NCBI GenBank assembly: GCA_963836075.1
Contig: CAWIIB010000001.1
Span: 96,001-160,000 of the forward strand
Direction of reading: 5' to 3'
Source: an uncultured Acidobacteriota bacterium
GTDB lineage: Bacteria; Acidobacteriota; JAQAZP01
Length of the DNA: 64,000 nucleotides
Both the position numbers and the translations under genes were made by a program. The notes beneath the pieces are model-generated. The model did no database searches, was not told the origin of the DNA, and saw only the letters and a list, made by a program, of their open reading frames with translations. Position 1 is the first letter of the stretch, and each line of letters starts with the position of its first letter. Below are positions 1-64,000 of this stretch, piece by piece.

Positions 1-2
1 TC

Positions 3-221
3 CTGCTGCTGGTCCCGCCGGCCCTTGGCCTGTTCCCGGGGCAGCAGGTGCTGGTGGCTGGAACCGCTCTGGGCCTGGGTACGCATTTGCTGGCCGACCA
101 GCTGTCCAACCCGGTCACCGGCCGGGCGTACTTCCTGATCCACCGCTGGCGAAACGGGTTCCGGCGTTCGGCATTCTTTGATCCCGCGGCCCTGGAACGG
201 CGCCGCCGGCGGCCGGTTTGA
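3..221 (+). CDS. 3' end of a hypothetical membrane protein (possible metal-dependent hydrolase family), truncated by the window edge
   Basis: Open frame LLLVPPALGLFPGQQVLVAGTALGLGTHLLADQLSNPVTGRAYFLIHRWRNGF ending at TGA 219-221; hydrophobic segment followed by HLLAD. Confidence 0.55.
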   Translation: MLLVPPALGLFPGQQVLVAGTALGLGTHLLADQLSNPVTGRAYFLIHRWRNGFRRSAFFDPAALERRRRRPV

Positions 222-246
222 CACCCCCCGGCCCGCCCGCTAAAAT
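218..246 (+). promoter_or_regulatory. sigma70-type promoter of dnaB
   Basis: TTGACA(218-223)-17 bp-TAAAAT(241-246). Confidence 0.75.
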
Positions 247-313
247 CCACTTTTCACGGAATCCACTATCCATCGTCCGCAGTGCGGAATCGCCCAGACA
301 TCGGAGTAGGCCC

Positions 314-1681
314 ATGCCAGCACCCCCCCCGGGCAGCCAGAGATCCATGCCGCGCAACCTGGAAGCCGAGCAATCCGTGCTCGGGGCCATCATTCTTGAC
401 GAGCAGTGCCTGGACAGCGTTCTCGATATCCTCTCCGTCGAGGACTTCTACCAGGAGGGGCACCGCATCGTCTTCGACACCATGTGCCGCATGGTGGACC
501 GGGCGAGGCCCATCGACCTGGTGACCCTCAACGAGGAGCTGGAGCGGTCGGGTCAGCTGGAGAAGGCCGGCGGCACGCCCTATGTGGCCCAGCTGGCGGA
601 CGGGATGCCCCGCACGGTGAACGTGGAGCACTACGCCACCATCGTCAGGGAGCGGGCCACGCTGCGAGCGCTGATCCGGGGCAGCGAGCAGATCATCGAA
701 AGCTGCTTCGGTTCCGACGATGAGCCGGCCGAGATCCTCGACCGGGCGGAAAATGCCATCTTCGAGATCTCGGAAGGCCGGCAGCGCACCGGGTTCAGCG
801 AACTGAGCGGGTTGGTGCAGGAGGGCCTGCGCAAGCTGGAGGAGGCCCAGCAGGAGGGGTCGGGATACGGGGGCCTGGCCACCGGTTTCGAGCGGCTGGA
901 CGAACTGACCAACGGCCTGCAGGCCGGTGAGCTGATCATCATTGCCGCCCGCCCCAGCATGGGCAAGACCGCCATGGCGCTGAACATCGCTCAGCACGCC
1001 GCGCTGCGGCTGGGGAAGAATGCCGCCATCTTCAGCCTCGAGATGTCGGCGGCCCAGCTGGCCCAGCGGCTGCTCTGCACCCGGGCTCGCGTGGATTCTC
1101 AAAAAGTGCGGCGGAAAATGCTGCGGCCCGAGGATTGGCAGAAGCTGGCCGAGGCCGCGGGGCGGCTCTCCACCGCGGGCATCTTCATCGATGACTCTCC
1201 GGGCATCAACGCCCTGGAAATCCGGACCAAGGCCCGCCGGCTGAAAATGGAGAAGGGCCTCGACCTGGTGATCGTCGACTACCTGCAGCTGATGCAGGGG
1301 GTGGGGCGCTTTGAAAACCGCAACCTCGAGGTCTCGGCCATCTCACGGTCGCTGAAGGGGCTGGCCAAGGAACTGAACGTGCCGCTGATCGCCCTCTCCC
1401 AGTTGAGCCGTGCTCCGGAAAGCAGGAGCAACCGCCGGCCCCAGCTGTCCGATCTCCGCGAGTCGGGGTCCCTGGAGCAGGACGCCGATGTGGTGGCCTT
1501 TATCTACCGTGAAGAGCAACACAACCCCACCGATGAAAACGAGGGCCAGGCGGAGCTGATCCTCTCCAAGCAGAGAAACGGTCCCACCGATAATGTGGAA
1601 CTGGTGTTCATAAAAGAGTACACTTGTTTCGAGAATAAATCATATCGGCAGGATTTCATCGGACCGGAATCCCCCCTCTGA
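314..1681 (+). CDS. dnaB: replicative DNA helicase
   Basis: PRNLEAEQSVLG N-terminus, Walker A AARPSMGKT, IVDYLQLM, LSQLSR, SDLRESGSLEQDAD; ATG 314 after GGAG; no intein. Confidence 0.97.
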   Translation: MPAPPPGSQRSMPRNLEAEQSVLGAIILDEQCLDSVLDILSVEDFYQEGHRIVFDTMCRMVDRARPIDLVTLNEELERSGQLEKAGGTPYVAQLADGMPRTVNVEHYATIVRERATLRALIRGSEQIIESCFGSDDEPAEILDRAENAIFEISEGRQRTGFSELSGLVQEGLRKLEEAQQEGSGYGGLATGFERLDELTNGLQAGELIIIAARPSMGKTAMALNIAQHAALRLGKNAAIFSLEMSAAQLAQRLLCTRARVDSQKVRRKMLRPEDWQKLAEAAGRLSTAGIFIDDSPGINALEIRTKARRLKMEKGLDLVIVDYLQLMQGVGRFENRNLEVSAISRSLKGLAKELNVPLIALSQLSRAPESRSNRRPQLSDLRESGSLEQDADVVAFIYREEQHNPTDENEGQAELILSKQRNGPTDNVELVFIKEYTCFENKSYRQDFIGPESPL

Positions 1682-1789
1682 TCGCATCTGTTCAGATTTT
1701 CCAGCCACAGTGCGGCGTTCAGGCGTTCACGGGGCCGGTCCCGGGTGAAGGCACCGGTCCGGCCCCTAAGCAAGGAGTTTCATATCAAG

Positions 1790-2869
1790 ATGAATTTCAT
1801 AGTTGCCCGCACGGTTTTTTTCATACTCTGCTGTCTTATCGGCGCGTTCATCCGCCCCTTCGGGCTTGAGCCGATCTTCGGTGCCCTGGTGGGGGCGGCG
1901 GTGGCCGGGGCGATGGTCAGCATCGAGTTCCGGGTCCGCACCATGCCGTTCCAGATCCTCGCCGGATCGTTTCTCGGCTTTCTCTCCGGTTTCGGAGTGG
2001 GGGTCCTGCTCAGCTACTCACTGGAGCGGCTCTCCTTCTTTCCCGCCGGCCCGATGCTCTTCGCGTTCCAGGTGCTGCTGCTCACCACCCTGAGCTACAT
2101 GGGGTTTGCCGTGGGCGCCCGCAAGGGGGAGGAATTGAGCCTCCGCGACCTGCAGGTGCTGTTCAAGGACGGCGAGGGCCCGGGGAGCCACAAGATCCTC
2201 GACACCAGCGTGATCATCGACGGCCGGATTGCCGATCTCTGCGAGACCGGTTTTCTGGAGGGCGTCCTGGTCCTGCCCCAGTTCATCCTCCGCGAGCTCC
2301 AGTCGGTGGCCGACTCCTCCGATTCGCTCAAGCGCAACCGCGGCCGACGCGGTCTGGACATCCTGCACCGCATCCAGAAGATCAGCTCCGTCGAGGTCCA
2401 GATCACCGAGGAGGAATACACCCAGATCAAGGAGGTGGACCTCAAACTGATCGAACAGGCCCTGGACACCGGGGCCAAGATCGTGACCAACGATTTCAAT
2501 CTGAACAAGGTGTGCCAGCTGCGCGGGGTGGCGGTGCTCAACATCAACGAGCTGGCCAATGCCTTGAAACCGGTGGTGCTCCCCGGCGAGGGGATGAAGG
2601 TTTTCATCCTCAAGGAGGGCAAGGACGCCTCCCAGGGGGTGGCCTATCTCGACGACGGCACCATGGTGGTGGTGGATCACGCCCGGAAGTATATCGGCAA
2701 GACCATCGACATCACGGTCACCAGCGTGCTGCAGACCACGGCGGGCAAGATGATTTTCGGCCGTTACGAATCGGTGGTGGAAGAACCGGCTTCCGGACAG
2801 AACGATGGACCGGCGGACCGCCGTCCGCGGCGGAACAACGGCGCCCCACGCAGCGTGAAATCAGCTTGA
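1790..2869 (+). CDS. PIN/TRAM-domain membrane protein (YacL family)
   Basis: N-terminal TM helices, KILDTSVIIDGRI, RGRRGLDIL, TNDFNLNKV, GVAYLDDGTMVVV TRAM domain. Confidence 0.92.
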   Translation: MNFIVARTVFFILCCLIGAFIRPFGLEPIFGALVGAAVAGAMVSIEFRVRTMPFQILAGSFLGFLSGFGVGVLLSYSLERLSFFPAGPMLFAFQVLLLTTLSYMGFAVGARKGEELSLRDLQVLFKDGEGPGSHKILDTSVIIDGRIADLCETGFLEGVLVLPQFILRELQSVADSSDSLKRNRGRRGLDILHRIQKISSVEVQITEEEYTQIKEVDLKLIEQALDTGAKIVTNDFNLNKVCQLRGVAVLNINELANALKPVVLPGEGMKVFILKEGKDASQGVAYLDDGTMVVVDHARKYIGKTIDITVTSVLQTTAGKMIFGRYESVVEEPASGQNDGPADRRPRRNNGAPRSVKSA

Positions 2870-3844
2870 GGACAAGGTGAAGGTCAGCTCCGCCGGGCCC
2901 AGGCTGATCCGGCCGCCGGGCTGAAGCTCGGAGCGCTGTATCCGCTTGCCGTCAAGTTTCGTCCCGTTGGCGCTGCCCAGGTCCTCCAGCACGAACTTTC
3001 CCTTCTCGAAGCGGATCTGCGCGTGGTAGCGCGAGATCTCCTCCGACTTCAGCGACAGGGTGTTCTTGGTCGAGCGCCCGATGGTGAAGGGGTAGCCCTC
3101 GATGGGCACCTCCCGGGACTGGTCGAGGTAGTTGAGGGTCACGGCGGCCGGGGGCGCATCCTTGCCGCCCACGGTGACGTGGCTGGCGCCGCCGCCGGTC
3201 TCCATGCCCGCCGGGTCGCCGAACAGCGCCATGGGATTGGCATCGCCGGCAGCGGCAGCGGTGGAGGAGAGTTCGTCGGCGCTGCGAATGTCCAAGGTCT
3301 CGTCCAGCGCCGGAGCGGCGGTGGGGTGGGTCCCGTCCCCCGGGGGCGCGATGGCGGCGGGCAGGGGCTGGGTGTCGGTGATCACCGGCGGGCGCTGGCC
3401 CGAGCCGGCCACGGTGCTGTTGCCGAGGATCGTTTCGGCGCCGGCAACCTGTGAGCGCACCTCTTCCAGGCGAGTCCCGATCTCCTGCCGTTTTTCCTTT
3501 TCACCGGCCATCTGCGCGGCGAAGTCCTCCTCCGATTCGAATTCACCGATGTAGCGGCGAAGTTCCAGTTCCTCGATGGACTGGTCGGCCAGCTCTGCAT
3601 CGCCGGTCAGCCGGAGCAGTTCCGACTTCAGCGAGGCCAGGTCACTGCGCAGCGATTCAGCGGCGGCATCCAGGGCGTGCTCCGCGTCGCGAATTTTTCC
3701 GTCGTATTCCGCGGTGAGTTTGGCGTAGGTCTCGCTGCGCACCTGGTCCTTGCGTTCCTCGATCTTCTCCCGCCGGTCCCGCAGCTGGTCCAGTTCGGCA
3801 GTGAGGCGATCCAGTGATTCCAGAACCGTGCGGAATTCGTTCAT
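2861..3844 (-). CDS. coiled-coil (CdvA-like) plus C-terminal FHA-domain protein
   Basis: FHA motifs TIGRS, ISRYHAQI, EDLGSANGT; long N-terminal coiled coil; ATG 3844. Confidence 0.85.
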   Translation of the reverse strand: MNEFRTVLESLDRLTAELDQLRDRREKIEERKDQVRSETYAKLTAEYDGKIRDAEHALDAAAESLRSDLASLKSELLRLTGDAELADQSIEELELRRYIGEFESEEDFAAQMAGEKEKRQEIGTRLEEVRSQVAGAETILGNSTVAGSGQRPPVITDTQPLPAAIAPPGDGTHPTAAPALDETLDIRSADELSSTAAAAGDANPMALFGDPAGMETGGGASHVTVGGKDAPPAAVTLNYLDQSREVPIEGYPFTIGRSTKNTLSLKSEEISRYHAQIRFEKGKFVLEDLGSANGTKLDGKRIQRSELQPGGRISLGPAELTFTLSSS

Positions 3845-3951
3845 CCCTCTTGCTCCCTTGCCGGCCCGGGGCGCCAGGGCCCGGACCACCGGGGCCGGCG
3901 GGGTGAGTGGCCTCCTCCCGCCGGTTCCGGCTGGTCAGATCAGTGAGCTGT

Positions 3952-4824
3952 TCAGCGTCCCAGCGCCTCCAGCACCCGGTCGCCCAGGTCAGCGGGGCTC
4001 TCGCAGACCGTGATGCCGGCCTCGCGCAGAGCGGCCATCTTTTCCGCCGCGGTGCCCTTGCCCCCGGAGATGATGGCGCCGGCGTGGCCCATCCGTTTCC
4101 CCGGAGGGGCCGTGGCGCCGGCGATGAAGGCCACCACCGGCTTGGTCACGTGCTCCTTGACGTAGGCCGCGGCTTCCTCTTCGGCGGTGCCGCCGATCTC
4201 GCCGATCATCACCACCGCTTTGGTCTCGTCGTCCTTCTGGAACAGTTCGAGGCAGTCGATGAAGTTGGTGCCGTTCACCGGGTCACCGCCGATGCCGATG
4301 CAGGTGGACTGGCCCAGGCCGCGGGTGGTCACCTGGTGCACCGCTTCGTAGGTCAGGGTGCCGCTGCGCGAGATCACGCCAACCTCGCCCTCGCGGTGGA
4401 CGAATCCGGGCATGATCCCGATTTTCGCCTTGCCCGGGGAGATGACGCCGGGGCAGTTGGGGCCCACCAGGCGGGTTTTCTTGCCCTCCATGTAGCGGCG
4501 GACGGTGACCATGTCGATGGTGGGAATCCCCTCGGTGATACAGATCACCAGGTCCAGCCCGGCGTCCACCGCCTCCATGATCGCGTCGGCGGCAAAGGGC
4601 GGGGGAACGAAGATCACCGAGGCGTTGGCTCCCTGGGCTGCTACGGCCTCGGCCACCGTGTCATAGACCGGACGGTCCAGCACGGTCTGGCCGCCCTTGC
4701 CCGGGGTGACCCCGGCCACCACCTTGGTGCCGTACTCGATCATCTGCTCGGCGTGGAACATGCCTTCCTTGCCGGTGAACCCCTGGACCACCAGCCGTGT
4801 ATTCGAATCAACAAGAATGCTCAT
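3952..4824 (-). CDS. sucD: succinyl-CoA synthetase alpha subunit
   Basis: [42 protein letters not shown] phospho-His motif. Confidence 0.97.
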
Positions 4825-4859
4825 TGCTCTTACCTTCTCCTCCAAGAGGAATTTCCGCG

Positions 4860-6023
4860 TCAGGCGGAAACCTTGACCACCATCTCTGCGGCTTCAGCCA
4901 GGCTGCTCGCCACCTCGAAGCTGAGGTCCGACTCCTCGAGGATCTTCTTCGCCTCGACGGCGTTGGTCCCCTCCAGCCGGATCACCATCGGCGGCAGGTC
5001 GCCTTCCATGCTGCTCAGCCCCTCGATCACGCCCCGGGCCACCCGGTCGCAGCGGACGATGCCGCCGAAGATATTGATCAGCACCGCCTTGACGTTGGGG
5101 TCGGCGGTGATGATGCGGAAGGCGCTGCTCACCGTCTCCGCATTGGCCGTGCCGCCCACGTCGAGGAAGTTGGCCGGGCTGCCGCCGGCCAGCTTGATGA
5201 TGTCCATGGTGGCCATGGCCAGGCCGGCGCCGTTGACCATGCAGCCCACGGTGCCGTCAAGCTTGATGTAGTTCAGGTTGTATTTCGAAGCCTCGATCTC
5301 CAGCGGCTCCTCTTCCTCCAGGTCGCGGTATTCGAGGATATCCTTGTGCCGGAACAGTGCGTTGTCGTCAAAGCTCAGCTTGGCGTCCAGGGCTACGACC
5401 TCGTTGTCGCCGGTGATCACCAGCGGGTTGATCTCCACCATCGAGGCGTCGGTGGCGGTGAACACCTTGTAGAGCTTGAGGATCGCTTTGGCCAGGTTAC
5501 CCGCGGCCTTCTTGTCCAGGTCGAGGGCAAAGGCCAGTTTGCGGGCCTGGAAGGGCAGCAGGCCGGTGGCCGGGTCCACGTGCTCCTTGATGATCGCCTC
5601 CGGCGTCTCGGCGGCCACCTTTTCGATCTCCATGCCGCCGGCGGCACTGAGCATCACCAGCGGGCGGGAGGCGGCGCGGTCCACCAGGATGCCGAGGTAG
5701 AGTTCCTGGGCGATGTCCAGGCCTTCCTCCACCAGCAGCCGTTTGACTTCCTTGCCCTCCGGGCCGGTCTGGTGGGTCACCAGGGTCATGCCCAGAATCT
5801 CACCGGCCAGCTGCTTCGCTTCCTCGACACTGTCGGCCAGCTTCACGCCGCCGCCCTTGCCGCGGCCGCCGGCGTGGATCTGTGCCTTGACCACCACCTT
5901 GTCGCTGCCCAGCTCCCGGGCCACCTTTTCGGCCTCTTCAACGCTGAACGCCGCCTCGCCCCGGGGCACGGGGACCCCGAACTTTCTCAGAACGGCCTTG
6001 GCCTGGTACTCGTGAATCTTCAT
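4860..6023 (-). CDS. sucC: succinyl-CoA synthetase beta subunit
   Basis: [48 protein letters not shown]. Confidence 0.97.
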
Positions 6024-6164
6024 CAATGCACTCCTGGATGGAAACGGTTGGTACATCCGGAGTCCGGCCGGTTCCGCGGGTGGCGGAAATCCGGTTCGGC
6101 ACCGGATGCCGGATATTTATAAACCTATCATATGCTTAGGCTTACAATCGTCTCGACGGCGGAA

Positions 6165-6194
6165 ACCATAGCAGAAGCAGCAGGTTGTTGTCAA
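6165..6194 (-). promoter_or_regulatory. sigma70-type promoter of sucCD
   Basis: Minus strand TTGACA-18 bp-TATGGT with TGn extension. Confidence 0.55.
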
Positions 6195-7557
6195 GATTTC
6201 GGGCCGGCCTTGCGCTTGCGGCGGCGGATTTCCTCCCAGCGGTCACGAAATCGCTGCTCCATCCCCTCGCTGGTGGGGCGGTAGTAGCGGCGGCCGGCCA
6301 GGTTTTCCGGCAGGCAGTCCATGTCCGCCACCCCCTCCTCGAGGTCGTGGGCGTACTGGTAGCCCCGGCCGTAGCCGGCGGATTTCATCAGCCTGGTGGG
6401 GGCGTTTCTGATGTGCAGCGGCACGGGCAGTGCCGGGTGGCGCTGGATGTCCTTGCGCACCCTGGACCAGGCGGTGTAGATGGCGTTGCTCTTGGGGGTC
6501 AGGGCGAGGTAGACCGCCGCTTCGGCCAGGGCCAGTTCGCCCTCCGGCAGGCCGATGAAGTGCACGGCGTCACGGGCGCTGAGGACCACCCGCAGGGCAT
6601 TGGGGTCGGCCAGCCCCACGTCTTCGGAGGCGAAGCGGACCAGCCGGCGGGCGATGTAGAGCGGGTCCTCCCCGCCGTCCAGCATCCGTCCCAGCCAGTA
6701 GAGCGCTGCGTCGGGGTCGCTGTTGCGCAGGCTCTTGTGCAGGGCGGAGATGATGTTGAAGTGCTCATCGCCGCCCTTGTCGTAATAGAGCGTTTTGCGT
6801 GCGGCCACGCCGGCAACCGTCTCCTGGTCGATGACCAGCTCCCCCCCGGGACCGGGGTCGCGGCTCTCGGCCAGACGGGCGGAGGCCTCGAGCAGGTTCA
6901 GGGCACGGCGGGCGTCACCGTCGGCCAGGGCGGCGATCCGCTCCAGGGCCGCCCCGCCGGCCGAGAGGGGAAGGCGAGCCCAGCCCCTGTTCCTTGTCCA
7001 GCAGGGCCCGGGAGAGGACCTGCTTCATCTCCTCCACGTCCAGCGGCTGGAGTATGTGCACTGCCAGGCGTGAGAGCAGCGGGCCGATCACCTCGAACGA
7101 CGGGTTTTCCGTGGTGGCGCCGATGAGCACGATATCGCCCGATTCCACCCGGGGCAGGAAGGCGTCCTGCTGGGCCTTGTTGAAACGGTGGATCTCGTCG
7201 ACGAAGAGGATGGTCCTGGAGCCGTCCATCCTCCGTTTTCCGGCGGCCTCCTCCATCACCTGCCGCACCTCGCTGGATGCCGGCAAGGACCGCGCTGAAC
7301 TCCACGAAGCGGCTGCGGGTGGTGGCGGCGATCAGCCGGGCCAGGGTGGTCTTTCCCGAGCCGGGCGGGCCCCAGAAGATGCAGGACTGCGGGTCGTCGC
7401 GCTCCACGGCCAGGCGCAGCGGCGTTCCGGGACCGAAGACCTCGCCCTGGCCGACGAAATCGGCCAGGGTGGACGGGCGCATCCGGTCGGCCAGGGGCCG
7501 GTCCGCCGCAGCGCCGCCCTCGAGATTTATCAGATCCCGCTGGCCCGGGGGTTTCAT
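6191..7557 (-). CDS. rarA: replication-associated recombination protein A (RarA/MgsA); split by two +1 frameshifts near 7275 and 6968, probably sequence errors
   Basis: PLADRMRP, WGPPGSGKTT, LFVDEIHRFNKAQQD, GATTENPSF, ISALHKSLRNSDPDAA, ASEDVGLADP distributed over three frames. Confidence 0.9.
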
Positions 7558-8414
7558 CGGTGCGGCCCTCCCGCCGGCGGGAAGCGGTAGCCGCGCTGCC
7601 GGGCAGCCTCGTAGAGCAGCACGGCGGCGGCCGACCCGACGTTGAGCGAATCGGCTCCGTGGCGCATCGGTATGCTCACCGTCAGATCGGCGGCGGCGAT
7701 ATCGGTGGCGGTCAGGCCTTCGCCTTCGCGGCCCATGAGCAGGGCGAAGGGGCTGCGCAGGTCGCACTCCTGGAGCGGGGTGCCCTCCAGGTGGGCGGCC
7801 ACAACCCTCATCCCCCTGGAGCGGCAGAACGCCAAGGCCAGCTCCAGTGAACCGGCCACCGACACCGGGACCCGGAAGAGGGAACCCATGGCGGTCCGCA
7901 CGGTCTTGGGGTTGAAGGGGTCCACCGTCTCCGGCGTGGTGATCACCCCGTCCGCTCCCGAGGCGTCGGTGGAACGAAAAATCGCCCCGAGGTTTCCCGG
8001 GTCCTGGACCCGGTGGGCCACTACCACCGACCGTGCCGCCCAGGGCGGGAATTCACCCAGCGGGACGTCGTGCCTGGCGGCCACGGCCACCACTCCCTGG
8101 TGCGTCCTGGTTTCGTGGAGCGCGGCCATCAGACTGTCCGGGACGGCGGCCACCCGATCGGCCCGGCCGCCCAGTGTCTCGGCCAGACGCCTGCCGCGCG
8201 GGCTGCGGAACAGCCGCGGGCTGACCAGGGCAACGGGCAGGTCAACACCGGCCGCGGCGGCGTCCTCGACCAGCCGGACCCCTTCGGCGGGGTAGAGCCC
8301 CGACGAACGGCGGAACTTGGCATGTCGCAGGGCGCGCACCCGGCGGACCAGCGGGTTGTCCCTGCTCCTGATCCTTGCCATTCCCTGGGGAATCGCGGCC
8401 TCTCCGTCACCCAT
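7554..8414 (-). CDS. TrmH/SpoU family RNA methyltransferase
   Basis: VQDPGNLGAIFRS, MGREGEGL, SIPM..ADSLNV SPOUT motifs; ATG 8414 after AAGGAGG. Confidence 0.9.
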   Translation of the reverse strand: MGDGEAAIPQGMARIRSRDNPLVRRVRALRHAKFRRSSGLYPAEGVRLVEDAAAAGVDLPVALVSPRLFRSPRGRRLAETLGGRADRVAAVPDSLMAALHETRTHQGVVAVAARHDVPLGEFPPWAARSVVVAHRVQDPGNLGAIFRSTDASGADGVITTPETVDPFNPKTVRTAMGSLFRVPVSVAGSLELALAFCRSRGMRVVAAHLEGTPLQECDLRSPFALLMGREGEGLTATDIAAADLTVSIPMRHGADSLNVGSAAAVLLYEAARQRGYRFPPAGGPHR

Positions 8415-8572
8415 GGCTGCCGCCTCCTTCACGGCTCGACGTCCGGCCCCGGGCCGGACGTCACTAGCATATGTGCACCGCCTGCGGTCCGCAAGGCCGC
8501 CGGTGGACTCAACTGGTTGACTGTGATATCTTGTTCTGCTTGAACTGGTTGAGTTATAGAGGGTTGACTGCC

Positions 8573-9271
8573 GTGAGCGAGGATGTGCTGCTCAGTCTGG
8601 CACCCCTTCCGGGGACGGAATGGGAAATGGCGCTGGAACGGGCGGCCGCGGTGCTGCACGAGGGCGGTGTCGTCTCTTTTGCCACCGACACCTACTATGC
8701 CCTGGGCGCCGATCCGCTCAACGACACGGCGGTGGATCGCGTATTCAGGATCAAGCGCCGCCGCCGCACGGCGCCGCTTCCGGTGCTGGTGAGCGGATTG
8801 GACCAGGCGGAGACACTGCTGGGCGGTGCGCTCCCCCGGGCGGTGACGCCGCTGCTGGAGGCCTGCTGGCCCGGTCCCCTGACCCTGGTCCTGCCGGCCC
8901 GCCGGCCCCTGCCCCATGGGGTGGCCGGGCCGGACGGGACGGTGGGTCTGCGCTGGCCCGACTGGCCGGTGGCCCAGGCCCTGCTCCGGCGGTTCGGCGG
9001 GGCGATCACCGGCAGCAGCGCCAACCGGTCCGGTGACCACGGCCAGCATCGCGGTTCCGCCGTTCCGGCGGGCCTCGGCGGGGAAGTGGACCTGGTACTG
9101 GACACCGGCCCCTCGCCGGGCGGTCCGGGATCGACGGTGGTGGGTTTTATCGAGCACGGTGGCCGGGCGCGGCTGCGCTTGTTCCGCGCCGGCCGGATCC
9201 CTTTGGAGCGGCTGGCCGAGCTTTCCGGCCTGGAGACGGATACGTCGCCGGCCGGCAGTGACGGCAATTGA
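8573..9271 (+). CDS. tsaC: L-threonylcarbamoyladenylate synthase (TsaC/Sua5)
   Basis: ATDTYYALGAD, IKRR, WPGPLTLVL, GSSANRSG; start codon approximate. Confidence 0.85.
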   Translation: MSEDVLLSLAPLPGTEWEMALERAAAVLHEGGVVSFATDTYYALGADPLNDTAVDRVFRIKRRRRTAPLPVLVSGLDQAETLLGGALPRAVTPLLEACWPGPLTLVLPARRPLPHGVAGPDGTVGLRWPDWPVAQALLRRFGGAITGSSANRSGDHGQHRGSAVPAGLGGEVDLVLDTGPSPGGPGSTVVGFIEHGGRARLRLFRAGRIPLERLAELSGLETDTSPAGSDGN

Positions 9272-9324
9272 TTGGTGGCCGGACGGATGTTCCGGTGATA
9301 CTGAAACAACGAAGGAGATCAGCA

Positions 9325-10590
9325 GTGGGCAAGCGGACCGAATCGGCAGTCAGACTGAGCATCGCATTCATCCTCCTCCTCGCCGTGGCAGGCAGCTACG
9401 GCTGCGGGCCGAAAAAGGCAGCGGCGGCACCTGCGGCGCCGGAATCCGCGGAGGAGACCGCCAGTGTCGCTGAACCGGACGCGGAACCTGTTGCGGAGAG
9501 CAGCACCGATGTGCAGCCGGTGGCGCAGCCCGCGGCGGTTGAAGCGTCGCTGAGCGAGGAGGAGGTCTCGGCCCTCTTCCAGGAGGGCAAAAACCTCTAC
9601 CAGCTGGGCCAGGAAACCATCACCAGCGGCGGAGACCCGGTGGAGGGGCGGAGTATCCTCCAGCAGGCGGCCGATCTCTACCTGCAGATCATCGAGGGCG
9701 GAGCCGAGTCCTCCATGCGCTCCGAAGCCCTGCTGGACTACATCACGGTCAAGGACTACTTTGCCCGGAACTACCGGGATGTGGAAGGGGACATCCCGGG
9801 AGCCGTCGGGCAGTACACCGAAATTCTCTCGGCCATCGGTGACAACATCAACTCCCAGAAACAGTTCTACTACCTGGTGACCGCCGAGCTCTACCGCTTC
9901 GAGCTGGATGACCCGGTGACCGCCCGGGGACTGTACCAGCAGGCGCTGGACTACTGCGGGACCATCGAGCCGGGCAATTTCAGCAGCTGCTCCGAGTGGG
10001 AGATGCTGCAGATCCGTTACGCCCTGGATGTTCTGGGCCGTGAGTTGGACGGGGAACAGTGGCAGGGCTTCAGCAACCAGAGCCTCTCGCTGCCCAACCG
10101 GGATTTCGAAAACTACTACCTGCTGGCGGCCGGCCTGCTCGATTCGGCGGAAATGGATCCCGTCACCTGGAACAAGGAGAACGGGTACACCGACGAATTC
10201 TACGACAGCGTGACCAATCCCAAGACCCTGCTCGACGTGATCCTGATCAACTGTTTCCACGGTGAAACCCTGGCCGCCGGAGACCCGGTGCTGGGGGACA
10301 GCCTGGTGGAGAAGAACTTCCAGCGGCTGCTGGAGCAGTTCCCCGATCACCCGGCGACGATGATCATGCTGGTCAAGCAGTCGATCCACTCCAGGAAGAT
10401 GCTGCGCCCCGAGGAGGCTGACGTCTACGCCGGCATGGCCGAAGACCTGGCGGAACGGATGAACATCACGCTCATCGTCGACCAGGACGCTCCGCCGGTC
10501 CAGGACTTCCTGCGGCGGGAATACCCCTCCGCTCCGGGTGCTGAGGACGGTTCAGCCGAGGCGTTGCCGGAGACGGCTCCTTCCAACTGA
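9325..10590 (+). CDS. hypothetical acidic lipoprotein, helical-repeat-like
   Basis: GTG after GAAGGAG; hydrophobic signal with lipobox-like SYGC; Ala/Pro/Glu linker; GC3-biased codons. Confidence 0.7.
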   Translation: MGKRTESAVRLSIAFILLLAVAGSYGCGPKKAAAAPAAPESAEETASVAEPDAEPVAESSTDVQPVAQPAAVEASLSEEEVSALFQEGKNLYQLGQETITSGGDPVEGRSILQQAADLYLQIIEGGAESSMRSEALLDYITVKDYFARNYRDVEGDIPGAVGQYTEILSAIGDNINSQKQFYYLVTAELYRFELDDPVTARGLYQQALDYCGTIEPGNFSSCSEWEMLQIRYALDVLGRELDGEQWQGFSNQSLSLPNRDFENYYLLAAGLLDSAEMDPVTWNKENGYTDEFYDSVTNPKTLLDVILINCFHGETLAAGDPVLGDSLVEKNFQRLLEQFPDHPATMIMLVKQSIHSRKMLRPEEADVYAGMAEDLAERMNITLIVDQDAPPVQDFLRREYPSAPGAEDGSAEALPETAPSN

Positions 10591-10660
10591 CCGCTGCCCG
10601 GCAGCGCCGCCGGACCGCAGGGATCCGCCGCGGTCCGCTGCAGACCAATGGAGCGTCGAG

Positions 10661-12463
10661 ATGGGTGAAATCCGCCTGCTCCCCGACAACCTGATCAACA
10701 AGATCGCCGCGGGAGAGGTGGTCGAGCGACCGGCGTCGGTGGTCAAGGAACTGGTGGAGAACGCTCTGGATGCCGGCGCGTCGGCGGTGACCGTGGTGCT
10801 GGAGGAGGGCGGCCGGCGAAAGGTGCTGGTGGAGGACGACGGCCGGGGGATGGCGCGGGATGACGCGTTGCTGGCCTTCCAGCGTCATGCCACCAGCAAG
10901 CTGGAAGGGGAGGAGGACCTGGAGCGGATCCGCTTCCTCGGCTTCCGCGGTGAGGCCCTGCCCAGCATGGCGTCGGTCTCCCGCATGCTGCTGCGGACCA
11001 GGTCGGCGGCGGCCGGTTCAGGAGTGCAGATCCGTATCGAGGGCGGCGGGGAGGCCGAAGTTCGCGATATCGGTTTCCCGCGGGGAACCTCCGTGGAGGT
11101 GGCCGACCTCTTCTACAACGTTCCGGCCCGGCGAAAATTCCTCCGCACGCCGGGCACCGAACTCTCCCACGCGTCGGCGGTGGTCACCCGCACCGCGCTG
11201 GCCCACCCCGGAGTGATCTTCGAACTGCGCCACGACGGCCGGCAGCTGCTGCAGTGGTCCGCCGTGGCCACCCTCCGCGAACGCCTGCACCAGGTCTATG
11301 GCGAGGAGCGGATCGGGCAGCTGCTGGAGTTCGATGAGCAGCGGGGGGGAGGCCGGGTGCGTGTGGCCGGAGTGCTCTCACCGGTGGACCCCACCTCGTC
11401 CAGGCGGAAGAGCGCGGGCAGCCTGGTCTATGTCAACAACCGGCCGGTCACCGATCGCAAGGTGATCCAGGCGGTGCGGGTGGCCTACCGCGACGTCTCG
11501 GTCACCGGCGCCAACCCCTTCTATGTTGTCTTCCTCACCCTGCCTCCGGAGGAGGTGGACGTCAATGTCCACCCCACCAAGAACGAGGTCCGCTTCCGGA
11601 ATTCCGGAGCGGTTTTCCAGGCGGTATCCGGGGCGGTGCGCCGGGCGCTGCAGGGGGGCGGCGGCAGCGAGGGGCTGCCGGAGCCGTCCGGCAGCGGGCC
11701 CACCGTTGCCGCGGCCGGCAACTGGCCGCAGCGGCCCCCGGCCACCCCGGTGGCTGCTGAACAGCTGCCGTTCCGGAGGGCCGGTGGAGAGCCGTCCTGG
11801 AACCTGCCCCCCTCCTCCGGGTCGGCCCCGGCGGTGCACGAGCCGGGCCCCCAACCGCTGGCCCGGGCCGAGGTGGTCCCCGGAAGCTGGCGCCTGCTGG
11901 GGCAGCTGCACAACAGCTACCTGCTGGTGGAAGACCACCGGGGGCTGCTGGTGGTGGACCAGCACGTGGCCCACGAGCGGGTGCTCTACGAACGGTATCT
12001 GGCGGGCGTGCGGCAGGACAAGATCACCGTTCAGGGGCTGCTGGTGCCGGCGGTGATCGAAACCGAGCCGGCCAGCGGGGCCATCCTGGAGCAACTGCTC
12101 CCCCAGCTGGCTGAACTGGGCATCGAGCTGGAGCATTTCGGCGGCAGCACCTTCCTGCACAAGGGGCACCCCGACTTTCTCGAACAGTTCGAAGTCGAGC
12201 CGTTTCTCCACGAGGTGGTGGCCGCCGTCCGCGACCGGGACGGGACGGCAGGCGAACTGGCCCGGGAGATCCGCCAGCGGCTGCTCATCTCGGCGGCCTG
12301 TCACGCGGCGATCAAGATCAACACCCCGCTGGTCCGGGAGAAAATGGAACAGCTGCTGGCCGACCTGCTGCAGACGGAAAACCCGCTGTTCTGCCCCCAC
12401 GGTCGGCCCATCGTGCTGCGCTTTCCGCTGGCCGGCATCGAAAAGTCGTTTTTGAGGAGCTGA
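10661..12463 (+). CDS. mutL: DNA mismatch repair protein MutL (endonuclease-type)
   Basis: NKIAAGEVVERPASVVKELVEN, GFRGEAL, DVNVHPTK, DQHVAHERVLYE, ACH, CPHGRP. Confidence 0.96.
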   Translation: MGEIRLLPDNLINKIAAGEVVERPASVVKELVENALDAGASAVTVVLEEGGRRKVLVEDDGRGMARDDALLAFQRHATSKLEGEEDLERIRFLGFRGEALPSMASVSRMLLRTRSAAAGSGVQIRIEGGGEAEVRDIGFPRGTSVEVADLFYNVPARRKFLRTPGTELSHASAVVTRTALAHPGVIFELRHDGRQLLQWSAVATLRERLHQVYGEERIGQLLEFDEQRGGGRVRVAGVLSPVDPTSSRRKSAGSLVYVNNRPVTDRKVIQAVRVAYRDVSVTGANPFYVVFLTLPPEEVDVNVHPTKNEVRFRNSGAVFQAVSGAVRRALQGGGGSEGLPEPSGSGPTVAAAGNWPQRPPATPVAAEQLPFRRAGGEPSWNLPPSSGSAPAVHEPGPQPLARAEVVPGSWRLLGQLHNSYLLVEDHRGLLVVDQHVAHERVLYERYLAGVRQDKITVQGLLVPAVIETEPASGAILEQLLPQLAELGIELEHFGGSTFLHKGHPDFLEQFEVEPFLHEVVAAVRDRDGTAGELAREIRQRLLISAACHAAIKINTPLVREKMEQLLADLLQTENPLFCPHGRPIVLRFPLAGIEKSFLRS

Positions 12464-12466
12464 AGG

Positions 12467-13153
12467 GTGACCAGGCGCTTCAAGGGCAACGACCTGCTGG
12501 TCCCGGTGCTGGCTCTCCTCCTGCTGGCGAGCGCCGTGCTGCCGGCAGGGGAGACCGTGCATTTTCGCAACGGCCGCAGGATGCGGGTGAGCTCCAGCGA
12601 GCACGAGGGAGCGCTCTACGTTCTGCGCCTGGACAATGGCGGCGTGATCCGGGTGCCGGAGGACCAGGTGGACCGGATCGAGGCCGATGCCGAAGCGGAT
12701 GAGCAGCCGGGGCCGTCAGGGGGAGGAGCCAGGTTGGATCAGTTCATCGCCAGCAAGGAGGCCGGGGCCCTGCGCCAGCTGATCCGCCGGGCGGCGCTGG
12801 ACCACCGCCTGGAGGAGGAGCTGCTGGTGGCGGTGATTTTTGCCGAATCGGCCTTCGATCCCCTGGCCGTTTCGCCCAAGGGCGCCATGGGGTTGATGCA
12901 GCTGATGCCGGACACCGCCGCCCGCTTCGGCGTGGATCAGCCCTTCGATCCCTGGCAAAACCTCAATGGCGGTGCGGCCTACCTCCGGCAGCTCTTCGAC
13001 AAATACGGCGGGGACCTGAAACTGGCCCTGGCGGCGTACAATGCGGGTGAGGGGCGGGTCCGGACCTACCAGGGGGTGCCGCCGTTCAGTGAAACGGTCA
13101 GCTATATCAGCCGGGTGATCACCCTCTACCAGTCATTCCGGCAGGGCGGCTGA
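12467..13153 (+). CDS. lytic transglycosylase (SLT domain), secreted
   Basis: AESAFDPLAVSPKGAMGLMQLMP, ALAAYNAG, GVPPFSET; signal peptide. Confidence 0.92.
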   Translation: MTRRFKGNDLLVPVLALLLLASAVLPAGETVHFRNGRRMRVSSSEHEGALYVLRLDNGGVIRVPEDQVDRIEADAEADEQPGPSGGGARLDQFIASKEAGALRQLIRRAALDHRLEEELLVAVIFAESAFDPLAVSPKGAMGLMQLMPDTAARFGVDQPFDPWQNLNGGAAYLRQLFDKYGGDLKLALAAYNAGEGRVRTYQGVPPFSETVSYISRVITLYQSFRQGG

Positions 13154-13167
13154 ACCGGCGGCGCCGA

Positions 13168-13195
13168 TTGACAAGCCAGTGGCCGTGGCTATAAT
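13168..13195 (+). promoter_or_regulatory. consensus sigma70 promoter of yceD-rpmF-plsX
   Basis: TTGACA(13168-73)-16 bp-TATAAT(13190-95). Confidence 0.8.
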
Positions 13196-13250
13196 GAACC
13201 CGTTTAAAACAAAGGCGATAGAACCTTGGGCATGGCCGGGGGGGCGGTTG

Positions 13251-13811
13251 ATGAAGATCGACTTGAAAGAGATCGGTGCCTCGGGCATCTCCATCCAGCG
13301 CACCATACCCGCTGAGCGGTTCCATCAGGATGATGAAACCGGCCGCGGGATACTGCGGCTGCGTCACGATGCGTTGCTGAACCTGTCCGTCAAAAGGGCC
13401 GGCGAGCGGTTCCACCTCCGCGGGACCCTGGAGGCGGAGGTGGAGGCGGAGTGCGGGCGATGTCTGGCCCCTTTTTCGTTTGCGGTTCGTCCCCAGTTCG
13501 ATTATTATCTCGTGCCCCGGCGGCACGTTGAGGAGTGGGCCGAGGTGGAGATGGACGAAGCGGCCAAGCAGGAGGTGGAGGTGGACAGCATGGAGCTGGA
13601 CCTCCTGCACCTGGCGCGGGAACAGGTGCGGCTTGGTCTGCCGATGAAGCTGCTCTGCTCCGAGGCATGCCAGGGACTCTGTCTCGGATGCGGCGGCGAT
13701 CTGAACCGGGAGCAGTGCGCCTGCACCGGCGATGACCGGGACGATGATTCAGGCCTGGCGGTCCTGTCCGGCCTGCTGGAACGGTTGAAGAACGATTCCT
13801 CCGGTAACTGA
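13251..13811 (+). CDS. yceD: DUF177/YceD family protein
   Basis: ECGRCL and LPMKLLCSEACQGLCLGCGGDLN motifs; position upstream of rpmF. Confidence 0.9.
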   Translation: MKIDLKEIGASGISIQRTIPAERFHQDDETGRGILRLRHDALLNLSVKRAGERFHLRGTLEAEVEAECGRCLAPFSFAVRPQFDYYLVPRRHVEEWAEVEMDEAAKQEVEVDSMELDLLHLAREQVRLGLPMKLLCSEACQGLCLGCGGDLNREQCACTGDDRDDDSGLAVLSGLLERLKNDSSGN

Positions 13812-13882
13812 CCCGCTGGTTCCGTGTTGCGGGCGCTTCAGCCGGGGAACAGAACGAGACGTGACAAAGGAGATGGGAAAAG

Positions 13883-14065
13883 ATGGCCAATCCGAAGCGC
13901 AGACATTCCAAGGCCCGGCGGGACAAAAGACGGACCCATGACAGTCTCACGCCCCCCAGCCTGTCGGTGTGCCCCAACTGCAACGAGCCGAAGCAACCTC
14001 ACCGGGTGTGCCCGCACTGCGGGTTCTACAAAGGTAAGGAAGTCGTTGAGATCAAAATGGCCTGA
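13883..14065 (+). CDS. rpmF: 50S ribosomal protein L32
   Basis: [34 protein letters not shown]. Confidence 0.97.
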
Positions 14066-14090
14066 TCTGGGGCCGGCAGCCGGGTGAAAA

Positions 14091-15107
14091 ATGAAAATCG
14101 CCGTCGACGCCATGGGCGGAGACTTTGCCCCCCGAAACGCGGTGGAAGGTGCGGTGGATGCCTGCCGCGAGTTCCAGCTGCCGGTGATTCTGGTGGGCCG
14201 GGAAGGGGAGATCCAGCAGGAACTGGATCGTCTCGGAGCCCGCGGCCTGCCCATCGACGTGGTTCATGCCGAAGAAGTGGTGGGCATGGACGAACCGGCG
14301 ATAACCGCGATCCGCAAGAAAAAGAAATCGTCCATCCGTATCGGCGCACGACTGGTCAAGGACGGTGACGCCCAGGGCTTCGTCAGCGCCGGCAATACCG
14401 GCGCGGTGATGGCCACCTCCAAGATCGTGATGAAATCACTGGAGGGGGTGCAGCGTCCGGCGCTGGCCACCGTGATGCCCACCAAGACCGGCTCCTCGAT
14501 CCTGCTCGACGTGGGCGCCAACGTGGATTGCCGGGCCAGGCACCTGATGCAGTTCGCGGTGATGGGCAGTTTCTACGCCGAGGCGATCCTCGGCCGCCGC
14601 AAGCCGAAGGTCGGCCTGCTGAGCATCGGTGAAGAGGACTCCAAGGGCAATGAGCAGACGAGGCAGGTGTTCGACATCCTGCGCCAGACGAGCATCAATT
14701 TCGTGGGCAACGTCGAGGGGCGGGATGTCTTCAACGGATCGGTGGACGTGATTGTCTGCGACGGCTTTGTGGGCAACATCACCCTCAAGGTGAGCGAGAG
14801 CCTGGCCGAGACCATGGAGCACCTGATCCGCTCCGAGATCGAGCGCAGTCTGCTTGCCCGGGTTGGCTACCTCTTCATGAAGCCGGCGTTCAACAAGTTC
14901 AAGAAGCGGGTCGATTATTCGGAATATGGAGGTGCCCCCCTGCTGGGCATCGGCGGGGTCTGCATCATCTGTCACGGACGGTCCTCGCCCAAGGCGATCA
15001 AGAATGCCGTGCGGGTGGCCGGGGATTTCTGTGCCAAGGACGTGAACGGCCAGATCTCCCGGGGCCTGGCCGAACTGGTTCGGCAGGAGGACAATGTCCT
15101 GGCCTGA
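14091..15107 (+). CDS. plsX: phosphate acyltransferase PlsX
   Basis: IAVDAMGGDFAP, SAGNTGA, LDVGAN, CDGFVGN, GGAPLLG, HGRSS. Confidence 0.96.
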   Translation: MKIAVDAMGGDFAPRNAVEGAVDACREFQLPVILVGREGEIQQELDRLGARGLPIDVVHAEEVVGMDEPAITAIRKKKKSSIRIGARLVKDGDAQGFVSAGNTGAVMATSKIVMKSLEGVQRPALATVMPTKTGSSILLDVGANVDCRARHLMQFAVMGSFYAEAILGRRKPKVGLLSIGEEDSKGNEQTRQVFDILRQTSINFVGNVEGRDVFNGSVDVIVCDGFVGNITLKVSESLAETMEHLIRSEIERSLLARVGYLFMKPAFNKFKKRVDYSEYGGAPLLGIGGVCIICHGRSSPKAIKNAVRVAGDFCAKDVNGQISRGLAELVRQEDNVLA

Positions 15108-15125
15108 AGGCCCGCCCGGGCCGTC

Positions 15126-15153
15126 TTGACTCGGGGGGGCAATCGGCTAGAAT
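15126..15153 (+). promoter_or_regulatory. internal sigma70-type promoter upstream of acd-fabG-acpP-fabF-etfBA
   Basis: TTGACT(15126-31)-16 bp-TAGAAT(15148-53). Confidence 0.6.
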
Positions 15154-15303
15154 GATTGTTCGAATTTTCCGAATTTCAGAAACAGTTGAGGATCAGTCAT
15201 CCCGGGTTCGTGCCCGGACGGGACGCGGACCGGGCTGTTCGGCCTGCGCACGCGGCTGGTTCACAGGTTATCGCAGATCGACTTAAGGAGTGAGCCCCGA
15301 CCC

Positions 15304-16470
15304 ATGGAGTGGATGCTGAACGAAGAGCAGCGTGAAATCCAGGCCCTGACCCGCAAGATCGTGGACGAGAAGGTGGTCCCGGTCCGGATGGAGCTGGACA
15401 GGGCCGAGACGTTCCCCTGGGAACAGATCAACCTTTTCGCCGATGCCGGGCTGTTCGGCGTGTTCGTCGAGGAGAAATACGGCGGGTTCGGCGGAGCGAT
15501 GACCGACTGGTGCCTGGTGACCGACGAGATCAGCCGCGGCTGTATGGGCGTCTCCACCGCTTTTGCCGGCGTGGGGCTGGGCGCCTTCCCGCTGATCCTC
15601 GATGGCAACGAGGAACTGAAGGAGAAATATCTGCCCGGCATCGCCACGGGCAAGAGCCTGGCCGCTTTCGCCCTCACCGAGGCTGACGCCGGCAGCGACG
15701 CCGGCGGGATCAGGACCACGGCGGTGCGCGACGGCGACCATTTCGTGATTAACGGGACCAAGCAGTGGATCACCAACGCCGAGGTGGCCCAGACCTACTG
15801 CGTGGTGGCGATGACCAACCCGGCCAAGGGCCCGCGGGGGGCCAGCGTGATCCTGGTGGAGAAGGGCACCCCGGGGTTCACCTTCGGCAAGCTGGAAAAA
15901 AAGATGGGCATCAATTGCTCGTCCACCCGTGAGCTGATCTTCGAGGACTGTCGCGTTCCGGTGGCCAACCTGGTGGGGCGCGAGGGGGCCGGTTTTATCG
16001 TCACCATGCGAACCCTGAGCCGGGCCCGGGTGGGTGTCGGCGCGCAGGCGGTGGGCCTGTGCCGCGGGGCGTTGGAGCTGACGGTGGACTACTCGCGGCA
16101 GCGCAAGCAGTTCGACCGTCCCATCTGCTCTTTCCAGGCCGTGCAGCACATCCTCGCCGACATGGCCACCCAGACCGAAGCCGCGCGCTCGCTGGTCTAC
16201 AACACCACCAGGATGATCGACTGCGGCGCGAAGAATTTCGCCAAACGGGCGGCGATGGTCAAACTCTTCGCCTCCGACGTGGCGATGAAGGTGACCACCG
16301 ATGCGGTCCAGGTCTTCGGCGGGTACGGCTACATGAGGGAATACCCGGTGGAAAAGATGATGCGTGACGCCAAGATCCTGCAGATCTACGAGGGGACGAA
16401 CCAGATTCAGCGAAACGAGATCGGCGCCGCGCTGATCAAGGAGTCTGCATCCCGCAAGAGGAACAAATGA
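15304..16470 (+). CDS. acyl-CoA dehydrogenase family flavoprotein embedded in the FASII cluster
   Basis: AFALTEADAGSD, NGTKQWITN, RKQF, QVFGGYGYMREYPVEKMMRDAKILQIYEGTNQIQR with catalytic Glu in YEGT. Confidence 0.95.
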   Translation: MEWMLNEEQREIQALTRKIVDEKVVPVRMELDRAETFPWEQINLFADAGLFGVFVEEKYGGFGGAMTDWCLVTDEISRGCMGVSTAFAGVGLGAFPLILDGNEELKEKYLPGIATGKSLAAFALTEADAGSDAGGIRTTAVRDGDHFVINGTKQWITNAEVAQTYCVVAMTNPAKGPRGASVILVEKGTPGFTFGKLEKKMGINCSSTRELIFEDCRVPVANLVGREGAGFIVTMRTLSRARVGVGAQAVGLCRGALELTVDYSRQRKQFDRPICSFQAVQHILADMATQTEAARSLVYNTTRMIDCGAKNFAKRAAMVKLFASDVAMKVTTDAVQVFGGYGYMREYPVEKMMRDAKILQIYEGTNQIQRNEIGAALIKESASRKRNK

Positions 16471-17228
16471 CCGTCATGGGCAGCGGGACACGCTTTGCAG
16501 GGAAACGGGCCATCGTCACCGGTGCCGCCCGGGGCATCGGTCTCTCCATCAGCCGGCTGCTGGCCGCGGAGGGGGCGCGGGTGGCCCTGGTGGACCTGGA
16601 TCAGGATGCCCTGTCCGCCGCCGCCAACCTGCTGTCCGGGGAGGGTGGCCAGTGCGTGGCCCACTGTCTCGACGTTGCCGACTCCGCAGCGGTGAAGGAA
16701 GCGGTGGCTGCGGTGAGCGGGGAATGGGGCGGCGTGGATTTCCTGGTCAACAATGCCGGGATCACCCGTGACAGCCTGATGCTGCGGATGAAAAAAGCCG
16801 ACTGGGACCTGGTGCTGCGGGTCAACCTGGACAGCGTGTTCCACTTCTCCCAGGCGGTGCTCAAACCGATGATCAAGGCCCGGCAGGGCCGGATCATCAG
16901 CATCAGTTCCGTGGTGGGGGTGATGGGCAATCCGGGGCAGGCAAACTACGCGGCCTCAAAAGCGGGCATCATCGGCTTCTCGCGCTCGCTGGCCCGGGAA
17001 GTGGCTCCGCGGGGAATCACGGTGAACGTCGTGGCCCCCGGGTTTATCGACACCGAGATGACCTCCGGGCTGCCCGAGGGGGTGCGCGAGGACCTGCTGT
17101 CCAGGGTTCCCCTGGGCCGGCTGGGGACGGTGGAGGACATCGCCCGCAGTGTGGCCTTTCTGCTGGGAGACGACTCCGCCTACATCACCGGGCAGGTGCT
17201 CGGTGTCAATGGCGGAATGTATATGTAG
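16467..17228 (+). CDS. fabG: 3-oxoacyl-ACP reductase
   Basis: TGAARGIG, NNAGITRD, NYAASKAG, VAPGFIDTEMT, VNGGMYM; ATGA overlap with the ACAD stop. Confidence 0.95.
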   Translation: MTVMGSGTRFAGKRAIVTGAARGIGLSISRLLAAEGARVALVDLDQDALSAAANLLSGEGGQCVAHCLDVADSAAVKEAVAAVSGEWGGVDFLVNNAGITRDSLMLRMKKADWDLVLRVNLDSVFHFSQAVLKPMIKARQGRIISISSVVGVMGNPGQANYAASKAGIIGFSRSLAREVAPRGITVNVVAPGFIDTEMTSGLPEGVREDLLSRVPLGRLGTVEDIARSVAFLLGDDSAYITGQVLGVNGGMYM

Positions 17229-17328
17229 CCGGGCCGGCGGCCGGTCCGGACCGTTGATGCCGCCGGAAGCGATTTGATCACATCAGCCCTCTGATCTTTC
17301 ACTTAAACGTACTTTGGGAGGTTTTCGG

Positions 17329-17574
17329 ATGGACGAGAAAAAAATCGAGGCGAAGGTCAAGGAAATCGTCATGGAGCAGCTGGGTGTGGACGAGGAGGAA
17401 GTGACCCAGGAGGCCTCTTTTGTCGACGACCTCGGCGCCGATTCCCTGGATACCGTGGAACTGGTGATGGCCTTCGAGGAAGAGTTCGACATCGAAATTC
17501 CCGACACCGACGCTGAAAAAATCAGCCGGGTCAAGGAAGCCGTCGAATACATCAAGGGCCACATCGACAGCTGA
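17329..17574 (+). CDS. acpP: acyl carrier protein
   Basis: [20 protein letters not shown] phosphopantetheine motif. Confidence 0.97.
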
Positions 17575-17731
17575 CCGGCTTCCCGGTCCCCACGGCGGGC
17601 AGACCGCTGGCGGCGTCACCGCCGCCGGGGACTCTTTCGCCCCCGGCGAGGGCACCGTGGAGCCCGGCTGTCTCTGGTCACCTGCCGAACCTCGCCCGGT
17701 GAGCGGCCTGATCGGAGGAGGTGCTGAAGAG

Positions 17732-18975
17732 ATGACGAAAAGACGAGTGGTCATCACCGGTCTCGGATTGGTCACCCCGCTGGGCCTGGGCAACGACGCC
17801 AACTGGGAGGCCCTGCGGTCCGCCAGGAGCGGCGTCGGGCTGATCACCCACTTCGACACCACCGACTACCCGGTGAAAATCGCCGCTGAAGTCCGGGACT
17901 TCGACCCGCTGCAGTTCATCGACAAGAAAGAACTGAAGAAGATGGACCGCTTCATCCACTTCGCCATTGCCGCGGCCCAGTTCGCGGTGGAGGACAGCGG
18001 CCTCGACCTCGCGGCCCTCGATTCCGATCGGGCCGGGGTGAGCATCGGCAGCGGCATCGGCGGCCTGGAGTCCATCGAGCGGCAGCACAAGGTGGTGCTG
18101 GAGCGCGGCCCAAAACGGATATCGCCTTTCTTCATCCCCGGCCTGATCGTCAACCTGGCGGCGGGTCACGTCTCGATCCGTTTCCGGGCCCGGGGGCCCA
18201 ACCTCGCCCATTGCACCGCCTGTTCCACCGGGACCCATGCCGTGGGGGAAGCCTTCCGCGCCATCCAGTACGGACATGCCGATCGGATGATCTGCCGGCG
18301 GCACCGAGGCGGTCATCTGCCCGCTGGCCGTGGGCGGGTTCGCGGCGATGAAGGCCCTCTCCACCCGCAACGACGACCCGGCCACGGCCAGCCGGCCCTT
18401 CGACGCCACCCGCGACGGCTTCGTGATGGGCGAGGGCGCCGGGGTGCTGATCCTCGAGGAGCGGGAGGCCGCGGTGGCCCGCGGAGCGCGGATCTATGCC
18501 GAGCTGAGCGGCTTCGGGATGGCGGCGGACGCCTTCCATATCACTGCGCCCAGCGAGGACGGTGACGGGGCGTTGCGGGTGATGAAGGCCGCCATCGAGG
18601 ATGCCGGCTGTCGCCCTTGCGGACGTGGACTACATCAACGCCCACGGCACGGCCACGCCACCCGGCGATCGTACCGAGACCCTGGCGATCAAGAATCTCT
18701 TCGGTGATCACGCCCGCAAGCTCGCCGTCAGCTCCACCAAGTCTTCCACCGGCCACCTGCTGGGTGCCGCCGGAGGCGTGGAAACGGCGATCACTGCCTG
18801 GGCGGTGCTCAACGACATTCTGCCGCCCACCATCAACCTGCAGCACCCGGACCCGGACTGCGACCTGGACTACGTGCCCAACGAGGCCCGTCCGTCCGAG
18901 GTGCGCATCGCCCTGACCAACTCCTTCGGCTTCGGGGGAACGAACGCGTCCCTGTTGCTGAGGAAGCACGAGTAG
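17732..18975 (+). CDS. fabF: beta-ketoacyl-ACP synthase II; two +1 frameshifts near 18295 and 18617, probably sequence errors
   Basis: [15 protein letters not shown] (Cys), [19 protein letters not shown] (His), [12 protein letters not shown] (His), NSFGFGGTN across three frames. Confidence 0.93.
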
Positions 18976-19010
18976 CGGCCCCAAGCCTTCCACATCAATC
19001 GGAGAGAGAA

Positions 19011-19800
19011 ATGAACTCAATTGTCTGTCTGAAGCAGGTCCCGGACACCGAAGCGAGGATCAAGATCGCTCCCGACAAGGTGGGGATCGACGAGAGCGAC
19101 ATCCAGCTGGTGGTCAATCCCTTTGACGAATACGCCATCGAAGCCGCCCTGCTGCTCAAGGAGCAGGCGGGGCAGGGGACCGTGACCCTGGTCAGCCAGG
19201 GCGGGGAATCTGCCGCGACGGCGCTGCGCACCGGTCTGGCCATGGGGGCCGACAGCGCGGTGCTGCTCAAGGACCCGGCCTTCGACGGGCTCCGACTCCC
19301 TCGGTGTGGCGCGGATTCTCGCTTCGGCCATCTCCACCATGGAATTCGACGTGATCCTCCTCGGCAAGTACGGGGTGGGCGGGGACAACAACCAGGTGGG
19401 GCCGATGCTGGCCCAGTTGCTGGACCTGCCGCACGTCGGGGTGGCGATCCAGCTGGAGGTCGCCGAGGGGCAGGCCGTGGTGCACCGGTCGGTGGAGGGG
19501 GCGGTGGAAGTCGTGGAGACGTCCCTGCCCGCCGTGATCACCGCGGAGAAGGGGCTCAACGAACCGCGCTACGCCTCGCTCAAGGGAATCATGATGGCCA
19601 AACGCAAACCGATCGAGGAGCGTGACGCCGCCGCCCTGGGGCTGGATGCGGGTACCGTGGGAACTGCCGGGGCACTGCTGCAGCAGACCCGGCTGGAACT
19701 CCCGCAGCCCCGGCCCGAGGGGCGGATCATCGAAGGGGAGCCGGCCGAGGCGGCAAGGGAACTGGTCCGGCTGCTCCACGAAGAGGCCAAAGTCATCTGA
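19011..19800 (+). CDS. etfB: electron transfer flavoprotein beta subunit; one +1 frameshift near 19288
   Basis: IVCLKQVPDT, NPFDEYAIEAAL, LAMGAD in frame 1; QVGPMLA, NEPRYASLKGIMMAKRK in frame 2. Confidence 0.92.
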
Positions 19801-19836
19801 GGCAACCATCTGGCCCAGCGACGAGGGACAACAATC

Positions 19837-20826
19837 ATGGCACATACATCGATACTGGTTTTTGCAGAACAGCGGGACGGCAGTCTGAAGAAGGCCGCCG
19901 TCGAAGCGGTGTCCGAAGGACGGCGAGTGGCCGACCAGCTGGGCGCCGAACTCCACGTGGCCCTGCTGGGCAGCGGGCTGGACAGTCTGGCCGGCGGCCT
20001 CGAGGGCTGGGGCATCGATCAGCTGCACACCGCCGACCACCCCGACCTGCGCTACTACAGCGCTGAAGGCTACAGCCTTGTGCTGGCGGCGATGATCGGT
20101 CAACTCTCACCGTCCGTGGTGCTCCTCCCCGCCACGGCCATGGGCAAGGACGTGGCTCCCCGGGTGGCGGCCATCTGCGGCGCCGGGCTGGCCACCGACT
20201 GCACCGCCCTCTCCGTGGAAGACGGAAGGCTCACGGCCCAGCGGCCGGTCTATGCCGGCAAGGCCATCGCCACCGTGCGCTGGGCCGGGGAGACGATGCA
20301 GATGGCCACCCTGCGGCCCAACGTTTTTGCCGCTTCGACGCGGGATGGTTCCGGCGCACCGGCGGCCGCTCCTTTCACCGTGGAGGGGCTGGAAGGAAAG
20401 ATCCGGGCCCGGGTGCGGGACGTGGAGGGCGGCGGCGGCGGGACAAAGGATGTCACCGAGGCCGACGTGATCGTGGCCGGCGGGCGCGGGATGAAGGGGG
20501 CGGAGCACTTCTCGCTGCTCGAGGACCTGGCCCGCCAGCTCGACGGGGCGGTGGGCGCCTCCCGGGCGGTGGTGGATTCGGGCTGGATCAGTCACCAGGC
20601 ACAGGTGGGTCAGACCGGCAAGACGGTTTCCCCGCAGCTCTACATCGCCTGCGGCATCTCCGGGGCGATCCAGCACCTGGCCGGCATGTCCTCCTCCAAG
20701 TGCATCGTGGCGGTGAACAAGGACCCCGAAGCGCCGATCTTCAAGGTGGCCGACTACGGCATCGTGGGCGACCTGTTCGAAGTGGTTCCGGTGCTCACCG
20801 AGGAGATCGCGCGGCTCAAGGAGTAG
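19837..20826 (+). CDS. etfA: electron transfer flavoprotein alpha subunit
   Basis: [51 protein letters not shown]. Confidence 0.96.
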
Positions 20827-20827
20827 G

Positions 20828-22063
20828 GTGCGATACGAACTCTTCATCGCCCTGCGCTACCTCAAGGCGAGGCGCAAGCAGACCTTCGTCTCTGTGATCA
20901 CCGGGATTTCCATGCTCGGTGTGATCGTCGGGGTCACCGCGCTGGTCATCGCCCTGGCCCTGGCTGCCGGGTTCCGCCAGGATTTCCGGGACAAGATTCT
21001 CGGCGCCGAAGCCCACATCTACATCTACGGGTTCTCTTCGGCCGGGGGCATCACCGACACCGCAGGACTGGTTCGCCGCGCCGAAGCGCAGGACAATGTC
21101 CACGCTGCCGCCCCGATGGCCTGGGGCGTGGGGCTGGTATCCAGCGGACTGGACAACCGTTTCGTCCGGATCAAGGGCGTGGATCCCGCCTCGAATATCC
21201 GCCAGGTGGTGGATTTCAGCAGCTACCTGGTGTCCGGAATGCTGGAAGACCTCCAGCCGGCGGCCGGCCGGCGGCCGGGGATCATCCTCGGCCAGGGGCT
21301 GGCCAGAGTGCTCGGTTCCGGCGTGGGGGACACGGTGCGGGTTCTGACCCAGAACGGGTCCCTCTCTCCGCTGGGTCTCCTGCCCCGCCCCCGCTCCTTC
21401 CGGGTGGCCGGCATCTTTTCTTCGGGTATGTCGGACTACGACGACCAGTGGGCCTTTGTCTCGCTGGCTGAGGCACGGCGGCTGCTGTCGCTGGAAGCCG
21501 GGGCCAGCGTGGTGCTGGTGCGGGTGGAGGACGTGGGCCGGCTGGAACAGACCCGGGAGGACCTTGCCGGGGAACTGGGACAGGGATACCTGGTCAAGGA
21601 CATCCTCACCGAGAACCGTCCGCTCTTTTCGGCGCTGAAAGTGGAGAAGTTGATGACCTTCATCACCATCGGCCTGATCGTGATGGTGGCCGCCCTCAAT
21701 ATTGTCTCCAGCCTGGTGATGATGGTGATGGAGAAGACGCGGGACATTGCCGTGCTGCGGTCCATGGGGGCCACCCGGGGGGCGATCACCAGGATCTTCA
21801 TCTACCAGGGCAGCATCGTCGGGATTGCGGGGACCCTGGTGGGCTGCGCCGCGGGGTTCGTCTCGGCCCGGCTGCTCGACAGTTGGCAATTGATCCGCCT
21901 CGATCCCCGGGTCTACTACATTGACTATGTGCCCTTCCGTATCATGCCCCTCGATTTCACCCTGGTGGCCGTCACGGCGGTGTTGATCAGTTTCCTGGCC
22001 ACCCTCTACCCGGCCTGGCAGGCGGCTCGCCTGGAACCGGCGGAGGCGCTGCGCTATGAGTGA
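20828..22063 (+). CDS. lolC: lipoprotein-releasing ABC transporter permease (LolC/E)
   Basis: [49 protein letters not shown]. Confidence 0.92.
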   Translation: MRYELFIALRYLKARRKQTFVSVITGISMLGVIVGVTALVIALALAAGFRQDFRDKILGAEAHIYIYGFSSAGGITDTAGLVRRAEAQDNVHAAAPMAWGVGLVSSGLDNRFVRIKGVDPASNIRQVVDFSSYLVSGMLEDLQPAAGRRPGIILGQGLARVLGSGVGDTVRVLTQNGSLSPLGLLPRPRSFRVAGIFSSGMSDYDDQWAFVSLAEARRLLSLEAGASVVLVRVEDVGRLEQTREDLAGELGQGYLVKDILTENRPLFSALKVEKLMTFITIGLIVMVAALNIVSSLVMMVMEKTRDIAVLRSMGATRGAITRIFIYQGSIVGIAGTLVGCAAGFVSARLLDSWQLIRLDPRVYYIDYVPFRIMPLDFTLVAVTAVLISFLATLYPAWQAARLEPAEALRYE

Positions 22064-22766
22064 TTCGGCGGACAGCCGGACGCCGCTGCTGGAGTGCCGC
22101 CGGCTGCACAAGTCGTTCACCCTCGGCTCCGGCGGGCGGGTGGACGTTCTCTGCGGCCTGGACCTGCAGGTGCCCCGGGGGGAGATCCTGGCCATCACCG
22201 GTGCTTCCGGGGTGGGCAAGAGCACCCTGCTCCACGTCCTGGGGGCGCTGGAGCCGCCCGATTCGGGAACTATCCATTTTCAGGGTGAAGACCTCTATGC
22301 CCGGGGGCGGAACGGCCTGGCCGGTTTTCGCAACCGGCGGATCGGTTTTATCTTCCAGTTCCACCACCTGCTGCCCGAGTTCTCCGCCCTGGAAAACGCG
22401 ATGATGCCCGCGCTGATCGCCGGGGAGCCGCGCGGCCGTGCCGCTGAACGGGCGCGGGAACTGCTGCAAGCCGTCGAGCTGGGCCACCGGCTGGGACAAC
22501 GGCCGGGCAAGCTGTCCGGCGGCGAACAGCAGCGGGTGGCCATCGCCCGGGCACTGGTGATGAACCCTGACCTGGTGCTGGCTGACGAGCCCACGGGAAA
22601 CCTCGACTCGGGCAGCAGCCGCAATGTTCACGGGATCTTCCACCGGCTCCAGGCGGACCGCGGATTCACGGCTGTCCTGGCCACCCACAACCCCGAATTG
22701 GCCGCGGCCGCCGACCGGGTGCTGCGCATGGAGGAGGGGCTGCTGCACCAACCGGCGGAGCCGTGA
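22056..22766 (+). CDS. lolD: lipoprotein-releasing ABC transporter ATPase
   Basis: [27 protein letters not shown] (LolD motif), [17 protein letters not shown]. Confidence 0.92.
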
Positions 22767-22807
22767 TCCGTCCTCTACCGGCCCGTTGTGTCCTCTGCTT
22801 GCCACAC

Positions 22808-22836
22808 TTGCTGAAACCCGCGTTTCGTTGCATAAT
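22808..22836 (+). promoter_or_regulatory. possible sigma70 promoter of clpC-bamA
   Basis: TTGCTG-17 bp-CATAAT. Confidence 0.4.
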
Positions 22837-22886
22837 CAGGGAGTGGAATATGGTCAACGAACAGGAACCGGAAGTAGGAAGACCTG

Positions 22887-25334
22887 ATGTTCGAACGATA
22901 CACTGAAAGAGCGCGGCGGGTTCTGTTTTTCGCCCGTTACGAGGCGAGCCAGATGGGCAGCCGGAACATTGCTCCGGAACACCTGCTCCTCGGCCTGATC
23001 CGTGAGGGCGAGGAGATCACCCGCCAGCTGTTCCAGCGGGCCCGGGTGGAGATGGAAGCGGTGAAGAGCGAGATCGAATCGCGCTCGGAGATCCAGGAGA
23101 AGATCTCCACCTCGGTGGAAATACCGCTGAGCCAGGAGACGAAAAAGGTGCTGCACTATGCCTCGGAAGAGGCCGAAGCGCTGATGCACAAGTATGTGGG
23201 CAGCGAGCACCTGCTGCTGGGGCTGCTGCGGGAAAAGGGTTCTCTGGCCGGGCAGATCCTGGCCGAGAAGGGGATGAAGGTCTTTTCGGTGCGCGAGGAC
23301 GCGCTGCTGCTGCAGAAGGAGAAGGGCCAGACCATCCGCAAGAAGAAGAAGGAACTGCCCTTCCTTACCGAATTCTCCCGGGACCTCACCGCCCTGGCCG
23401 GGCAGGACGTGTTCGACCCGCTGATCGGCCGGGACAAGGAACTGGAGCGGATCGTCCAGATTCTCTGCCGCCGGCACAAGAACAACCCGATCCTGCTGGG
23501 CGAAGCCGGGGTGGGGAAGACGGCCATCGTCGAGGGGCTGGCCCAGCGGATCAACAAGAGCAAAGTTCCGGTCACCCTGAGCAACCGCCGGTTGTTCGCC
23601 CTCGACCTGTCGCTGATCGTGGCCGGCACCAAGTATCGCGGCCAGTTCGAGGAGCGGCTGAAATCCATACTCAACGAGCTGACGGAAAACAAGAACATCA
23701 TCATCTTCATCGATGAGATCCACACCCTGGTGGGGGCCGGGTCGGCCGAGGGCAGTCTCGACGCGGCGAACATTCTCAAGCCGGTGCTGGCCCGGGGCGA
23801 GGTGCAGTGCATCGGCTCCACCACCCCGCGGGAATACCGCCGCTACATCGAGAAGGACCGTTCCCTGCTGCGCCGTTTCCAGTCGGTGAACGTCTCCCAG
23901 CCCAACGAGGACGAAGCGCTGGACATCCTCCACGGCATCCGCGAGCGTTACGAGCAGTTCCACAATGTCCGCTACGAGGATGATGCGCTCCGCTCCTCGG
24001 TCTACCAGTCGAACCGCTACATCAGTGACCGCTTTCTTCCCGACAAGGCCATCGACGTGCTGGACGAGGCCGGGTCGCTGGTCAAACTGCGCGATGGCGA
24101 CAGCACCCTCGACGTGCGCGAGATGGAAGGCCGGATCTCCAAGTCCATCGAGCAGATGAAGGAGGCGATCTCCAAGAAGGATTTCGAGACGGCCGCCCGC
24201 TTCCGCGAAGAGGAACTGACGCTGCAGAAGCAGATGAAGGGGCTCAAGGAACGCTGGGCCGAGGAGGATCGCGGCGAACAGTTGCTGGTGACCAAGGAGG
24301 AGATCCTGGAGGTCATCTCCAACTGGACCGGCATTCCGGTCTCCTCCATCCGCAAGGAGGAGAGCGAGAAACTGCTCAACATGGAAGACGGCCTGCACGA
24401 GCGGATCGTGGGGCAGGACGAGGCGATCAGCGCCCTCTCCCGGGCGATCCGCCGGTCCCGCGCCGGCCTGAAGAGCCCGGCCCGGCCGGTGGGCTCCTTC
24501 ATCTTCCTCGGGCCCACCGGGGTGGGCAAGACCGAGGTGGCCCGCTCCCTGGCCGAGTTCCTCTTCGGCAGCGAGCGTTCGCTGATCCGCTTCGACATGT
24601 CGGAGTACATGGAACGGCACTCGGTGGCCAAGCTGATCGGATCGCCGCCCGGCTACGTGGGCTACGAAGAGGGCGGGTTGCTCACCGAACGGGTCAAGCG
24701 CAATCCGTATTCGGTGGTCTTGCTGGATGAGATCGAAAAGGCCCACCCGCAGGTCTACAATATCCTGCTCCAGGTCTTCGACGACGGCCAGATCACCGAC
24801 GCCTTCGGCAACCTGATTGATTTCAAGAACACCCTGGTGCTGATGACCTCCAACATCGGCGCGCGGATCATCCAGAAGCAGGGCCGGATGGGCTTCCGCT
24901 CAGCGGAGGCGGGGGCCGTATCCCGCGATATCCGCGAGCGGGTGATGGCCGAGGTGAAAAAGGAGTTCAATCCCGAGTTTCTCAACCGGCTGGACGACGT
25001 GATCGTTTTTGATCCGCTCACCGACGAAGACCTGCTGGCCATCTGCCGGATGATGATCCGTCTGTTGAACGAGACCATGGGGGAATCGAATATCACCCTC
25101 GCCATTTCCACCGAGGCCTGCCGCTGGCTGGTCAATGAGACCTGCCACGAAAAGATTTACGGGGCCCGTCCGCTGCGGCGGGGGATCCAGAAATTTATCG
25201 AGGACCCGCTGTCCGAGTGGATGCTCTCCCGGACGACCGACGACATCTCGGGAGAGATCACGGTTGACCTGAAGGACAACCGCATTGTTTTCCACCAGGC
25301 CCGGACCGGAGAAATGATCAACGTCACATCCTAA
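22887..25334 (+). CDS. clpC: ATP-dependent Clp protease ATPase subunit (ClpC-like)
   Basis: MFERYTERARRV N-domain, two Walker A motifs (GEAGVGKT, GPTGVGKT), UVR-like DFETAARFR, MGF ClpP-docking loop. Confidence 0.93.
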   Translation: MFERYTERARRVLFFARYEASQMGSRNIAPEHLLLGLIREGEEITRQLFQRARVEMEAVKSEIESRSEIQEKISTSVEIPLSQETKKVLHYASEEAEALMHKYVGSEHLLLGLLREKGSLAGQILAEKGMKVFSVREDALLLQKEKGQTIRKKKKELPFLTEFSRDLTALAGQDVFDPLIGRDKELERIVQILCRRHKNNPILLGEAGVGKTAIVEGLAQRINKSKVPVTLSNRRLFALDLSLIVAGTKYRGQFEERLKSILNELTENKNIIIFIDEIHTLVGAGSAEGSLDAANILKPVLARGEVQCIGSTTPREYRRYIEKDRSLLRRFQSVNVSQPNEDEALDILHGIRERYEQFHNVRYEDDALRSSVYQSNRYISDRFLPDKAIDVLDEAGSLVKLRDGDSTLDVREMEGRISKSIEQMKEAISKKDFETAARFREEELTLQKQMKGLKERWAEEDRGEQLLVTKEEILEVISNWTGIPVSSIRKEESEKLLNMEDGLHERIVGQDEAISALSRAIRRSRAGLKSPARPVGSFIFLGPTGVGKTEVARSLAEFLFGSERSLIRFDMSEYMERHSVAKLIGSPPGYVGYEEGGLLTERVKRNPYSVVLLDEIEKAHPQVYNILLQVFDDGQITDAFGNLIDFKNTLVLMTSNIGARIIQKQGRMGFRSAEAGAVSRDIRERVMAEVKKEFNPEFLNRLDDVIVFDPLTDEDLLAICRMMIRLLNETMGESNITLAISTEACRWLVNETCHEKIYGARPLRRGIQKFIEDPLSEWMLSRTTDDISGEITVDLKDNRIVFHQARTGEMINVTS

Positions 25335-25346
25335 CGGGAATCCCCG

Positions 25347-27749
25347 ATGACCCTTTCCCAGTGTAGCGCCAAACGTTCCGACGGACGTCGTTTGTACCTG
25401 CCGGCTCTCCTGCTCCTCCAGCTGCTGCTCTTCCCGCTGCCCGTCCGGGCGCAGACCGATGGCCCGCTGATCGAGTCCATCGAGGTGCGCAACAACTACG
25501 AGGTCCAGGAGCAGGTGGTTACCTATCCCCTGCGGCTGAAGGTCGGCGACGCATACGACGAGCGGATCCTGCAGGAGGATTTCCGCAAAATCATGGATAC
25601 CGGCTTCTTCGATCGTGTGCGGCTCCACGTGCATGACGGCGAGACCGGGAAACGGCTGGTCTTCTGGGTCCAGGAGCGACCGGTGGTGAAGAGTGTCGAC
25701 TACCGCGGGTTCAAGAAGTCGCTCTCCAAGTCCAACATCGAGGAACAGCTGCAGGACGAAGGCCTCGAACTGAAGATCAACTCCCGTCTTGATTACAGCC
25801 TGATCGAGAAGATCCGCAGCGGCATCAAGGACCTGCTCTACGAGAAGGGATTTGAAAACGCCACGGTGGGCGTGGACATTCAAACGGTTTCACCGGTGGC
25901 CCGGGCGGTCTACTTCAACATCACCGAGGGGAGCAAGGTCAAGATTGGCGATGTGAAATTCACCGGCAACACGCTCTTTTCCCAGCGGCGGCTGCGCTGG
26001 AAGATGAAAAAGACATCGCGCACCTGGCTGTTTTCCTTCCTGACCCAGCACAACATCTACAGCCAGGCCAGCTACGACGAGGACATCCAGAACGTGCTCA
26101 ACCTCTACCGCGAGCGCGGATACGCCAAGGCCCGGGCCGGCGAGCCGGTGATCGAGAGCATCAACGTGGCCCGCGAGGGCAAGGACCCCAAGAACAGGCT
26201 CTTCATCACCATCCCCCTGGAGGAGGGTGAGCAGTACCGGATCAACTCCATCGCCGTGGAGGGCAACGAGCTGTTCACCGACGATGAGATCCTGTCCACC
26301 ATCAAACTGTTGCCGGGAGACGTCTTCAACCAGACCGAGATCCGGGAGGCCCTGGAGGGCATCGACACCGGGTACGGTGTCCGGGGTTTCATTTTTGCCT
26401 ACACCGACCCGATGGTCACCTACGACGACAACGCCCTGACCGCGGACCTGACCCTGCGGATCCGGGAGGGGGAGAAGTTCTTCCTCCGCCGGTTGGAGTT
26501 CGAAGGCAACAGCTCAACCCGGGACAAGGTGCTGCGCCGCGAGGTGCGGATGCGAGAGGGTGACGTGTTCAACGAGGAGGCGTTCAAGAACAGCCTGCTC
26601 AAGGTCAACCAGCTGGGCTATTTCACCCTGCTGGAAGAGCCGAACAACCCCGAGGTGATCCCCTCCATGGAGGGCAACGAGGTGGACGTGATCATCAAGG
26701 GGGAGGAGACCAACCGCAACCAGCTTGAAGTGGGCGGCGGGGTCAGCGGCCTGGAGGGCGCTTTCGGCCGGCTGATGTTCTCCACCCGCAACTTCCTCGG
26801 CCGTGGCGCCACCCTCAGCGCCGAAGCGCTGATCGGCACCAGGGCCGACCGTTATTCCATCAGTTACACCGAGCCGTATATCTTCGACCGGCCCTACATC
26901 TTCGGCGCCGAACTGTACAAGCGGAACTACATTTATTACGACCAGTATCAGGACCGGACCGGCGCCGGCACCCGCTTCGGTATGTCGTTGGGCTATTTCT
27001 CCCGAATCATGCTCCGTTATTCGTACGAACTGATCGACGTCGAGTACCGTCCGGGTCCACTGCTGCCCTGGGAACCGCCTCAGCTGGGTGAACCGCTGCC
27101 CCCATATTTTGACTACAGCTCCCTCTACGAAGAGGGGCGAACCGTCATTTCCAGCATCATGCCCTCCTATACCTACTCCACCATCGACAACCCGTTCCGG
27201 CCGTCCCGGGGCCGCGAGCTGCAACTCTCGCTGCAGATCGCCGGCGGGCCTTTCGGCGGTGAAAAGTCGTTCTACAAGCCGATTGCGCGGTTCGCCCAGT
27301 ATTTCAAGGCCTTCAAGCGGACCTTCTTCGCGTTCAATACCGCGGCGACCTACATCAAGGAATACAACAACAGCGACATCCCCGGCTTCGAGCGGCTGTT
27401 CCTCGGCGGAGAGATGACGATACGCGGCACGGAAATCCGTACCGTCGGCCCGGTCAGCCCCACCGGGGTGTTCATCGGCGGGACATCATCGATGCTCTTC
27501 AACCTCGAGTACCACATCCCGATCAAGGAAACGCCGGTGGAGGGGCTGCTCTTTTTTGATGCCGGCAACTCTTTTCTCGAGGAAGACGCGTTCGACTTCA
27601 AGAACCTGGTTTACTCCTACGGTGTGGAGGTTCGGGTCTACCTGCCCATTTTCCCCTACCCGCTCCGTTTCATCTACTCGTTCCTGCCCGATCCACCGCC
27701 GCGGAATTCCTCCACCGACTTCCAGTTTTCCATCGGGTCGACCTTTTGA
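25347..27749 (+). CDS. bamA: outer membrane protein assembly factor BamA
   Basis: Signal peptide, POTRA repeats (GNSSTRDKVLRRE), NFLGRG barrel start, C-terminal FQFSIGSTF. Confidence 0.93.
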   Translation: MTLSQCSAKRSDGRRLYLPALLLLQLLLFPLPVRAQTDGPLIESIEVRNNYEVQEQVVTYPLRLKVGDAYDERILQEDFRKIMDTGFFDRVRLHVHDGETGKRLVFWVQERPVVKSVDYRGFKKSLSKSNIEEQLQDEGLELKINSRLDYSLIEKIRSGIKDLLYEKGFENATVGVDIQTVSPVARAVYFNITEGSKVKIGDVKFTGNTLFSQRRLRWKMKKTSRTWLFSFLTQHNIYSQASYDEDIQNVLNLYRERGYAKARAGEPVIESINVAREGKDPKNRLFITIPLEEGEQYRINSIAVEGNELFTDDEILSTIKLLPGDVFNQTEIREALEGIDTGYGVRGFIFAYTDPMVTYDDNALTADLTLRIREGEKFFLRRLEFEGNSSTRDKVLRREVRMREGDVFNEEAFKNSLLKVNQLGYFTLLEEPNNPEVIPSMEGNEVDVIIKGEETNRNQLEVGGGVSGLEGAFGRLMFSTRNFLGRGATLSAEALIGTRADRYSISYTEPYIFDRPYIFGAELYKRNYIYYDQYQDRTGAGTRFGMSLGYFSRIMLRYSYELIDVEYRPGPLLPWEPPQLGEPLPPYFDYSSLYEEGRTVISSIMPSYTYSTIDNPFRPSRGRELQLSLQIAGGPFGGEKSFYKPIARFAQYFKAFKRTFFAFNTAATYIKEYNNSDIPGFERLFLGGEMTIRGTEIRTVGPVSPTGVFIGGTSSMLFNLEYHIPIKETPVEGLLFFDAGNSFLEEDAFDFKNLVYSYGVEVRVYLPIFPYPLRFIYSFLPDPPPRNSSTDFQFSIGSTF

Positions 27750-27867
27750 CCGCCGGCGCGCCGCGCATCGGATGGCCGGCCCGGGTCGGGGGGGGTGGAC
27801 GGATGAGGCGCATTTTGATAGAAAAGTCATTCCTCTTCATCAAACCGTCTTGCAAAGGAGAGTCTTC

Positions 27868-28446
27868 ATGGTCCACGCAGCAAAACATCTCAATCCCCTC
27901 CTGATCATCGGGCTTGCCCTTTGCCTGCTCTGGTCGATCTCTCCCGCCGCCGCCCAGGAGCAGGCTCCGGTAAAAATCGGTGTCCTCGACCTCCAGGGGG
28001 TGATGGAGAATTCGGTTCAGGGGAAGCGGTTCCAGGCGGAGATGGAAAAGCTCACTGCCGGGAAGCAGCAGGAAATCTCGTCTCGAGAAGAAAAGATCCA
28101 GGGCATCCAGCGCGAACTGGACGCCGGGGCCAACGTGCTCAGCGATCAGGCCAAGCGGGAAAAACAGGAAGAGGCCGAGCGGCTGATCATCGAACTGCGC
28201 CGTTATCGCGACGATGCCGAGCGGGAACTGGAGAGCCGCTACCGCCGGATGCTGGCCGACGTGGAAGAGAAGATCCTGCCCATCATCACCGCGTTCGGGG
28301 AGCAGAACAGCTACACCCTGATCCTGGCCCGGATGCAGAGCGGCCTGGTCTATGCATCGCGGACCACCGATGTCACCCCTGATATAGTCAAGCTCTTTGA
28401 CGAGGCGGTGACCGCGGCGGACGGGGCCGGACCGGTGGCCCAGTAA
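27868..28446 (+). CDS. skp: OmpH/Skp periplasmic chaperone
   Basis: Signal peptide, KIGVLDLQ, coiled coil, DVT..IVK; located between bamA and lpxD. Confidence 0.88.
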
Positions 28447-28487
28447 GGGAACAAGCCGTGAGGGCTGTTCCGCCACGAGGAGGCATT

Positions 28488-29543
28488 GTGTCCGAACAGC
28501 GCAGCCACGTACGGTTCACCCTGGGCCAGCTGGCGGAGCAGCTTGGCGGTCAGCTGGTGGGGGACAGCGAGCTGTGGCTCACCGGCATCCGGCCCCTGCA
28601 GGACGCCGGCCCCGGTGACCTCAGTTTCTTCACCAACCCCAAATACCGTCGACTGCTGGACAGCACGGCCGCGGGAGCGATCATCGTCCCTGAAGGTGTC
28701 CTGCCGCCGGGGAAAAACCTCATTGTCTGCGCCCACCCCTATTCGGCCTTTGCCCTGTCCCTCGAACTGTTCCACCCCCGTCCCGCCCCCGCGGAAACCG
28801 GCATTTCACCCCAGGCGCACGTGGCCGGCGACTGCCGGCTGGGGACGGGCGTCACGGTGATGCCCCTGGCCTTTGTCGGCCCCGGGTGCTCGCTGGGCGA
28901 CAGGGTGCTGATCATGCCCGGGGCCGTGCTGGCCGGCGAGGTGCAGGTGGGGGCTGAGACGGTGATCCACCCCAACGTCACCGTGGGCCAGGGAACGAAA
29001 ATCGGACGCCGGGTGGTGATCCACGGCGGGACGGTGCTGGGCAGCGACGGCTTCGGCTACGTGCCCGGCCCGGATGGGCGGCAACGTAAAATACCCCAGG
29101 TGGGGCGGGTGGTGGTGGAGGACGATGTCGAGATCGGCGCCAACGTCACCGTGGACCGCGCCACCCTGGGCGAGACACGGATCGGCCGGGGGACAAAAAT
29201 CGACAACCTGGTGCAGATCGCGCACAATGTCAGGGTGGGAGAGGACTCCATCCTGGTCTCCCAGGTGGGGATTTCGGGCAGCACACGACTGGGTGACCGG
29301 GTGACCATTGCCGGCCAGGCCGGGGTGGCCGGCCACATCGAGGTGGGCGACGGGGTCACCATCACGGCCCGGGCCGGGGTGACCAAGAGCGTTCGGGGGG
29401 CAGGTTTCTATTCCGGGTTTCCGCTGATGGAGCACCAACGGTGGCGCAAGGTTCACGCCGCCTACAGCAGGCTCCCCGAATTGCTGCAGAGACTGAAACG
29501 ACTGGAGAAGGCGGTGAAAAAATCCACCGGGACCGAGGAGTAG
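28488..29543 (+). CDS. lpxD: UDP-3-O-acylglucosamine N-acyltransferase
   Basis: Hexapeptide repeats, [25 protein letters not shown]. Confidence 0.95.
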
Positions 29544-29549
29544 CCATTG

Positions 29550-29984
29550 ATGACCATCGATTTTCGCGAAATACTGGAGATCATGCCGCACCGCTATCCG
29601 TTCCTCCTGGTGGACCGGATCCTGGAATGCGAGAAGGGGAAGCGGGTGGTGGGGATCAAGAACGTGACCTTCAACGAACCGTTCTTCCAGGGCCATTTCC
29701 CCGGGGCGCCGGTGATGCCCGGCGTGCTGATTCTCGAGGCCATGGGCCAGGTGGGGGCGGTGCTCCTGCTGCAGGCGGTGCCTGACCGGGAAAAGAAGTT
29801 GATCTACTTCGTCGGCATCGACGAGGCCCGGTTCCGGCAGCCGGTGGTGCCGGGCGACCAGCTCCGCTTCGAGCTTGAGGTGTTGCGGCAGAAACCGAAG
29901 ATCGCCAAGGTCAAGGGGCGCGCCTACGTCGAGGACAAGCTGGTGGCCGACGCGGTCCTGACATCCTTTATCGTCGACCGCTGA
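29550..29984 (+). CDS. fabZ: 3-hydroxyacyl-ACP dehydratase
   Basis: [30 protein letters not shown]. Confidence 0.96.
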
Positions 29985-29998
29985 GCGGAGGAGAGACA

Positions 29999-30772
29999 AT
30001 GATCATTCACCCCACGGCCGTCATCCACTCCACGGCGGAACTGGAAGAGGATGTCCGGGTCGGCCCGTATTGCGTGGTCGGCCAGAATGTGCACATCGGC
30101 TCCGGCAGCGAACTGGTCTCCCACGTGGTGGTGGGACGAGACACGCGGATCGGCGCCGGGAATCAGATCTACCCCTTCGCCTCCATCGGGTTTGCCCCGC
30201 AGGATCTCAAATACGACGGCGAGCCGACCAGGGTGGAGATGGGTGACCGCAACACCATCCGCGAGTATGTCACCGTCAACCGCGGCACCGCCGGCGGGGG
30301 CGGGGTCACCCGGCTGGGAGACGACAATTTCTTCATGGCTTACGCCCACGTGGCCCACGACAGCCTGGTGGGGAACCGGACCATTTTTGCCAATGCCGCG
30401 TCACTGGCCGGTCATGTGGAGGTCCAGGACGACGCCACGGTGGGTGCCTTTTCCGGGGTTCACCAGTTCTGCCGGGTGGGGGCCCACGGCTTCATCGGCG
30501 GCTATTCGGCGGCCAACAAGGACGTGCTGCCGTACTCGAGGACCGTGGGCAACCGGGCCAGGGCCTACGGCGCCAACACCATCGGCCTGCAGCGCAAGGG
30601 CATCAGCGAGGAGAGCATCGCCGCCATCACCAGGGCCTACCGCATTCTGCTCTCGTCCAAACTGAACACCTCGCAGGCTGTGGAGCGGATCAGGTCCGAG
30701 ATCACCGGGGTGCCCGAGGTGGACTACCTGGTGCGCTTTATCGAGGAATCGGAACGGGGCGTGGTCAAATAG
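29999..30772 (+). CDS. lpxA: acyl-ACP--UDP-N-acetylglucosamine O-acyltransferase
   Basis: IHPTAVI, PQDLKY, AHVAHD, LAGHV, HQFCRVG. Confidence 0.96.
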   Translation: MIIHPTAVIHSTAELEEDVRVGPYCVVGQNVHIGSGSELVSHVVVGRDTRIGAGNQIYPFASIGFAPQDLKYDGEPTRVEMGDRNTIREYVTVNRGTAGGGGVTRLGDDNFFMAYAHVAHDSLVGNRTIFANAASLAGHVEVQDDATVGAFSGVHQFCRVGAHGFIGGYSAANKDVLPYSRTVGNRARAYGANTIGLQRKGISEESIAAITRAYRILLSSKLNTSQAVERIRSEITGVPEVDYLVRFIEESERGVVK

Positions 30773-30808
30773 GTGCCGACCCGCCAGGGGACGGCAGGGG
30801 AGGGACCG

Positions 30809-31783
30809 ATGAGCGGCAGCCGGTTGAAGGCCGGAGTGATCGGCGTGGGCCACCTGGGCCGGATTCACGCCCGGATTTACAACGAACTGACCGACGTGGA
30901 CCTGGTGGGTGTGGCGGACAGCGACGGTGACGCGGCCGGGACAGTGGCCGGGGAGCTGGGTGTTGCGGCCTGCGGATCGGCCGCGGAACTGCTGGACCGC
31001 GGCCTCGACCTGGTCAGCCTGGCCACTCCCACCGTGTCCCACGTCGAACTGGGCGAGCAGGTGCTGGGCCGGGGCTGCCACCTGCTGGTGGAAAAACCGC
31101 TGGCCGTCGACCTTGTCGAGGCCGACCGGTTGATCGCGGCCGCCGCTGCCGCCGGAAAAATCCTCCAGGTCGGGCACCTGGAGCGGTTCAACCCCGCCTA
31201 CAGTTCGCTGAGCAGAAAACTTGCACAGCCGATGTTCATCGAGGCCCACCGTCTGGGTGTTTTCACCGCCCGGAGCATCGATGTTGACGTGGTGCTCGAC
31301 CTGATGATCCACGATCTCGACCTGGTGCTCTCCATGGACCAGTCCGGCCTGCGGCAGGTGGACGCCTCCGGGGTGGCGATTCTGACCCCCAAGGTGGACA
31401 TCGCCAGCGCCCGGCTGACCTTCAATTCCGGCTGCGTGGCCAACATCACCGCCAGCCGGGTCAGCGCCGACCGGGTGCGGAAATTCAGGATCTTCCAGCG
31501 GGATGCCTACTTCTCCCTCGACCTGCAGGAACAGACCGTCCAGCACGTCTATCTCTCCCTCGGCGGCGGGCTGCCGCAGATCGTGCGGGAGAACCTGGAG
31601 GTGGAAGGCACCCAGCCCCTGCAGGCGGAGATCCGCGGGTTCCTCGGCGCCGTACGGCATGGCGGGGCACCGCTGGTCAGCGGTGCCGACGGCCGAAACG
31701 CGTTGGAACTGGCACTGGTGGTCCAGGAAAAAATCGAATCCCACCTGAAATCCGCTGAAACCGGAGCTGCCCCTGCATCGTAG
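30809..31783 (+). CDS. Gfo/Idh/MocA oxidoreductase, GnnA-like
   Basis: GVIGVGHLG, LVEKP, GHLERFNPA, DVVLDLMIHD, ANITASRVS; immediately after lpxA. Confidence 0.85.
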   Translation: MSGSRLKAGVIGVGHLGRIHARIYNELTDVDLVGVADSDGDAAGTVAGELGVAACGSAAELLDRGLDLVSLATPTVSHVELGEQVLGRGCHLLVEKPLAVDLVEADRLIAAAAAAGKILQVGHLERFNPAYSSLSRKLAQPMFIEAHRLGVFTARSIDVDVVLDLMIHDLDLVLSMDQSGLRQVDASGVAILTPKVDIASARLTFNSGCVANITASRVSADRVRKFRIFQRDAYFSLDLQEQTVQHVYLSLGGGLPQIVRENLEVEGTQPLQAEIRGFLGAVRHGGAPLVSGADGRNALELALVVQEKIESHLKSAETGAAPAS

Positions 31784-31859
31784 AACAGTATGTGATACCC
31801 CGCGGCGGGCTGGCGTCACGGTTCCGCCGTTTGTGCGTTGCTCGAAAAAAGGAGATCCC

Positions 31860-34266
31860 ATGATGTACTGCAGATCGAGGTCCCGCTCCATACCTTTCCT
31901 CTTCGCGCTCTCAGCCGCGGCGGTCCTGCTGCTCTTTCCGTGCGCGCTCCACGCCGATGACGACAACCCGAAGAACGACCTGGAACGCGACTACGTGGCG
32001 CTGACCAAGGTCGGCCTGGATACCGGCGCCGCGGCCCGGCTGGAGAATGTCACCTTCAAGCGCGACTGCCTCGAAGTGACGTTCAAGAGCGGGACCCTCT
32101 ATTTATCCGAAGAGGTGGAGGGCCAGAGTCACCGGTGCTGTTTTTATCGGCTCCGGGCGGATGAAAGTCGCCCTGCCCGATGACATCGAACGGGAGCAAT
32201 TAAAGAAATACACTGAAAAGACAGACCTGGACGAGCCGTTCACCAACGCATTTTTCCGTTTTGACGACGACACCGCCGGCCAGTTCGCCATGGAGCAGGG
32301 CGCCGGCGGAAGCAGTGCGTCCGAAGCCCGAAACCTGTTCAACAACCGGGGCGAGGCGCTGCGCAACCTGAAGAACAACGTGGAGTTCGACATCCTGACC
32401 CACCGGATTTCGGGGATGGCCCACGGCGGCACCTTTTACGGGGAGTTCGACACCGGGGAGCACGGCTGGGTTTCCTTTTCCCTGGCCCCCGATGCCGAGG
32501 AGGAGGTCTTTGTCTTTCAACACACCAAGGCCGGTGCCTCCGGCTCCACCCGCAAGACCGAGCTGTGGTGCCAGTTCGACCAGCTGGCCGACCTGGGCCA
32601 GCCGGAAAGCGTCCGCTGGAAGCAGAACAAGGACGACATCGACGTGGCCCGGTGCACCATGGACCTTACCGTGCGGCCCAATTCGCTGGTGCTGGACAAC
32701 AAGGTGAACCTGGAGCTGGTCTCCCGCCGCGACGGGCTGGGCAGCATCCGCTTCGCCTTTCTCCACGAGGGCGTCTTCGGACACCCGGGCGAAGTGGAGG
32801 TCCTCTCACTCACCGACAGCGCGGGCCGGGAACTGGAATATGTCCACCGCAACCACGAGATCATGATCCGCCTGGCCCAGACCCTCAATGACGGCGACCG
32901 CGAGACCGTCAACTTCGTCTACGAGGGGGACATCATCGCCCCGATCTTCATCCTCGGCGATATGGCCGGTACCCCCGGAGGCCGGATGCCGGCGGAATTC
33001 GATTTCCTGCCCACCCACCCGGTTTCCTTCCAGCTGCTCAACACCTACCCCTGGTACCCCCAGTACGGTTACCTGAGACGTTCCCACATCGACTGGACGG
33101 TCAGGGTGCCCAAACCGAACCTGGCGGTGGTGTCGGGGGACACGGTGCGCCGCTGGGAGGAAGAGGATTACAACTGCATCCAGACCACTTTCGACGCCCC
33201 GGTGATGCTGCCCAGCATCATCTTCGGCGAGTTCTACATGGTGACCAACGCCGACACCCGCGAGGAGGGGTCGCCGATCGTCAACGTTTACAGCCTGGCC
33301 AAGCAGAAGACGGAGCGGGACAAGATCCTCGACGAGTCGGTGCAGATCGTCAAGTATCTGGAGAGTCTCTACGGCCCCTACCCCTACGAGGAGCTTGACA
33401 TTGCCCAGATGAGTTTCTTCATGGGCTTCGGCCAGGCCCCTCCCGGCCTGGTGCAGCTCACCGGCGAGGCCTTTCTCACCGACGGACAGGTATCCACCAT
33501 ATCCAACTTCGGCAGCACCATTGGCCGCAGCCAGTTCCTGGCCCACGAGATCGGCCACCAGTGGTGGGCCCACGTGGTGGGCTGGCGCACGTATCACGAC
33601 CAGTGGCTCAGCGAGGCCTTCACCGAATATTCCTCGGCGATGTATATGAACGTTCTGGAGGGCCCCAGCGGCTTCCAGGAGGACATGGACGGCTGGTGGG
33701 ATAACGCCATGCAGCTCAAGGAGGCCGGACCGATCTCTCTCGGCGGCCGCCTGGGCGGTCGCGATTTCGTCTATTCCCTCTACGACAAGGGGCCCTACGT
33801 GGTGCACATGCTGCGCATGGCCCTGGTGGCGCAGTTCGGGCCGGACAAGGGCACCACCATGTTCGTCACCGCACTGAAAAACTTCCTCGACGAATACCGG
33901 CACCAGAATCCCACCACCACCGACCTGCAGCGGGTGGTGAGCCGCACGGTGGGGATGGACATGGACTGGTTCTTCGACCAGTGGTTCCGTGGTTCGGGAA
34001 TCCCCCGGATGTATTTCTCCTACGATGTGCGGGCCACCGAGGACGGGAAATGGCTGCTGGAGGGCCGGATCCGCCAGGAGGACCCGGAGAAGGCGGTCAA
34101 GGCCATCATGCCGATTTACTACGAGTTCGGCCGCAAGCAGTTCAGCGACCAGGTCCTTTTCGTGAACAAGCCTGATTTTACCTTCCGGGCCAAGCTGCCG
34201 GCCAAACCGAAAAAAGTGGTGCTCAACAAGTCCGAAGACCTGCTGGCCGAGATCATCAGGGAGTGA
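31860..34266 (+). CDS. secreted M1-family (gluzincin) aminopeptidase; one +1 frameshift near 32123
   Basis: Signal peptide in the first frame; LAHEIGHQWW...WLSEAF, YDKG, WFFDQW in the second frame. Confidence 0.85.
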
Positions 34267-34284
34267 TCCCTGCCGGTGGAGTGA

Positions 34285-34320
34285 GCGGCCCCGGTTTCCC
34301 CGCGAACCCGGGGCCGTTTT
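34285..34320 (+). terminator. intrinsic terminator after the M1 peptidase
   Basis: CGGCCCCGG...CCGGGGCCG hairpin followed by TTTT. Confidence 0.65.
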
Positions 34321-34358
34321 GCGTACCCGCCCATGCCTGTTCACCACCGAATCAGGGG

Positions 34359-34387
34359 TTGACAACCAGCGTATATTGAGCTTTAAT
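34359..34387 (+). promoter_or_regulatory. sigma70-type promoter of the TonB-dependent receptor
   Basis: TTGACA(34359-64)-17 bp-TTTAAT(34382-87) in an AT-rich intergenic region. Confidence 0.65.
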
Positions 34388-34399
34388 ACGTGCAGGATA

Positions 34400-34414
34400 T
34401 GATAATAATCATAA
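34400..34414. promoter_or_regulatory. Fur/PerR-like box
   Basis: TGATAAT-A-ATCATAA matches 12 of 14 positions of the 7-1-7 Fur consensus TGATAAT-N-ATTATCA, just downstream of the -10 box. Confidence 0.45.
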
Positions 34415-34683
34415 GAAGTAGCGCACTTTACGGACGAATGTGGTTTTTGAAACCTTGACCCACAAAACAAGGAGGATTAAACGAAGCCATTCAACCATTC
34501 CCGCCACAATCAGAACACGCCAATGATCAGAAGGTTTTGGTGAAGCGAAGATAATAACAATAATGAAAGTTGGGGAGCGCGTGAAAATGAGGCATCCGGA
34601 ACCGTACCGCTCGGGCGGCCGGGCTGTTCTCACTTCACCAAAAAGTTCACTCAGTCATCCCTAAATGTGGAGGTCAGTTGGAT

Positions 34684-37350
34684 ATGTTAAGCAAGCTGAA
34701 CAAAATTGTACTGGGGGTCGCGCTCATCGCGCTGATCGCCGGCCCCGTCTTTGCCAGCACCCAGGAGGGCAGCATGTCCGGCGACGTGCTGGACAAGGGC
34801 GGCAACCCGCTTCCCGGCGTGACCGTCACCATCAAGGGCCCTGCGATGCAGGGTGAGAAGATGGCCGTCACCGACGCCGAGGGAAAATGGCGCATTCCGC
34901 TGGTCCCCGTGGGAGCGATGTATGAAGTCACCGCGTTCCTCGACGGCTTCCAGCGGGTGATCCAGACCGAAATCACGGTCAACATCGCCGCCAACAGCCG
35001 GGTGGATTTCACCATGGTGGAAGGTACCGGCGACCTGGGCGAGATCACCGTCACCGCCGAGGCCCCGCTGATCGACTCCAAGAAGACCTCGATCAGTGAG
35101 ACCATCACCTACGAGTTCATGGAAGACATCCCCACCGGCCGCAGCTATTTCGACGCCATGTCCATGGCCGCCGGCGTGGCCGGGTTCGGCAACGTGTTCA
35201 CCCACGGCGCCGACAACACCGACAACGTCTTCCTGGTGGACGGCGTGGACACCACCGACAGCGCCACCGGCACCTTCGGCATGAACTTCAGCTACGAGGC
35301 GATCCAGGAAGTGGAGATGAAGACCGGCGCGTTCGAGGCCGAGTACGGCCGGGCCACCGGCGCCATCTCCAACGTGGTGACCAAGTCGGGCGGTAACGAG
35401 TTCCACGGCGCCGTCCCCGTCTACTACACCAACCTCGACATGAAACGGCACCAGTCAGCCGACCGCGGCGCCGTGGACGAGGAAGAGTTCTACGAAGTCG
35501 AGCCGGGCGTCTCCATCGGCGGCCCGATCCTGCGCGACAAACTCTGGTTCTTCGCTTCCTACAACAACTTCACCCGCCGCATCAAGGGGATCAACGCCTT
35601 TGACGAGGCGATCAGCCGCAGTGAGATCTTCGAGGAGTGGATGGGCAAGGTCACCTGGCAGATCAACCCCGACAACAAGGTCGTGGGCCAGTACGCTTCC
35701 GACCCGGCCACCATCGAGAGCCGCGACTCGCTGAGCACCACCACCATGGCCAGCGCTTACGGCCAGCAGGAGCAGGGCGGCGACCTCTACAAACTGCAGT
35801 GGACCAGCATCTTCACCCCGAACCTCTTTCTCGAGTTGAAGGCGGCGCACCACGAAGTGAACCTGACCATCGGTCCGTCCAACGCCGGCTTCGGCGACGA
35901 CCGGATCATCGACCAGCAGAACGGCGGGGACACCATTATCTCCGGCAACGTCGGCTCCATCACCGACATCCACCGCCCGCGGGACCAGTACAACGGTGTG
36001 CTGAACTACTACCTCGGCGACTTTCACGGTGAACACAACTTCAAGTTCGGCCTCGAGTACCAGGATTTCAGCTACGACGAGGACGCGATCTACCCCAACG
36101 CCTTCACCATCAACCGTCCGGATACCGCCGCCGGTGAGGCCCGGCCCGACCAGTGGCTGCAGCAGACCCCTCTGCTGGCCACCAACGACGGCAGTATCCT
36201 CACCGCCTTTGTCCAGGACTCCTGGACCTACCGCGACAACTGGGCCATCAACCTCGGCCTGCGCTGGGAGAGCCAGAAGCAGAGCAACGATGTGGGCGAG
36301 CGGGTTTACAACCTGAACAACCTCTGGGCTCCCCGTGTCGGCGCCTCCTGGGACATCAACGGTGACGGCCGCAGCAAGGCCTACGCCAACTACGGACGCT
36401 ACTATGACGCCGTGGGGCTCTACCTCGGTCAGGCCCTGAACCGGCAGACCAACTCCACCTTCCGCTGGGAAGGCACCTACGACCCCGCCGATCCCACCAA
36501 CCCTGACAACTGGACCCTGGTCAACCAGACCGACGGGGACAACAACACCACCACCATCGATCCCAACCTCTCGGCCAACTTCAAGGATGAGATCGTGGTC
36601 GGCTACGAGTTCGAGTTCGCCACCGATTTCTCCGCCGGCGCCAAGTTCATCTGGAACTGGCAGAGGAACCTGATCGAGGACGTCATCAGCAACGAGGCCC
36701 AGATCCGGGACGGCTCGGAAGACACCTACGTCTACTACATCACCAATGTGGATCAGGCCCGCCGCAACTACAAGGGCCTCGAGTTCCAGTTGAAGAAGCG
36801 CCTCTCCAACAACTACCAGTTCCTGCTGGTCTACACCCTCTCCGAGGCCAAGGGCTCGCTGGCCAACTCCGGCCAGTCCGAGGGTCTGAACGTCTACGCC
36901 GACTTCGCCGAGGTGCTCTACAACCGTTACGGCTACCTCCCCTGGGACGACCGTCACTACCTCAAGCTGAACGGTTCCTACCACCTGCCCTGGGGCATCA
37001 TTGCCGGGACCAGCATGGGCTGGCGCAGCGGCCGGCCCTACAACCGGATCTCCGCCAACCTGCCGGAGAGCGCGACCAATTTCTCGGGATACACCAGCCA
37101 GTACTATCTCGACCCCCGCGGCAGCCACCGCCTGGGTCACGTCTGGTGGATGGACCTTCGGGCCACCAAGGACTTCAACATCGGCGACACCGAGCTGAGC
37201 GTCATCGTTGACGCCTTCAACGTCTGGAACAACCAGTACGTGCTCGCCCGCCAGTCCACCGACTCCCAGAACGAGAACTCCACCTGGAGCAACGCCACTG
37301 CCTGGATGGGCGCCGGCACGTTCACCGTCGGTCTGAAGTTCTCCTTCTAG
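34684..37350 (+). CDS. TonB-dependent receptor, Oar-like, with N-terminal carboxypeptidase-regulatory-like domain
   Basis: Signal peptide, GNPLPGVTVTI, FLVDGVD, AEYGRATGAISNVVTKSGGNEFHG, GGPILRDKLWFF, C-terminal GLKFSF. Confidence 0.93.
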   Translation: MLSKLNKIVLGVALIALIAGPVFASTQEGSMSGDVLDKGGNPLPGVTVTIKGPAMQGEKMAVTDAEGKWRIPLVPVGAMYEVTAFLDGFQRVIQTEITVNIAANSRVDFTMVEGTGDLGEITVTAEAPLIDSKKTSISETITYEFMEDIPTGRSYFDAMSMAAGVAGFGNVFTHGADNTDNVFLVDGVDTTDSATGTFGMNFSYEAIQEVEMKTGAFEAEYGRATGAISNVVTKSGGNEFHGAVPVYYTNLDMKRHQSADRGAVDEEEFYEVEPGVSIGGPILRDKLWFFASYNNFTRRIKGINAFDEAISRSEIFEEWMGKVTWQINPDNKVVGQYASDPATIESRDSLSTTTMASAYGQQEQGGDLYKLQWTSIFTPNLFLELKAAHHEVNLTIGPSNAGFGDDRIIDQQNGGDTIISGNVGSITDIHRPRDQYNGVLNYYLGDFHGEHNFKFGLEYQDFSYDEDAIYPNAFTINRPDTAAGEARPDQWLQQTPLLATNDGSILTAFVQDSWTYRDNWAINLGLRWESQKQSNDVGERVYNLNNLWAPRVGASWDINGDGRSKAYANYGRYYDAVGLYLGQALNRQTNSTFRWEGTYDPADPTNPDNWTLVNQTDGDNNTTTIDPNLSANFKDEIVVGYEFEFATDFSAGAKFIWNWQRNLIEDVISNEAQIRDGSEDTYVYYITNVDQARRNYKGLEFQLKKRLSNNYQFLLVYTLSEAKGSLANSGQSEGLNVYADFAEVLYNRYGYLPWDDRHYLKLNGSYHLPWGIIAGTSMGWRSGRPYNRISANLPESATNFSGYTSQYYLDPRGSHRLGHVWWMDLRATKDFNIGDTELSVIVDAFNVWNNQYVLARQSTDSQNENSTWSNATAWMGAGTFTVGLKFSF

Positions 37351-37364
37351 CAACCGTTTACCAG

Positions 37365-37449
37365 TCGGGCCCGCCTTTGGCGGGCCCGATTTCCACAGCA
37401 CCACGGGGAGGCCGCGGTTCAACAGACCGCGGTTTCCCCGAATTTTTTT
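37365..37449 (+). terminator. tandem hairpins and terminator after the TonB receptor
   Basis: TCGGGCCCGCC-TTT-GGCGGGCCCGA then CGGGGAGGCCGCGGT...ACCGCGGTTTCCCCG followed by a T run. Confidence 0.7.
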
Positions 37450-37580
37450 GTGCGAACCGGCGGTCTCCCTTTTGATCTCGCCTGATTTATATTACACTTG
37501 TACCATGTGGACGGCTCGCGCGGGCAGTTGCCCGTATGTGGGGTGAAAGACGTGATTCTACCGAGTTGAGGGACCTGACC

Positions 37581-38552
37581 ATGAGACCGAAAAGCAATAC
37601 CGTACCGTCGCAGGCAGTTCGTGGAAGTCTTGCAATTCTATTACTTGTAATTGTCTTCTCCGGGAGCCAGCCCCTGCTGGCCGGTGACGTCACCGGAAAA
37701 GTCAGGGGTACCATCACCGACGGGAAGGGCAACCCCCTGGAAGGGGTGACGGTGATCATCAAGGATACCACCACCGAATCTAGGGTCTACACGGTGGTGA
37801 CCAAGAAAACAGGGAAATATTACTATTTGGGTCTGGAACCGGCCGTCCACTCCATCGAGGCCTCCATGGAGGGCTACCGCCCCTCGACCAAGCAGGTCCG
37901 CACCCGCCTGGGCATGTGGGTCGAGGCGAACATGACCCTGTTCAAGGAGGGCGAGGGCGGCTTTGGCGGCACCGGGCCGAAGAGCGACGAGGAAAAAGCC
38001 ATCGAGGAGTTCAACGGGGCGCTGCTGCTGATCGAAGAGGGAAAACTCGATGAAGCCCTGGCCGCCCTGGACAAGGCCATCGAACTGGACGATGTGATCT
38101 ACGAGCCGCTGCAGACCAAGGGCCAGGTCTACTTCGAGAAAGAGGAATACGACAAGGCGCTGGAGCAGTTCGATGCGGCCATGGAGATGGGCTCCACCGA
38201 CCCCAGCAACTATTTCTTCCTCTCCGAGATCTACAAGGCCAAGGGCAACGACAAGAAGGCCGGGGAATACACCCAGCTCTACCTCGACGAGGCGGACAAT
38301 GTCAACGTCGACGTGCTGTTCAACATGGCGGCCAAGGCGCTGAACGACAGCGACGACGCCACGGCCAAGGACTACCTGCTGCAGATCGTCGCGGCGGAGC
38401 CGGAGTACGCCGACGCTCATCGCGAGCTGGGCTACGTCTTTATCCGCGAGGGCGATTTCCCCAAGGCCAAGGAGCACTTCCAGACCTACCTCGACCTGTC
38501 CCCCGAAGCGGATGACGCCGGGGAGATCAGCTCGATGATGGAGATTCTCTGA
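37581..38552 (+). CDS. secreted carboxypeptidase-regulatory-like domain plus TPR protein
   Basis: Signal peptide, GTITDGKGNPLEGVTV, TPR repeats (ALAALDKAIELD, AHRELG, FQTYLDLSP). Confidence 0.85.
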   Translation: MRPKSNTVPSQAVRGSLAILLLVIVFSGSQPLLAGDVTGKVRGTITDGKGNPLEGVTVIIKDTTTESRVYTVVTKKTGKYYYLGLEPAVHSIEASMEGYRPSTKQVRTRLGMWVEANMTLFKEGEGGFGGTGPKSDEEKAIEEFNGALLLIEEGKLDEALAALDKAIELDDVIYEPLQTKGQVYFEKEEYDKALEQFDAAMEMGSTDPSNYFFLSEIYKAKGNDKKAGEYTQLYLDEADNVNVDVLFNMAAKALNDSDDATAKDYLLQIVAAEPEYADAHRELGYVFIREGDFPKAKEHFQTYLDLSPEADDAGEISSMMEIL

Positions 38553-38627
38553 CCGTTTTCCGTTCGAGTTGTGCCGCGGCCTTTACGGCCGGCGGTCGCC
38601 CGGAATACATCAACAGGAGTGATAGTG

Positions 38628-40106
38628 ATGAGAAAGTACTGCGTGGTGGTCCTTCTGCTGTTCCTGGCCGGTGTCCTGGCCGGCTCCCCGGCACAGGCCA
38701 AGCTGAGCAAGGAGGCCAAGGAGTGGATGAACGGACCGGTTCGCTACCTGATGTCCCAGGACGAGCGGAAGGTATTCAAGGACCTCGATGGCGAGGAGGC
38801 GGTGGAGCAGTTCAAGAAGGACTTTTGGGCCAAACGCGACCCGATCCCCGAGACGGGGACCAACGAGTTCAAGATCCGCTTCGAAGAGCGGGTAGCCTTT
38901 GCCGACCAGAATTTCAAATCCTGGCGCAGCGACCGGGGCATGGTCTTCATCCTGCTGGGCCCGCCCCAGGATCGCTCCGACAGCCCCCTGGGCGCCGACA
39001 TCAGCGTGGCCGGTTCAGAAATCTGGACCTACGCCGCGATCAAGGAACAGCGGACCCGCACCAACTACTCGATCTTCTTCTATGACCAGGACGGCAACGG
39101 TGATTACGACATGTGGGTCGGACAGGATCTGGGCGGCAATCCTCCGGACGGGATTGAGAGATGCGACATCGTTTTCACCGACCCGAAGATCATCGGTCTC
39201 GAACCCCTGCCCGAAGAATTCAGGGCGGTGGTGGACGCGCCCACGGCGACCGTCGCCGCGCCACCGGCACAACCCACGGTCTCTTCCGCTTCGGCGGCCT
39301 TTGTCGACCGGGTGATCGCCGGTGAGGAGCCGCTGAGCGACCTCAACGTCGCCCACAGCGCTTACTGTTTCAAGGACGACAAGGGCACCACGCTGGTGGT
39401 GATCAATGTCGGCGTGTTCACCGCGGATCAGATCGAGGACCCGGGGTTTGTTCCCTTTGCCCGGCTGGTCAGCGCCACGGGGGAGAGCTACAGTTTCGAG
39501 AGCGAAGCCTCCTTCTCCCCCTGGAAGGATAACGACAAGATCGCGGACGACTTCCTGGTCTACCAGGCCCAGGGGTCGGTCCCGGCCGGGCAGTACCAGC
39601 TGTATGGCGGCGTCTACCACAAGGGTGACAACAAGGCCGGGACGTTCAGCGAGGAACTGAAGGCTCCGGAATTCCATGCCGGGGCGTTCTCCCTTTCCAG
39701 CATCGTGGTGGCCAATGAAATGAAAGGCGACCCCACCCGCTCCGGGGAGGGAAAAATTTCGGCCAAGCCGTTCACCCTCGGCGGCACCACCATCCTGCCC
39801 AACGTGGACCACGTCTACACCAAGAAGCAGGAACTGGCGGTTTTCTTCCAGGCTTACGACGGCCAGAAGAACCTGGAGACCGACCAGTACATCTTCCGGC
39901 TGCAATACAGGTTTTTCTACGAGAAGGACGGCCGCTTCGTGCCGTACGGCAAACCGAAAATGGTGGAGTCGGACAGCCCCGGGCAGGGCTATTTCGTGCC
40001 GCTGGCCACCCTGCGCAGCGGGAAGTACAAACTGATCGTTTCGGCCACCGACATGATGACCGAGCAGACCGCCAAGTCCACCACTTACTTCGAACTGGTC
40101 GATTGA
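38628..40106 (+). CDS. GWxTD-domain secreted protein
   Basis: WMNGPVRYLM, FWAKRDP, NEFKIRFEERVAFAD, WRSDRGMVFILLGPP, EIWTY; Ig-like C-terminus. Confidence 0.85.
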   Translation: MRKYCVVVLLLFLAGVLAGSPAQAKLSKEAKEWMNGPVRYLMSQDERKVFKDLDGEEAVEQFKKDFWAKRDPIPETGTNEFKIRFEERVAFADQNFKSWRSDRGMVFILLGPPQDRSDSPLGADISVAGSEIWTYAAIKEQRTRTNYSIFFYDQDGNGDYDMWVGQDLGGNPPDGIERCDIVFTDPKIIGLEPLPEEFRAVVDAPTATVAAPPAQPTVSSASAAFVDRVIAGEEPLSDLNVAHSAYCFKDDKGTTLVVINVGVFTADQIEDPGFVPFARLVSATGESYSFESEASFSPWKDNDKIADDFLVYQAQGSVPAGQYQLYGGVYHKGDNKAGTFSEELKAPEFHAGAFSLSSIVVANEMKGDPTRSGEGKISAKPFTLGGTTILPNVDHVYTKKQELAVFFQAYDGQKNLETDQYIFRLQYRFFYEKDGRFVPYGKPKMVESDSPGQGYFVPLATLRSGKYKLIVSATDMMTEQTAKSTTYFELVD

Positions 40107-40170
40107 TCCCGCTTACCGCGACGACATTCCCGCGGGCGCTGCCGGCGCCCGCGGGGCAGAGGGGCAGAGC

Positions 40171-42495
40171 ATGGTGACCCGACGGTCCATTCTCCTGATC
40201 CTCGCCCTGCCGTTCCTCATCTCTCTTTTCCTGCCCGGGCGCCCGGCCGCTGCGCTGACACCCGAAGCAAACCCGCATACCCTGGCCGTGGGGCTGCTCT
40301 CCTCGCGCGATGCGCGTCCGGTGGCGAGGATCGCACCATTCCAATCCCGTGACCGCCTCACGGTGACCCTGGTTCCCTTCCAGGGTCCTCCCGCGAACCA
40401 TTTTGTACAGGGAGAAGTCTTTCTCGCCATGGAGGAGTCGGATCCCGGGGCGGCTGTGGCCAGGGGCCGGGAAGCGAATAGGGAGACGACATTCTCGGTA
40501 CAGGTCTCGTCTCTCGGTGACGCGGAGGCGGCCCGACGGTTCGCCTCACGGGTGCGGGCCCACTGGCCCGAGCAGGAGGTCTGGGTAACCGAATTCCTGC
40601 TGGGCACCGGGAACACGACCCACAGGGTGATGGCCGGCCGGTACACCGACCGCAACAGCGCCATGGCCTTCACCACGGACCTTTCGGCCTATGGCATGGA
40701 CGGTGCCTACGTGGTGCAACTGGAGCCGCCGGGCGATGTGGACGCGGCCGGACTTCCGCTGGTGATCTATTCCGCTTCCACCGGACTGGTCTCCGGCCTG
40801 AAACGTGTATTCTTCGCCGCGGCCACTCCGCAACCCTCCTTCCGGCTGGACGGCGCACCGTACCGCGGCACTCTCGAGGTTCACGGTGGACCGGCGGGTA
40901 TCGTGGCGCTGAACCGAATCGGGATGGAGCAGTATCTCCGCGGAGTTGTGCCCTGCGAGCTGGGCCCCGACCGGTTCCCGCAGCTGGAAGCACTCAAGGC
41001 CCAGGCGGTGACCGCCAGGACCTATGCCCTGAAACACGCCGGCCGGCACCGCAGCGAGGGTTTCGATCTCTGTGACACTCCGCACTGCCAGGTGTACGGC
41101 GGCGCCGGACGGGAGCATCCCCTGAGCAATGAGGCGGTCCTTCAGACCGCCGGCCTGGCCGGGTATTACCAGGGCCGGCTGGCCGAGACCCTCTATACCT
41201 CCACCTGCGGCGGGCACACCGAAATTTCGTCGGCGGTGTTCAGCGGCGAAGCGCCGGCCTACCTCACCGGTGTTCCCTGCACCACCGGACACCGCGGGCC
41301 CGGGATCTCCATACCCCCACCGCTGGTCCGTTCGTTTCCTCGGGTGGTGGAAAAAGAAACGGGAGCCGACCTTGGCTTTGCCCTGGGCCTGCTGTCGGTG
41401 CTGGGGATAGTGGAAGATGGTACGGTCGCCGCAGGGGAAGCCGGCGCCGCCCAGTGGATCAGCAGCGCCGAAGCGGAGCAGTGGAGCGGGCGCCTTGTCT
41501 CCCGGTTCAGACCGGACGGCGGGTCGGCCGCCGGTGGAGCTGACAGCCAGGCAACCCGGGCCCCCACCCGCTGCCAGCTGGCCCACCAGCTGTGCCGTGC
41601 GCTGGGCTGGCGTGAGCGGCTGGAGACCCTGTTCACCACCGATGACCTGGAGGAGATCCTGGGGCCGGGGCAAGGCTGCGACGAGCAGGAGCGGCGCGCG
41701 CTGGCCTACCTGATCACCTCGGGCATCTTTCTCCGCTATCCCGACGGCGGGGCGGCAGCGGAACGGCCCATGTCCCGGGGGAGGTTCGCCGCGGCTCTCT
41801 CCCGGCTGGCCGTGCACCTGGAGCCCGGCCTGTTCACCGAAGCGGCACTCACCGGCGCCGCCGGCGGGAAGTTGATCCTGCGCACCGGGGAGACAGTGGA
41901 ACCCCGGGAGATCGCCCCCCGGGGCGTCCAACTGTTCGAACGGCGTCAGGAGGTCACCAGCGCTGTTCCGGTGAGTCGCCTCCGCAGCGGTGACCGGGTA
42001 CTGGTGCATCTGGACCGGCAGTCCCGGGTAGAGCTGCTGGTCCGGCTTCCCGCATCCGGAGGAGCTGCCGCCGACCGGTACTCGCCCTACGCGTTCTGGT
42101 CCATTGTGGTGCAGCGGGAGACCATTGAGGCCCTGCTGGAGGAGAAGGGGCACCGGGTGGGAAAGCTGGTGGATCTGCAACCGCTGGACCGCGGACCCGG
42201 CGGCCGGCTGAGCAGCCTGCGGGTGGTGGGCTCCAGCGGCAACACGGTGTTGCGGGGGCTGGATGTCCGCTGGAATCTGTCCACCCGGGAAAACCTCTTC
42301 TTCATCGACCGCCTGGCCGGGCCTGACGGGTCAATTCTGGCCTACCGCTTCACCGGCAGGGGCTGGGGCCACGGGGTGGGTATGTGCCAGGTGGGGGCGG
42401 CCGGTCTGGCTGAATCGGGAGCGACTTTTATCGACATCCTCGAGCACTACTATCCCGGAATCGTGGTCCGGCCGGCCGCCGGCAGTGGTCCGTGA
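40171..42495 (+). CDS. SpoIID/LytB-domain lytic transglycosylase with SPOR-like and SLH-like regions
   Basis: YRGTLE, EQYLRGVVPCE, EALKAQAVTARTY, DLCDTPHCQVY, STCGGHT, GRGWGHGVGMCQ, ILEHYYPG. Confidence 0.9.
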   Translation: MVTRRSILLILALPFLISLFLPGRPAAALTPEANPHTLAVGLLSSRDARPVARIAPFQSRDRLTVTLVPFQGPPANHFVQGEVFLAMEESDPGAAVARGREANRETTFSVQVSSLGDAEAARRFASRVRAHWPEQEVWVTEFLLGTGNTTHRVMAGRYTDRNSAMAFTTDLSAYGMDGAYVVQLEPPGDVDAAGLPLVIYSASTGLVSGLKRVFFAAATPQPSFRLDGAPYRGTLEVHGGPAGIVALNRIGMEQYLRGVVPCELGPDRFPQLEALKAQAVTARTYALKHAGRHRSEGFDLCDTPHCQVYGGAGREHPLSNEAVLQTAGLAGYYQGRLAETLYTSTCGGHTEISSAVFSGEAPAYLTGVPCTTGHRGPGISIPPPLVRSFPRVVEKETGADLGFALGLLSVLGIVEDGTVAAGEAGAAQWISSAEAEQWSGRLVSRFRPDGGSAAGGADSQATRAPTRCQLAHQLCRALGWRERLETLFTTDDLEEILGPGQGCDEQERRALAYLITSGIFLRYPDGGAAAERPMSRGRFAAALSRLAVHLEPGLFTEAALTGAAGGKLILRTGETVEPREIAPRGVQLFERRQEVTSAVPVSRLRSGDRVLVHLDRQSRVELLVRLPASGGAAADRYSPYAFWSIVVQRETIEALLEEKGHRVGKLVDLQPLDRGPGGRLSSLRVVGSSGNTVLRGLDVRWNLSTRENLFFIDRLAGPDGSILAYRFTGRGWGHGVGMCQVGAAGLAESGATFIDILEHYYPGIVVRPAAGSGP

Positions 42496-42511
42496 TGCCG
42501 TGGAGGGTGCA

Positions 42512-43462
42512 ATGGCAGAGGTGAACGGCCCTCCGGTGGTGGCCATTCTCGGGCCCACGGCGGTGGGCAAGAGCCGTGTGGGGATCGGCCTGGCCCAGCG
42601 CCTGGGCGGTGAGATTATCTGTGCCGATTCGCGGCAGCTTTACCGTCTGCTGGACCTGGGGACGGACAAGGTCCCGCAGACGGACCAGGGCGGCATCCCG
42701 CACCACCTGCAGGATTCGGTGGATCCGCACAGACCGATGACCGCTGGAGTCTTCACCCGAATGGCCGACCAGGCCCTGGCCGGTATCCGACTTCGCGGGG
42801 CGCTCCCCCTGCTGGTGGGAGGCAGCGGCCTCTACGTGGAAGCTTTTCTCGGTGGGCTTTTCCAGGGACCGGAACGGGACGAGGAACTGCGGGGCCGGCT
42901 GCGGGTCTCCCGGGGCCGGCGCGGCGAGCGCTGGCTGCACCGGATGCTGCAACGGGTCGACCCGGTTACCGCCGACCGGCTGGCCGTCCGGGATCAACAG
43001 CGGATCGTGCGGGCCCTGGAGGTTTGCTTTCTCACCGGCCGCCCGCTTTCCAGCCACCTGGCAGGAGAACAGGACCGCAAGTCCGGGGACCGGGTGTCCC
43101 ACGTGCGGGTCGGTCTGACCATGCCCCGGGATCGTCTGGTCCGCCGAATCGAGGACCGTGTGGATCAGATGTTCCAGGCCGGTCTGGTGGATGAGGTGCG
43201 CCGCCTGCTGGCCGGTGGGCTGGACCCGGCAGCCCCGGCGATGAGCGCCATCGGCTACCGTGAAGTGGTTCTGGCCCTGGACGGAAGGTTGGCCGGCGGT
43301 GAAGACGAGGCGCGGGAACTGATCAAGCGCAACACGCGCCGGTTGGCCAAGCGGCAGCTGACCTGGCTGCGCCACCACGGCGACATCACCTGGTTCGAAA
43401 GGGAAGCGGACGGGGAAACGGTGAAAAAGATTGAACAGCACCTCTCCGGGCTGTTACAATAG
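42512..43462 (+). CDS. miaA: tRNA dimethylallyltransferase
   Basis: GPTAVGKS, ADSRQLY, VGGSGLY, AIGYRE, TRRLAKRQLTW. Confidence 0.95.
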   Translation: MAEVNGPPVVAILGPTAVGKSRVGIGLAQRLGGEIICADSRQLYRLLDLGTDKVPQTDQGGIPHHLQDSVDPHRPMTAGVFTRMADQALAGIRLRGALPLLVGGSGLYVEAFLGGLFQGPERDEELRGRLRVSRGRRGERWLHRMLQRVDPVTADRLAVRDQQRIVRALEVCFLTGRPLSSHLAGEQDRKSGDRVSHVRVGLTMPRDRLVRRIEDRVDQMFQAGLVDEVRRLLAGGLDPAAPAMSAIGYREVVLALDGRLAGGEDEARELIKRNTRRLAKRQLTWLRHHGDITWFEREADGETVKKIEQHLSGLLQ

Positions 43463-43538
43463 AGACAGCATGTGCACCACATCGCAAGCTGCAGGAACCT
43501 CCGGCGACAATAACAAGTAAACAGGATTGGTGATACTG

Positions 43539-43796
43539 ATGCAAAAAGAAACATTCAATATTCAGGACGCTTTTTTTAACAATGCCCGGAAGGAAAAAAC
43601 GCAGATCACCATCTACCTGATCAACGGGATCAAACTCCTCGGACGGATCAAAAGCTTCGACAAGTTCACCGTCATCCTCGGAAACGGACACCAGGAGCAG
43701 ATGATTTTCAAGCACGCCATTTCGACCATCTCCACCCCGCGGGCCATGGGACATCACTCCGATTCGGGGAGCGCGGATCGGCCTCCGAGAAACTGA
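43539..43796 (+). CDS. hfq: RNA chaperone Hfq
   Basis: NIQDAFFN, YLINGIKLLG, FDKFTV, QMIFKHAISTI; follows miaA. Confidence 0.96.
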   Translation: MQKETFNIQDAFFNNARKEKTQITIYLINGIKLLGRIKSFDKFTVILGNGHQEQMIFKHAISTISTPRAMGHHSDSGSADRPPRN

Positions 43797-43827
43797 TCCG
43801 TCATCCAGCACTGCAGGCGACCGGTCG

Positions 43828-45270
43828 GTGCCGGGCCACGGTGGAACCGGGCTCGGGCACAACGGGGTAACGGGTTTGTTCTCTCGCTCTTCGATCATCA
43901 TTGCCATGCTGGCGGTTTTCCTGTTCGTCGCCCATGGCTGCATGGTGAAGCAGGGTGCCGGCCAGGATCCGCAGAGTAGCGGAAACAGGCTGCTCCTCGA
44001 CGCGCTTCCCACCGACGCTGAAGGTCTGGCTGCGGTGGACCTGACGCCGGATCTGGTTCGGGGGTGGAAAGTCCTGCGCGCCGGCCGTTTTGCCATGGCC
44101 GAAGAGATCTTCGCCCGGGCGGTTGACGGGGCGTCAATGCCGGCGGGGGCCGGCAGGGCCGCGGCTCTCAGCGGCCTGGGCTTTTCTCGTCTGGGGTTGT
44201 CGAGGCACCGGGAGGCCGGTGAGGCCTTTGAACGTGCGCTGGAGACGCAACCGCACTACGGACCCGCCCTGCTGGGCCAGGCGCTGCGGCTGCGGTTGCT
44301 GGGGCGAGCGGAGGAGAGCGTGGCGCTCTACGAGATACTCTCCGCGCAATACCCGAACAGCGCCACCATCCGGATCGAAGCGCAGGCGGCCGGCCTGGAA
44401 GCCGTGCAGCAACTGGTCCGCAGCGGTGACGCTCTGGCGGACCGCGATCCTGAGGCGGCAGCCCTGCTCTACCGTCAGGCCATCGACATCGATCCCGACC
44501 TTCCCCGGCTCTACGGGCTGCTCGCGGCAGCACTGGAATCGAGCGGCGAATACAAAGAGGCCCTGCAGGCCCTGGAGCAGGCGCTGTCGCTGTCCCGGGG
44601 GGAAGAGGCTGAGGCGATCCGTGAACGGCTGGCCTGGCTCGAACTGGAACAGGGGAGCCCGCAGCGAGCCGTCAGTCTGTTCCAGACGCTGCTGCAGTCC
44701 GAAACCGGCGATCCGGCGCATTTTCTGGAGGGGTTGCGCCAGGCCGAGGAAAAGCTGCGCCAGGCGAAGATCCCCGCAGAATACCGGCAATTGCTGTCCG
44801 GCGCTATCCCGCTGGATCGCGGCGGGCTGGCGGCGATCATCTCGCTGGAATACGGCTGGGGCGAGGGGCCGGGCCCCACCGGGGGCGTGCGGCCGCTGGT
44901 GATCCGCGACGCGGCTTCCCACTGGTCGCAGCCCTATGTCCGTGGTGTGGTTGACCGTGGGGTGATGGATCTTTACCAGAACCACACTTTTCGGCCTTCC
45001 ACTCCGGTGAGCCGCGGTGATCTGGCCTTCGCGGCCTGCCGGCTGCTGGACCGCTGCGGCGGTGCGGGTGCCGAAGGGGAAGAGCCGGTGGCCATTGGCG
45101 ACCTGAACAGCGACCACCGGCACTACCACTGTGTCTGCCGGCTGGTGAGCCTTGGACTGCTGCTCCGTTTTCCCGATACTACGGTGCGGATCAACACCCC
45201 GGCCACCGGGACCGATGCACTGGAACTGGTCTCGGCGATGCACCAAAGATTCGGTGAACCTGAACCCTGA
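43828..45270 (+). CDS. TPR-repeat lipoprotein with C-terminal S-layer homology (SLH)-like domains; start uncertain
   Basis: Lipobox-like VAHGC, TPR repeats, DAASHWS...RGVMDLYQNHTFRPSTPVSRGDLA SLH pattern. Confidence 0.8.
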   Translation: MPGHGGTGLGHNGVTGLFSRSSIIIAMLAVFLFVAHGCMVKQGAGQDPQSSGNRLLLDALPTDAEGLAAVDLTPDLVRGWKVLRAGRFAMAEEIFARAVDGASMPAGAGRAAALSGLGFSRLGLSRHREAGEAFERALETQPHYGPALLGQALRLRLLGRAEESVALYEILSAQYPNSATIRIEAQAAGLEAVQQLVRSGDALADRDPEAAALLYRQAIDIDPDLPRLYGLLAAALESSGEYKEALQALEQALSLSRGEEAEAIRERLAWLELEQGSPQRAVSLFQTLLQSETGDPAHFLEGLRQAEEKLRQAKIPAEYRQLLSGAIPLDRGGLAAIISLEYGWGEGPGPTGGVRPLVIRDAASHWSQPYVRGVVDRGVMDLYQNHTFRPSTPVSRGDLAFAACRLLDRCGGAGAEGEEPVAIGDLNSDHRHYHCVCRLVSLGLLLRFPDTTVRINTPATGTDALELVSAMHQRFGEPEP

Positions 45271-45437
45271 CCGCGAAATGACCGATGTTCGCGGTTTCTT
45301 GCTTTTGCAATGGACCTTGGAGTATATTCCCTCTCATGTTTGTTGGGAAATGATAACAGAATCAACCAGATAGACATTGTCTCGGCCTCGGGCCACGCCC
45401 CCGGCCGCTCATCACCGGTGACAGCGGCACGCTCCTG

Positions 45438-45989
45438 ATGACCTGGACCACTGCCAATCTGCTGACCCTCGCACGGATCCTGCTGATTCCGTTCATCGTC
45501 TTCTGGATGGTTCAGGAGCGATACACACTGACCCTGTTCCTCTTCCTGGTCATGGCCCTGACCGACATCCTCGACGGGTATATTGCCCGTCGCTGGCAGC
45601 AGCGAACAGTGCTCGGGTCCTACCTCGACCCCATCGCGGACAAACTGCTCCTGGTGACATCGTTCATCTGTCTGGCCTGGATGGGGCAGATTCCGGTCTG
45701 GCTGGTGATCTGGACCGTGCTCCGTGACGTTCTCATCTCCGTCTCGGCGATCTTTGTCAGGGTCACCGTGGGAGCGATCAGCTTTCCGCCAACCATCTGG
45801 GGCAAGTTGACAACTTTTTTCCAGCTGGCCCTGGTGCTGGCGGTGCTGCTGGTCAACGCCGTGCCGCTGGCGGCGCCCTGGCTGGTCAGCGGCCTGGTCT
45901 GGCTCACTCTCTTTTTCACGCTGTTTTCCGGTTTCCACTACATTTACCACCTTTCCCGCATCATCTCCCGCACCATGAACGGGCGATGA
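45438..45989 (+). CDS. CDP-alcohol phosphatidyltransferase (PgsA-like)
   Basis: ANLLTLARILL, TDILDGYIAR, G.YLDPIADK. Confidence 0.92.
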   Translation: MTWTTANLLTLARILLIPFIVFWMVQERYTLTLFLFLVMALTDILDGYIARRWQQRTVLGSYLDPIADKLLLVTSFICLAWMGQIPVWLVIWTVLRDVLISVSAIFVRVTVGAISFPPTIWGKLTTFFQLALVLAVLLVNAVPLAAPWLVSGLVWLTLFFTLFSGFHYIYHLSRIISRTMNGR

Positions 45990-46026
45990 ACAGGAGATCC
46001 CGCTCCGATCAACGGAAGGGCCAATC

Positions 46027-46056
46027 TTGACAGTGTCCGGTCCCTGTACCTACAAT
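46027..46056 (+). promoter_or_regulatory. sigma70-type promoter
   Basis: TTGACA-18 bp-TACAAT; the TTG start given in the ORF track is this -35 box. Confidence 0.6.
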
Positions 46057-46089
46057 CCCCCGTCTCCTGGAACAGCACAACCAGCGGTG

Positions 46090-46554
46090 ATGCACGTGGC
46101 CAAAAAAGTGAAATCAAGAACGCCCGCGTCGGAGAAGAAGGATCAGCCCGCGCCGGTTCGGCGCCCGGCGCCTGAACAGGTGCGCAAGGCGTTGACGGCC
46201 TGCTTTTTCGGCTGGATCATCCCCGGGGCCGGCCACTGGTATCTGGGGAAGAGGGGACGAGCTGCGATCTTTCTCGGGGTGGTCGTATTGCTGCTGGTGC
46301 TGGGCATTGTCATGGACGGGCAGATATACCGGGCACAGAAGGACCAGCCGCTCACCGTGCTGGCCGCCTTTGCCAGCATGGGCAACGGACCGGTTCACTT
46401 CCTGCTGCGCCAGAGCCGCTGGACCTCCGAGGGGCGCGGAGACAACCGGTCTCCGTCCTACGAATTCGGCAACACGTTCATCCTGGTGGCCGGCCTGCTG
46501 AATATGCTGATCATCCTTGACGCCTATGATGTCGGAGTGGGCTACAAACCCTGA
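46090..46554 (+). CDS. DUF6677-like membrane protein
   Basis: WIIPGAGHWYLG, YEFGNTFILVAGLLNMLIILDAYD; start approximate. Confidence 0.75.
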   Translation: MHVAKKVKSRTPASEKKDQPAPVRRPAPEQVRKALTACFFGWIIPGAGHWYLGKRGRAAIFLGVVVLLLVLGIVMDGQIYRAQKDQPLTVLAAFASMGNGPVHFLLRQSRWTSEGRGDNRSPSYEFGNTFILVAGLLNMLIILDAYDVGVGYKP

Positions 46555-46567
46555 GGGCTGGCCGGGC

Positions 46568-46741
46568 ATGCTCAATCACATCACCCTGATGATACTGTTC
46601 GCCGCCGCGGTGGCCACTGTTTTCGCCTGCCTGGGCAAGGACGGACTGCGCGAGCGATTTCTCTTTGGCCTTTTGCTCTTTCTGGGCCTGCTGGCCGGAG
46701 GACTGGCTCTCAGCTGGTTGATGTTCCCCTTTCCCCGATGA
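46568..46741 (+). CDS. small two-TM hypothetical protein (57 aa)
   Basis: MLNHITLMILFAAAVATVFA...WLMFPFPR; GAGGG upstream; co-oriented with DUF6677. Confidence 0.65.
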   Translation: MLNHITLMILFAAAVATVFACLGKDGLRERFLFGLLLFLGLLAGGLALSWLMFPFPR

Positions 46742-46850
46742 ATTGCAACAGTCCCGGCAGAGTCGACGCACCGTCGCGGCTGGTGCTCAACCGCACCGCC
46801 ATGCCGCTCTGCGCCTGGCTGGCCCCCATGCTGGACCGCGGTGCTGATTC

Positions 46851-46879
46851 TTGACATCTCCACTGTCCTGGGCTACATT
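46851..46879 (+). promoter_or_regulatory. sigma70-type promoter of the CsgG-like gene
   Basis: TTGACA-17 bp-TACATT. Confidence 0.6.
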
Positions 46880-47004
46880 TTTTGCCGATACCTGCAAGCG
46901 TCACAGCGTAGACATTGATCTTGGGGAACCATCCCTGCTCGGGCACTGACAAGTTCCAGCCCCGTGCCGCGCGGGAGGTACCTTTCAACAAGGGAGACGT
47001 GGAG

Positions 47005-47930
47005 ATGAAGAAACGATCGACCACCATCGGCCTGGTTCTGTCAATCGCCCTCGCGCTGCTGCTTTCAGCCGCTGGTTCCCCTGAAGTGCTGGCCGGGAAG
47101 CCGCGGGTGGCGGTGATCGCCTTCGACAGCGAGGAGCGCAACTTCTGGAGTCACTGGCTGGATCACAAGGGCGACGTGGAATTCGAGGTCAACGCCCTGT
47201 TCATGAACGAGCTGGTCAAATCGGGCAAGTTCACCGTCATCGAACGGCAGCGGCTGGACGACATCCTCCAGGAGCAGGGGCTCTCCCTGTCCGGACAGGT
47301 CAGCGCCAGTTCCGCCGTGAGCGCCGGAAAACTCCTCGGTGTGGACTACATGCTCACCGGCCGGATCACCAAGTTCGGTGAACGGCAGGTGGGGGGCAGG
47401 CCGGCTGGCGCATCGCCATGAGCGCGAAGAAGAAAACCCTGGAGGGCGGCCTGTCGGTGCGCCTGATCAACACCACCACCGGTGAGATCGTCTTTGCCGA
47501 CGAGGCCACCGGCGAGAACAGCAACTTCAAGATCACCGTCTTCGGCACCGGCGGGGGAGTGGACTACGACGAGACTGCCGTGGACAAGGTCTTCCGCCCG
47601 GCCGTCGAGGAGCTGAGCCGCAAACTGATCGACAAGGCGTCCGGCCTGACCGGTTCTGACGGTTCGCGTCCGGCGGTTCAGGGAAAAATATCCAAGATCT
47701 CCGGTGACCTGGTCTATCTCAATATGGGTGCCAACAAAGGCGTCAAGGTGGGTGACAGCTTCACCGTCTTCGCCCTGGGCGAGGAGATCATCGATCCCGA
47801 CACCGGGGAGTCCCTGGGGTCCGAGGAGACCGAGGTGGGCAAGGTGGAGGTGGTGGAGGTCAAGGCGAAATACTCCAAGGCGCGGGTGACCAGCGGCTCC
47901 GGGATGACCGCGGGAAGCGCGGTGCGCTGA
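47005..47930 (+). CDS. CsgG/HfaB-family periplasmic protein with FlgT_C-like C-terminal domain; one frameshift near 47395
   Basis: KPRVAVIAF, FTVIERQRLDDILQEQ, GKLLGVDYMLTGRITKFG, then VRLINTTTGEI and VYLNMG..IIDPDTGESLG in the next frame. Confidence 0.8.
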
Positions 47931-47960
47931 CCGGAAAGGGCCACAGAGGGCGAACGAATG

Positions 47961-47995
47961 GCGGGAGAACCGTTGCACTGCGGTTCTCCCGCTTT
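47961..47995 (+). terminator. intrinsic terminator
   Basis: 12-bp perfect stem GCGGGAGAACCG/CGGTTCTCCCGC followed by TTT. Confidence 0.65.
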
Positions 47996-48084
47996 GTACC
48001 ATGGGCGACGGTATGCATTCTCGGCGGCGCGCTTTCCCGGAGGTCGGGAGACCGGGGTCTCCGATTCATGAAGGGACGGCCCAC

Positions 48085-49065
48085 ATGGCCAGAAAACGGC
48101 TTTTCAGCGGTATCCAGCCCAGTGGAGAGATCCACATCGGCAACTATCTCGGCGCGATCCGCAAGTGGGTCGAATTGCTTGACGATTACGATGCCATTTT
48201 CTGTATCGTCGATTACCACGCCTACACCGTCCCCCAGGACCCGGCCACCATGCAGCAGCGGATATTCGAGGCGGCGCTGGTCAACATGGCCTGCGGCCTG
48301 GAACCCGGCCGCTGCACCCTGTTCGTGCAGTCCGCGGTACCCGAGCACACGGAACTGGCCTGGGTTCTGAGCACCCTCGCCCCATTAGGGGTGCTGGAGC
48401 GGATGACCCAGTTCAAGGAGAAATCGCGGCGCAACGAAAAAAATGTCAACGCCGGCCTGTTCACCTATCCCGTTCTGCAGGCGGCGGACATCCTGCTCTA
48501 CAAGGCATCGGCGGTCCCGGTGGGCGAAGACCAGTCACAGCACCTGGAGCTGTCCCGCGACCTGGCCCGCAAGTTCAACCGGATCTATGGCGACACCTTC
48601 CCCGAACCGACCACGATCCTCGGCGAGGGCGCCCGCATCATGGGGTTGGACGGCAAGGCGAAAATGAGCAAGAGCCTCGACAACTACATCGGGATGATGG
48701 ATTCTCCGGATCTGGTGAAGAAGAAGCTGGGACCGGCATTCACCGATCCGGCCCGTGTACGCCGTGACGATCCGGGAAACCCAGAAATTTGTAACATCTT
48801 CACCCTGCACAAGCTCTTCTCACCCGACGACACCGTGGCCACCGTGGACCAGGAGTGCCGGCGGGCCGGCATCGGCTGTTTCGATTGTAAAATGATGCTG
48901 CACCAGCATATGACCACCGCCCTGGAGCCGATCCAGCAGCGGGCCAGGGAACTGCAGGCCGACCCGAGCCAGGTCCGCGGGATGCTGGAGCAGGGCGCCG
49001 AACGGGCCGGGGCCATGGCCCGGGAAACCATGGACGAAACCCGCCGGAAGATGGGGCTTCGCTGA
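48085..49065 (+). CDS. trpS: tryptophan--tRNA ligase
   Basis: [37 protein letters not shown]. Confidence 0.97.
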
Positions 49066-49106
49066 CCGCTGCCGCCGTGGTGCGGTGCAGGAGAGTTTGG
49101 GATGCC

Positions 49107-49517
49107 ATGAACGGATTGCCGCGCAACCCCCGGCCCACGGTGGACCTGATCATCCGTGACCGGCAGGACCGGGTGGTGCTGATCAAGCGACGCAACCCGC
49201 CGCATGGCTGGGCGCTCCCGGGCGGCTTCGTGGACTACGGTGAAGACCTGGAGTCGGCGGCGATCCGGGAAGCCCTGGAGGAGACCTCGCTTCAAGTGGT
49301 GCTGGAACGGCAGTTCCACACCTACTCCCACCCGGACCGGGATCCCCGCGGGCACACCATCACCACCGTTTTCCTGGCCACCATCCGCGCCGGTCTGCTG
49401 CAGGCCGCCGATGATGCAGCCGACGCGTCGTTCTTCAGTCGCGAACAGATCGATACCGCCGGTCTGGCGTTCGACCACGGCCAGATCCTGCTCGACTATT
49501 TCGCGGGCCGCTACTGA
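49107..49517 (+). CDS. NUDIX hydrolase (ADP-ribose pyrophosphatase-like)
   Basis: [26 protein letters not shown] Nudix box, RDPRGH, LAFDH. Confidence 0.92.
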
Positions 49518-49540
49518 AGCCCGGCGGGGAAACTGCCCGC

Positions 49541-50579
49541 TCAGCCGAGTGTGACGAAGTAGATCGGTGTGGGGGTAAAACAGAGGGCAAAGACCAGCAG
49601 GGCCAGCAGGGCCAGCACCAGGCGCAGCGGGCCGGGCTTCAGTGAGTCGTCGAGGGTCGGTGGGTGTTTGAAGCCGATGAGGAACACGATCAGGGCCCAG
49701 ATCAGCCAGCCGTTGTAGACAAATCCCAGCAGCAGGATGAGGATGAAGACCGCTCGGGAGGCCGCTTCATAGGGCCGGCCGAAGAGCGCGTAGCCCAGGT
49801 GGCCGCCGTCCAGTTGAGAGACGGGGAAGAGGTTGAAGGCGGTGAGCAGCAGCCCGAACCAGCCGGCAAAGGCCGCCGGGTGGTAGTCGAGCACCATGCC
49901 GGTCGGGAGGGGACCGTGCAGTGCCAGCACCAGGCGGCTGAAGGCCAGCGGTTCGCCGAGGAAGACGTGCCAGTACCCCGGGGTCGGGGCGGAACAGCTG
50001 CGGCGACGAGTGCCGTATTCCAAAGATCAGCACCGGAATGGTCGCCAGAAAGCCGGCCAGCGGCCCGGCCACGGCCACGTCGAACAGCGCCTTGCGGCTG
50101 GGTATGGGACCCCGGATGCGAATGAACGCGCCGAATGTGCCCACCAGGGTCGGGGCGGGGAGGAAGTGGGGCAGGGTGGCCCGGACACCGTGACGGCGGC
50201 AGGCCAAATAGTGGCCCATCTCGTGGGCGCCCAGAATAAGCAGCAGTGGAAAGGCAAAGGAGAGGCCGTAGCCCAGAATCGAGGGGCGGCGCAGCACCTG
50301 CCGCCAGAGGTCGAGATTGAGCAGGTCCATGCTTTCGTCGCTGAGGGAGAAGAGGGAGCCCGTGTTTTCCGGCAGGTGGGACATCAGGTTGTAGCTGGCG
50401 CCGGCAAAGAGCGTGGTGATCATGGTGAGCAGAAGGAGCAGCAGGGGCACGGCCACCCTGCGGAACCAGTGTTGCCGGGCCGGAACCGCCGGACGGCGGA
50501 CAAGGGGAGTAAACCGGGGGACGGGTTCCGGGCCGCTGCCCGGCCAGCCCTGCTGACTGCTTTCCGTGACGTCGCTCAA
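49541..50579 (-). CDS. site-2 protease (M50 family); one +1 frameshift near 49975-49992; start uncertain
   Basis: AHEMGH, GTFGAFIRI, AVAGPLAG in frame 1; FNLFPVSQLDGGH in frame 2. Confidence 0.85.
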
Positions 50580-50756
50580 CCTTCTCCGGCCTCCCCTGCG
50601 GTCCCCCACACCTGCCGGCGAGGATTCTAGAGCCCCCGGACACCCAAGTCAAACCGCTGCCGCTGTCCGGAACAGAGGTCAGCATGGTGAAGATTGCGCA
50701 CGCCCCGCACCACGCCGGGAGCCGCTTTTTCGCGGCAGAGACGGTTCTCCGGGATA

Positions 50757-50772
50757 TGGCACGAATATTGAT
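50757..50772 (+). promoter_or_regulatory. possible sigma54 promoter
   Basis: TGGCACG-AATA-TTGAT versus consensus TGGCACG-N4-TTGCW (one mismatch at -12), about 60 nt upstream of the PEGA gene. Confidence 0.4.
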
Positions 50773-50834
50773 ATACAATCAGAGAAGAGTTGTGGGAGAT
50801 CAACGGCCGGGCAGCGGGCAAGGAGGAGCGATCA

Positions 50835-51692
50835 ATGAACCGGAGCACCAGACCAACCTGGGGGAGCAGTGCGCCGCTGCTGACCCTGTTTCTGCTCGCC
50901 GCTGCCTGCTGCGCTGGAAGCGCTGGGGCGCGGGCCGGCGTGATCACCGTTGGGGTGGGCCACGATGTTGCCATGGCTGACGGTGTGGTGTATGTCTCGT
51001 CGGAGCACCCCCCCGAGGGTATTGACGCGGTTCTGGGGTACCCGGCCTGGGGCTACCGTTTCCATCCCAGCTACGCCATGGTGGATTGCGACGTCGATCC
51101 TGAGGAAGCCCTGGTCATCCTCGACGGAGAGGTGCTGGGCGAGGCCGATGACTACGATGGTTTTCCTGCCTACCTCTATATCAGGCCCGGGCGGCATGAA
51201 CTGCAATTCAAGGCCGATGGACTTCAGACACTGGTGCTCAGCGGTGCGTTCCTCTCCGGAGCGTTTATCCGCGTGGACCGGGAACTGGGGGCCGGAGGCG
51301 AACCGATGATGGTGGCCCTGGGTGAGCCGGTGGAGGTCAGCGGTGAGGAGCAGCCGCTCTACCAGCCCCCGGTGCTCCCCCCGGACGACGGTCCGGCCGG
51401 GCCGCCGGCTCCCCAAGGGGCAGCGCTACCCGAGGATCAGGCTGGCCGGGACGGTTTTCTCAAGCTCCAGGTCAGCCCGGCCGATGCGGCGGTCTATATC
51501 GATGACCGGTTCTTCGGCTCCGGGGACGAAATCTCGCGGCTTCACGGGTTTATCCGCCTGCCCCCCGGAGAGCATTCCATCCAGGTGATCCGGCCGGGAT
51601 ACCAGGCCCGGACCTTGCCGGTGAGCATGGTGCCCGGGGAGAAACAGAACCTGGATGTCTGGCTGGAACGTGAGGTGTCACCCGAGGACTGA
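50835..51692 (+). CDS. secreted PEGA-domain protein
   Basis: Signal peptide; two PEGA-like units (VDPEEALVILDG, VSPADAAVYIDD...LPPGEHSIQVIRPGY); AAGGAGG RBS. Confidence 0.8.
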   Translation: MNRSTRPTWGSSAPLLTLFLLAAACCAGSAGARAGVITVGVGHDVAMADGVVYVSSEHPPEGIDAVLGYPAWGYRFHPSYAMVDCDVDPEEALVILDGEVLGEADDYDGFPAYLYIRPGRHELQFKADGLQTLVLSGAFLSGAFIRVDRELGAGGEPMMVALGEPVEVSGEEQPLYQPPVLPPDDGPAGPPAPQGAALPEDQAGRDGFLKLQVSPADAAVYIDDRFFGSGDEISRLHGFIRLPPGEHSIQVIRPGYQARTLPVSMVPGEKQNLDVWLEREVSPED

Positions 51693-51721
51693 TTGAAACC
51701 CCGACCACGCTGTGATATAAC
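51693..51721 (+). promoter_or_regulatory. sigma70-type promoter of der
   Basis: TTGAAA-17 bp-TATAAC with TGn extension. Confidence 0.55.
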
Positions 51722-51811
51722 GTACAAAATTCATGGAATGAATAAGATCGGGCGAGCTCCAATGCTCGCCCGCGTGTTTGCCGGGGGGAACTCCGGCTGG
51801 GGGAGATCTTC

Positions 51812-53152
51812 ATGCGTCAGCCACCCCTGGTGGCCATTGTCGGCCGGCCGAATGTTGGAAAGTCGAGACTGTTCAACCGCTTCTGCGGCTACCGCAAAGC
51901 CCTGGTACACGATCGTCCGGGTCTGACCAGGGACCGCAAATACGGTTCCGTCCTGTGTGACGAACGCCGTTTCAATGTTGTGGACACCGGCGGGCTGCTG
52001 GGTGTGAATGAGGGGCGGATCCTGGAGAAGGGGATAGGCCAGCAGGCCTTTGCCGCCATCGACGAGGCCCAGCTGATCCTGTTCGTGGTTGATGCCCGGG
52101 CCGGACTGACCCCGCTGGACCAGGAACTGGGTACGGCTCTGCGCCAGCGCCGGAAGCCGGTGATCCTGGTGGTGAACAAGGTGGACGATCCCAATCAGGA
52201 ATCCGGGGCCGCCGAGTTCCACCAGCTCGGTTTCGACCCGGTGGTCTGCACCTCGGCCGAGCACGGCCTCGGGTTTCAGGTCCTCCACGAGGCGATATTT
52301 TCGTTCATCGCCGATCTCTGCCCTGCCGATACGGAAAGCGAGGAGGATATCCAGCTGGCCATCGTCGGCCGTCCCAATGCCGGCAAATCGACACTGGTCA
52401 ACCGGATCCTCGGAGAGGACCGTGTGCTGGTCAGTTCCATCCCCGGCACCACGCGGGACTCGGTGGACGTGACCATGTCTTTCCGTGGCCGGCAGGTCAC
52501 GCTGGTGGATACGGCCGGCATACGGAAGAAGGCGCGGGTCAGCGGGGCCGAGGAAAAACTGAGTGTGAGCATGGCCATCAAGCAGATCGAGCGGTCTGCC
52601 GTGGTCATCCTGCTCCTCGACGCCACGGCCGGCATCGGGGCCCAGGATGCCGCCATCGCCGGTCACGTGGCCAAGTCGGGCCGGGGCGTAATCGTGGCGG
52701 TGAACAAGTGGGACCTGATGGACGATCGCAGCCACCAGGGGGCTCTGGAGCTGGTTCGCCAGATGAAGATGCGCCTGCGTTTTCTGGAGTACGCCCAGGT
52801 GATCCTGGTCTCGGCGCTGGAGGGGACCAGGGTGGTGAAACTGCTGGACCAGGCCCTGGCCATCGAGGAACGGTGGCGGGCCAGGGTGTCCACCAGCCGG
52901 CTGAACAGCCTGCTGGAGCAGTGGGTGGGGGAGACGCCGCCGCCGCGGCACAAGGGGCGGGCAGTGAAGATTTACTATGGGACCCAGGTCGCTTCGCGGC
53001 CACCGGTGTTCAAGCTCTTTGTCAATAGCGGGGCAAAGCTCTACTTTTCGTATGAGCGGTTCCTGGTGAACAGGATCAGGGAGGCGTTCGATTTCGAGGG
53101 GGTACCGATCAGGCTGGTGACGGCAGAGCGGAAACAGCGGCGCGCCAGGTAG
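51812..53152 (+). CDS. der: ribosome biogenesis GTPase Der (EngA)
   Basis: Two G domains (GRPNVGKS/DTGG/NKVD; GRPNAGKS/DTAG/NKWD) and a KH-like C-terminus. Confidence 0.96.
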   Translation: MRQPPLVAIVGRPNVGKSRLFNRFCGYRKALVHDRPGLTRDRKYGSVLCDERRFNVVDTGGLLGVNEGRILEKGIGQQAFAAIDEAQLILFVVDARAGLTPLDQELGTALRQRRKPVILVVNKVDDPNQESGAAEFHQLGFDPVVCTSAEHGLGFQVLHEAIFSFIADLCPADTESEEDIQLAIVGRPNAGKSTLVNRILGEDRVLVSSIPGTTRDSVDVTMSFRGRQVTLVDTAGIRKKARVSGAEEKLSVSMAIKQIERSAVVILLLDATAGIGAQDAAIAGHVAKSGRGVIVAVNKWDLMDDRSHQGALELVRQMKMRLRFLEYAQVILVSALEGTRVVKLLDQALAIEERWRARVSTSRLNSLLEQWVGETPPPRHKGRAVKIYYGTQVASRPPVFKLFVNSGAKLYFSYERFLVNRIREAFDFEGVPIRLVTAERKQRRAR

Positions 53153-53216
53153 CAGGAGCGCGCTCCGGCTTTGAATCGGCAGCAACAGTGCGCCGGGACC
53201 TGGAGAGGCGGAACAG

Positions 53217-54548
53217 ATGGTATTGTTCAACTACACGACGAAAGAGATCACGGCCAAGATCGTCTACTACGGTCCGGGGTTGGGGGGCAAGACCACCAAC
53301 CTGCAGTCGATCTACGAAGATCTTCCCCCGGAGATGAAGGGGAAGATGCTGTCACTGGCCACCAAGAGTGACCGGACCCTCTTCTTCGACTTTCTCCCCA
53401 TCGATCTGGGGAGCATCGGAGGGATGAAGGTCCGGGTGCAGCTCTACACGGTTCCCGGGCAGGTCTACTACAACTCCACCCGGAAACTGGTACTCAAGGG
53501 TGCTGACGGGGTGGTCTTTGTGGCTGATTCGCAAAAGGCGATGGCCGAGGCCAACAAGGAGAGTCTGGACAACCTCTACCAGAACCTGGCCGAGCAGAAT
53601 GTGAAGCTCAATGACATCTGTCTCGCCCTGCAATACAACAAACGGGACCTGGGCAGCGTATTGCCGGTGGAGGAGATGGGACAGCAGTTGAACCGTGGCG
53701 GCTGGCCGGTGTTCGAGGCGGTGGCCACCCAGGGCATCGGTGTCCAGGAAACCCTGCGGGAGATGCTGAAACTGGTGGTGCTCTCGCTGAAGGAAAAATA
53801 CGATTTCAGTGTGGCGGATTCGGCCCTGCTGGAGGAACTGGACCAGGCCGGCCAGGCGCTCAAGGGCAGCACCGCCTCCACTGATGAGCCGCAGCCAGCC
53901 GTGGAGGAGACACCGGCTGTGGAATCAGCCATCACCGCCCCGCTGGCGGTGCCGCAGGCCGGCGCCGAACCGGATGGCTCGGATCATCAACCGGCCCACT
54001 CGCTCTCAGCTGATCAGCACCTTTCCGATGGGGAGGATTCCGTGGCCGGGGACAACATGCTGGAGCTTGGCGGTCCCTCCGGTATTTTTTCCGACAGCGT
54101 GGTTCCGGAGCTCGATTTATTCGAGCTGGACGACGAGTTCCTCGACACCGGGGACGACGAGCCCGGTGCTTTCAGAGGTGCCGTGGAGGATCCCTTTGGC
54201 GACGAGTCGGTGCTGGTGATCGACGAGGAGGCCCCTGACGCAGAGTTCACGGACGGCGGATCCGGGGCCGCCGCCGCCGTGGCACAGGCCAAGGCCGCGG
54301 CGGCCGGCAAGACGGCGGTGGTGACGGCCGAAGCTGAAGATCCCTTCGACCTGCTGGAACCGGCTGAGTCACCGGAGCCCGCGACGGCCGATCAGACGGT
54401 GAGCCGTGCCGATCCGCTGGTGCTGGAACTGACCGTTCCCCAAGGGGCTGAAGAGGGAGAGGTTACGGTGCCGCTGACCATCCGGCTGAATCACATGGGG
54501 CAGCCTCTGGAACTCCAGCTCTCGCTCTCCCTGCGCCTGAAAGGGTGA
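53217..54548 (+). CDS. MglA-family small GTPase with long acidic C-terminal extension
   Basis: KIVYYGPGLGGKTTNL, RTLFFDFLP, LYTVPGQVYY, KGADGVVFVADS, QYNKRDL. Confidence 0.88.
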   Translation: MVLFNYTTKEITAKIVYYGPGLGGKTTNLQSIYEDLPPEMKGKMLSLATKSDRTLFFDFLPIDLGSIGGMKVRVQLYTVPGQVYYNSTRKLVLKGADGVVFVADSQKAMAEANKESLDNLYQNLAEQNVKLNDICLALQYNKRDLGSVLPVEEMGQQLNRGGWPVFEAVATQGIGVQETLREMLKLVVLSLKEKYDFSVADSALLEELDQAGQALKGSTASTDEPQPAVEETPAVESAITAPLAVPQAGAEPDGSDHQPAHSLSADQHLSDGEDSVAGDNMLELGGPSGIFSDSVVPELDLFELDDEFLDTGDDEPGAFRGAVEDPFGDESVLVIDEEAPDAEFTDGGSGAAAAVAQAKAAAAGKTAVVTAEAEDPFDLLEPAESPEPATADQTVSRADPLVLELTVPQGAEEGEVTVPLTIRLNHMGQPLELQLSLSLRLKG

Positions 54549-54573
54549 AACCCGTCCTGAATTCGGAGAGAGG

Positions 54574-54603
54574 AAGCCGCGGTGTCCGGGTGCCGCGGCT
54601 TTT
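54574..54603 (+). terminator. intrinsic terminator
   Basis: AAGCCGCGG...CCGCGGCTT followed by TT. Confidence 0.55.
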
Positions 54604-54633
54604 CCCTGTACTGCCCGCGCGTTGCGGCGGCGA

Positions 54634-54663
54634 TTGACAGGGCGGAGCGCAAAAAGGTACCAT
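54634..54663 (+). promoter_or_regulatory. sigma70-type promoter of merR/tRNA-Pro
   Basis: TTGACA-18 bp-TACCAT. Confidence 0.6.
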
Positions 54664-54742
54664 CAAAACGATTAACGATCAACATTCCGTGACCTGAGGT
54701 CAGGTTGCCGGCGGGCGGGGAGAGCCGTGCCGCCCCCGGTCC

Positions 54743-55450
54743 TTGCCGGAAGAGATCCAAGTGGAACCAGACTCCATGCTGCCGTTCGAGGACGAGAATG
54801 CCGTGAAGGAACCGGACCTTCCCCTGCCCGATGGGAAGATGAGCTTCACGCCTGAAGAGCTCTATCGATACACCAGGATCAAGCCGTTTGTGCTCCGGTT
54901 CTGGGAGTCTGAATTTCCATCACTCAAACCACAGCAGACGGGATCCGAGGGGCCGGCATACAGCCGTGCGGACGTGGAGATGATTCTGGTGATCAAGAAC
55001 CTGCTCTATGTAGAGGGGCTGACCCTTGTCGGGGCGCGTTGCCGGATCTCCGGGGAAGAGGAAGCGCCGCCGGCGAAGAAGGAGCACAAGGCCGCCAGAA
55101 AGAAAACGAAGACCCCGAAAAAATCGCCACCATCCGGTTCCTCCCCATCCGGGGCGGCGGTTGGGGCAGCCAAGGGCCCGGTCAAGCGCGGCCTGCCCGC
55201 GGATGGGGCGTCCCGCTCGCGGGTCTCCCTCGAGGAACTGCTGCCGGGCAACGCCGCTTCGGCTGGAGCGCCCGCCGCTGGCCCGCCGGGAAAAGGGAAG
55301 AAAGCGCCCGCCAAAAAGGAGGTTGCTCCGGCAACCGGTTCGCCGGCGGTGGACGCCGATACCGCGGCCCCGGCACTGCGCCGCAAGCTGTCCGCCGTGC
55401 TTCAGGAATTGCGCGAGATGTTGACTTTCCTCCACAAGGGTGATAGATAA
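54743..55450 (+). CDS. MerR-family HTH regulator (type usually found after ihfA); start uncertain
   Basis: LPDGKMSF, KPFVLRFWESEFPSLKP, IKNLLYVEGLTLVGAR; precedes tRNA-Pro-surE-pcm. Confidence 0.8.
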   Translation: MPEEIQVEPDSMLPFEDENAVKEPDLPLPDGKMSFTPEELYRYTRIKPFVLRFWESEFPSLKPQQTGSEGPAYSRADVEMILVIKNLLYVEGLTLVGARCRISGEEEAPPAKKEHKAARKKTKTPKKSPPSGSSPSGAAVGAAKGPVKRGLPADGASRSRVSLEELLPGNAASAGAPAAGPPGKGKKAPAKKEVAPATGSPAVDADTAAPALRRKLSAVLQELREMLTFLHKGDR

Positions 55451-55475
55451 TCTTCTTCTGTTGGCTGATCCATGT

Positions 55476-55552
55476 CGGGACGTAGCGCAGCCTGGTAGCG
55501 CACCGGTCTGGGGGACCGGTGGTCGGAGGTTCAAATCCTCTCGTCCCGACCA
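55476..55552 (+). tRNA. tRNA-Pro(GGG)
   Basis: 77 nt cloverleaf CGGGACG...CGTCCCG ACCA, anticodon loop CT-GGG-GG, T loop GGTTCAAATCC. Confidence 0.96.
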
Positions 55553-55588
55553 TTTTTTCTGCCATCACGGAAGCCGCAGCAGTGAACG

Positions 55589-55620
55589 ACTAGCGCCCTC
55601 AGGGCCGCTAGTTTTTTTTT
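55589..55620 (+). terminator. intrinsic terminator after tRNA-Pro
   Basis: ACTAGCG...CGCTAGT hairpin followed by T9. Confidence 0.75.
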
Positions 55621-55630
55621 GAGCGTTGCC

Positions 55631-56410
55631 TTGAATATTCTACTGACCAATGATGATGGTATTCTGGCCGAAGGCCTGCAGGTCCTGCGTCAGACCCTGC
55701 TGCAGCGCGGGCACCAGGTTGAGGTGGCGGCCCCGGACCGCGAGCGCAGCGCCGCCAGCCAGTCGCTGACCATCACCCGCCCGCTGCGGGTCAGGACCCT
55801 GGAACCCGGGATCCATTCCATCGACGGGACTCCTGCCGACTGCGTCCACCTGGGCGTGCTCAACCTGGTGACGGTTCGTCCCGACCTGGTCATTTCGGGG
55901 ATCAACTGGGGGCTGAACGTGGGGGACAACATCTTCTATTCCGGCACCGTGGCTGCTGCCGCTGAAGCGCTGCACCTCGGTCTGCCGGCGCTGGCCATTT
56001 CCCGCCAGCGGTGGGAAGAGGGTGACATCCACCTCTCCGGCGCCGCCGACTACACCGCCAGTCTTGCCGAGTGGTGGTGCCGGCAGTCGCCCTGGCGGGA
56101 GAGCTGCCTGCTCAACGTCAACTTCCCCCTCGGCCCCTGCGGCCGCGCCCGGTTTACGGTCCAGGGGAAACGGACCTCGCACACCCCGGCACAATCGGAT
56201 ACCGACCCCATGGGCCGTTCCTACTACTGGGCCTGGTCCAACGACGATGGGCTGCTCCCCGACCCCGGCGCCGATTTCCAGTCCGTGGCCGAGGGGCTGG
56301 TATCCTTGACTCCGCTGGCCATCGAACGCACCCATCTCGACGCCCTGCAGGCCCTCCGCCGATCACCGCTGCCCGATGCGCCAGCGGGGGAGGGTCCCGA
56401 TGCTCAGTGA
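55631..56410 (+). CDS. surE: 5'/3'-nucleotidase SurE
   Basis: ILLTNDDG, APDRERSAAS, DGTPADCV, SGINWGLNVG, YSGTVAAA. Confidence 0.95.
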   Translation: MNILLTNDDGILAEGLQVLRQTLLQRGHQVEVAAPDRERSAASQSLTITRPLRVRTLEPGIHSIDGTPADCVHLGVLNLVTVRPDLVISGINWGLNVGDNIFYSGTVAAAAEALHLGLPALAISRQRWEEGDIHLSGAADYTASLAEWWCRQSPWRESCLLNVNFPLGPCGRARFTVQGKRTSHTPAQSDTDPMGRSYYWAWSNDDGLLPDPGADFQSVAEGLVSLTPLAIERTHLDALQALRRSPLPDAPAGEGPDAQ

Positions 56411-57059
56411 GAGCCGGACGGATTTCATCAACCGGCGCACCTCCATGGTCCGTAAATATCTGCTGGGGCGTGACATCCGCGACCAGCGGGTGCTGGACGC
56501 CTTTCTCAAGGTGCCGCGGCACCGCTTTCTTGACCGGGCAATGTGGAAGGAGGCCTACGGCGACCACCCGCTGCCCATCGGGAACCAGCAGACCATCTCC
56601 CAGCCCTACATCGTGGCCAAGATGCTGCAGGAACTGGCGCTTCTCCCGGAGCACAAGGTCCTGGAAATCGGCGCCGGTTCGGGATACCAGACGGCCCTGC
56701 TGGCCATGCTGGTGCGCCAGGTCTATGCCATCGAACGGATCGCCGACCTGGCCCGTGGCGCCCAGGCGGCACTGTCCCACCTGGGGGTGCTCAACGCCAC
56801 GGTGAAGGTGTTCGACGGAACCTACGGCTGGTCGGAGATGGCGCCATTCGACAGGATCATCGTCTCCGCTGCGGCGCCCCGGGTTCCGGAACCGTTGACC
56901 ACCCAGCTGGCGCCGGGAGGCCGGTTGCTGGTCCCGGTGGGCGATGCCTGTTCCCAAACCCTGAAACTGGTAACCCGCACCGCCGCCGGCGCGCTGGTGG
57001 AGACCGATCTTGACGGTTGTGTCTTCGTCAAGCTGGTGGGCCGCTACGGTTGGAAATGA
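56400..57059 (+). CDS. pcm: protein-L-isoaspartate O-methyltransferase
   Basis: VPRHRF, QTISQPYIVA, VLEIGAGSGYQ, APFDRIIV, FVKLVG. Confidence 0.95.
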   Translation: MLSESRTDFINRRTSMVRKYLLGRDIRDQRVLDAFLKVPRHRFLDRAMWKEAYGDHPLPIGNQQTISQPYIVAKMLQELALLPEHKVLEIGAGSGYQTALLAMLVRQVYAIERIADLARGAQAALSHLGVLNATVKVFDGTYGWSEMAPFDRIIVSAAAPRVPEPLTTQLAPGGRLLVPVGDACSQTLKLVTRTAAGALVETDLDGCVFVKLVGRYGWK

Positions 57060-57090
57060 GCGGAAGGGGACCGGAGGAAAGGACGCGATA

Positions 57091-58077
57091 TTGAGCTATG
57101 TCATTCAGCTGGTAAAGGGATTTCTCATTGGGATCGCCAATATCATCCCCGGAGTGAGCGGAGGCACCTTCGCATTGATTCTGGGGATCTTTGACCGGCT
57201 GGTCCAGGCGATCAAGTCTTTCGATCTGGCGTTTATCCGCAATCTGTCCGGAGCGCTGATCCGGCCCTTCGACACCCGGTCGCGGCAGACTATCGCGGCC
57301 GAGTGGAAACGAACGGATGCAACCTTCCTGATCTTCATCGGGCTCGGGGCGATGGCGGCCCTGGTCTCATGCGCCTGGATCTTTGACTACCTGCTGCGCG
57401 AGCATCCAGGGGTAACCCTTGCCTTCTTCATTGGTCTGATTATTCCTTCCATTGCCGTACCATACAAGATGATGAAACGCCGCGGTCCCGCGCAGTTGTT
57501 CTGGATCATCCCCGGAGCGGTGCTCACCGTCTGGATCTCCCTTCTGGAGATAGGCGTCGATTCGGGCGAACCGGGCTTCGTCATTGTGGTTCTGGGGGGC
57601 ATGATGGCCATATCGGCGATGATTCTCCCGGGAGTTTCCGGATCGTTCTGCCTCCTGATCCTTGGTCTCTACCAGCCCACGCTTTCGCACATCAAAACGA
57701 TGACCCTCAACCCGGGGATGGAATCGATGATCTTTCTCGGCACCCTGGGGCTGGGCATTGTCATCGGGCTTGTGCTCTTCTCCAGGATCATGTCGTTCCT
57801 GCTCACACGGTATCGCTCCGCCACCCTGGCTTTTCTTATCGGTCTCATCATCGGTTCGTTCTGGATCCTCTGGCCGATCAAAGATTTCGGGGCCGGAACG
57901 GTGGTCACCGATTCGAAGGGGGAGGAGAAGAAGGAGATTGCCATCGCCACGGCTCCGAACAGGCTTCCCGGAGGCGAGGCCGGTGACTTCCTGCTCTGCG
58001 GAAAATGCGGCCTGGCGCTGCTCATCGGGCTCGGTGGCGCTTCCGGAGTAAGCCGCCTGGGAAAAATGAAGAGCTGA
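57091..58077 (+). CDS. DUF368 family membrane protein (undecaprenyl-phosphate translocase, PopT-like)
   Basis: KGFLIGIANIIPGVSGGTFALILGI and AISAMILPGVSGS repeats; start approximate. Confidence 0.9.
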   Translation: MSYVIQLVKGFLIGIANIIPGVSGGTFALILGIFDRLVQAIKSFDLAFIRNLSGALIRPFDTRSRQTIAAEWKRTDATFLIFIGLGAMAALVSCAWIFDYLLREHPGVTLAFFIGLIIPSIAVPYKMMKRRGPAQLFWIIPGAVLTVWISLLEIGVDSGEPGFVIVVLGGMMAISAMILPGVSGSFCLLILGLYQPTLSHIKTMTLNPGMESMIFLGTLGLGIVIGLVLFSRIMSFLLTRYRSATLAFLIGLIIGSFWILWPIKDFGAGTVVTDSKGEEKKEIAIATAPNRLPGGEAGDFLLCGKCGLALLIGLGGASGVSRLGKMKS

Positions 58078-58170
58078 TATACTTTCACTACCGATTGTGG
58101 TATGGTTTCGCGCTGAAACGGACTTGGACGCTGAGTGGTCCCGGTCGTTGCGCCATAGGGATAATAAAAT

Positions 58171-58247
58171 CGGGACGTAGCGCAGTCTGGTAGCGCACCT
58201 GCTTCGGGAGCAGGGGGTCGGAGGTTCAAATCCTCTCGTCCCGACCA
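58171..58247 (+). tRNA. tRNA-Pro(CGG)
   Basis: 77 nt cloverleaf, anticodon arm CCTGC-TT-CGG-GA-GCAGG, CCA end. Confidence 0.96.
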
Positions 58248-58291
58248 CTTTCCCCCTCACCTCAGCTTACCGCATGCAGGAGCCGGTGCCG

Positions 58292-58807
58292 ATGATCGAC
58301 CTCAAGACCAAGATTCGCGACATCCCCGATTTCCCCAAGCCCGGCATCATCTTCAAGGACATCACGCCGTTGCTGGGTGATCCCCGGGCTTTCCAGCAGG
58401 TGATCAACACCCTGGCCGAACGCTACCGTGAACAGCGGGTGGGGGCGGTGATGGGGACCGAATCCCGTGGGTTTATTTTTGGCGCCCCGCTGGCCCTCCA
58501 GCTTTCCGTACCCTTCGTGCCGGTGCGCAAGCCGGGGAAACTTCCCCACAATACCCTGGCCGAATCGTACAAGCTGGAATACGGCACCGATAGCCTCGAG
58601 GTGCACGTGGACGCAGTGAAGCCGGGAACGCCGGTGGTGGTGGTGGACGATCTGCTGGCCACCGGGGGAACCGCCGAAGCCACGGTGAAACTGGCCCGCA
58701 AACTGGGGGCCGAAGTCATCGAGGCGGCCTTTGTCATCGAACTGGAATTTCTCTCCGGGCGTGACAAGCTGGGGAACGTGGACGTCTTCAGCCTCATCCG
58801 CTACTGA
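58292..58807 (+). CDS. apt: adenine phosphoribosyltransferase
   Basis: [41 protein letters not shown]. Confidence 0.96.
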
Positions 58808-58824
58808 CCGCGCCGTCCTACCGC

Positions 58825-60807
58825 TCAGCGGTCCACATACCAGGTTCTGAATGCCAGGTCGCCGTCGGCGGGGTGTCCCCCCACCTGGAGGCTGCCGTCG
58901 GGGTAGCTGTCGCTCGCGCTGGCCTGCAGTGCGGGCAGTGGCCCGCGGCCGGCGGGGGCGGAGAGGCGGAGGCGGTATGTCCGGCCGGCGGAGGGGAGTT
59001 CCACCCCCAGGCGCACGGGATAGAAACGGCGGCGGCCGGGCAACCTCCCCGGGGGGATGTCCAGCCGGACCAGTTCACGGCCCCCGGGCCCATCTTCGAA
59101 GAGCTGAAAAACAGACCCGTGGGGCGCGGGAAACCGCTCCTCGGGACCCAGCATCAGGTCGATGCGCGTCAGGCCGTCCGCGGCGCAGCGAAATGTCTGG
59201 TCGATGGAAAGGTCTCCGCCCGAGGAGCCCACAACCCGCTGGGAGGTGAGCTGCCGGCAGTCGATGGCCAGGGGCGGCGGCATGCTCCTCCCGGGTTGCC
59301 GGGCATAGATCTCCAGCATCCGGCCGGGAAATCCAGGGGCCGTCACCCGCTCCACCAGCCGGTAGACCCGGGGAAACCAGGGCTCCTGGTTGGCGAAGTT
59401 GGTCATGAAACCGAAGTTCTCCATCAGCACCAGGTAGTCCGGGGCCATGTTCATCAGGCCCCAGAGCAGGTTGCCCCGGGCCACCTGCTGCAGGTCGATA
59501 TCTCCGGTGAGCCCCAGAAGATCGAGGGTTTGACCGTGGAAACAGTAGCCGAGGTAGCCGATCTCCAGGTGGGCCACGCTCTTCTCCGGTCCGGCCAGGA
59601 CATTCAGCCGCTGGGCGGCCAGCGGGTAGAGTTCTTCCCGGTAGTCAGGATACCGGTGATGCCGCATGACGGCCCGGCTCTCGCCGGCCACAAAGGCGCC
59701 GGCCAGCAGCAGCGCCGCCACCGCGAAAAGGGTCCTCCGGCGGGATCCAGGTGCAGGAGCGCAGAAGGGAACCACCCTGCCGGGCAGGCCCTCGGAGATG
59801 ATGATCAACAGGGCGACCACCACCGGTGTGCTGTACCAGTGATACCCGGCCACACCAAGTACGCTGTACCCGGCGAGGTAGGCGGCCACCCAGAGCAGGA
59901 AGGCCAGCCAGGCACGTCCAGGGGCGGAACGGCGGTGAACCGCTAGCCGCCACACTCCGGGGATGGCGAGAAGCAACAGCGGGTACCAGACCGGGTTGAG
60001 GGCCACCGAGCGGCCGGCCCAGATCCAGAACTGTGACCAGAACCCCAGAAACAGCCCGGACTGGCCCTGGACCATCTTCGCCTCCAGGGTGCTGGGGGCG
60101 AACCCGCCAAGGACCAGCCTGGAATAGGTCAACCAGCTGGCCAGAACCAGCAGGTAGACCAGAAAGCCGGCCCAGGGAAACCGCCGCCGGCGCTGAACGA
60201 TCAGCAGGAGGAGGATCGGGGCGGCCAGAAGACCTTCTCCGCGGGTCAGCGCGGCCAGGGCCAGCAGCAGGGCAGCCGCCACCGGCCGGTCCCGGACTTC
60301 GGAAAGGTGGCAGGCGGCGGCCACCAGGAAACAGAGCAGCACCGGTTCACCGCCAATGGTCAGCACCAACCGGAAATTGATCAGGACCATCAGCCCGAGG
60401 AGCAGGCCGGGCAGGGGACGGGAGGCGGCGGCCTGATTGAAATAGAGCACCGCTGCCAGGCCGCAGAGGGCGAGAATGCTCAACAGGCTGCCCGCCAGCG
60501 GCACTGCCATGCCGGCCCACCCCGCGGCGGCCAGCAGCAGGGTCAGCAGCGGGGATGTGGTGCCGCGGCTGGGGGTCCCGGGATTGAAGCAGAAACCCTG
60601 CCCCTGGCTGAAATTTCTGGCGTAGCGGAAGGTGATGTAGGCGTCATCGTAGGAACGGTCGTGGAAGAGCAGCATCAGCGACCCGGTGGCCAGCAGGAAG
60701 ATCAGCAGGGCGGCAATATGCCAGCGGAGATCCGGAGGGGCGGTGAATTGCTTCGCCGCCGGAACCGGCGGTTCCGGTGCATCAGGAGATGGAGTGCGGG
60801 GCATCAT
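58825..60807 (-). CDS. polytopic membrane GT-C-fold glycosyltransferase-like protein with C-terminal periplasmic domain
   Basis: DDAYITFRYARN..G.G..FNPG..GTTSPL, LTRGEG, many TM helices, DLLGL. Confidence 0.75.
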   Translation of the reverse strand: MMPRTPSPDAPEPPVPAAKQFTAPPDLRWHIAALLIFLLATGSLMLLFHDRSYDDAYITFRYARNFSQGQGFCFNPGTPSRGTTSPLLTLLLAAAGWAGMAVPLAGSLLSILALCGLAAVLYFNQAAASRPLPGLLLGLMVLINFRLVLTIGGEPVLLCFLVAAACHLSEVRDRPVAAALLLALAALTRGEGLLAAPILLLLIVQRRRRFPWAGFLVYLLVLASWLTYSRLVLGGFAPSTLEAKMVQGQSGLFLGFWSQFWIWAGRSVALNPVWYPLLLLAIPGVWRLAVHRRSAPGRAWLAFLLWVAAYLAGYSVLGVAGYHWYSTPVVVALLIIISEGLPGRVVPFCAPAPGSRRRTLFAVAALLLAGAFVAGESRAVMRHHRYPDYREELYPLAAQRLNVLAGPEKSVAHLEIGYLGYCFHGQTLDLLGLTGDIDLQQVARGNLLWGLMNMAPDYLVLMENFGFMTNFANQEPWFPRVYRLVERVTAPGFPGRMLEIYARQPGRSMPPPLAIDCRQLTSQRVVGSSGGDLSIDQTFRCAADGLTRIDLMLGPEERFPAPHGSVFQLFEDGPGGRELVRLDIPPGRLPGRRRFYPVRLGVELPSAGRTYRLRLSAPAGRGPLPALQASASDSYPDGSLQVGGHPADGDLAFRTWYVDR

Positions 60808-60866
60808 TCGGCCATTCTAGCCAAAGCGGCGGTGCCGCATCAAGACGGTTCCGCCCAGACCCAGCA

Positions 60867-60895
60867 TTGACGATAAACGCTTGAAATGTTATAAG
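60867..60895 (+). promoter_or_regulatory. sigma70-type promoter of tRNA-Arg
   Basis: TTGACG-17 bp-TATAAG with TGn extension. Confidence 0.65.
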
Positions 60896-60921
60896 TCTCG
60901 ATCGCGCACTCGTGCCTGTGG

Positions 60922-60998
60922 GCGCCTGTAGCTCAGGTGGATAGAGCAAGGGATTCCTAATCCCTGTGCCGGGGGTTCGAGTCCTCCCAGGCGCACCA
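60922..60998 (+). tRNA. tRNA-Arg(CCT)
   Basis: GCGCCTG...CAGGCGC ACCA, anticodon arm AGGGA-TT-CCT-AA-TCCCT, GGTTCGAGTCC. Confidence 0.95.
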
Positions 60999-61068
60999 GA
61001 CCATCTGCCGTGGTTCCCGGGACCTGCCGCAGGATTGGCCATTACTTTGAAGAACGGAGAGTGTTGAA

Positions 61069-61845
61069 ATGACCGCCAGGAAGCTCACCAGGAAGGAACT
61101 GCTGCGGCAGGACGAGTTTCTGACCAGCATGGAAAAATCCCAGCAGTTCTGGGAGGAGCATAAAAACGTCATACTGATCAGTGCCGCCGTGGTGGTGGCA
61201 GCGGCAATCCTGATTGTTGGCGGTATCTCCTTCTTCAAGGCCCGCGAAGCCAAGGGCGACGCCGCGCTCGCCGAGGCCCTGCGCCCATATCATGGTTCGG
61301 TTCTGGGTGAGAAGTCGGCGGCCCGGGCCACTGACGACCAGATGCAGTTCTCTTCGGAGGCTGAAAAATACCAGCAGTCGATCAGCGCCCTGGATGGTGT
61401 TATCGACAGTTATGGCGGAACGGAAGCCGGTGGCGTGGCCCGGCTCTACCGGGCGCATTCGCTGTTCAACCTTGGTCGCTACTCCGAGGCCCTGGAGGAA
61501 TACCAGTCGTTCCGGGACGCTTCCGGCACAGGAACCCTCTCCGGGCTGGCCCTGCTCAACATGGCCCAGTGCCGCATGATGGAGGGTGATTACCCGGCGG
61601 CTGCCGCTACGTACCAGGAACTGATCGATTCGGCCTCGGAGCTCCGTTTCCCACTGGATACCGCACTGTGCGCTCTGGCCGACTGCACCCTGGAGAGCGG
61701 TGATCAGGAGAAGGCGGCCGGCCTCTACCGCAGGGTGGTGGAAGAGTTCCCCGAGTCGGCCTACCGGTTTGTTGCCGAGGAAAAGCTGGGCAGCCTGGGG
61801 GTCGCAGACAACGCTGCCGGCCTCGCCGGCGCTCCACTGGAGTGA
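61069..61845 (+). CDS. YfgM-like membrane-anchored TPR protein
   Basis: RKELLRQDEF N-terminus, single TM helix, TPR repeats ending YRRVVEEFPES. Confidence 0.8.
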   Translation: MTARKLTRKELLRQDEFLTSMEKSQQFWEEHKNVILISAAVVVAAAILIVGGISFFKAREAKGDAALAEALRPYHGSVLGEKSAARATDDQMQFSSEAEKYQQSISALDGVIDSYGGTEAGGVARLYRAHSLFNLGRYSEALEEYQSFRDASGTGTLSGLALLNMAQCRMMEGDYPAAAATYQELIDSASELRFPLDTALCALADCTLESGDQEKAAGLYRRVVEEFPESAYRFVAEEKLGSLGVADNAAGLAGAPLE

Positions 61846-61854
61846 ACCCGCCCC

Positions 61855-62529
61855 ATGACTTCCACCCTCAAGCGATCATGGCCTCGTGAACTGTTCGAGA
61901 CCATCGTGATCAGTGTCATTCTGGTGCTTTTCTGCAAAACGTTTATTTTTCAGCAGTTTCGCATACCCACCGGATCGATGGAAGACACCCTGCTGGTGGG
62001 GGACCACCTGATGGTCAACAAGTTCATCTTCGGCCCGCTGCAGCCGGAACGGTTCAGCGGGCTGCTGCCGGTTCGTGATGTGCGGCGGGGCGACGTAGTG
62101 GTCTTCAAGTACCCCGAAGATCCGGAGATGCCATTCATCAAAAGGGTCATCGGGTTGCCCGGTGAATCGGTGGAAGTCCGGCGGAAGCAGTTGTATATCA
62201 ATGGCACGGAGCTGGACGAGCCCTACAAATTCCACAAAAGGTCGGGCATCGATACACAGGTGGACTACTACGGGCCGGTGCTGGTACCCCAGGGCAAGCT
62301 TTTCGTGCTGGGGGACAATCGTGACAACAGCCGCGACAGCCGCTTCTGGGGCTTCGTTCCGGTGGACTACCTGATGGGGCGGGCACTGCTCATCTGGTGG
62401 TCCTACGAGGAACGCCGCGGAACCTTCCTCGAGACGCGGATCGACCAGCGGGTGCAAAATTTCTTCGACACCGCCTTCAATTTCTTCTCCAAGACGCGCT
62501 GGCGACGCTCCTTCACCCTTATTCGGTAG
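61855..62529 (+). CDS. lepB: signal peptidase I
   Basis: IPTGSMEDTLLVGD (Ser), FIKRVIGLPG (Lys), GDNRDNSRDSRFWG. Confidence 0.95.
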   Translation: MTSTLKRSWPRELFETIVISVILVLFCKTFIFQQFRIPTGSMEDTLLVGDHLMVNKFIFGPLQPERFSGLLPVRDVRRGDVVVFKYPEDPEMPFIKRVIGLPGESVEVRRKQLYINGTELDEPYKFHKRSGIDTQVDYYGPVLVPQGKLFVLGDNRDNSRDSRFWGFVPVDYLMGRALLIWWSYEERRGTFLETRIDQRVQNFFDTAFNFFSKTRWRRSFTLIR

Positions 62530-62596
62530 AACCTCAGCCTGCGGACCGATAGCTGTGCTGCCGGCCCGCAATCCGAGGTTCTGGAATACCGTGAAG

Positions 62597-64000
62597 TCAG
62601 GGGTAGAGACGAAAGCCGGTAAAGTCTTTCTGTGTCAGCCGGCTGTGGTGCAGCCATATCCGATCGTTCCGCTCGGGGTAGTCGGAACGGAAGTGACTCC
62701 CGCGGCTCTCGGTGCGGATGGCGGCGGCCCGGGCCACCAGGCAGGCGACGGTGACCAGGTTCAACGTCTCCAGCCCTGAGCGGCGGAGCGGTTTGAGCGC
62801 CTTGCGGTCCAGCAGGGACCGCAGGGTGGCAAGGGCTTCGGAGAGTCCCTCTCCGCAGCGCACGATACCCACCCGTTCCCACATCACCTGCCGCGTGGCG
62901 ACCCGGATCTCCTCCAGCGCCTGTTCCTCCCGGGGTTCGGGAACGCAGGGTGCATTGCCGCCCAATCCCCGGAACCCTCTCCCACCGCGGTCCGCGGAGG
63001 GGAGCGCCGTGGCGGCAGTGATCCGGGCCAGCGCGTCAGCGTGGGGCATGGGGGGGCTGTCGGCGAGGACGGCCCGGGCGCTGCGGGCGCCGAACACCAG
63101 ACCCTCCAGCAGCGAGTTGCTGGCCAGCCGGTTGGCACCGTGCACACCGGTGCAGGCTACCTCACCGGCCGCGTAGAGGCCGGGAATGCTGGTCCGGCCG
63201 TGGGCGTCGGTCCAGATCCCACCCATCATGTAGTGCGCGCTGGGCGTCACCGGGATGGCTTCGCGGGTGATGTCGATACCGTAACTGGCGCAGGTGCGGT
63301 GGATCGTGGGGAAGCGCTTGCGGACGAACTCGGAGCGCAGACCGGTGAGGTCGAGGAACACATGGTCCTCGCCGCTCCGCTGCAGCTCGTGGAGGATCTC
63401 CCTGCTCACCACGTCCCGGGGGGCCAGTTCGGCCTGGGGGTGGCGGTCGACCATGAACCGCCGGCCATCAGCGCTGCGCAGCACTCCCCCCTCGCCGCGG
63501 ATCGACTCCGAGAGGAGGAACGAGGGGACGCCGGGCAGGCAGAGGGCAGTGGGGTGGAACTGGACAAACTCCATGTCCATCATCTCCGCCCCGGCGCGGA
63601 AGGCGATGGCCATACCGTCGCCAGTGGCCTGCGGCGGGTTGGTGTTATTGAGAAAGACCTTGCCCGCACCGCCGGTGACCATCAGCACCGCCCGGCCCAG
63701 GATGCGGCGGGGCTTGTCATCTCCGGCGCCGAGGTAGGTGACGCCGAGACAGCGGCCGCCGCTGAGCAACAGGTCCACGGTAAAGGTCTTGGGGATCACC
63801 CGGATCCGGTCCTGGCTGCGGGCCAGGTTGCTGAGGGTTCGGACGATTTCCCGTCCGGTGGAGTCACCCTGGGCATGGAGGATCCGGCGCTTGCTGTGAG
63901 CGCCCTCCCTGGTGAAGGAGAGGCGCAGACCCTCGCGGTCGAACTCGGTGCCCCAGGCGATCAGTTCCGTAACGTGCGCCGGTCCCTGCTCCACGAGAAT
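62597..64000 (-). CDS. nadB: L-aspartate oxidase, 5' end outside the window
   Basis: REGAHSKRRILHA, MEFVQFHPT, SESIRGEG, ELAPRDVVSR, AHYMMGG, TGVHGANRLASNSLLEG, ESRGSH. Confidence 0.93.
   Translation of the reverse strand: MLVEQGPAHVTELIAWGTEFDREGLRLSFTREGAHSKRRILHAQGDSTGREIVRTLSNLARSQDRIRVIPKTFTVDLLLSGGRCLGVTYLGAGDDKPRRILGRAVLMVTGGAGKVFLNNTNPPQATGDGMAIAFRAGAEMMDMEFVQFHPTALCLPGVPSFLLSESIRGEGGVLRSADGRRFMVDRHPQAELAPRDVVSREILHELQRSGEDHVFLDLTGLRSEFVRKRFPTIHRTCASYGIDITREAIPVTPSAHYMMGGIWTDAHGRTSIPGLYAAGEVACTGVHGANRLASNSLLEGLVFGARSARAVLADSPPMPHADALARITAATALPSADRGGRGFRGLGGNAPCVPEPREEQALEEIRVATRQVMWERVGIVRCGEGLSEALATLRSLLDRKALKPLRRSGLETLNLVTVACLVARAAAIRTESRGSHFRSDYPERNDRIWLHHSRLTQKDFTGFRLYP

Follow-up and report, generated by a model that had tools for sequence, protein, structure and literature searches.

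Why should a FASII operon carry an acyl-CoA-dehydrogenase-fold flavoenzyme (ACAD) together with EtfB and EtfA? The question is raised by a 64,000-nucleotide stretch of DNA from an uncultured Acidobacteriota bacterium (hereafter the window), in which a first-pass annotation had proposed that the ACAD, supplied with electrons by EtfAB, reduces enoyl-ACP, enoyl reduction being the only elongation step for which it saw no gene. The ACAD and EtfB/EtfA are best explained as housekeeping components of the FASII operon, and we tentatively read them as an ETF-coupled, ACAD-fold enoyl-ACP reductase, the case for which is stronger in other phyla than in this window. If this reading holds, the pair would be an undescribed way of carrying out the last step of fatty-acid elongation; our literature search found no paper describing an ACAD-ETF pair as the enoyl-ACP reductase of a FASII operon.

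Open reading frames and family scans reproduce the gene order first proposed, yceD-rpmF-plsX-ACAD-fabG-acpP-fabF-etfB-etfA, with all genes on the plus strand (Table 1). The same is true of the ATGA shared by the ACAD stop and the fabG start (16467-16470), the 35 nt between the fabF stop and the etfB start, and the fabZ near 29550, which lies between lpxD and lpxA. The promoter-like element described just before the ACAD is also present, as a consensus match only. Promoter-like sites numbered three between 12400 and 21200, vs 1.0 +/- 1.0 in shuffles, and from 13466 to 21200 a pattern scan detected nothing resembling a terminator. The cluster lacks fabH and fabD; elsewhere the genome encodes a fabD (275 bits, above cut-off) and a fabH-like gene (233 bits, under the cut-off of 292). 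The acpP of the cluster was the only ACP turned up genome-wide with this query, the DSL motif of the ACP is invariant in 37 sequences, and the genome has no close fabF other than that of the cluster. The window sequence splits fabF over three frames, with two extra bases near 18295 and at 18606-18608, and etfB over two, with one extra base at 19285-19290. The orthologues in two related genomes (G001 and G002) are intact, and contigs of four runs from four other studies each lack one base at these sites, which marks the three single-base breaks as assembly errors.

Table 1. Features of the FASII cluster and associated sites, in window positions.
Feature	Position	Strand	Basis and remarks
Promoter-like site ahead of yceD	13168-13195	+	TTGACA-16-TATAAT; 12/12 consensus positions; pattern match only
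yceD	13251-13811	+	PF02620, 83 bits; frame opens at 13179, ATG at 13251 the likelier start
rpmF (ribosomal protein L32), 60 aa	13883-14065	+	98% identical in G001/G002; syntenic in all fab-linked loci; name presumed from position
plsX	14091-15107	+	TIGR00182, 373 bits vs cut-off 243
Sigma-70-like site, plsX-ACAD gap	15126-15153	+	TTGACT-16-TAGAAT; 10/12; consensus match only
ACAD, Bcd-like, 388 aa; candidate enoyl-thioester reductase	15304-16470	+	all three Pfam ACAD domains
fabG	16467-17228	+	NF004197, 337 bits vs cut-off 332
acpP	17329-17574	+	PF00550; frame opens at 17314
fabF	17732-18975	+	family scan; split over three frames
etfB	19011-19800	+	family scan; split over two frames
etfA, 329 aa	19837-20826	+	PF01012 and PF00766
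fabZ, FabA-like domain, in lpxD-fabZ-lpxA group	29547-29984	+	PF07977, 132 bits; supplies the dehydratase step

The best NCBIfam models for the window ACAD are those of CoA enzymes, all below cut-off (AcrC leads with 434 bits, under a cut-off of 640), and the characterised enzymes nearest to it act on short CoA esters. Among solved structures it is closest to the Bcd subunits of the electron-bifurcating Bcd-EtfAB complexes of C. difficile (5ol2_C, 383 bits) and A. fermentans (4l1f_A, 365 bits), with which the locus shares an ACAD-fold subunit encoded alongside EtfA/EtfB. The YEGT stretch, which we take to be the catalytic glutamate motif known from Bcd, is kept in the window ACAD, and its E363 is invariant in 53 sequences. 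Both ETF subunits find their best solved match in the caffeyl-CoA reductase-Etf complex CarCDE of Acetobacterium woodii (6fah): EtfA matches CarE (6fah_A, 280 bits), followed by 4kpu_A and 5ol2_A, all above human ETF, EtfB matches CarD (153 bits), and the ACAD has a match to CarC as well (297 bits). The nearest solved relatives of the pair are NADH-driven, ferredoxin-reducing complexes, all of which run in the reductive direction.

The likeness has limits. Of four signature stretches, the window EtfB shares only about two with the two solved bifurcating EtfBs and deviates at the others. The pathway context differs from that of CarCDE, and the window EtfA, whose match starts at CarE residue 69, lacks the N-terminal two-cluster ferredoxin domain. 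A domain of this kind is found on the fab-linked EtfAs of other phyla, where an eight-cysteine N-terminal extension occurs in 13 of the 13 examined and Pfam Fer4 confirms it in the two that were scanned; the EtfAs of Acidobacteriota group separately. The basic C-terminal tail of the window ACAD (SRKRNK), earlier suggested as a possible aid in docking ACP, is not conserved: across 53 fab-linked ACADs the consensus C-terminus is LIKExxxxK.

If the pair works like Bcd-EtfAB and CarCDE, NADH would give a hydride to the ETF, single electrons would pass from the ETF to the FAD of the ACAD, and the ACAD would reduce the C2=C3 bond, taking the proton from the conserved E363. Its substrates would most likely be the trans-2-enoyl thioesters made by FabZ, which would make the pair an ETF-coupled enoyl-ACP reductase. 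Where EtfA carries a 2x[4Fe-4S] domain, as in other phyla, the second electron would probably reach ferredoxin through it. The sequences themselves show the gene order and its conservation, the family assignments, how rarely carriers have a known reductase, and the relatedness to reductive bifurcating complexes. We infer the direction of the reaction, the NADH donor, the ferredoxin coupling and, above all, ACP (not CoA) as the substrate carrier. It is in this carrier, and in having FASII genes instead of thiolase, Hbd and crotonase as neighbours, that the proposed enzyme departs from Bcd-EtfAB. Carrier-protein thioesters are known substrates of the ACAD fold: MbtN, RedW and PigA are ACAD-fold enzymes acting on ACP- or PCP-bound substrates, and their NCBIfam models match the window ACAD partially (82-250 bits, far below cut-offs of 500-700 bits). 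Unlike the proposed reductase, they oxidise their substrates and belong to secondary metabolism.

The linkage of ACAD, fab and etf genes proved to be conserved far outside this lineage, in several independent gene orders. Of the 80 best-matching ACAD loci from a species-level collection of genomes (genome_contigs), 47 are fab-linked, a count that includes two loci (L119 and L120) relabelled after inspection, and 29 of those carry etfBA; a further 16 have etfBA without fab genes, and in 17 the ACAD stands alone. The cluster with etfBA recurs in seven of the 13 relatives' loci fetched. Three arrangements were found: ACAD-etfBA follows fabH, or it follows fabF, or the ACAD precedes fabD/fabG while etfBA either follows fabF or is missing. 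By record title, the phyla include Nitrospirota, Thermodesulfobacteriota, Omnitrophota, Margulisiibacteriota, Planctomycetota and Acidobacteriota, and the carriers of a FASII-embedded ACAD and ETF in other phyla are mostly anaerobic bacteria. Intergenic gaps in these other loci are 3-30 nt, as in L072, which reads fabH-[15]-ACAD-[9]-etfB...etfA-[15]-fabD. No ACAD-ACP fusion was seen among 112 longer relatives.

This conservation bears on two other readings of the pair. One is an ordinary catabolic or fermentative Bcd-EtfAB, oxidising acyl-CoA or reducing crotonyl-CoA for energy, which sits in a lipid operon by co-regulation or historical accident only. The sub-threshold CoA-enzyme models would suit it, as would the labels of the relatives in their sources (butyryl-CoA dehydrogenase or acyl-CoA dehydrogenase) and the intermixing of the etfBA-only and solitary members with fab-linked ones in the tree. 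We nevertheless consider it unlikely, given that the FASII linkage persists in many phyla at 57-65% identity and was built in at least three gene orders, that reading frames overlap or nearly do so, and that no beta-oxidation or butyrate genes flank the pair. Moreover, the genome already has a second etfB-etfA-ACAD cluster, 37-49% identical to the FASII one and able to serve beta-oxidation, as well as five further ACAD paralogues. Even in the 16 fab-less ACAD-etfBA loci, thiolase, hydroxyacyl-CoA dehydrogenase and crotonase are not among the 25 commonest families of the 101 flanking ORFs.

The other reading places the enzyme outside the elongation cycle, as a co-transcribed short-chain enoyl-CoA reductase that acts on crotonyl- or branched enoyl-CoA and so provides FabH with its primers, butyryl- or branched acyl-CoA. 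Butyryl-CoA dehydrogenases are the closest characterised relatives, and the ACAD directly follows fabH in many loci. Such primer supply seems improbable all the same: the order in Omnitrophota and Planctomycetota puts the ACAD after fabF, far from fabH; the window cluster has no fabH; no thiolase, hydroxyacyl-CoA dehydrogenase or crotonase adjoins the ACAD to produce the enoyl-CoA; and the frequent absence of a known enoyl-ACP reductase from carriers would be left unexplained.

That absence does not extend to the genome at hand. A canonical FabL is encoded outside the window (G000:C1:1875459-1876196; NF005975, 370 bits vs cut-off 328), so that the supposed gap in elongation, the premise of the first-pass annotation, does not exist here, and the presence of such a gene is one of the findings it had named as counting against its proposal. 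The cycle can be closed in this genome without the ACAD-ETF pair, which would act beside FabL as a second reductase. A weak NMO-family match (150 bits; the same protein reaches 194 bits on Pfam NMO) could be a divergent FabK. Within the phylum, six of eight genomes with an embedded ACAD have a FabL and/or a FabK-like gene, the two without being G014 and G031 (91-92% complete), and FabI occurs in none of the eight vs 18 of 33 others.

The picture is different in other phyla. Fifty carrier genomes, mostly MAGs and corresponding to 50 loci chosen by hand from the 80, were searched, with FabK-like genes counted at 239 bits or more. FabI, FabK-like, FabL or FabV was present in 14 of the 50, and weaker NMO-family matches of 141-199 bits, which again could be divergent FabK, in 11. 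None of the four was found in 19 of the 23 genomes with ACAD and etfBA inside the operon. Where the ACAD lies in a fab cluster without adjacent etfBA, seven of nine genomes have a FabK-like gene or FabL. The closed genome G129 (2,540,211 bases) carries the full operon (L141); it gave no FabI-model match at 1e-25 and no FabV, the FabL model finds only the operon's fabG, and its best NMO-family match is 124 bits. Since most carriers in other phyla lack a recognisable enzyme for the last elongation step, the pair may be their route to it. Among 101 Thermodesulfobacteriota genomes, scored for FabI and FabK-like genes, these occur in 15 of 48 ACAD carriers vs 33 of 53 non-carriers, though the Fisher value of 0.003 overstates the case because kin are not independent; moreover, 20 of the 53 non-carriers also lack both, so the apparent want of a reductase is frequent in this sample regardless. 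The enoyl-reductase interpretation is supported in part, by linkage, reductase scarcity in other phyla, the absence of FabI from the embedded-ACAD genomes of the same phylum and reductive kin, and weakened by FabL here, by the FabL or FabK-like genes of most such genomes in the phylum and by the unconserved tail.

A flavoenzyme in this place in the operon has a parallel. FabK, a flavin-dependent, non-SDR enoyl-ACP reductase, is encoded inside Firmicutes fab operons, among fabH, acpP, fabD, fabG and fabF, and the ACAD-etfBA module occupies an equivalent place. An example is described for E. faecalis (PMC9671860). Unlike the module, FabK is a single polypeptide of NMO/TIM barrel fold with FMN, which uses NAD(P)H directly and needs no ETF.

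The pair might also work in the opposite direction, dehydrogenating saturated acyl-ACP to the trans-2-enoyl form with electrons passed to the ETF, as an oxygen-independent 'backtracking' to unsaturated or modified fatty acids. Precedent comes from Helicobacter FabX, a flavoenzyme of unsaturated fatty-acid synthesis that acts as a decanoyl-ACP dehydrogenase (PMC8626469). The oxidative direction is normal for ACAD and ETF in aerobes and is compatible with FabL in the same genome. However, FabZ makes trans-2-enoyl-ACP in every cycle, so a dehydrogenase would add nothing without a dedicated isomerase, and the clusters show no such gene. Moreover, other phyla have ETFs of the CarE type, whose ferredoxin domain is known from reductive complexes, and the reductase gap would remain unfilled; we rate this oxidative role as rather unlikely.

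For the enoyl-ACP reductase that we favour, a parallel is found in Euglena gracilis mitochondria, where an acyl-CoA dehydrogenase and ETF carry out the reduction of trans-2-enoyl thioesters when fatty acids are made under anoxia (PMC6587861). That eukaryotic system has no FASII operon, handles CoA-bound intermediates of reversed beta-oxidation and draws its electrons via complex I, rhodoquinone and ETF; what it shares with the proposal is a reversed ACAD and ETF serving fatty-acid synthesis (PMC6587861).

The fatty-acid synthesis (FASII) operon of the window consists of nine head-to-tail genes on the plus strand (13179-20826), in the order yceD, rpmF (60 aa), plsX, ACAD, fabG, acpP, fabF, etfB and etfA, where ACAD stands for a Bcd-like protein of the acyl-CoA dehydrogenase fold. 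Its layout is as the first-pass annotation had described it: ACAD and fabG overlap in an ATGA at 16467-16470, fabF and etfB are 35 nt apart, and a sigma-70-like element, as a pattern match only, lies between plsX and ACAD (15126-15153). A perfect TTGACA-16-TATAAT match (13168-13195) also closely precedes yceD, whose likely start is at 13251. The etfBA pair is placed 2.5 kb downstream of ACAD in the same operon, while in other phyla it follows directly 3' of ACAD; fabH and fabD are located elsewhere in the genome (G000; 6.23 Mb, 10 contigs, 94.7% complete). The ACAD matches the Pfam domains PF02771, PF02770 and PF00441 at 101.7, 95.2 and 173.5 bits, all over their cut-offs, within one chain of about 380 aa. 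Domain and family scans gave ACAD-family matches only and no membership of FabI, FabL, FabK or FabV; if truly enoyl-ACP-reducing, the protein would constitute a further class beyond these four known families.

The operon is intact, although fabF is split over three frames in the window and etfB over two. One extra base accounts for each break. The orthologues are unbroken in the two same-genus genomes (G001, G002), the genome has no other close fabF, and at 18295, 18606/18608 and 19285-19290 contigs from four runs, each of a different study, have one base fewer; one of them matches the window in all other respects. The intact orthologues, the single fabF copy and the contigs of the four studies rule out pseudogenes, and the breaks in fabF and etfB are assembly errors. 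An mgsA/rarA-type gene is broken in the same way, making five single-base frame breaks within about 20 kb, so that the assembly is evidently rich in indel errors. Runs X1-X10 (sediment and salt-marsh metagenomes of several studies) contain sequence near-identical or closely related to 17600-19900 (word share 0.32-0.63), and pieces of run X1 match the window without substitutions.

Features of the window, of its genome (G000) and of related loci
Feature	Location	Strand	Description
ACAD	15304-16470	+	388 aa; acyl-CoA-dehydrogenase fold
fabZ	9 kb downstream of the cluster		between lpxD and lpxA
mgsA/rarA-type AAA+ gene	6206-7767	-	split over three frames here, unbroken in G001 and G002
tRNA genes (three)	55476-55549, 58171-58244, 60922-60995	+	Rfam RF00005, 63-68 bits
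FabL	G000:C1:1875459-1876196		369.9 bits on NF005975 (cut-off 328); 347.5 bits for a 233-aa part
Second etfB-etfA-ACAD cluster	G000:C1:1282179-1285101		outside the window; 37-49% identical to the fab-linked set
Second fabD-like, fabZ-like and two ketosynthase genes	G000:C9:2942600-2946170		outside the window; 32-48% identical to the housekeeping set
FabL (363 bits) and FabK-like (328-343 bits), direct neighbours	G035:C7:188009-189756; G018:C2:3162922-3164648		both genomes with an embedded ACAD
EtfA ferredoxin-type extension	L072:9961-10167; L109:10129-10329		loci of other phyla; 11 further loci

Enoyl reduction is essential to bacterial fatty-acid synthesis, sets its pace and is an established antibacterial target. 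The first-pass annotation had noticed that, of the elongation steps, this one alone has no gene in the window. That holds, but the genome does encode an enoyl-ACP reductase, a FabL that stands in isolation between unrelated genes. Genome G000 has no FabI-model match at 1e-50 or better and no FabV, and on the FabK model it yields one NMO-family protein at 150 bits. The second set of fabD-like, fabZ-like and ketosynthase genes in this genome probably belongs to a specialised lipid or polyketide pathway.

The cluster is present in both same-genus genomes, and ACAD orthologues of 57-61% identity occupy the same cluster in five genomes from three other families, in the order yceD-rpmF-plsX-(fabH)-ACAD-fabD-fabG-acpP-fabF-etfB-etfA; in the tree these relatives' ACADs group with Thermoanaerobaculaceae and Acidobacteriota loci. 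We compared 41 genomes of the phylum, G000 included, of which eight have an embedded ACAD, that is, one within the FASII cluster, and 33 do not (G025, with a FabK-like match of 223 bits, is counted only among the latter). FabI occurs in none of the eight as against 18 of the 33, and FabL exceeds its cut-off in five of the eight and nowhere else among the 41, so that in this phylum the ACAD replaces FabI in distribution yet mostly co-occurs with FabL. A FabK-like gene was found in three of the eight genomes and adjoins FabL in two, in what looks like a two-reductase module. None of FabI, FabK, FabL and FabV was found in G014 and G031, both with an embedded ACAD, and FabI, FabK-like or FabV is present in 27 of the 33 genomes without one.

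Beyond the phylum, a species-level scan (one genome per species) with seven aligned embedded ACADs as the query gave, as its best, 80 loci of 56-65% identity from many phyla. Forty-seven of these are fab-linked (29 with etfBA), 16 have etfBA only and 17 have the ACAD alone, many loci of the last two kinds sitting on short contigs. The fab-linked loci, whose intergenic gaps are often below 30 nt, follow three gene orders: plsX-fabH-ACAD-etfB-etfA-(fabD)-fabG-acpP-fabF; plsX-fabH-fabD-fabG-acpP-fabF-ACAD-etfB-etfA; and plsX-(fabH)-ACAD-(fabD)-fabG-acpP-fabF, with etfBA after fabF or non-adjacent. The linkage of ACAD, fab and etf genes, whose conservation the first-pass annotation had named as a check, is therefore conserved across many phyla. 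A quick tree built from 97 ACADs (stops in loci L054, L071, L073 and L139 read as X) recovers the family as one clade (SH-aLRT 99), through which the fab-linked members are dispersed, with 14 label changes compared with 31.7 expected from shuffles.

The solved relatives closest to the window ACAD are the butyryl-CoA dehydrogenases of both structurally known bifurcating systems (Bcd-EtfAB), and those closest to the window EtfA and EtfB are CarE and CarD of the caffeyl-CoA reductase-Etf complex CarCDE. As in the window, the ACAD subunit of these systems is encoded together with EtfB and EtfA, and all of them work reductively, with NADH. At each of the four stretches that set solved bifurcating EtfBs apart from Paracoccus ETF, the fab-linked EtfBs of other phyla agree with the bifurcating ones, and the fab-linked EtfA bears an N-terminal eight-cysteine extension of about 70 aa in 13 of the 13 other-phyla loci examined, matched by Pfam Fer4 (2x[4Fe-4S], as in CarE) in both loci scanned. 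The window pair is less clear. In the stretches compared to judge whether EtfB could take up a second, bifurcating FAD and bind NADH, its EtfB agrees at about two of the four, matching 6fah_B and 4kpu_B in VCxKQVPDT and GD..QVGP but differing in MGPPQA and DRAFxGADTxATS; its EtfA contains only the ETF and ETF_alpha domains and not the ferredoxin-type 2x[4Fe-4S] domain of the CarE/LctC subtype, and the EtfA tree places it on a separate branch, the Acidobacteriota EtfAs in general being without the eight-cysteine extension. The genome also encodes a heme-copper oxidase and several 2-oxoacid:ferredoxin oxidoreductases, and its second etfB-etfA-ACAD cluster is likely a beta-oxidation ETF.

Given such relatives, the ACAD and its ETF might be a catabolic Bcd that merely happens to be co-located with the fab genes. 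We consider this unlikely: a Bcd or Car system is expected to have CoA-thioester pathway genes nearby, whereas the neighbourhood here is plsX, fabH/D/G, acpP and fabF, and no butyrate or beta-oxidation genes are among the 25 commonest families flanking even the etfBA-only loci.

FabI, FabK, FabL and FabV were searched for in the genomes behind 50 of the best 80 loci, which we chose ourselves, favouring long flanks and different phyla (32 of the 47 fab-linked loci, 9 of the 16 with etfBA only and 9 of the 17 alone). Of the 50, 14 have at least one known-family reductase: FabI in four, a FabK-like protein of at least 239 bits in seven (one also with FabI), FabL in two, FabV in one, and in one a 255-bit SDR that falls under the FabL cut-off.

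Known enoyl-ACP reductase families in the 50 census genomes, by context of the ACAD
Context	Genomes	Known family	None found
ACAD and etfBA in operon	23	3 clear, 1 ambiguous	19
ACAD in operon, no adjacent etfBA	9	7	2
etfBA only	9	2	7
ACAD alone	9	1	8

An even sample is offered by 101 genomes of the phylum Thermodesulfobacteriota (taken, by assumption, as G066 and G091-G190), 48 of which have the ACAD. FabI or FabK-like proteins (1e-60 or better) are present in 15 of the 48 carriers and 33 of the 53 non-carriers, a contrast with a Fisher value of 0.003 among genomes that are kin and not independent; FabL and FabV were scored in G106, G129, G148, G178 and G185. Neither FabI nor FabK-like was found in 20 of the 53 non-carriers either, and additional unknown reductases, or other roles for the FabK-like NMO family, are likely in this sample. 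Some of its genomes hold up to eight FabK-like (NMO-family) paralogues. The full operon is present in two closed genomes, in which the closest things to a known reductase are a 124-bit NMO-family match (G129, locus L141) and a 185-bit NMO-family match together with an SDR that scores 147 bits on the FabI model (G106, locus L140); such weak NMO-family matches might be divergent FabK. Overall, the ACAD stands where no known reductase was found in 19 of the 23 operon-etfBA genomes and in the closed genome G129, but not in the window's own genome, which has FabL.

Two other roles would keep the ACAD within fatty-acid synthesis. It could supply primers, which we regard as very unlikely, or it could oxidise acyl-ACP as a dehydrogenase resembling FabX (described in PMC8626469), which is quite unlikely too. 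Neither of these, nor a catabolic Bcd, fills the reductase gap. For a reductive-type ACAD-ETF module that recurs within FASII operons, most commonly where no other reductase is found, enoyl-ACP reduction is the simplest account, and in the operons of other phyla with adjacent CarE-like etfBA it is probably what the ACAD-ETF does. For the window pair we put the same activity, judged from sequence, at somewhat under an even chance, because FabL co-exists with it and the window ETF is atypical. As part of this reading we infer ACP, as against CoA, to be the carrier, and likewise the range of chain lengths, the source of the electrons and bifurcation if it occurs. In the broadest version ACAD-EtfBA would form a fifth class of enoyl-ACP reductase with a mechanism of its own, bifurcating in the CarE-like form and predominant among large parts of the anaerobic bacteria (Nitrospirota, Thermodesulfobacteriota, Omnitrophota, Planctomycetota, Margulisiibacteriota and others). 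Every elongation cycle of the CarE-like form would then consume two NADH for each enoyl-ACP reduced and also yield reduced ferredoxin, so that a cell short of energy would regain low-potential electrons from making its membrane lipids. This broadest version is a rather doubtful extrapolation.

No ACAD/ETF-type enoyl-ACP reductase is described in the full texts searched, which include only a minority of subscription journals, so that an earlier mention is possible; in a 2022 review of bacterial enoyl reductases the terms “acyl-CoA dehydrogenase”, “electron transfer” and “ETF” never occur. The nearest printed precedent comes from Euglena mitochondria, where a reversed ACAD-ETF route works on CoA esters (PMC6587861). 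FabI, FabK, FabL and FabV were not found in most of the searched carriers of the ACAD family, a gap that an ETF-coupled ACAD-type reductase would fill. If true, anabolism would gain a flavin-based step that may also reduce ferredoxin. It would also change the metabolic reconstructions of many uncultured anaerobes, in which the gene is now listed as butyryl-CoA dehydrogenase, and affect the interpretation of lipid hydrogen-isotope ratios, since these depend on where the hydride for enoyl reduction comes from.

At the residue level, Y362, E363 and G364 are invariant across 53 fab-linked ACADs. They belong to the C-terminal YEGT stretch, the site of the catalytic glutamate in the ACAD superfamily, and E363 would presumably be that residue. 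The basic C-terminal tail (SRKRNK), which had been suggested to dock ACP, is not conserved among fab-linked ACADs and has to be abandoned as a family feature. Positions 23, 173, 209 and 236 (window numbering) are basic only in this clade of ACADs, the window itself having P at 173. A predicted complex of the ACAD dimer, FAD and ACP, built on alignments A3 (omitting the partial L123 and locus L054, whose match ends on an in-frame stop) and A4 (omitting L093, with an in-frame stop, L115 and L129), scored 0.00 with a mark of 0.32 and has no bearing either way. Among 112 longer relatives no fusion of the ACAD to ACP or a FAS domain was found; the fusions that do occur are tandem ACADs, ACAD-ETF and ACAD-rubredoxin-ETF_alpha. 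Within P0041-P0112 of this set, Bcd-like ACADs are fused to an ETF domain in proteins of about 685 aa from Clostridiales and Lachnospiraceae MAGs, and to rubredoxin and ETF_alpha in proteins of about 690-750 aa.
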